Counted from the stretch's first letter, positions 1 to 24,277 are shown. The stretch: 24,277 bases of DNA from Zetaproteobacteria bacterium (GCA_021545595.1 JAJRVG010000054.1:1-24277), one strand, 5' to 3'. A program made the numbers and translations. The notes: generated by a model from the sequence alone, not told the origin.

Positions 1-1
1 A

Positions 2-598
2 CTGTTTTTGAAAACTCATAATACGTTCGACATAGCGGCCAAGCATATCGCTCTCAAAATTAACGCTGCTTCCCACACTCAGTTCACCAAGATTGGTGTG
101 TGAAAGGGTATGGGGAATAAGGTTGACGGTAAAGGAGCAGTTCTCCACCTCATTCACTGTCAGGCTGGTGCCATTGATGGCAACAGAACCCTTTTTGACT
201 ACATATTTTGCCAGAGAGGAGGGGACGGTGAAGCGAAACAGCCTGTGTTCACCAGCTTCAGCAATCTCTTCCACGGTGGCGATGCCATCGATATGGCCGG
301 TTACGATATGGCCACCCAGCGGATCACCCACACAGAGTGCCGGCTCCAGATTGACCCTTTCACCCACTGTTACATCGGAGTGGCGGGTCAGGTTGAGTGT
401 CTCCCGGGAGAGGGTGGCAGAAAACTGCCCGGCTTCAGGGAATCCGGTAATGGTCAGGCAACACCCATCAACAGCGATAGAGTCGCCTGCAGCCCATCTG
501 GAGCTTTCCAGTGATGTGGAGAAGTGCATATGTGTCTGCTCAGGCTCCTGGTCTATTCTAACGACCTGCCCGATGTCCATGATAATGCCGGTAAACAT
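2..598 (-). CDS. ribE: Riboflavin synthase alpha chain, 3'-partial (no stop in window; absent from the ORF track)
   Basis: Manual translation from ATG at 598: MFTGIIMDIGQV...GDSIAVDGCCLT...VNLEPAL..GDPLGGHIVTGHIDG...KGSVAINGTSLTVN...NFESDMLGRYVERIM. This shows the MFTG N-terminus and two lumazine-binding repeats. The gene is called ribC in E. coli nomenclature. Confidence 0.96.
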   Translation of the reverse strand, partial: MFTGIIMDIGQVVRIDQEPEQTHMHFSTSLESSRWAAGDSIAVDGCCLTITGFPEAGQFSATLSRETLNLTRHSDVTVGERVNLEPALCVGDPLGGHIVTGHIDGIATVEEIAEAGEHRLFRFTVPSSLAKYVVKKGSVAINGTSLTVNEVENCSFTVNLIPHTLSHTNLGELSVGSSVNFESDMLGRYVERIMSFQKQ

Positions 599-664
599 GG
601 TGCGAATGGTAGCTGCAAACATGATCTAATTCACTGAAAGCTTTATCCGGTCTATCCTCTGCCG

Positions 665-1081
665 ATGTTTAAACTTCACCCAGGGCTGGAAGCTGATTGC
701 ATCACCGTCGGCTCCTTTCCACTCTGCCGCCTGCTGCTGATGAATGACGCCAGCTACCCCTGGTTTATTCTGGTACCCCAAAGAGCAGGTATTCGTGAGA
801 TTTTTGAGCTTCCAGAAGATGACCAGCGTCAACTGCTGTGGGAGTCCTCTACTCTTTCACGTATCATCAGCGACCATTTCAAGGCCGATAAAATCAACGT
901 GGCAGCGCTTGGAAACATGGTGCCCCAGCTCCATATTCACCATATTGTCCGGTATGAGAGTGATCCGGCATGGCCGGCGCCCGTCTGGGGTCATGCACCT
1001 GCAACCCCCTATCCGGAAGAAGAGTTGAGTGAACTGGTTGCAACAGTGGCGGGGCTGATGCCGGACGATTTCCACGTTTAA
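665..1081 (+). CDS. HIT (histidine triad) family hydrolase
   Basis: Contains KINVAALGNMVPQLHIHHIVR (HxHxH triad) and the conserved YPWFILVP segment; 138 aa. Confidence 0.9.
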   Translation: MFKLHPGLEADCITVGSFPLCRLLLMNDASYPWFILVPQRAGIREIFELPEDDQRQLLWESSTLSRIISDHFKADKINVAALGNMVPQLHIHHIVRYESDPAWPAPVWGHAPATPYPEEELSELVATVAGLMPDDFHV

Positions 1082-1184
1082 GTGAACGGCTGGTAAGCAG
1101 AGCTGCATCAACATATCTTGAAGAAACTGGAGGGAAGCAGCATTATGCGCCTCCAAAATTCAGCCGGAAAAAGGATAGGTAATC

Positions 1185-2267
1185 ATGGCAAGAAAGTTTA
1201 ATTTCAGTGCAGGCCCGGCAATGTTGCCGACAGCCGTGATGGAACGTGCGCAGCAGGAGATGCTGGAGTGGAATGGCTCCGGGATGTCCGTCATGGAGAT
1301 GAGCCATCGCGGCAAAGAGTACATGTCCATTGCGACGAAAGCAGAGCAGAACCTGCGTGAGGTGATGAGTATCCCGGATAACTACAAGGTGCTCTTTCTT
1401 CAGGGTGGTGCCTCTTCCCAGTTTGCCATGATCCCGCTGAATCTGCTGGGGGACAAGGATAGTGCGGACTACCTGAACACAGGCATGTGGTCGAAGAAGG
1501 CAATTGCCGAGGCCAAGCGCTACTGCACGGTGAATATCGCTGCAGACACCTCAGGTGATAGTTTTACGACTGTGCCGACTCAGGAGTCACTGAAGCTGAA
1601 TCCCGATGCAGCCTATGTTCACTACACACCGAACGAGACCATCGGTGGCGTTGAGTTTGATTATATTCCGGAAACCGGTGGCGTGCCTCTCATCGCGGAT
1701 ATGTCTTCCACCATTCTTTCACGTCCGATTGATGTCTCCAGATTCGGCATGATCTATGCCGGTGCACAGAAGAATATCGGCCCTGCCGGGCTGACTATTG
1801 TGATTATCCGTGATGATCTGCTGGGTAATGCGTCGGAGCAGACTCCGGCCATGTTCAACTACGCTATCCATGCGGAAAACGGTTCCATGTACAACACACC
1901 GGCGACCTACAGCTGGTATATGGCTGGGCTGGTCTTTGAGTGGATCAAGGAGCAGGGCGGGCTTGACGCGATGGCCGCGGTCAACAAGCGCAAGGCCGAT
2001 AAACTCTATGCCGTGATTGATGGCAGCAATTTTTACGGTAGTCCGGTGGCAGTCAATGGCCGCTCCTGGATGAACGTGCCATTCACGCTTGCAGATTCTG
2101 AACTCGATGGTGCTTTCCTCGCAGGTGCTGTAGAGCGCGGGCTGATAACCCTGAAGGGCCATCGCTCCGTTGGCGGCATGCGCGCCAGCATCTACAATGC
2201 CATGCCGGAAGAGGGTGTGGATGCGCTGGTTGCATATATGCAGGAGTTTGAGAGTAACCAAGGCTAA
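1185..2267 (+). CDS. serC: Phosphoserine aminotransferase
   Basis: FNFSAGPAMLP, FLQGGASSQF, GAQKNIGPAG (PLP lysine) and GHRSVGGMRASIYNA motifs; 360 aa. Confidence 0.98.
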   Translation: MARKFNFSAGPAMLPTAVMERAQQEMLEWNGSGMSVMEMSHRGKEYMSIATKAEQNLREVMSIPDNYKVLFLQGGASSQFAMIPLNLLGDKDSADYLNTGMWSKKAIAEAKRYCTVNIAADTSGDSFTTVPTQESLKLNPDAAYVHYTPNETIGGVEFDYIPETGGVPLIADMSSTILSRPIDVSRFGMIYAGAQKNIGPAGLTIVIIRDDLLGNASEQTPAMFNYAIHAENGSMYNTPATYSWYMAGLVFEWIKEQGGLDAMAAVNKRKADKLYAVIDGSNFYGSPVAVNGRSWMNVPFTLADSELDGAFLAGAVERGLITLKGHRSVGGMRASIYNAMPEEGVDALVAYMQEFESNQG

Positions 2268-2289
2268 CAACTAAGCTACTCGATATATC

Positions 2290-2319
2290 AAAGCCCTCTG
2301 CGCAAGCAGGGGGCTTTTT
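2290..2319 (+). terminator. Intrinsic terminator after serC
   Basis: AAAGCCCTCTGC-GCAA-GCAGGGGGCTTT stem-loop (one G-U pair) followed by a T run. Confidence 0.85.
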
Positions 2320-2396
2320 ACTTTTTGTTCGTTGAGGAATCTCAGTAGTTGGTCTATCCTCAAAGAGACAATTAGTCTGGAGGGAAGTTAAGCAAT

Positions 2397-3140
2397 GTGC
2401 CCCAGAATTCAGAAAGTGATGGTGCCTTTGTGAGCACGTCTTCTTTGGAAAAGTTGAGGGACGTCGTTAGCAAAGGTATTGCTATTGATATTTATTTTGC
2501 TGAAGAGGCATTGTTTCTTGATGAATTTATTGGTGCGAATGCCACGAGTATAAACGATGCTTCATTCGGTCAGTTCTTTGGGAGTCACCAAAACCTTCTT
2601 GGTAGAGAACTTATTCTTGCTACAAATAGAGTATTTGAACATGGGAATGGTCGATATTCACTTAGAAGCATACCGGGCGCTCTCAAGATTTTAGAAGGTA
2701 ATACTGGCTCGATTGAAATTCAGAATCGAACTGCCTTGATTGATTACCTAGTCGGCAAAGAGATAGGCACATTTGAAGAGCTTGATTGTCATTCTGATGC
2801 ACAGCTAACAGAACAATTTGTTGAACACTTTCGATCTAGATTACCAAATGTTGATGATGCTCATGAGCTTTCTCCTGCTATTGGTAAGCTCAAAACAGTT
2901 AGGGATAAGCGGTTAGCTCATCATGAATCTGTTGAATCTGATGTCTCTGCTGCAACATATGCCGAAATCCAGCAGTTGCTTGAAATTGCAAAGGAGTTTC
3001 TCTCAATAATGGGAAGTGCATATTTGTCGACGGCGTATCAATTTGATGATGGGGACTTTCCGCTAACTTCTGATGCTAGGAGATCAACAACTTGTTTGTA
3101 TCGTCTTCTTCAGCAGGCAGGGATAGAAGTAGACAGATAA
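2397..3140 (+). CDS. Hypothetical protein with HEPN-type motif (AbiU2-like HEPN suspected)
   Basis: 247 aa, AT-rich, predicted helical, with LKTVRDKRLAHHE (R169-X5-H175). The family assignment comes from motif recall, not a search. The GTG start is uncertain. Confidence 0.6.
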   Translation: MPQNSESDGAFVSTSSLEKLRDVVSKGIAIDIYFAEEALFLDEFIGANATSINDASFGQFFGSHQNLLGRELILATNRVFEHGNGRYSLRSIPGALKILEGNTGSIEIQNRTALIDYLVGKEIGTFEELDCHSDAQLTEQFVEHFRSRLPNVDDAHELSPAIGKLKTVRDKRLAHHESVESDVSAATYAEIQQLLEIAKEFLSIMGSAYLSTAYQFDDGDFPLTSDARRSTTCLYRLLQQAGIEVDR

Positions 3141-3266
3141 TTTAAATTAGAGAATAAAAATGGCAGTATACTAATTAATTTGTGGCCTATGGTTTTTCAT
3201 CTAAACACTTAAAAAAGTATACTGTCCTCTTGTTTTCTTTACTTAATGGCTAAATGGAGTGGATAG

Positions 3267-4028
3267 ATGACTATATCAGTTTATCGAATGCCAATATCTA
3301 AAGAAATATTAGACAGCATTCCTGAAAAAGAGCGAAGTTTGTTCATTGTTGTTGGGCATCTCTCAAATGAACTCAATATTTTCAGTAAGCTATTCTTTTG
3401 GGCGTCGAAATTCTCTGATGAAGAACCTGTTCGTCATAAAGCTAACATAACTCAATCTCTTGCTTTAGCTCGGATTTTGGCCGGAAAGTTATTTGAGGGA
3501 TGGAATACGATCGGCAAGGTTTATTTTTCAACCAAACTATCGAAAGAATATCACTCTCTCCTTAGCCAAGAAGCCAAGGACGCCTTGAAAGAATTAGGTA
3601 AATATTTTGGGAAGGAAAACATAGTAATGAAAATTCGAAATGAGTTTGCTTTCCATTATGACCATAAGCAAATTACAGATGGGTTCAATGCTTTAAAGGT
3701 AGAAGAAGACTGGGAAATTTACTTGACGGAAGCCAATGGAAATAGTCTCTATTATGTTGCTGAACTTGCAGCAAACTATGCGTTGTTAAACAGCATTGAT
3801 TCTAGTGATCTAAAAACAGCAATAGAAACTTTAGTTGATGAACTAATTCAGATTGGTAAGTTGTTCACCACATTCCTTGGGGGCTGTCTAGTAGTCATAA
3901 GTCATCGCTATTTTCTCAACAAAGATGGAAAATTGGCCTATGAAGAGGAATGCCAATTGACCGACGCACCTTCAATTTATGACATAAGTATCCCATATTT
4001 TGTGGAAACATTGGCACCAAAACCATAA
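3267..4028 (+). CDS. Hypothetical protein with HEPN-type motif
   Basis: 253 aa, AT-rich, GGAG RBS upstream, with KIRNEFAFHYD (R124-X5-H130) in a helical context. Confidence 0.55.
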   Translation: MTISVYRMPISKEILDSIPEKERSLFIVVGHLSNELNIFSKLFFWASKFSDEEPVRHKANITQSLALARILAGKLFEGWNTIGKVYFSTKLSKEYHSLLSQEAKDALKELGKYFGKENIVMKIRNEFAFHYDHKQITDGFNALKVEEDWEIYLTEANGNSLYYVAELAANYALLNSIDSSDLKTAIETLVDELIQIGKLFTTFLGGCLVVISHRYFLNKDGKLAYEEECQLTDAPSIYDISIPYFVETLAPKP

Positions 4029-4084
4029 AGTAGTTCTGTGGCTTTGGGTCAAAGGGAAATCGGGGACAGTTTACCTGTTTCGGG

Positions 4085-4717
4085 TTATTCGCTCTGCCAG
4101 TTCTGGATTCGATCAGCGTAGAAAGACTCCTCTTTCAGTTTGCCTGCATCAGGGATGAAGACGGCCATCTGTGATGTTTGAAGGTGTTCATCCCAGCCAG
4201 CCAGAAACTGGTGGTAGAGTTCATCCATCATATGTTTATTTTCAGCAGCTTTAGGGCCGATGTACTCTTCGCTGGAGGCGATCTCACCACGTACGGCAAT
4301 ATCAAGGTTGCCGATGATTTTGGCGTTATTGCTATCGAGTGAAACAAACTGGCCTGCAATATTCAGATAGAGCAGCCATGGTGTGCCCGGTTTCAAAGAT
4401 CTCATCTCAGTCAGCATCTGCTCTTTGTCCGGCAGGGGAGCTGCACTCAGGCGGTGTAGCACGGCGTGTGAATAGATACCGCGCACAAGGAAATCAAACG
4501 TCCCGGTCTTCTCTTTGATGATCAGGCCGTGATCGCTGTCTTTTTTCAGCTTGCGACATGTCCAGCCTTCGGACTCCGAGGTTTCAAAGATGCGTGCATC
4601 CTCATCAGAAGCACTTTCAGCATAGGTGCACGGTCTCCAGCTCTTTTGATCCTGTTGCAGGCGCCACGCCTTGTCGCCTGTGGCTGAGAGCGCATCAATG
4701 GTGAAAAAAAATTTCAT
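4085..4717 (-). CDS. Hypothetical protein, translationally coupled to rnd
   Basis: 210-aa ORF with host-like composition and a GAGGAGG RBS. Its ATG overlaps the rnd stop (ATGA). No family recognised. Confidence 0.75.
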   Translation of the reverse strand: MKFFFTIDALSATGDKAWRLQQDQKSWRPCTYAESASDEDARIFETSESEGWTCRKLKKDSDHGLIIKEKTGTFDFLVRGIYSHAVLHRLSAAPLPDKEQMLTEMRSLKPGTPWLLYLNIAGQFVSLDSNNAKIIGNLDIAVRGEIASSEEYIGPKAAENKHMMDELYHQFLAGWDEHLQTSQMAVFIPDAGKLKEESFYADRIQNWQSE

Positions 4718-5898
4718 GACACCTCCTCAATCTCAGGCAGGGCACTCTCAGGATTAATGCGAAGCGATATCTCTCCATTGAGAAGGCGCAGGAGATCGTT
4801 GCCGACCAGTTCACGACGCCAGCCATGCAGCACTGAGAGTTCAGGAGGCTCATCTTTGCGCTGCTTGCCCCATGAAGCCAGTGCTCCCAACTCCCGCTGG
4901 TTGACCAGAATGTTCGATGCAATGGACTCCTCTTCGGCTTTAAGGCGAACAAGCGTGTCCAGAAGCTCCTGCCGCAGATCTGTGCCGGAGGTGTGGAAGC
5001 TGCGGGGATGCAGCTTGGGCCAATCTTCCTCAGGGCAGTTCACACCCTTTTTCCATGCTGCAATAATTTCATTGCCAAAGCGTTTGATCAGACCGTCCGA
5101 GAGGCCGCGCATGCGATTCATGGTGTTGATGTCCACACTGTCCTTTTTGGCCAGGTCAATAAGAGGGTCATCAGCGATAATCCGCCTGCGGGGGATATTT
5201 TTGTGCTCTGCATGGTGTTCACGCCATGCAGCCAGCTCTCTTAAAATGGCCAGTTGGCGGGGCCTGAGCCTGTTCACCCCTTTGACACGCCAGTAGACCT
5301 CCTGCTTGTCGATCAGGTAGGTCTTCTCACTGCTCAGGGTCTCCTGCTCTTCAAGCAGCCACTCCCTGCGCCCTCTGGCCTGAAGCTGCTCTTCCAATGC
5401 CTGATAAATCGGCATCAGATATATGACATCATCGGCGGCATAGGTGAGTTGTTTGGGCGTTAACGGCCGGGATAGCCAATCGCTGAATGATTCACCTTTT
5501 GGCAGCGCTTTTTTAAGAATACGCTGAACCAGGTTGCCGAAGCCGATCTGCTGCCCGTAGCCGAGAAGGGCAGCAGCCACCTGTGTGTCAAACAGTGGAG
5601 AGGGGAGCCCGCCGGACTCAAGCATGATAATTTCAAGGTCCTGTCTGGCGGCATGAAACACCTTCAGGATATCTTTGTTGTGCATCAACTCCCAGACTGG
5701 AGAGAGATCGTCAATCACTGTCGGGTCGATCACGTAACACTGCTCCCGGCTGGCAATCTGAAGCAGGGCGAAATGGGCATAGTAGGTTTTTTCCCGGTGA
5801 AACTCGGTATCCACACAGAGAACCGATGCTTTTTCCAGTTCGCTGCACGCCTGCTTAAGGGCGTCGGGAGTGTCGATATAGGTATAGTTTTCTAGCAT
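4714..5898 (-). CDS. rnd: Ribonuclease D
   Basis: DEDD exonuclease motifs VDTEFHRE, KVFHAARQDLE, LFDTQVAA, SDWLSRPL...YAADDV, followed by an HRDC-like region (LAAWRE..A...NIPRRRIIAD). Confidence 0.95.
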   Translation of the reverse strand: MLENYTYIDTPDALKQACSELEKASVLCVDTEFHREKTYYAHFALLQIASREQCYVIDPTVIDDLSPVWELMHNKDILKVFHAARQDLEIIMLESGGLPSPLFDTQVAAALLGYGQQIGFGNLVQRILKKALPKGESFSDWLSRPLTPKQLTYAADDVIYLMPIYQALEEQLQARGRREWLLEEQETLSSEKTYLIDKQEVYWRVKGVNRLRPRQLAILRELAAWREHHAEHKNIPRRRIIADDPLIDLAKKDSVDINTMNRMRGLSDGLIKRFGNEIIAAWKKGVNCPEEDWPKLHPRSFHTSGTDLRQELLDTLVRLKAEEESIASNILVNQRELGALASWGKQRKDEPPELSVLHGWRRELVGNDLLRLLNGEISLRINPESALPEIEEVS

Positions 5899-6027
5899 GG
5901 GCAGAAGCTAACATCGGCAGTGATGAATGACAGCAGGGGTTGATGTTTTCTGTCATAATTTGACCTGCCGGATGGTCACTATAGTGTGCCTGCAGATCGT
6001 TTTCCGAAGGCTTAAGGAGTTTCTGTT

Positions 6028-7617
6028 GTGACCAAGGTCTGGATTGCAGATAAAATGTCCGAGCGGGCAGTTGAAGTGTTCAAAGCCCGTGGCATTGAAG
6101 TGGATTACAAACCGGGTCTGCCGGTTGAGGAGCAGATCGCCATTGCCGGTGATTATGACGGTATTGCCCTGCGCTCCTCATCAACACTGAAAGGTGATCT
6201 TCTGGATGCAGCAAGCAGGGTAAAAGTGATCGGCAGGGCAGGGATTGGCGTTGATAATATCGATGTTCCACTCTGTTCCCGTCGTGGTGTTGTGGTGATG
6301 AACACCCCCTTTGGCAATACCATTACGACAGCCGAACTTGCGATCTCTCATCTTTTAGCAGCGGCCAGAAAAATTCCACAGGCATCAGCGTCAACCAAGG
6401 CCGGCAAGTGGGAGAAGAGCCGCTTCATGGGTATGGAGCTTACCGGTAAAAAGGCCGGTGTGATCGGAGCTGGAAATATCGGTGCCATTGTCTGTGACCG
6501 TCTTAAAGGCCTGCATATGAGTGTACTGGTCTATGATCCTTTTATCAGCGATGAGCGTGCGGACGCTATGGGTGTGACCAAGGTTGACACGGTTGCCGAA
6601 CTGGTTGAGCAGGTTGATGTGCTGACGATTCATGTACCACTTCTTGATGCAACCCGAAACCTGATTGATGCGGAGATGATTGGCCGCATGAAGTCGGGCT
6701 CCATTATCGTCAACTGTGCCCGCGGTGGCATTGTTGATGAAGATGCGCTCTATGATGCGCTCAAGTCCGGACATATCCGTGCGGCGGCTCTGGATGTCTA
6801 TGCCAGTGAGCCGGCTCGTGAAAACAGGCTGTTTGAACTGGAGAATTTAAGCTGTACGCCGCATATCGGTGCTTCAACTGATGAGGCCCAGGAGAATGTG
6901 GCTGTTCAGATTGCTGAACAGATGGCCGACTACCTTCTTACCGGAACGGTAAGCAATGCCGTGAATGTGCCTTCGGTCTCTGAAGAGGAGTACAAGCAGC
7001 TTCAGCCTTATATCCAACTGACTTCACGTCTTGGCAACCTGCTCGGACAGGTTATTGAACCGGGCTTCTCAAAGTTGAGTGTCACCTTTGAAGGCGGGGT
7101 CTCCGAGCTTAACCGTAAACCACTGATGAATGCGGCACTACAAGGCGTTCTCTCTTCAAGTATTGCCGACGTGAATGCTGTTAATGCAGGCATGCTGGCA
7201 ACAGAGCGGGGCATTGACGTATCCGAAGTTGCCAGAGAAAAATCGGATCATTTCAATGATCTTGTTCGACTGGAAGTTGTGGGTAAAGATGGTGTGCAGT
7301 GCGTGTCAGGGACGGTTTTTGATGGTGTGAAGCCACGCCTTGTCAGTATTGATGGTTGTGAGATCGAGATGGCTCCGGCCGGGCGTATGATCTTTATCCG
7401 TAATGAGGACAAGCCGGGTGTGATTGCTGCCATGGGTGCGGTATTGGCAAAAGCGAACATCAATATCGGTGACTTCAGACTGGGCAGGGCACAGGACAGT
7501 GCCTCTGCCGTGGCGTTGATCTCTGTGGATTCAGAGCCCGATGAGAGCGTTCTAAAAGAGATGGCGGCTCTACAGGGTCTGCGTACAGTCCGTTATGTTA
7601 ATCTGGAGCCTCTATGA
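6028..7617 (+). CDS. serA: D-3-phosphoglycerate dehydrogenase (long form with C-terminal regulatory/ACT domain)
   Basis: GRAGIGVDNID, GVIGAGNIG (NAD binding), IVNCARGGIVDE, TPHIGAST.EAQ and C-terminal NEDKPGVIA (ACT). GTG start with AAGGAG RBS. Confidence 0.97.
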   Translation: MTKVWIADKMSERAVEVFKARGIEVDYKPGLPVEEQIAIAGDYDGIALRSSSTLKGDLLDAASRVKVIGRAGIGVDNIDVPLCSRRGVVVMNTPFGNTITTAELAISHLLAAARKIPQASASTKAGKWEKSRFMGMELTGKKAGVIGAGNIGAIVCDRLKGLHMSVLVYDPFISDERADAMGVTKVDTVAELVEQVDVLTIHVPLLDATRNLIDAEMIGRMKSGSIIVNCARGGIVDEDALYDALKSGHIRAAALDVYASEPARENRLFELENLSCTPHIGASTDEAQENVAVQIAEQMADYLLTGTVSNAVNVPSVSEEEYKQLQPYIQLTSRLGNLLGQVIEPGFSKLSVTFEGGVSELNRKPLMNAALQGVLSSSIADVNAVNAGMLATERGIDVSEVAREKSDHFNDLVRLEVVGKDGVQCVSGTVFDGVKPRLVSIDGCEIEMAPAGRMIFIRNEDKPGVIAAMGAVLAKANINIGDFRLGRAQDSASAVALISVDSEPDESVLKEMAALQGLRTVRYVNLEPL

Positions 7618-8573
7618 GTTCTCTGAAGCCTGTGATTGGTCTTGAAGATGCCTTCGGTACGCGGGCACGTCAGTTGCGCCAGCTGCAGGGGAAGCTTTTT
7701 GATATCTATGCTCAAGCTGGCTATGAGGAGGTGATTCCCCCTCTGGTCGAACGTCCTGAGACCCTGAGCTCAGGGGCGGGCCGTTTCCTCTCGGATCAGA
7801 CACTGATTTTTTCTGACCCCGCCGATGCAGGCCTGCTGGCCATTCGCCCTGACATGACGCCTCAGGTAGCCCGTATTGCTGCAACCAGACTGCAGGATAG
7901 AAGTGAGTTGAAGCTCTGCTATTCCGGGCCGGTGATGCTGGCCAGACCCGATGTACGTACCGGGTCACGGCAGCAGTGGCAGACCGGAGTGGAGTGTCTG
8001 GGACTGGCCGGTGAAGAGGGTGATCTGGAGGTGATGCATCTTGCAGCTCTCTCCATGCATGCGGCAGGCTTTGATAAGCCTGTACTTCAGGTAGGGCATA
8101 TGGGCCTTATTCGGGCAGTGGTGGCTGACAGTTCAATACGTCTTGAAGCGTGGTGCGAGCTTCTCTCCCGCCGCTCACCGGAAGATCTCTCCCAACGCCT
8201 CTCATCGGAAGGACTGACAGAGCCGTGCAGAGAGGCACTGATGACCATGGTCTCCGGCCATGCGGATCGTGCGTGGCTGGAATCAAAGTGTGGTGAGCTG
8301 GGTGAATCATTTAATCGTGCTGCAACAGAACTGCTGCATCTGGTTGACAGCGTTTCGACACGTCTGAGTGGCGAGGTGGAGGTGAGTGTTGATGCTGCGG
8401 TGATGCCGCGTTTTCTCTATCACAGTGGCATGGTTTTTTCAGGTTTTGCTGCCGGTGCAGCCCAGGCCCTGCTTCATGGCGGGCGTTATGATGCCATGAT
8501 GGCTCTGCATGGCAGGGATATGCCTGCCACAGGATTTTCATTTGATCTCTGGAGCTGGCTGGATGCGGTTTGA
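7614..8573 (+). CDS. hisZ: ATP phosphoribosyltransferase regulatory subunit (HisRS paralogue)
   Basis: LAIRPDMTPQVARI, RQQWQTGVE and GGRYD...PATGFSFDL motifs. It lacks the HisRS anticodon domain and lies directly upstream of purA, a common synteny. Confidence 0.92.
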   Translation: MSSLKPVIGLEDAFGTRARQLRQLQGKLFDIYAQAGYEEVIPPLVERPETLSSGAGRFLSDQTLIFSDPADAGLLAIRPDMTPQVARIAATRLQDRSELKLCYSGPVMLARPDVRTGSRQQWQTGVECLGLAGEEGDLEVMHLAALSMHAAGFDKPVLQVGHMGLIRAVVADSSIRLEAWCELLSRRSPEDLSQRLSSEGLTEPCREALMTMVSGHADRAWLESKCGELGESFNRAATELLHLVDSVSTRLSGEVEVSVDAAVMPRFLYHSGMVFSGFAAGAAQALLHGGRYDAMMALHGRDMPATGFSFDLWSWLDAV

Positions 8574-8728
8574 TTTGATTGACCCGTCATAAACCGTCCA
8601 TGGTTTATGACTTGGTCGGCAGCTAAAAGCGTGGTTTTTGCTGCCTTGCAAATTTATCTTAGACGATAAATCTGGTCGCCCGTCCATGGGCTCCATGCGC
8701 AGGCATGGAAAGTTATGTGAGGATATAT

Positions 8729-10024
8729 ATGACAAACACAGTTGCGATTGGAATCCAGTGGGGTGATGAGGGTAAAGGCAAGATTGTCGACCTTCTGGCA
8801 CCAAAAATGGATGTCGTAGCCCGGTTTCAGGGAGGGCCGAATGCTGGCCATACACTGGTTATCGGTGATGAAACCACTGTTCTGAATCATATTCCCTCCG
8901 GTATCCTGCACACAGACACGCTTAGCCTGATTGGCAACGGTACGGTGGTGGATCCATTCCGTCTGGTTGAGGAGATGGATATGCTCCTGGCAGCAAAGAT
9001 TCCTGTCCATGAACGTTTGCGTATCTCTGATCGCTGTCAGTTGATTCTTCCCTATCACCGTGCTCTTGATGCTGCCCGTGAAGCCGCGAAAGGTGATGGG
9101 AAAATCGGAACTACAGGTCGGGGCATCGGTCCCTGCTATGAAGACAAAACGGCACGCCGTGGCATTCGACTGGTCGATTTGACCTGCGAGGATCTGGATG
9201 CACGCCTTGACGAAAATCTTCGTTATGTAAATTTCATGCTGACCCAATTTTTTGGTGCGGAGCCTGTCTCTCGCTCAGATGTTGTGGAAGCACTTGATCT
9301 GGCACGTGAGCGGCTCCTGCCACTGGCTGCAGATGTCCCTCTAATTCTACAGCAGAGAAGCAGGGCGGGCGATCGCATTCTGTTTGAAGGCGCGCAGGGC
9401 TCCATGCTGGATGTGGATCACGGTACCTACCCGTTTGTAACGTCATCCAATACCGTTTCCGGTGCTGCCCTTGCAGGTCTGGGTGTTGGCCCCGGCCAGG
9501 TGGATGAAGTGCTTGGTATCTGTAAAGCCTACACAACACGGGTAGGTGCAGGGCCGTTCCCTACAGAGCTTTATAATGCTGAGGGTATGTGTGACAGTGA
9601 AAATTCCGGCAGACATATGGCTGAGAAGGGGCATGAGTTCGGTGCAACTACAGGACGTCCACGCCGTACAGGGTGGTTTGATGCGATTGTTGTACAGCAT
9701 GCCGTGCGTATCAATGGTGTTACCGGCCTGGCGATTACCAAGCTTGATGTTCTTGATGGCCTGAAAGAGGTGAAACTCTGTGTTGCCTACGAGTGTGATG
9801 GCGAGCGGGTGGAATATATCCCTGCTGATTGCAAGGTGCTTGAAGCATGCATGCCAGTTTATGAGACACTGCCCGGATGGAGTGAGAGCACGTTTGGTGC
9901 CACCTCACAGGAACAACTGCCTGAGAATGCAAAAGCTCTACTCAAGCGCATTGAAGATGTATGCGAGTGCCCGATAACGATGCTATCGACCGGCCCGGAC
10001 AGGGATCACATTATTCACTTGTAA
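8729..10024 (+). CDS. purA: Adenylosuccinate synthetase
   Basis: GIQWGDEGKGK, RFQGGPNAGHT, FEGAQG.MLDVDHGTYPFVTSS and EFGATTGRPRR motifs. Start moved from 8705 to ATG 8729, which follows a GAGGA RBS. Confidence 0.98.
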   Translation: MTNTVAIGIQWGDEGKGKIVDLLAPKMDVVARFQGGPNAGHTLVIGDETTVLNHIPSGILHTDTLSLIGNGTVVDPFRLVEEMDMLLAAKIPVHERLRISDRCQLILPYHRALDAAREAAKGDGKIGTTGRGIGPCYEDKTARRGIRLVDLTCEDLDARLDENLRYVNFMLTQFFGAEPVSRSDVVEALDLARERLLPLAADVPLILQQRSRAGDRILFEGAQGSMLDVDHGTYPFVTSSNTVSGAALAGLGVGPGQVDEVLGICKAYTTRVGAGPFPTELYNAEGMCDSENSGRHMAEKGHEFGATTGRPRRTGWFDAIVVQHAVRINGVTGLAITKLDVLDGLKEVKLCVAYECDGERVEYIPADCKVLEACMPVYETLPGWSESTFGATSQEQLPENAKALLKRIEDVCECPITMLSTGPDRDHIIHL

Positions 10025-10031
10025 CTATTTT

Positions 10032-10066
10032 AAAAAAACTGACTGCGCATGATGCGCAGCCAGTTT
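10032..10066. terminator. Intrinsic terminator between convergent purA and csp (U-tail on the csp strand)
   Basis: AAACTG-A-CTGCGCA-TGA-TGCGCAG-C-CAGTTT hairpin. The A run at the left end gives a poly-U tail on the minus strand. Confidence 0.8.
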
Positions 10067-10077
10067 GGATGTTTAGA

Positions 10078-10290
10078 TTAAAGAGGGGTTACGTTCTCTG
10101 CCTGAGGACCCTTTTCACCCTGAGTCACTTCCATAGTGACGTTCTGGCCTTCATGCAGCGTCTTACGGCCACCTGTATCGTTGATTGCGCTGAAGTGTAC
10201 AAAAACATCTTTGCCACCTTCCTGCTCGATAAAGCCGAAACCTTTCTCGTCATTAAACCACTTAACTGTACCTGTTACTTCGTTTGACAT
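10078..10290 (-). CDS. cspA: Cold-shock protein (CspA family)
   Basis: [15 protein letters not shown] (RNP1) and DVFVHFSAI (RNP2); 70 aa. The specific paralogue name is uncertain. Confidence 0.95.
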
Positions 10291-10476
10291 ATTACTATAT
10301 TACTCTCTTAATAAAAATTTTCCCGACTTTCACGGGTGTTACAATTCATAATTCCACATTAAAGCAGGGATGAAAGCAAACAATTTGATATATAGCTGAT
10401 AAAAACAGGGCTCAGAGAGTCCATAGAAGTCGCCGTTGATAGTGAAAAACAGGGGGTGATCCGTTAAGCTCCCTGC

Positions 10477-11658
10477 ATGGTTCCGGAATTTATTTTTTCA
10501 TCAACGCCTCATATCCACTTTGGTGCTGGCAGACGATCAAAACTGAATGAATTGATCAAAAACTATGGAAAAAAGCTGCTTCTGGTGACCGGGGCAAACT
10601 CATTTGATGAGTCCGGTCGCTGCCAGGAGCTGCAGAAAGAGCTGCGTAATCATTTTGATCTCAGACAGGTTAGAGTCCCGGGTGAACCTTCGCCTGAAGT
10701 TGTGGATGAAGCGGTGACAGCATTTTCCCTGTTCTCTCCCGATTGCGTCGTTGCGGTTGGTGGCGGCAGTGCCATTGATGCGGGCAAGGCGATTGCCGGG
10801 CTTCTGCCGGGTGGCGACTCGGTTCTGGAGTATCTGGAAGGCGTGGGCAGGGGAAGGGCATACCGGGGGCCATCAACACCGTTTATTGCTGTTCCTACCA
10901 CAGCAGGTACGGGCGGGGAGACGAGCAAAAATGCAGTCATCTCTATTGTTGGTGATCAGGGTTTTAAAAAATCCTTTCGTCATGAGCTGCTGGTGGCCAG
11001 ACATATCATTCTTGATCCGGAGCTGACGCTGGAGTGTCCGGCAGGCCTGACGGCTGCCTGTGGCATGGATGCATTAACACAGCTGCTTGAGTCCTATGTC
11101 TCGATTGGTGCAGGCCCAATGACCGATGCTTTGGCTATAAGTGGGCTGGAGAGGGTGCGGAACTCTTTGCTGACTGCTGTCGAGGATGGTGATGATATTG
11201 ATGCCCGTGCAGATATGTTGTACGCATCATCACTGTCAGGGCTGACGCTGGCAAATGCTGGCCTGGGTTCCGTTCATGGGCTCGCCTCTCCGCTGGGGGC
11301 CTATTTTCCAATCCCACACGGTGTGGTTTGCGGTACACTTCTTTTTGAAGCAACAGAGGCCAATATTGTCGCCATGTATGAGAGGGCGGCAGATCATCCA
11401 GCACTTGAGAAATATGCTGATGCAGGTCGCCTGTTTACAGAGCAGGAATCACTGGACTCATACGCTGCACGTGAGGCACTGCTTGGCATACTGCAAGCGT
11501 GGAGCGGACGGCTGCAGATGCCACGACTCTCCCGGTTTGGTGTCAGCGAAGAGGATATTGATCGCATTGTGGTGGCAAGCCGTGGCAACAGTATGCAGAC
11601 CAATCCTGTAAGGCTTACTGATCAGGAGATTGCCGGGATTGTTCGTCGTCGACTGTAG
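10477..11658 (+). CDS. Iron-containing alcohol dehydrogenase family protein
   Basis: AVGGGSAIDAGK, AVPTTAGTGGE, GMDALTQLLESY and GLGSVHGLA...IPHG motifs. Confidence 0.92.
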   Translation: MVPEFIFSSTPHIHFGAGRRSKLNELIKNYGKKLLLVTGANSFDESGRCQELQKELRNHFDLRQVRVPGEPSPEVVDEAVTAFSLFSPDCVVAVGGGSAIDAGKAIAGLLPGGDSVLEYLEGVGRGRAYRGPSTPFIAVPTTAGTGGETSKNAVISIVGDQGFKKSFRHELLVARHIILDPELTLECPAGLTAACGMDALTQLLESYVSIGAGPMTDALAISGLERVRNSLLTAVEDGDDIDARADMLYASSLSGLTLANAGLGSVHGLASPLGAYFPIPHGVVCGTLLFEATEANIVAMYERAADHPALEKYADAGRLFTEQESLDSYAAREALLGILQAWSGRLQMPRLSRFGVSEEDIDRIVVASRGNSMQTNPVRLTDQEIAGIVRRRL

Positions 11659-12208
11659 GCTTCTCTCTGCCCATCAGTTCGGGCCATGCGTCACGGATGT
11701 ATTCATAGCCGGACCATAAAGTAAGGATTGCGGCTACCCAGAGCAGGAATAGCCCGACTGAATGCATATCGATTCCAGCCAGCTCTATATGCAGAAGCAG
11801 GGCGATGATTGAGACCATCTGGGCCGCTGTCTTCATTTTACCAAGTATGGAGACGTGCACGGTGGTAGCGTGTTCAGCCAGCCACTCGCGCAGGGCGCTG
11901 ATGGTGATTTCACGCCCGATAATAATCATGGCAAGCAGTGCAGGAACCCGTTCTGCTTCAACCAGCACCACCAGGGCAGCTGCCACAAGCAGTTTGTCTG
12001 CAACAGGGTCAAGGAAGCGTCCAAAAGCGGTCTCTTCACCCCGTGTTCTTGCAAGGTATCCGTCCAGCCAGTCGGTCACGGAAGCCAAAGCAAAGATAAA
12101 GGAGGCTAGAATGTAACCTGAAAATCCAGGAAGATAGAAGGCAATGATAAAAAGAGGGATGAGCAGGACACGCCCGATTGTCAGCTGATTTGATACTGTC
12201 CATTGCAT
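11615..12208 (-). CDS. pgsA: CDP-diacylglycerol--glycerol-3-phosphate 3-phosphatidyltransferase
   Basis: NQLTIGRV, ASVTDWLDGYLAR...FGRFLDPVADK (CDP-alcohol phosphotransferase motif) and REITISALRE...GKMKTAAQM. Start set at ATG 12208 (MQWTV); the track's 22-aa extension looks spurious. Confidence 0.95.
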   Translation of the reverse strand: MQWTVSNQLTIGRVLLIPLFIIAFYLPGFSGYILASFIFALASVTDWLDGYLARTRGEETAFGRFLDPVADKLLVAAALVVLVEAERVPALLAMIIIGREITISALREWLAEHATTVHVSILGKMKTAAQMVSIIALLLHIELAGIDMHSVGLFLLWVAAILTLWSGYEYIRDAWPELMGREKPTVDDEQSRQSPDQ

Positions 12209-12330
12209 ACCCTTATTTATGACTGATCCTGATAAGTTGGTAAAGTTTTTTTCTCTCTCTGTCTCTGCATGCACCCGGTTAAAACGGTAGTTATTGGGGC
12301 TAAGTTGTTGACCTTAAAGGGCCTGCGCTA

Positions 12331-12544
12331 TAATCCACAGAAACTGTGGATAACTTCGTGGATAACTCTTCAGTTTTTTAACTAAAATATGACTCTGTCG
12401 GAGAGTATAATCTATTGCCTAATTAATAGGCAATAGATAAAGATCAATTATTTCAATAAAATGCAGTATAATATGTGCGTTATGATTGAAGCAAAGCCAC
12501 TAATTAAAGAAAATTTATCTTTTTCACCTTCGGGCAGTGGATAA
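12331..12544. promoter_or_regulatory. DnaA-box cluster element, copy 1 (DARS-like): boxes at 12331-12339, 12345-12353, 12357-12365 and 12536-12544; Fis-consensus site 12417-12431; IHF-like site 12451-12463
   Basis: TAATCCACA-gaaac-TGTGGATAA-ctt-CGTGGATAA, then GCCTAATTAATAGGC, TTTCAATAAAATG and AGTGGATAA. The boxes are read directly from the sequence; the DARS function is inferred. Confidence 0.7.
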
Positions 12545-12550
12545 AGATCA

Positions 12551-13018
12551 TCATTTGGTAATATTGATCTGCCTGAGCGCTTCATAGACAACAGCAGAAC
12601 AGGCAGATGAAAGATTGAGCGAACGAACGGGCAGGTCGCTGCGCATAGCCAGTTTTATCGGTGAGATCTGTCGGCGAATAAAACCGGGCAGGCCTCTCGA
12701 TTCAGGGCCCAGAACCAGTACGTCTGCCACTCTGAATTCTACCTCCCACGTTAATGTGGTTGCCTTGGTGGAGAGGGCATACCAGTTTCGGTTCTCTCCA
12801 AGCCCGTCTCTTACGCTCTGCCAGTCCGGATACTCTTTCACTTCAAGATACTCCCAGTAGTCCAGCCCGGCACGTTGAAGCTGTTTTTCATCCAGACTGA
12901 ACCCCAGAGGGTGAACCAGATGCAGCTGGCAGCCTGTGCAGGCGCAGAGACGGGCAATGTTGCCCGTATTCGGAGGTATTTCCGGCTGATAAAGGACGAT
13001 ATGAAGAGGGGGAGTCAT
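12551..13018 (-). CDS. trmL: tRNA (cytidine/uridine(34)-2'-O)-methyltransferase, SpoU/SPOUT family
   Basis: HIVLYQPEIPPNTGNIARLC, RAGLDYW, LGPESRGLP and RSLNLSSAC..VVYEALRQ motifs. Start is ATG 13018 or TTG 13027. Confidence 0.93.
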   Translation of the reverse strand: MTPPLHIVLYQPEIPPNTGNIARLCACTGCQLHLVHPLGFSLDEKQLQRAGLDYWEYLEVKEYPDWQSVRDGLGENRNWYALSTKATTLTWEVEFRVADVLVLGPESRGLPGFIRRQISPIKLAMRSDLPVRSLNLSSACSAVVYEALRQINITK

Positions 13019-13153
13019 ATCCGACAACTCTGGTTGGCTTGCCCGGATCAGTCTATGGCTATTTGAATGGGTGCCAGACGTGGCTATTCAGTTAGCTGAA
13101 GTCACCTTTTTGAGGGCTTCTTAACACTGATTTGAGATCAGAGTAGCCCGTTT

Positions 13154-13855
13154 TCAGATCTCTTCACCTGACAACAATTTTGCCGCAGCTTCATGGTCTA
13201 CATGCCGAATATCATGGCCGCGCTCTATATAGATAAGCATTTCAGAAATATTCGTGGCATGATCAGAGATACGTTCAAGGTTCTTGGCAACATTGGAGAG
13301 AATGATAGAGGCCGTGATATCTCTCGGGTCTTCTATCATGTAAGTGAGCAGTTCACGATACATACGCTTATAAAGCACATCAATACGTTCATCTTTTTCA
13401 ATCACTCTCATAGCCAATTCAGTATCACCACGAGAGAAGGCATTCAGTGTGCGATTGACCTGCTTCTGAACCTTTTTTCCCATCGTGCTGAGATTGGAGA
13501 ACTCCTTGGGTGGATGTTCCAGCGAACGAAGTGTGCCTTCGGCAATACCTGCTGACAGGTCACCCATACGTTCCAGATCTGTAACCACCTTAATGATACC
13601 CATGATGAATCGCAGGTCACCTGCTGCGGGTTGCCTGCGTACCAGAATATCACGGGTCATCTCGTCACACTGAACTTCCAGCGCATTGATCGCCTTGTCA
13701 CGCTCGATAGTTTTCTTTGCAAGTGCTTCATCCTGATCGAGCATTGATTTTACGGCATGGCCAATGGCGCGTTCGACCAGACCACCCATTGAGAGCACAA
13801 GCTCTTTAAGTTTGTCGAGTTCTTCATCAAAGCGTTTAATAGTATGTTGTGGCAT
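13154..13855 (-). CDS. phoU: Phosphate signalling/uptake regulator PhoU
   Basis: Two PhoU repeats (RQPAAGDLR...TDLERMGD; KNLERISDHATNISE); last gene of the pst operon. Confidence 0.96.
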   Translation of the reverse strand: MPQHTIKRFDEELDKLKELVLSMGGLVERAIGHAVKSMLDQDEALAKKTIERDKAINALEVQCDEMTRDILVRRQPAAGDLRFIMGIIKVVTDLERMGDLSAGIAEGTLRSLEHPPKEFSNLSTMGKKVQKQVNRTLNAFSRGDTELAMRVIEKDERIDVLYKRMYRELLTYMIEDPRDITASIILSNVAKNLERISDHATNISEMLIYIERGHDIRHVDHEAAAKLLSGEEI

Positions 13856-13865
13856 AGTTTTCTCC

Positions 13866-14627
13866 CTATCCGAATCGGCCGGTTATGTAGTCTTCGGTCT
13901 GTTGTTTTTCAGGCTGGGTAAAGATCGTGCCCGTTTCGCCAAACTCAATCAAATCACCCATGTAGAAAAAAGCTGTCTGGTCAGAAATGCGGGCTGCCTG
14001 CTGCATACTGTGGGTTACCATGATAATGGTAAACTCCCGCTTCAGTTCATCAATCAGCTCCTCAATCTTAGCTGTTGCGATTGGGTCCAGTGCCGAGCAA
14101 GGCTCATCCATTAAAATAACATTGGGTTGAACAGCAATGGTGCGTGCAATGCAGAGACGTTGCTGCTGCCCACCTGAAAGGGCGGTGCCGGGTGTATGAA
14201 GTTTATCCTTCACCTCCTTCCAGATGCTTGCCCGGCGAAGTGCAGTCTCAACCAGTTCATCCATATCAGAACCGCTCCCGGCAAGGCCGTGAATACGTGG
14301 CGCATACGCGACGTTTTCATAGATACTTTTCGGAAACGGATTCGGCTTCTGAAATACCATACCTACATGAGTGCGGAGCTGTACCACATCCACTTCCGGC
14401 GCATAGATATCATCCCCATCAAGCAGAATCTGGCCTTCGATACGGCAGCCGGGGATACGGTCATTCATTCTGTTCAGGCAGCGAAGCAGCGTGGATTTAC
14501 CACAGCCGGACGGGCCGATGAGAGCGGTCACTCTCTTTTCAGAAAACTCAATATCAATGCCATGCAGAGCCTCACTCTCTCCATACCAGAGTTTAAGGTC
14601 TTTAATATTTACCTTGGAAGTGTTCAT
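13866..14627 (-). CDS. pstB: Phosphate ABC transporter ATP-binding protein
   Basis: [46 protein letters not shown] and [10 protein letters not shown] motifs. Start is ATG 14627 just after the pstA stop. Confidence 0.97.
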
Positions 14628-14628
14628 C

Positions 14629-15819
14629 CTACCACCTTCTTTCAAAATGTTTACGCAGATATACAGCCAGACCATTCAGGCTGAGAAGCACAGTTAAAAG
14701 CACAAGGATCGCTGCTGCGGTGCGCTCCTCGTATGCACGGAGAGACTCTCCCGCCCACGTATAAATCTGGGCGGGAAGAACAGTTGCTGCTTCTAGAATA
14801 TTATCAGGGGCATCCGGAACATAGGCCACCATACCGACTATCAGCAGGGGGGCTGTTTCGCCCATGGCCTGAGCCAGTCCGATGATCGAACCAGTCAGGA
14901 TACCTGGCATGGCCAGTGGTAGTACATGATGCCATGTGGTTTGCCAGCGTGATGCTCCAAGTCCGAAAGCCGCTTCACGAATGGAACTGGGTACAGACTG
15001 CAGAGCGGCACGGGTAGCAATGATAATAATCGGTAGTGTCATCAGGGCCAGAGTCAGGCCACCAGCCAGTGCCGATGACCGTGGTACTCCTGCAAAATTG
15101 ATAAAAATAGCCAGCCCAAGCAAGCCGTATAGAATGGATGGGATGGCGGCCAGATTATTGATGTTAACCTCAATAATACGGGTAAAGTGATTGTCTTCAG
15201 AAAATTCCTCTAGATAAATGGCTGTCATTACACCAATGGGAACAGCTATGAGCATGGTGATAAGCAGTGTAAATATCGAACCAACGGCAGCAGAGAAAAT
15301 ACCGGCATTCTCGGGCAGTTTCGAGTCGCCGGAAGTGAAAAATCTAATATTGAACACTTGACGTATCCGACCCTCTTCAGCCATGGCATCGACTATACGT
15401 TGATATTTCGATTTCAGACCATGGCCATTATGCTGTTTAATATATTGATCTACACGACTATCGGCAGGCACCCATTGTTTAATATTGTTACCGATCAGCT
15501 CCGGATGTCTCTTCAGGTAGACGGGAAGGGTGCGCAACCAGGCACGACTAACCACCCGACGCAATTTATGATCCACAGCCTTGTTGTAGTTCGTTTTGGC
15601 AGCTTCAACATAGTGAATGTTTACTTTCACTTCGGTTTGGTAAAAAGCAGGAACCGCCTGACCGATGATGTCGACAAAAAAGAAAACCAGAAATGCCAAT
15701 GCCAGACCAAGTGCAGTTAAACCATACCAGTGGAACCGGCTATCAGCACGCTCACGCCGTTTTTGACGTAGTTTTTTCTCATCACTAATGAAATTGTTTG
15801 GTTGAGTAGAATTATTCAT
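14629..15819 (-). CDS. pstA: Phosphate ABC transporter permease PstA (extended N-terminus)
   Basis: [35 protein letters not shown] and [10 protein letters not shown] motifs. Confidence 0.95.
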
Positions 15820-17056
15820 ATTGCTGCCTGAATTTTCGTACTACCATGATTGAAATAATATTGAGTATCAGTGTGGCGATCAGCAGTACCAGTCCGAGTG
15901 CAAAAGCCGACAGTGTGAAGGCTGAATCGAACTCCTGGTCACCCGTTAGTGCTTCAACAATTTTTACTGTCACTGTGGTCATGCCTTCAAGAGGATTGGC
16001 GGTTAGATTTGGACGCAAACCCGCTGCCATGACTACAATCATAGTTTCACCGATAGCACGTGATATAGCTAGCAGGCAGGCGGAAACAATACCTGGAAGT
16101 GCAGCAGGCAAGACAATATGCCGGATGGTTTCCGCCTTGGTGGTACCTAACGCCAGCGAGCCGTCACGCAGCGATTGTGGTACTGCGCGAATGACATCAT
16201 CGGATAGGGAAGAGATAAACGGGATGATCATTATGCCCATGATCAGACCTGGTGCCAGTGCATTGGTGTAATCGGCTTCCAGTCCGAACGTATGGGCGAT
16301 ATTTACAATTAACGGGCTAATAGTTATGGCAGCAAAAAAACCGTACACAACCGTTGGAATGCCAGCCAATATTTCCAACATAGGTTTGAGGTGACCGCGG
16401 GCATTATGTGATGCATATTCAGACATATAAATCGCAGCAAACAGACCGATTGGAACGGCTACCAGCATGGCAATCAGGGTGATCATGAAGGTGCCGGCAA
16501 AAATTGGTAGCGAGCCGAAAAGTGGTGGCGCTACGCTCTCATTTGTACGCCCGGCACCGATCAGAAAAGCAGTGTCCGGTTGCCACTGTGTGCCAGTGAT
16601 AAAATCCCATATCGGAATAACCTTGAAAAAACGAACGGATTCAAACACAACTGAGAGTACGATACCGATAGTAGTCAGGATGGAGATAGCTGCTGCAGTA
16701 AACAGCAGACCGCGCATAACTTTTTCAACAGCCTGTCGGGCACGGAAATTGGCATTGATATGACTTAAAGCAAACCATAAACCGGCACTACCAAGACCAA
16801 GAGTGGTGGCCAGCAGCATTGGAGCAGGTACGGTGAACAGATTGAATATATGCGCAATGCTGAAAAGTAGTGATACAGCCAGTGCAGGTAATGCTATCCA
16901 GCTGACAGCATACAAGCCGTAAAAACCGGGTCGTGAGTGCAGGCGGACATCATCAGTTTCAAATGACAGGGCTTTGCCGCGTCCCATCCAGAAAGCCATG
17001 AAAGATAAGGGAACCAGGCCACCAAAGAGCCAAAAAAATAGATTAGCAGTGCTCAT
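15812..17056 (-). CDS. pstC: Phosphate ABC transporter permease PstC (extended N-terminus)
   Basis: LEILAGIPTVVYGFFA, SLALGTTKAET and SRAIGETMIVVMAAG motifs; overlaps the pstA start. Confidence 0.95.
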   Translation of the reverse strand: MSTANLFFWLFGGLVPLSFMAFWMGRGKALSFETDDVRLHSRPGFYGLYAVSWIALPALAVSLLFSIAHIFNLFTVPAPMLLATTLGLGSAGLWFALSHINANFRARQAVEKVMRGLLFTAAAISILTTIGIVLSVVFESVRFFKVIPIWDFITGTQWQPDTAFLIGAGRTNESVAPPLFGSLPIFAGTFMITLIAMLVAVPIGLFAAIYMSEYASHNARGHLKPMLEILAGIPTVVYGFFAAITISPLIVNIAHTFGLEADYTNALAPGLIMGIMIIPFISSLSDDVIRAVPQSLRDGSLALGTTKAETIRHIVLPAALPGIVSACLLAISRAIGETMIVVMAAGLRPNLTANPLEGMTTVTVKIVEALTGDQEFDSAFTLSAFALGLVLLIATLILNIISIMVVRKFRQQYE

Positions 17057-17204
17057 AAAGTGTATGCAAAACTCCGTGTGTTATTCATGCGTCCCCTTTC
17101 TGGTTGATAAAATTAACAGGGTGGTCTTTGAAGACCATAATTCTGATTAATAACGGGCCACAGCTCATATCAAAACCTGATTACGCCTGTATGCCTTTTA
17201 TTGG

Positions 17205-17238
17205 AAAAACCAGCCGGAGCAAACTCCGGCTGGTTTTT
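17205..17238 (-). terminator. Strong hairpin (terminator or mRNA stabiliser) between pstS and pstC
   Basis: AAAAACCAGCCGGAG-CAAA-CTCCGGCTGGTTTTT, a perfect 15-bp stem including the A/T flanks, with a T run on each strand. Confidence 0.85.
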
Positions 17239-17263
17239 TAAAAGCGAGCGAATAGTCAGTACT

Positions 17264-18301
17264 TTATTTTTTTGCAAAGTCTTCCAGCTTTATACGAACC
17301 AGTGATTTCAGATGGCTGCGATAGTGATCACGCATTTCCTTTGGCAGCGGGATCAGACCGATGTCTGCACATTCACCCTCATCACCGATCATGCGCTCGT
17401 TCATGAATAGATTGGCATATTCGAGGATGCCGGGAACTTTCTTGATGTGAGACTGCTTGATGTAGAAGTAGAGTGAACGAGACAGTTTATAGGAACCGTC
17501 CTGAACAGTTTCAGGTGCCGGAGCTACACCCTCAATGGTAGCAGCACTTATTTTATCAGTGTTTTCAGCTAGATAGCTGTATCCAAAAATGCCCAGTGCA
17601 GCAGTGTCTTTGGTTAGCTTCCGTACGATCAGGTTGTCATTTTCACCACTTGGTATATAAACACCATCCTGACGGATTGCGTGAAAATGCTTAAAACCTG
17701 CATCGTTATAGACTTTCCAGTGCTTGGTGTTGTGCTTAAGGATCATGTCCTCGAACGCATCACGGGTGCCTGAAGAAGTTGGTGGGCCGTAGATGGCGAT
17801 CTTGCGGTGCGGCAGCCTGGCATTGATCTCATTCCAGTAGTAATACGGGTTATTGACCAGAACGGACTCATCTTTACTTGGAACTTTGGCAGCAACAGCC
17901 AGCAGAAGTTCTTTACGAGTCAGATTGATGGCAGCGGTAGTTTTGGACTGTGCAATGGCAATTCCGTCATAACCGACAACTATTTCAGTAATATCTTTTA
18001 CACCATTTTCCTGACATTTCTTGTATTCTGTACTCTTCATGCGGCGTGATGCATTGGTAATATCCGGAGTGTTCATACCATTACCTGCGCAGAACAGCTT
18101 CATGCCTCCACCTGAACCTGTAGACTCTACAACCGGAGTTTTAAATTTGGTGGTGGAGCCCAGTGTTTCAGCAGTATAGCTGGAGAATGGGTAAACCGTG
18201 GATGAACCAACGATCCTGATCTGATCACGGGCTTCTGCCTGACCGATGAAGGCAAGGCCAAGAAAAGTTGCTGCCATGAGAATGGCGTATTGTTTTTTCA
18301 T
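17264..18301 (-). CDS. pstS: Phosphate ABC transporter substrate-binding protein
   Basis: Signal peptide MKKQYAILMAATFLGLAFIGQAEA, then IVGSSTVYPF, STGSGGGMKLFC, NASRRMK and GPPTSSGTRDAF. Start is ATG 18301 after a GGGAG RBS. Confidence 0.96.
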   Translation of the reverse strand: MKKQYAILMAATFLGLAFIGQAEARDQIRIVGSSTVYPFSSYTAETLGSTTKFKTPVVESTGSGGGMKLFCAGNGMNTPDITNASRRMKSTEYKKCQENGVKDITEIVVGYDGIAIAQSKTTAAINLTRKELLLAVAAKVPSKDESVLVNNPYYYWNEINARLPHRKIAIYGPPTSSGTRDAFEDMILKHNTKHWKVYNDAGFKHFHAIRQDGVYIPSGENDNLIVRKLTKDTAALGIFGYSYLAENTDKISAATIEGVAPAPETVQDGSYKLSRSLYFYIKQSHIKKVPGILEYANLFMNERMIGDEGECADIGLIPLPKEMRDHYRSHLKSLVRIKLEDFAKK

Positions 18302-18332
18302 AGTTTGGTATCTCCCGAATGAATTTGGGCGC

Positions 18333-18366
18333 ACTGTACAACTCATTTGTGACATATATGTGTCAT
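18333..18366 (-). promoter_or_regulatory. Pho box and -10 element of the pstSCAB-phoU promoter
   Basis: The minus strand reads ATGACAC-ATAT-ATGTCAC (11-bp-periodic repeats resembling CTGTCAT), then 10 nt, then TACAGT. This matches PhoB-dependent promoter geometry. Confidence 0.8.
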
Positions 18367-18595
18367 TCGGGTAAATAAAATATCTCTTCAATACAGGCTG
18401 TCGATTAATAAACGGACTGTAACCGAAGCCATGCAGGTCGTAGGCGTCACATGGCCTGTTTTTTTGTCACGATATTTACTGTTGCAGGTTCAAAGTGCTG
18501 CTCATGGGCTCAGCGCTGTCTTGAACGAACGGCCACTTTTGGTGGTGGCCTTAGTCGACAGTGGGCATTTGTCTGCAAATGTAAGGGGTAGGGGG

Positions 18596-19249
18596 TTAAA
18601 TCCGTTCTGCCAGGCTGGTTAGAACCTTCGAGGTCAACTGCATGAACTGTTTGACCGGTTCAGGCAGAGGGGCTGCTCCCAGGCCGTGGGCCAGATCTGC
18701 ATGTCCCTGCTCATCAACCTTCATCTGCTCAACAATAGCAAGGCTTCTGCAGTCACTCTCAGGCAGGCGTTCAAGATGGCTGTCCAGATGACGAACTACC
18801 TGCTTTTCTGTCTCTTCCAGGAATCCGAGGTTCCAGCGGTCGCCTGCAACTCCGGCTGTGATTCCAATAGCAAATGAGCCTGCATACCAGAGTGGATCAA
18901 AAATAGAGGGACGTTCGCCCAACTCATCAAGTCTTCGACGACACCAGTTCAGGTGATCGCTCTCTTCAACAGAGGCATGATATAACTTATCTTTAAGTGA
19001 TGGGTCCCGGGCTGTGAGGCTCTGTCCATGGTAAAGTGCCTGTGCAGCCATCTCTCCGGCATGGTTGACTCGCATCAGGGCTGCTGCCTGCTGTTTTTCA
19101 GTGGCTGAAAGTGCAGTGTCATCACTGGATTTTTCTGCAGGGTAGGGGCGCTGAGTCGACTGTTTGCAAAAGATATTGTTCAGCGCCTTATCAACGTGCC
19201 CGACCAGGCTGTCTGCGAGTGAAAAGTGGCGGATTTCATGGCTGCTCAT
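18596..19249 (-). CDS. coq7: 2-polyprenyl-3-methyl-6-methoxy-1,4-benzoquinone monooxygenase (di-iron, Coq7)
   Basis: MRVNHAGEMAAQALYHGQ, EESDHL.WC..RL, GFLEETEKQVVRHL and MKVDEQGHA motifs. Start set at ATG 19249; the track's 50-aa extension runs through non-coding DnaA boxes. Confidence 0.94.
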   Translation of the reverse strand: MSSHEIRHFSLADSLVGHVDKALNNIFCKQSTQRPYPAEKSSDDTALSATEKQQAAALMRVNHAGEMAAQALYHGQSLTARDPSLKDKLYHASVEESDHLNWCRRRLDELGERPSIFDPLWYAGSFAIGITAGVAGDRWNLGFLEETEKQVVRHLDSHLERLPESDCRSLAIVEQMKVDEQGHADLAHGLGAAPLPEPVKQFMQLTSKVLTSLAERI

Positions 19250-19319
19250 ACGACGAAATCTACGCTTGAAATTTTTCCTCGCAACCCCTAACCACTGATA
19301 AAATAAAGAGTTAGAAGAT

Positions 19320-19532
19320 GCATCCACAGAAGTTGTGGATAACTTCGTGGATAACTTTCGGTTTTTATTACAGCAATATGACAAAATGAATAACTGCAAG
19401 ACAATGACTAAAAAATAGGCACTCCTATTATTTCATTTATATCAATATGTTACACGATTATTGTTTTAGCTTCTACGCAGAAAATATTGAAAGCGGCCCG
19501 TTTCTCTTTTTTACCGCATGAACGGTGGATAA
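19320..19532. promoter_or_regulatory. DnaA-box cluster element, copy 2 (DARS-like): boxes at 19320-19328, 19334-19342, 19346-19354 and 19524-19532; Fis-consensus site 19406-19420; IHF-consensus site 19440-19452
   Basis: GCATCCACA-gaagt-TGTGGATAA-ctt-CGTGGATAA, then GACTAAAAAATAGGC, TATCAATATGTTA (matches WATCAANNNNTTR) and GGTGGATAA. Confidence 0.7.
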
Positions 19533-19539
19533 CATCTTG

Positions 19540-20832
19540 TTATTGTTGGAAACAAAGGGATTTCGCCACCTCTTCTCCGCGCAGCACGGCTGCCTCAATG
19601 GTTGCAGGGAAATCACCGGGAAGGGGCGCTTCAGAGGCATCAATGATCATGCCAATGTTCATGCGCTGGTGTTTGGCGTTTACCAGTACCGTTGCACGCT
19701 GTTCTATGACAATTTTACTATGAATTGGTTGCACTGTTTCAATACCCGACAGCATGGCCAGCTCCTCACAGATAATCTGAATCAGCTCAGCCTTATTACC
19801 GGCCTCCTCAGCACTACCGGCGGCACTGATTACAGCGCAGATATGTTGTGCACCGTCTCTCGCTGTCTGTGATGAGACATTGAAGTACCACTGGCCTCTG
19901 GTGCCGATGCCACCAATCAGTGAGTCAGGAAGCGGGATATCAGCTTCAAACCAGAGGTGAACATTGGTGATCGGACCTGTTTTAACAGGCTCTTCAACGC
20001 CCAGGAGCCTGTTTCGTGCGTAGGCCGGCAGTGCGATTATCACGTTTCGGTACGGGCCCGTGGTGTTCTGGCTGTTCTGACTGGTATGGAGTTGGCAGCT
20101 GTTGCCTGCCTGTTCAATGCTTCGAATGGTTGTGCCGGTAAAGATGGAGCCTCCCAGACTCTGAAAACGTTGCTCAAGTGGCTTGATCACTGCTTCCGAG
20201 AGTGGCTTGTTGAACCAGCCAAGTCGTGCATGATCGTGGCTGGCAAATGCCTCACGCAGAACAGAGGCAAAGCTGTTGCAGTCTGCACCCTGCATCGGCT
20301 CATTCATCACGCCCAGACATAGTGGCTCAATCAGATCACGTTGCAGTGCGGGAGATATCTTCTCAGCTTCCATCCACTCTTTGACCGTTGCCACAGCTAC
20401 CTTTCTCCCGCTTCGATCCTTCATACTCCGATCAAGACGAAGCAGGCTCAGAAGGCTATCGACGTGGTGGCCGGGAAGCCGGTAGAGGGCTGCCATAAGT
20501 GCCAGTGGAAATGGCAGATATGGTGATGGAGCGAGGCAGAAGTGGCCGCGTTGCTCATCCCAGAGCGAAAGTTTCAGTGATCGTTGCCAGGTGATATTAC
20601 CATCTGCGCCAATGCTCTCCAGCAGTCTGCGTGTGGCCTTGTATGCTCCGATTAGGAGATGAGGGCCGTTATCGACCCACTCATTGACTCTACTGTCGTA
20701 AAAAGAGCGTGTACGCCCCCCCAGTGCGGGAGCTGCCTCATAGAGATGAACATCATGACCCTTCTCAGCCAGTCGGATGGCAGATGTCAGTCCACAGAGG
20801 CCGCCTCCGATAATGGCAATGGGGTATTTCAC
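19540..20832 (-). CDS. hpnE: Hydroxysqualene dehydroxylase (FAD-dependent)
   Basis: IIGGGLCGLTSA...EAAPALGGRTRSF, DNGPHLLIGAY and PATIEAAVLRG motifs; follows hpnCD. Confidence 0.9.
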   Translation of the reverse strand: MKYPIAIIGGGLCGLTSAIRLAEKGHDVHLYEAAPALGGRTRSFYDSRVNEWVDNGPHLLIGAYKATRRLLESIGADGNITWQRSLKLSLWDEQRGHFCLAPSPYLPFPLALMAALYRLPGHHVDSLLSLLRLDRSMKDRSGRKVAVATVKEWMEAEKISPALQRDLIEPLCLGVMNEPMQGADCNSFASVLREAFASHDHARLGWFNKPLSEAVIKPLEQRFQSLGGSIFTGTTIRSIEQAGNSCQLHTSQNSQNTTGPYRNVIIALPAYARNRLLGVEEPVKTGPITNVHLWFEADIPLPDSLIGGIGTRGQWYFNVSSQTARDGAQHICAVISAAGSAEEAGNKAELIQIICEELAMLSGIETVQPIHSKIVIEQRATVLVNAKHQRMNIGMIIDASEAPLPGDFPATIEAAVLRGEEVAKSLCFQQ

Positions 20833-20848
20833 CGGTTCATATCCTGAA

Positions 20849-21730
20849 TCAGAGTGCCAGACGGACCGGCCGGGGGACGTCAGCTTTCATGGCCCTCTTT
20901 TCATAGTGCCAGGTGCGCCATGCAATCCAGATTTTCTGCAGTGGTGATATATGTGCCGAGTGTCGCCATGAGTCAAAATTGTGACCCTTTAGCCGTTTGA
21001 ACTGTGTATAGTAGATTGATGCCATCAGCAGAGAGGGGCGAAGGCTCTCCCGATCCTCTTCGGGAAGCTGCTCAAGTGCATTTTTGTACGCAGACTCAGC
21101 TTTCTCTCCGTAGTGTTGAAGCAGGGCAGTCATACCTTCACTGATGTTGCCCTCTTTAAAATCCTGATCGGTCACTTTAAAGCGGATACGATCCTCCTGG
21201 GGCAGGTAGATGCGGCCGATTGCGGCATCCTGCTTCAGATCACGCAGGATATTGGTCAGTTGCAGCGCCTCTCCCAGTGATGTCGCAAAGTTACGTGCTT
21301 TTCGGGACCTGTACCCGAATATTTCGATTGAGAGCAGGCCAACCACACCTGCAACCCGGTAACAGTAGAGCGACAGGTCTGAACTTTTCAGCATCGGCTT
21401 GCCACTGATATCCATCAACATGCCATCAAGAACTTCAATAAAGAGCTCCTCATCGAGAGAGAAATGGTTCTTTGCCCACTGCAACTCCCTGCCAACAGGG
21501 TGCTGTGGCTGGCCACTGAATGCACGATGAAGCTCCTCTTGCCAGAAGTGGATCTTCTGCATGGCAACTTCCTCTTCGCTGATCTCATCGGCAATGTCAT
21601 CAACCTCTCTGCAGAAGGCGTAGAGAGCCATCATGGCCCGCCTCTTATCCTCTTCCAGAAAAAGGAATGCATAATAGAAGGATGATCCCGACCCCCTGGT
21701 TTTCTCTTCACAATATCGGGAGGGGTTCAT
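20849..21730 (-). CDS. hpnD: Presqualene diphosphate synthase
   Basis: SGSSFYYAFLFL, YAFCREVDDIAD, YCYRVAGVVG and ALQLTNILRD...GRIYLP motifs. Confidence 0.92.
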   Translation of the reverse strand: MNPSRYCEEKTRGSGSSFYYAFLFLEEDKRRAMMALYAFCREVDDIADEISEEEVAMQKIHFWQEELHRAFSGQPQHPVGRELQWAKNHFSLDEELFIEVLDGMLMDISGKPMLKSSDLSLYCYRVAGVVGLLSIEIFGYRSRKARNFATSLGEALQLTNILRDLKQDAAIGRIYLPQEDRIRFKVTDQDFKEGNISEGMTALLQHYGEKAESAYKNALEQLPEEDRESLRPSLLMASIYYTQFKRLKGHNFDSWRHSAHISPLQKIWIAWRTWHYEKRAMKADVPRPVRLAL

Positions 21731-22632
21731 ACAATCTCCATGCTTAGTGGTCTGGATGGTCGTAGTGCTGTGACAAGGATGCTGCCTGCCAGACGATACC
21801 AGTGGCCGCTGCTCAGGGCAGGACGCTTGTTCAACGGATCTTCCAGTTGCGTGGTTGCCTGAAGGATGGCCATACCGCCATGCAGTGTCGCGGCAATCTG
21901 AAGCCTTAATCTGAACGGAAGCAGGGGAAGAATCTTCGCCCCCTCCTGAAACAGCTCCCAGGTCACCGCATAGGCCTCTTCCAGTGCAGGCCTAAGCTGT
22001 TCAGATGAAAGCTCGCCATGAATAACATCTTCACTGCTGAATCCCGCCTTTTCAAGCCACTCCTGTGTCAGGTAACAGCGGCCATTGGGGATATCACGCT
22101 TCAGATCCTGCCAGAAGTTGGTCAACTGCAGTGCGGTGCAGAGTGCGTCGGAGTAGTGCTGTGCCTTAGCATCTGTAATACCGTGCAGGGCAAGCATCAG
22201 GCGGCCCACCGGGTTGGCTGAGTGCTTGCAGTAAAACATCAGCTCATCCCGGGTTGCATAGGAGTGGATAGAGACATCCATCCGGAATGCGATCAGAAGA
22301 TCATGCAGTGATTCGACCGGAAGATGAAAGGCGTTGATTGCATCGCCAAGCGCAAGAAAGACAGGGTGATCGACCTGCCCGTCTGCGCAGCGCTCAAGCA
22401 GGCTCTCCCATGCATCAATCTGTTTTAGACGTTTATTTGCGGGCGCATCGCCCTCATCAGCCATATCGTCAGCGGCACGGGCAAAGGCATAGATGGCAGC
22501 AACAGCAGGGCGAAGTTTCCGACGGATCAGGCGCGATGCCGTTGGAAAGTTTTCATAATGCTGTTGTGCGATTCTCATACAGTACTGGTATGCTTGAGCT
22601 GTGGTCAGCGTTCTGGCTGTGGAAGAGGGCAT
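21727..22632 (-). CDS. hpnC: Hydroxysqualene synthase
   Basis: HYENFPTAS, YAFARAADDMADEG, YCKHSANPVGRL and ALQLTNFWQD motifs; ATGA overlap with hpnD. Confidence 0.93.
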   Translation of the reverse strand: MPSSTARTLTTAQAYQYCMRIAQQHYENFPTASRLIRRKLRPAVAAIYAFARAADDMADEGDAPANKRLKQIDAWESLLERCADGQVDHPVFLALGDAINAFHLPVESLHDLLIAFRMDVSIHSYATRDELMFYCKHSANPVGRLMLALHGITDAKAQHYSDALCTALQLTNFWQDLKRDIPNGRCYLTQEWLEKAGFSSEDVIHGELSSEQLRPALEEAYAVTWELFQEGAKILPLLPFRLRLQIAATLHGGMAILQATTQLEDPLNKRPALSSGHWYRLAGSILVTALRPSRPLSMEIV

Positions 22633-22741
22633 GGGAGAGCATGTTAAGGGCTTGGTGAATGTTTGGAAATCACTATTTTAAGATGGATGAAATGGCCGGT
22701 CTGAGAATCTGTAACCATATTTGTGAAGGGGGAGGCTGTTT

Positions 22742-23884
22742 ATGCATGTAGCTGTTGTCGGTGGTGGAATTATCGGATGCCTGACAGCCTGCTATCTGAA
22801 GCAGCTGGATGTCGATGTTACGCTGGTTGAGCGTGGTGAGACGGGCCGGGAGTCCTCCTGGGCCGGTGCCGGTATTCTCTGCCCCATCCATCCGTGGCTC
22901 TATCCTGATTCGTTTACCCATCTGATTGATGCAAGTCTGGCCATCTACCCCGGTTTTCAGGCCGACATCGAGGCCAAAACCGGCATCTCCATCGAGTGGA
23001 AAAAGTCAGGTCTGCTGATTCCTTTTTTTGATGATGACAAGATCGACCACTGGCAGGCAGCCATCGAGTGGTCAGAGAAATTTGACTGGAAGGTTGAGCA
23101 GTTAAACACGGCAGAGACACTGGAGCATGAACCGAGCCTCTCATCACAAACCCAAAAATCACTGCTATGGCCGGAAGTAGGGCAGTTGAGAAACCCTCGT
23201 CTGTTGAGGGCTGTACGGGTATTGATGGAGCAGTTGGGTGTCACCACTGTTGAACATGCGGAGGTAACATCACTGCTCAAAGTTGAAGATCGGGTCTCCG
23301 GTGTGGCGTGTGCCAATGGCCGAAAAATTGAGGCCGATCAGGTGTTGCTGGCCGGAGGTAGCTGGTGTGGTGAACTGGCCAGGCAGATGGGCTTTGAGCT
23401 TCCTGTGCAGCCGGTGAAGGGGCAGATCGTGCTTCTCAGGGGTGAAGCGGGATTGATGCACTCTATTGTGAAGCATGACGATGCCTATTTTGTTCCGAGA
23501 GTCGATGGCCGCATCCTTGTCGGCGCCAGCATGGAGTATGTCGGTTTTGAACGTGGCACTACCGATGAGGTGATCGGTCAGTTAATGGCATCAATGGCCC
23601 GCATTGCACCGGGTCTGAAGGGGCTTGAGGTGGAGCAGAAGTGGATGGGATTCAGGCCGGGAAGTCCGGACGGCATGCCATTTCTTGGCCCTGTAGCGTC
23701 AATGCCGGGGCTATGGGTGGCCTCCGGCCACTACCGCAACGGCGTGGCGCTGGCACCGATCACGGCAGAGATTATGAGCCAGTGGATGGTTGGCAACGGG
23801 CCTGAAATGGATATGTCCACCTTTGCTGTTGATCGCCCTGTGGATAATTCTGCAACAGTTGGCTTTCCCGAGAAGGTGGCCTAA
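22742..23884 (+). CDS. thiO: Glycine oxidase (thiamine biosynthesis)
   Basis: VVGGGIIG, ESSWAGAGIL, QLRNPRLL, PVKGQ and W.GFRPGSPDGMPFLG...GHYRNGVALAP motifs. Confidence 0.88.
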   Translation: MHVAVVGGGIIGCLTACYLKQLDVDVTLVERGETGRESSWAGAGILCPIHPWLYPDSFTHLIDASLAIYPGFQADIEAKTGISIEWKKSGLLIPFFDDDKIDHWQAAIEWSEKFDWKVEQLNTAETLEHEPSLSSQTQKSLLWPEVGQLRNPRLLRAVRVLMEQLGVTTVEHAEVTSLLKVEDRVSGVACANGRKIEADQVLLAGGSWCGELARQMGFELPVQPVKGQIVLLRGEAGLMHSIVKHDDAYFVPRVDGRILVGASMEYVGFERGTTDEVIGQLMASMARIAPGLKGLEVEQKWMGFRPGSPDGMPFLGPVASMPGLWVASGHYRNGVALAPITAEIMSQWMVGNGPEMDMSTFAVDRPVDNSATVGFPEKVA

Positions 23885-23904
23885 TCTTTGCCAGAGGGGT
23901 AGCT

Positions 23905-24057
23905 ATGAATCAGAAAGAACATGTACCAAAAAGTAATCTTGCATTCGGCATCTGGAAATCCCGAAATCTTGATGGCATAGCGTATCAGAAAAAACTTCGT
24001 GCCGAGTGGGATAGCCATTTTCTCGCCCAAAAAATGGCCTTGAAGGAAGATAAGTAA
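23905..24057 (+). pseudogene. Small ORF or remnant resembling the C-terminus of RHH/CopG-type antitoxins that pair with PIN (VapC) toxins
   Basis: Manual translation, 50 aa: MNQKEHVPKSNLAFGIWKSRNLDGIAYQKKLRAEWDSHFLAQKMALKEDK, with a GAGGGG RBS. The AFG.WK.R..DG..YQ..LR.EW motif is recalled from that antitoxin family, not searched. Not in the ORF track. Confidence 0.55.
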
Positions 24058-24125
24058 TGTATCCCCGAAACCGCCAAACAAGATCTGACATCTTCGCTCT
24101 TCACTTCCTCTGTTTTATGAGTTAG

Positions 24126-24277
24126 TCAGTCCCATTGAGGAGTCTGAGTCAGATATTAACGAAGCTTACAGTTGAAACAGCCCTTGGTGCTGAGATGGAA
24201 GAACACCTTGGCTATGGTCGCCATGAACGTAGTGATCGAGATAATTATCGTAATGGCCATTCCAGTAAACGTTTAAT
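24126..24277 (+). mobile_element. IS256-family transposase, N-terminal fragment (runs off the window, 5' end apparently damaged)
   Basis: The frame reads LSQILTKLTVETALGAEMEEHLGYGRHERSDRDNYRNGHSSKRL, the typical IS256 (AL.AE...HLGY...N.RNG) N-terminal motif. There is an in-frame TAG at 24123-24125 and no ATG before the motif. Confidence 0.85.

Follow-up and report, generated by a model that had tools for sequence, protein, structure and literature searches.

Two intergenic spacers in a 24,277-bp stretch of zetaproteobacterial DNA (the window) carry copies of the same four-part module of DnaA boxes and accessory sites. We judge the chances to be about even that each spacer is a DARS2-type DnaA nucleotide-exchange element, that is, a self-contained off-origin nucleoprotein platform of about 215 bp. 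To our knowledge, E. coli is the only organism in which DARS control of the DnaA nucleotide state has been elucidated. The core geometry itself is known from E. coli DARS1 and DARS2; we describe here the conservation in Zetaproteobacteria of a predicted module with DARS2 geometry.

Two spacers share a DnaA-box core and accessory sites

Both spacers contain a 35-bp core, ATCCACAGAA(AC/GT)TGTGGATAACTTCGTGGATAACT, at positions 12333-12367 and 19322-19356. In each copy the core consists of an inverted box I, 5 bp, a consensus box II, 3 bp and box III, and it is followed by a dyad, an IHF-type site and a distal fourth box. The features and flanking genes are as follows.

11615-12274, minus strand: pgsA, on the box I side of copy A; start uncertain, the GTG at 12274 being 57 bp from box I
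12331-12544, plus strand: module copy A, whole four-part element in the trmL/pgsA spacer; orthologous position kept in many genera
12331-12339, plus strand: copy A putative DnaA box I, TAATCCACA, 1 mismatch, inverted relative to boxes II and III
12345-12353, minus strand: copy A putative DnaA box II, perfect consensus, TGTGGATAA on the plus strand, 5 bp past box I
12357-12365, minus strand: copy A putative DnaA box III, CGTGGATAA, 1 mismatch, 3 bp past box II
12416-12432, unstranded: copy A 17-bp dyad, TGCCTAATTAATAGGCA, fitting both TGC-N11-GCA and the Fis consensus; candidate binder NtrC
12451-12463, plus strand: copy A IHF-type site, TTTCAATAAAATG, 2 mismatches to WATCAANNNNTTR, at the family-conserved offset +118
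12536-12544, minus strand: copy A putative distal DnaA box IV, AGTGGATAA, 7 bp from the trmL stop codon
12551-13027, minus strand: trmL, its stop codon abutting copy A box IV
18596-19249, minus strand: coq7, on the box I side of copy B; likely ATG at 19249, 71 bp from box I
19320-19532, plus strand: module copy B, whole four-part element in the hpnE/coq7 spacer; orthologous position kept in many genera
19320-19328, plus strand: copy B putative DnaA box I, GCATCCACA, 2 mismatches, inverted
19334-19342, minus strand: copy B putative DnaA box II, perfect consensus
19346-19354, minus strand: copy B putative DnaA box III, CGTGGATAA
19405-19421, unstranded: copy B 17-bp dyad, TGACTAAAAAATAGGCA
19440-19452, plus strand: copy B IHF-type site, TATCAATATGTTA, perfect match to WATCAANNNNTTR
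19524-19532, minus strand: copy B putative distal DnaA box IV, GGTGGATAA, 8 bp from the hpnE stop codon
19540-20832, minus strand: hpnE, its stop codon abutting copy B box IV

A longer listed coq7 ORF extends into the core of copy B.

The shared core had been pointed out in an earlier sequence-only reading, together with blocks at fixed offsets from box II, and on recomputation every one of these offsets agrees in both copies: AATATGAC at +41 (12386 in copy A, 19375 in copy B), a 15-mer matching GNNYAWWWWWTRNNC at +72 (12417 and 19406), the IHF-type 13-mer at +106 (12451 and 19440), a T-rich block at +169/+167 (12514 and 19501) and the fourth box at +191/+190 (12536 and 19524). That reading had also described the sequence between the blocks as diverged. 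Ungapped identity between the copies is indeed 33/35 in the core and 14/17 in the dyad, whereas the inter-site spacers are 40 % identical (29 % ± 4 % in shuffles).

A 23-bp part of the core occurs twice in the window compared to 0 in 100 shuffles, and the core is found only twice in the whole 1.36-Mb assembly. TTATCCAC 8-mers number 45 genome-wide vs 40 expected, and copies A and B are the only clusters of DnaA boxes (at least 3 within 400 bp) in this 69 %-complete genome.

Sites and spacing are conserved across the family

The core is present in 79 of 95 family genomes, at 1-9 copies each, compared to none of the 95 for a reversed-pattern control. The trmL/pgsA and hpnE/coq7 sites carry the module across many genera, and both loci are orthologously kept although the neighbouring proteins are only 42-70 % identical. 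Across 48 family genomes the gap is 5 bp in about 78 distinct head-to-head box pairs and differs from this in 4. The accessory sites hold their places as well: among 56 distinct elements the dyad (up to 3 mismatches) lies at +82/+83 in 44 (shuffled control 0.000), the IHF site (up to 1 mismatch) at +117 to +119 in 30 (shuffled 0.004) and box IV (up to 1 mismatch) between +190 and +220 in 52 (shuffled 0.011). Selection on sites and spacing, which the sequence-only reading had supposed from the two copies, acts across the whole bacterial family.

The conserved parts are fewer than that reading had listed. Only the core, the dyad, the IHF site and the fourth box are conserved family-wide; AATATGAC is restricted to the genus, and neither it nor the T-rich block shows family-level conservation. 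On the left flank a further block, tAa.gg.tta (-18 to -8), is semi-conserved. Two of the outcomes named as speaking against the proposal were not found: relatives keep these four parts, and the genomes do not hold dozens of MITE-like copies. We rejected a MITE-like dispersed repeat on the low copy number, 2 here and 1-9 across the 95 family genomes. The description of the two elements as paired turns out to be incidental, as the loci lie hundreds of kb apart elsewhere in the family and extra copies exist.

These extra copies have endA, recG, rnhA-like, ABC-F and ssuA-like genes among their neighbours, for which we found no functional theme. That recG and an rnhA-like gene both occur among them we note as a coincidence. 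Modules are found in all four flanking-gene arrangements, including apparently convergent pairs (from rough ORF calls), and in one relative, G094, a unit of about 400 bp occurs six times, with 70-94 % identity and unrelated flanks. Because of these arrangements and its own multiplication in G094, the module can be regarded as an autonomous unit.

Candidate proteins at the accessory sites

The genes dnaA, ihfA, ihfB, ntrC and an hda-like gene are present, and both IHF subunits (alpha and beta) score above cut-off. With a predicted site whose distance from the core is fixed, and with the genes for its protein, the module has the IHF component of DARS2.

The Fis component of DARS2 is different. 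Searches with Pfam HTH_8 and E. coli Fis revealed no stand-alone fis in 48 near-complete family genomes; all matches were to proteins of the NtrC family or to a RegA-like response regulator of 181 aa. Thus, of the fis and ihfAB genes whose presence the sequence-only reading had left to be checked, ihfA and ihfB are there and fis, as far as gene searches tell, is missing. Because the family lacks the gene, Fis cannot be the accessory partner. The 15-mers of both copies match the Fis consensus; the 'Fis site' of that reading is nevertheless better described as a more specific dyad of 17 bp, TGCCTAA-N3-TTAGGCA, which is also present at the dusB-ntrBC promoter.

We found the same dyad upstream of dusB-ntrB-ntrC in six family genomes, this one included. 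The dyad at up to 2 mismatches is at background level genome-wide, and AT-centred dyads that recur across genomes are seen only at PdusB and in the modules. In every case the sequence most like Fis is the C-terminus of a long frame (about 465-630 aa), which in the genomes checked is the dusB-linked NtrC, and the NtrC C-terminus is 39 % identical to Fis. Since the dyad recurs at dusB-ntrB-ntrC, NtrC is the likeliest candidate to bind it; as no dyad was found upstream of glnA in five genomes, the assignment to NtrC comes from the dusB promoter alone. In S. meliloti, NtrC is autoregulated at PdusB (PMC10746234).

The module resembles NtrC enhancers with IHF in its TGC-N11-GCA sequence, A/T-rich centre and adjoining IHF site. 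Unlike sigma-54 NtrC enhancers, it has no -24/-12 promoter past the IHF site, and we rejected membership of that class (NtrC sites, IHF, -24/-12 promoter) on this ground. A loose GG-N10-GC match downstream of the IHF site occurs in 13/56 elements compared to 15 % of shuffles, which is chance level, and at no common position, and sigma-70 promoter scans of the elements gave matches at chance level. An RNA hairpin or terminator at the dyad was likewise rejected: the half-sites vary independently, without compensatory changes, and no T-tract follows. An Rfam search of both spacers down to E = 1 found no known RNA.

In E. coli, DARS activity requires DnaA Gln208, which is a head-to-head contact residue, as are Leu290, Phe239 and Lys243. 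In our alignment L290, F239 and K243 are invariant and the Gln208 position (E. coli numbering) is Asn. A source of ADP-DnaA, which DARS would need, could be Hda (RIDA). The Hda-like ORF is full-length (229-250 aa) in 4 relatives and partial in this genome, and scores 52-77 bits compared to a 194.8-bit cut-off that is gamma-proteobacterial.

Comparison with E. coli DARS1 and DARS2

We read the E. coli K-12 cores as TTATCCACT-5-TGTGGATAA-3-TGTGTATTA for DARS1 and TTATTCACC-5-TGTGGATAG-3-TGTGAAGAA for DARS2, the latter located via deletion primers in PMC4585315. The 5-bp spacer between DARS boxes I and II is stated in PMC6868365. The core spacers of 5 and 3 bp that the sequence-only reading had given for E. 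coli are those of both K-12 elements, and copies A and B have this core geometry.

The likeness to DARS2, in the rppH-mutH spacer, extends beyond the three-box core with its 5-bp head-to-head and 3-bp head-to-tail spacers. Using a PciI landmark from PMC11724364 for the accessory sites, we found that DARS2, counted from box I, has IHF-type 13-mers at +91 and +107 and at +209 a perfect box. Module and DARS2 thus share an IHF site some 90-120 bp from box I, an additional DnaA box at about 205 bp, a site for a DNA binder of the Fis fold, an off-origin spacer location and a span of about 215-256 bp.

Several differences are apparent. The site order is core, dyad, IHF, box in the module and core, IHF, Fis with box V in DARS2, and the distal box has the orientation opposite to box V. 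Boxes I and III are near-consensus in the module and degenerate in DARS2. Unlike DARS2, the module occurs at 1-9 copies per genome, in a family without fis, and has a dyad that is a TGC-N11-GCA palindrome common to the dusB-ntrBC promoter; its host, unlike E. coli, has a DnaA with Asn at the Gln208 position. DARS1, in the bioD-uvrB spacer, has the core geometry of the module and lies just upstream of a gene start, as do copies A and B, but it needs neither IHF nor Fis and has no conserved distal module (PMC11724364).

Chromosomal position

Position was taken from the GC skew of G021 and G084, which are complete relatives with orthologous modules. The skew switches at dnaA and at about 1.15 and 1.3 Mb. 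The modules of these genomes (3 and 5, n = 8) lie 37-357 kb from the GC-skew terminus and 0.8-1.6 Mb from the origin, and in all 8 the direction from box I to box III follows fork travel (plus strand on the right replichore, minus on the left). The dnaA-dnaN spacer is a candidate oriC with its own near-consensus boxes and AT-rich DNA. Checked by skew and dnaA as the sequence-only reading had advised, the origin maps to dnaA and the modules elsewhere; judged in the complete relatives they are chromosomal, intergenic and away from oriC.

Possible functions of the module

If the module is a DARS2-type element, DnaA would bind the consensus box II and recruit more DnaA, head-to-tail on box III (3 bp) and head-to-head on the inverted box I (5 bp). 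IHF, about 85 bp beyond box III, would bend the DNA and return DnaA bound at box IV toward the core, while a dimeric protein, most likely NtrC via its Fis-like C-terminal domain, would occupy the 17-bp dyad between core and IHF. The head-to-head DnaA pair would release ADP, as it does at DARS in E. coli, and the apo-DnaA would rebind ATP and raise the initiation potential. Because they lie near the terminus in the complete relatives, the modules would be duplicated late in the replication cycle, and this late duplication may provide a recharging boost before the next round of initiation. Points against the DARS2-type reading are the Asn at the Gln208 position of DnaA, the low score of the Hda-like ORF, the missing fis gene and the differing order of the accessory sites with the reversed distal box.

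Alternatively, the module may be a datA-like sink or inactivator that titrates DnaA and, with IHF, stimulates DnaA-ATP hydrolysis (DDAH), lowering the initiation potential, which we consider rather unlikely. Like the module, datA is an off-origin DnaA-box cluster in which a double box with 3-bp spacing is combined with an essential IHF site; it is origin-proximal, inactivates DnaA and acts just after initiation. The combination of double box, IHF site and distal box fits datA too, a point against the DARS reading, and judged by its sequence the module amounts to no more than a high-affinity DnaA cluster. An inverted box I strictly conserved at 5 bp, however, is a DARS hallmark and no datA feature; we know of no head-to-head box at 5 bp in datA. 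The terminus-proximal location in the two complete relatives would also suit an activator that acts late. Double boxes in E. coli are found at datA, polA, purH and other sites (PMC11317965).

It is still less probable that the module is a transcriptional control region at which DnaA, IHF and an NtrC-type protein regulate pgsA and coq7, tying lipid and quinone synthesis to the replication cycle. Each window copy has a gene start, that of pgsA or coq7, 57-105 bp downstream, which is a point against the DARS reading and allows a promoter role; the semi-conserved left-flank block is in keeping with such a role, and E. coli DARS1 likewise overlaps the uvrB promoter region. Moreover, pgsA makes acidic phospholipids, which are themselves able to recharge DnaA. 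This recharging route is mentioned in PMC11317965. Yet other copies occur in all gene orientations, apparently convergent pairs included (by the rough ORF calls), and adjoin unrelated genes (endA, recG, rnhA-like, ABC-F), as do the six copies of G094. The scans revealed no conserved sigma-70 or sigma-54 promoter, and a fixed 215-bp geometry with a box abutting the stop codon of the upstream gene exceeds the needs of a simple operator.

A polar role near the terminus, for instance fork pausing or chromosome organising by tightly bound DnaA and IHF, seems to us very improbable. In the two complete relatives none of the 8 modules is more than about 360 kb away from the GC-skew terminus, and all are co-oriented with fork travel, but these are two genomes only with orthologous modules, and the effective sample is small because ori-ter-symmetric inversions preserve both distance and polarity. 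We know of no replication-fork barrier made of DnaA, and E. coli DARS1 and DARS2 have no common polarity rule. Finally, an origin role of the elements, either as the chromosomal origin itself or as the two halves of a bipartite one, can practically be dismissed: they are AT-rich and, within the 69 % of the genome that is assembled, the only clusters of at least 3 DnaA boxes, but in the complete relatives the skew switches at dnaA, far from the modules, near-consensus boxes and AT-rich DNA are present in the dnaA-dnaN spacer itself, and copy number varies from 1 to 9 per genome.

Distribution and significance

The module is not unique to this lineage, for which the sequence-only reading had known of no described example. 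About one quarter of the other Pseudomonadota sampled carry the core, often with the same layout, and the four-part layout was found in 12 loci from other families. In the literature searchable, DARS conservation is reported only for close gamma-proteobacterial relatives and Vibrio cholerae (PMC4245941, PMC5742627, PMC6090056). The DARS2-like layout of the two spacers suggests that this type of timing of chromosome replication extends far beyond the relatives of E. coli.

We hypothesize, as a conjecture that we think unlikely to hold, that the module is an ancient Pseudomonadota-wide DnaA-recharging device whose original accessory protein was NtrC. NtrC would still occupy the dyad in lineages such as this one, in which the dusB-ntrB-ntrC operon was retained and fis was never gained, coupling initiation potential to nitrogen status; Fis would have inherited its role at DARS2, and fis its place behind dusB, from the DNA-binding domain of NtrC; and the terminus-proximal placement co-oriented with the fork would time the recharge to late replication.

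The missing fis and the dyad common to the dusB-ntrBC promoter yield a testable hypothesis on the protein in the Fis role, namely NtrC at the dyad, and the same hypothesis bears on how Fis gained its role at DARS2. If the DARS2-type reading is true, DNA-mediated recharging of DnaA would be a general proteobacterial mechanism and not an enterobacterial speciality.

Two copies of one module in the window

Two spacers in the window share the 35-bp core ATCCACAGAA(AC/GT)TGTGGATAACTTCGTGGATAACT, as the sequence-only reading had proposed, and the offsets that it gave for the other shared blocks all proved exact when re-checked. Each copy of about 215 bp comprises DnaA boxes I-III (the core), a 17-bp dyad, an IHF-type site and a distal box IV. 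The genes around both copies are all on the minus strand, in the following order.

Genes and module copies
11615-12274, minus strand: pgsA
12331-12544: copy A, core at 12333-12367
next, minus strand: trmL
13154-18391, minus strand: phoU-pstB-pstA-pstC-pstS operon
18596 to about 19249, minus strand: coq7
19320-19532: copy B, core at 19322-19356
next, minus strand: hpnE-hpnD-hpnC

The stop codon of the upstream gene, trmL for copy A and hpnE for copy B, is 7-8 bp away from box IV; the distance between box I and the gene start is 57 bp for pgsA and 71 bp for coq7.

A 23-bp part of the core has two occurrences in the window and none in 100 shuffles, and the full core occurs only twice across the 1.36-Mb, 257-contig, 69%-complete assembly. 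The genome contains 45 TTATCCAC 8-mers against 40 expected, and clusters of at least three within 400 bp are found in the whole assembly at copies A and B only. The copies agree at 33 of 35 core positions and 14 of 17 dyad positions, compared to 40% in the spacers (shuffles, 29% +/- 4%), so the divergence described outside the named blocks is real. The shared block GAATATGAC (12386-12393 and 19375-19382, +53 from box I) is kept in both module types within the genus but not across the family and may be a genus-specific extra site.

Conservation within and beyond the family

Judged by DnaA (65% identity), the nearest named relative is a MAG of uncultured Zetaproteobacteria, and the lineage is accordingly assigned to Zetaproteobacteria. 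Of 95 family genomes scanned with a 33-bp pattern (at most 2 mismatches), 79 contain the module, with 1-9 copies each; the reversed-pattern control matched 0 of 95. Located by their flanking genes, the trmL-pgsA and hpnE-coq7 spacers hold the module in many genera beside neighbour proteins that are only 42-70% identical. Copies A and B therefore represent old paralogues, each at an orthologous site, and not a recent duplication, in agreement with the earlier claim. The pst operon places the two modules 7 kb apart, compared to only 2.2-3.3 kb in four same-genus genomes, and trmL directly adjoins coq7 in one family genome; the pst block thus looks like an insertion between the modules.

Across 48 genomes, a survey of head-to-head pairs (TCCACA to TGTGGATAA, gaps of 0-16 bp allowed) gave a gap of 5 in about 78 distinct pairs and another gap in 4. 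An ungapped stack of 56 distinct elements revealed four conserved blocks.

Conserved blocks in the 56-element stack (position 0 is the A of ATCCACA)
0-32: core
+82/+83: 17-bp dyad TGCCTAA-N3-TTAGGCA, 44/56 (0.000 in shuffles)
+118: tATCAAt..gTTA, matching the IHF consensus, 30/56 (0.004 in shuffles)
about +203: distal box IV, GTGGATAA, 52/56 (0.011 in shuffles)

The half-sites of the dyad change independently of each other, which suits a protein site and led us to reject an RNA stem.

We extended the survey to 251 Pseudomonadota genomes, about 186 of them outside the family. The strict core was present in 48 of these ~186 genomes and the reversed control in none; some other families carry it in 5/5 or 8/8 genomes. 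Of 15 elements examined from other families, a perfect IHF consensus occurs at +114 to +120 in 10; several also combine a TGC-N11-GCA or Fis-type site (+82 to +84) with a DnaA-like box (about +190 to +205). One genome of another family carries the complete module twice in tandem, at a distance of 465 bp (L217; G271:C1:5094451 and 5094916).

Proximity to gene starts could suggest a purely local promoter element. Extra module copies, however, lie beside unrelated genes in all four flanking-gene orientations, which argues against such a role. One family genome, G094, has nine modules (L237-L245), six of which are copies of a ~400-bp unit (about -95 to +290 from box I) that are 70-94% identical and have unrelated flanking genes; the module has thus multiplied as a unit, which speaks against a purely local role as well and shows that it can spread.

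Position relative to origin and terminus

The origin check by GC skew and dnaA was run on two complete relatives. G021 is a single 2,301,665-bp contig starting at dnaA, with positive skew to about 1.1 Mb and negative skew from 1.2 Mb to the end; in G084 (2,537,610 bp) the sign switches between 1.26 and 1.33 Mb.

Module positions in the two relatives
G021: 811,597(+), 1,093,441(+), 1,414,254(-)
G084: 942,656(+), 1,152,468(+), 1,337,247(-), 1,378,915(-), 1,599,288(-)

All 8 modules lie at most ~360 kb from the terminus and are co-oriented with the replication fork, a pattern to be taken as a lead and not as a statistic, since symmetric inversions keep both distance and polarity. In these two relatives, GC skew places the modules away from the origin. 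The dnaA-dnaN spacer, with near-consensus DnaA boxes of its own, is likely oriC.

Two extra G084 modules (L185 and L188; C1, ~1,152,468 and 1,378,915) adjoin recG and an rnhA-like gene. Loss of recG or rnhA permits DnaA-independent replication in E. coli; these neighbours may be a coincidence.

Accessory factors

Of the two factors that the sequence-only reading had invoked, IHF is present, with ihfA and ihfB scoring above curated cut-offs, and Fis is not. HTH_8 matched members of the NtrC family or a 181-aa response regulator, and in 48 near-complete family genomes the best match to E. coli Fis is the C-terminus of a ~465-630-aa frame, two truncated short-frame matches being the exceptions. 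A full-length Hda-like ORF is present, with a score under the gamma-specific cut-off.

In the window genome, a dusB-ntrB-ntrC operon encodes the Fis-like protein as its NtrC; the last 90 residues of this NtrC are 39% identical to Fis residues 8-98. The family carries this operon, an arrangement known from Alphaproteobacteria, whereas Beta- and Gammaproteobacteria have dusB-fis. The operon (dusB is also named nifR3) lies at G000:C138:7500-11120 in the window genome (L009, L196), with the 17-bp dyad in a promoter shared with divergent engB. Upstream of this operon is the only other place where the AT-centred dyad recurs, in the window genome (C138:11104) and five relatives of three genera. The NtrC motif is TGC-N11-GCA with an A/T-rich centre, and NtrC autoregulates at PdusB in S. 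meliloti (PMC10746234). Together with the dyad at the dusB-ntrBC promoter, this makes NtrC a candidate binder of the dyad, as judged from sequence. Counting against this assignment, we found neither an NtrC-type dyad upstream of glnA in five genomes nor a sigma-54 promoter accompanying the module.

The dusB-engB region is near-identical on two contigs (G000:C138:10844-11381 and G000:C148:515-1052), a sign of heterogeneous strains or of duplicated bins in the assembly of this MAG.

Other features of the genome

An AT-rich island at 2397-4717 (GC 0.36-0.45, about 0.52 nearby) holds three ORFs.

ORFs of the island
2397-3140: no NCBIfam match
3267-4028: no NCBIfam or Pfam match
4085-4717: no NCBIfam or Pfam match

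The first two (2397-4028) had been flagged as a possible HEPN pair. Elsewhere, a 276-aa ORF (G000:C151:11440-12270; L197:2441-3271, minus strand) fuses an IS200-like Y1 transposase domain with Bac_DnaA_C, the DnaA C-terminal DNA-binding domain, and its product could compete for DnaA boxes.

Comparison with E. coli DARS

The core spacers of 5 and 3 bp that the sequence-only reading gave for DARS1 and DARS2 are confirmed by the K-12 sequences, the position of DARS2 being fixed via the deletion primers of PMC4585315.

Cores compared
window: TAATCCACA-GAAAC-TGTGGATAA-CTT-CGTGGATAA
K-12 DARS1: TTATCCACT-ATTCC-TGTGGATAA-CCA-TGTGTATTA
K-12 DARS2: TTATTCACC-TTTTC-TGTGGATAG-AGT-TGTGAAGAA

The architecture is identical, the window having the better boxes. 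In E. coli, boxes I and II are opposed, 5 bp apart, and this head-to-head pair releases ADP (PMC6868365). Many DnaA targets in E. coli have the II-III pair alone, as a generic 'double DnaA box' (PMC11317965); what is diagnostic is therefore box I, inverted and 5 bp away.

Taken together, these results make it very probable that the module is a conserved DnaA/IHF platform and not an origin. The best-supported mechanism, to which we give an even chance, is that it would act as a DARS2-type nucleotide exchanger, given the core geometry, a general layout in common with DARS2 and a position that replicates late. Doubt comes mainly from the Asn found here in place of Gln208 of E. coli DnaA and from an order of accessory sites that differs from that of DARS2. 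In the searchable published papers, DARS are confined to the relatives of E. coli and to V. cholerae.
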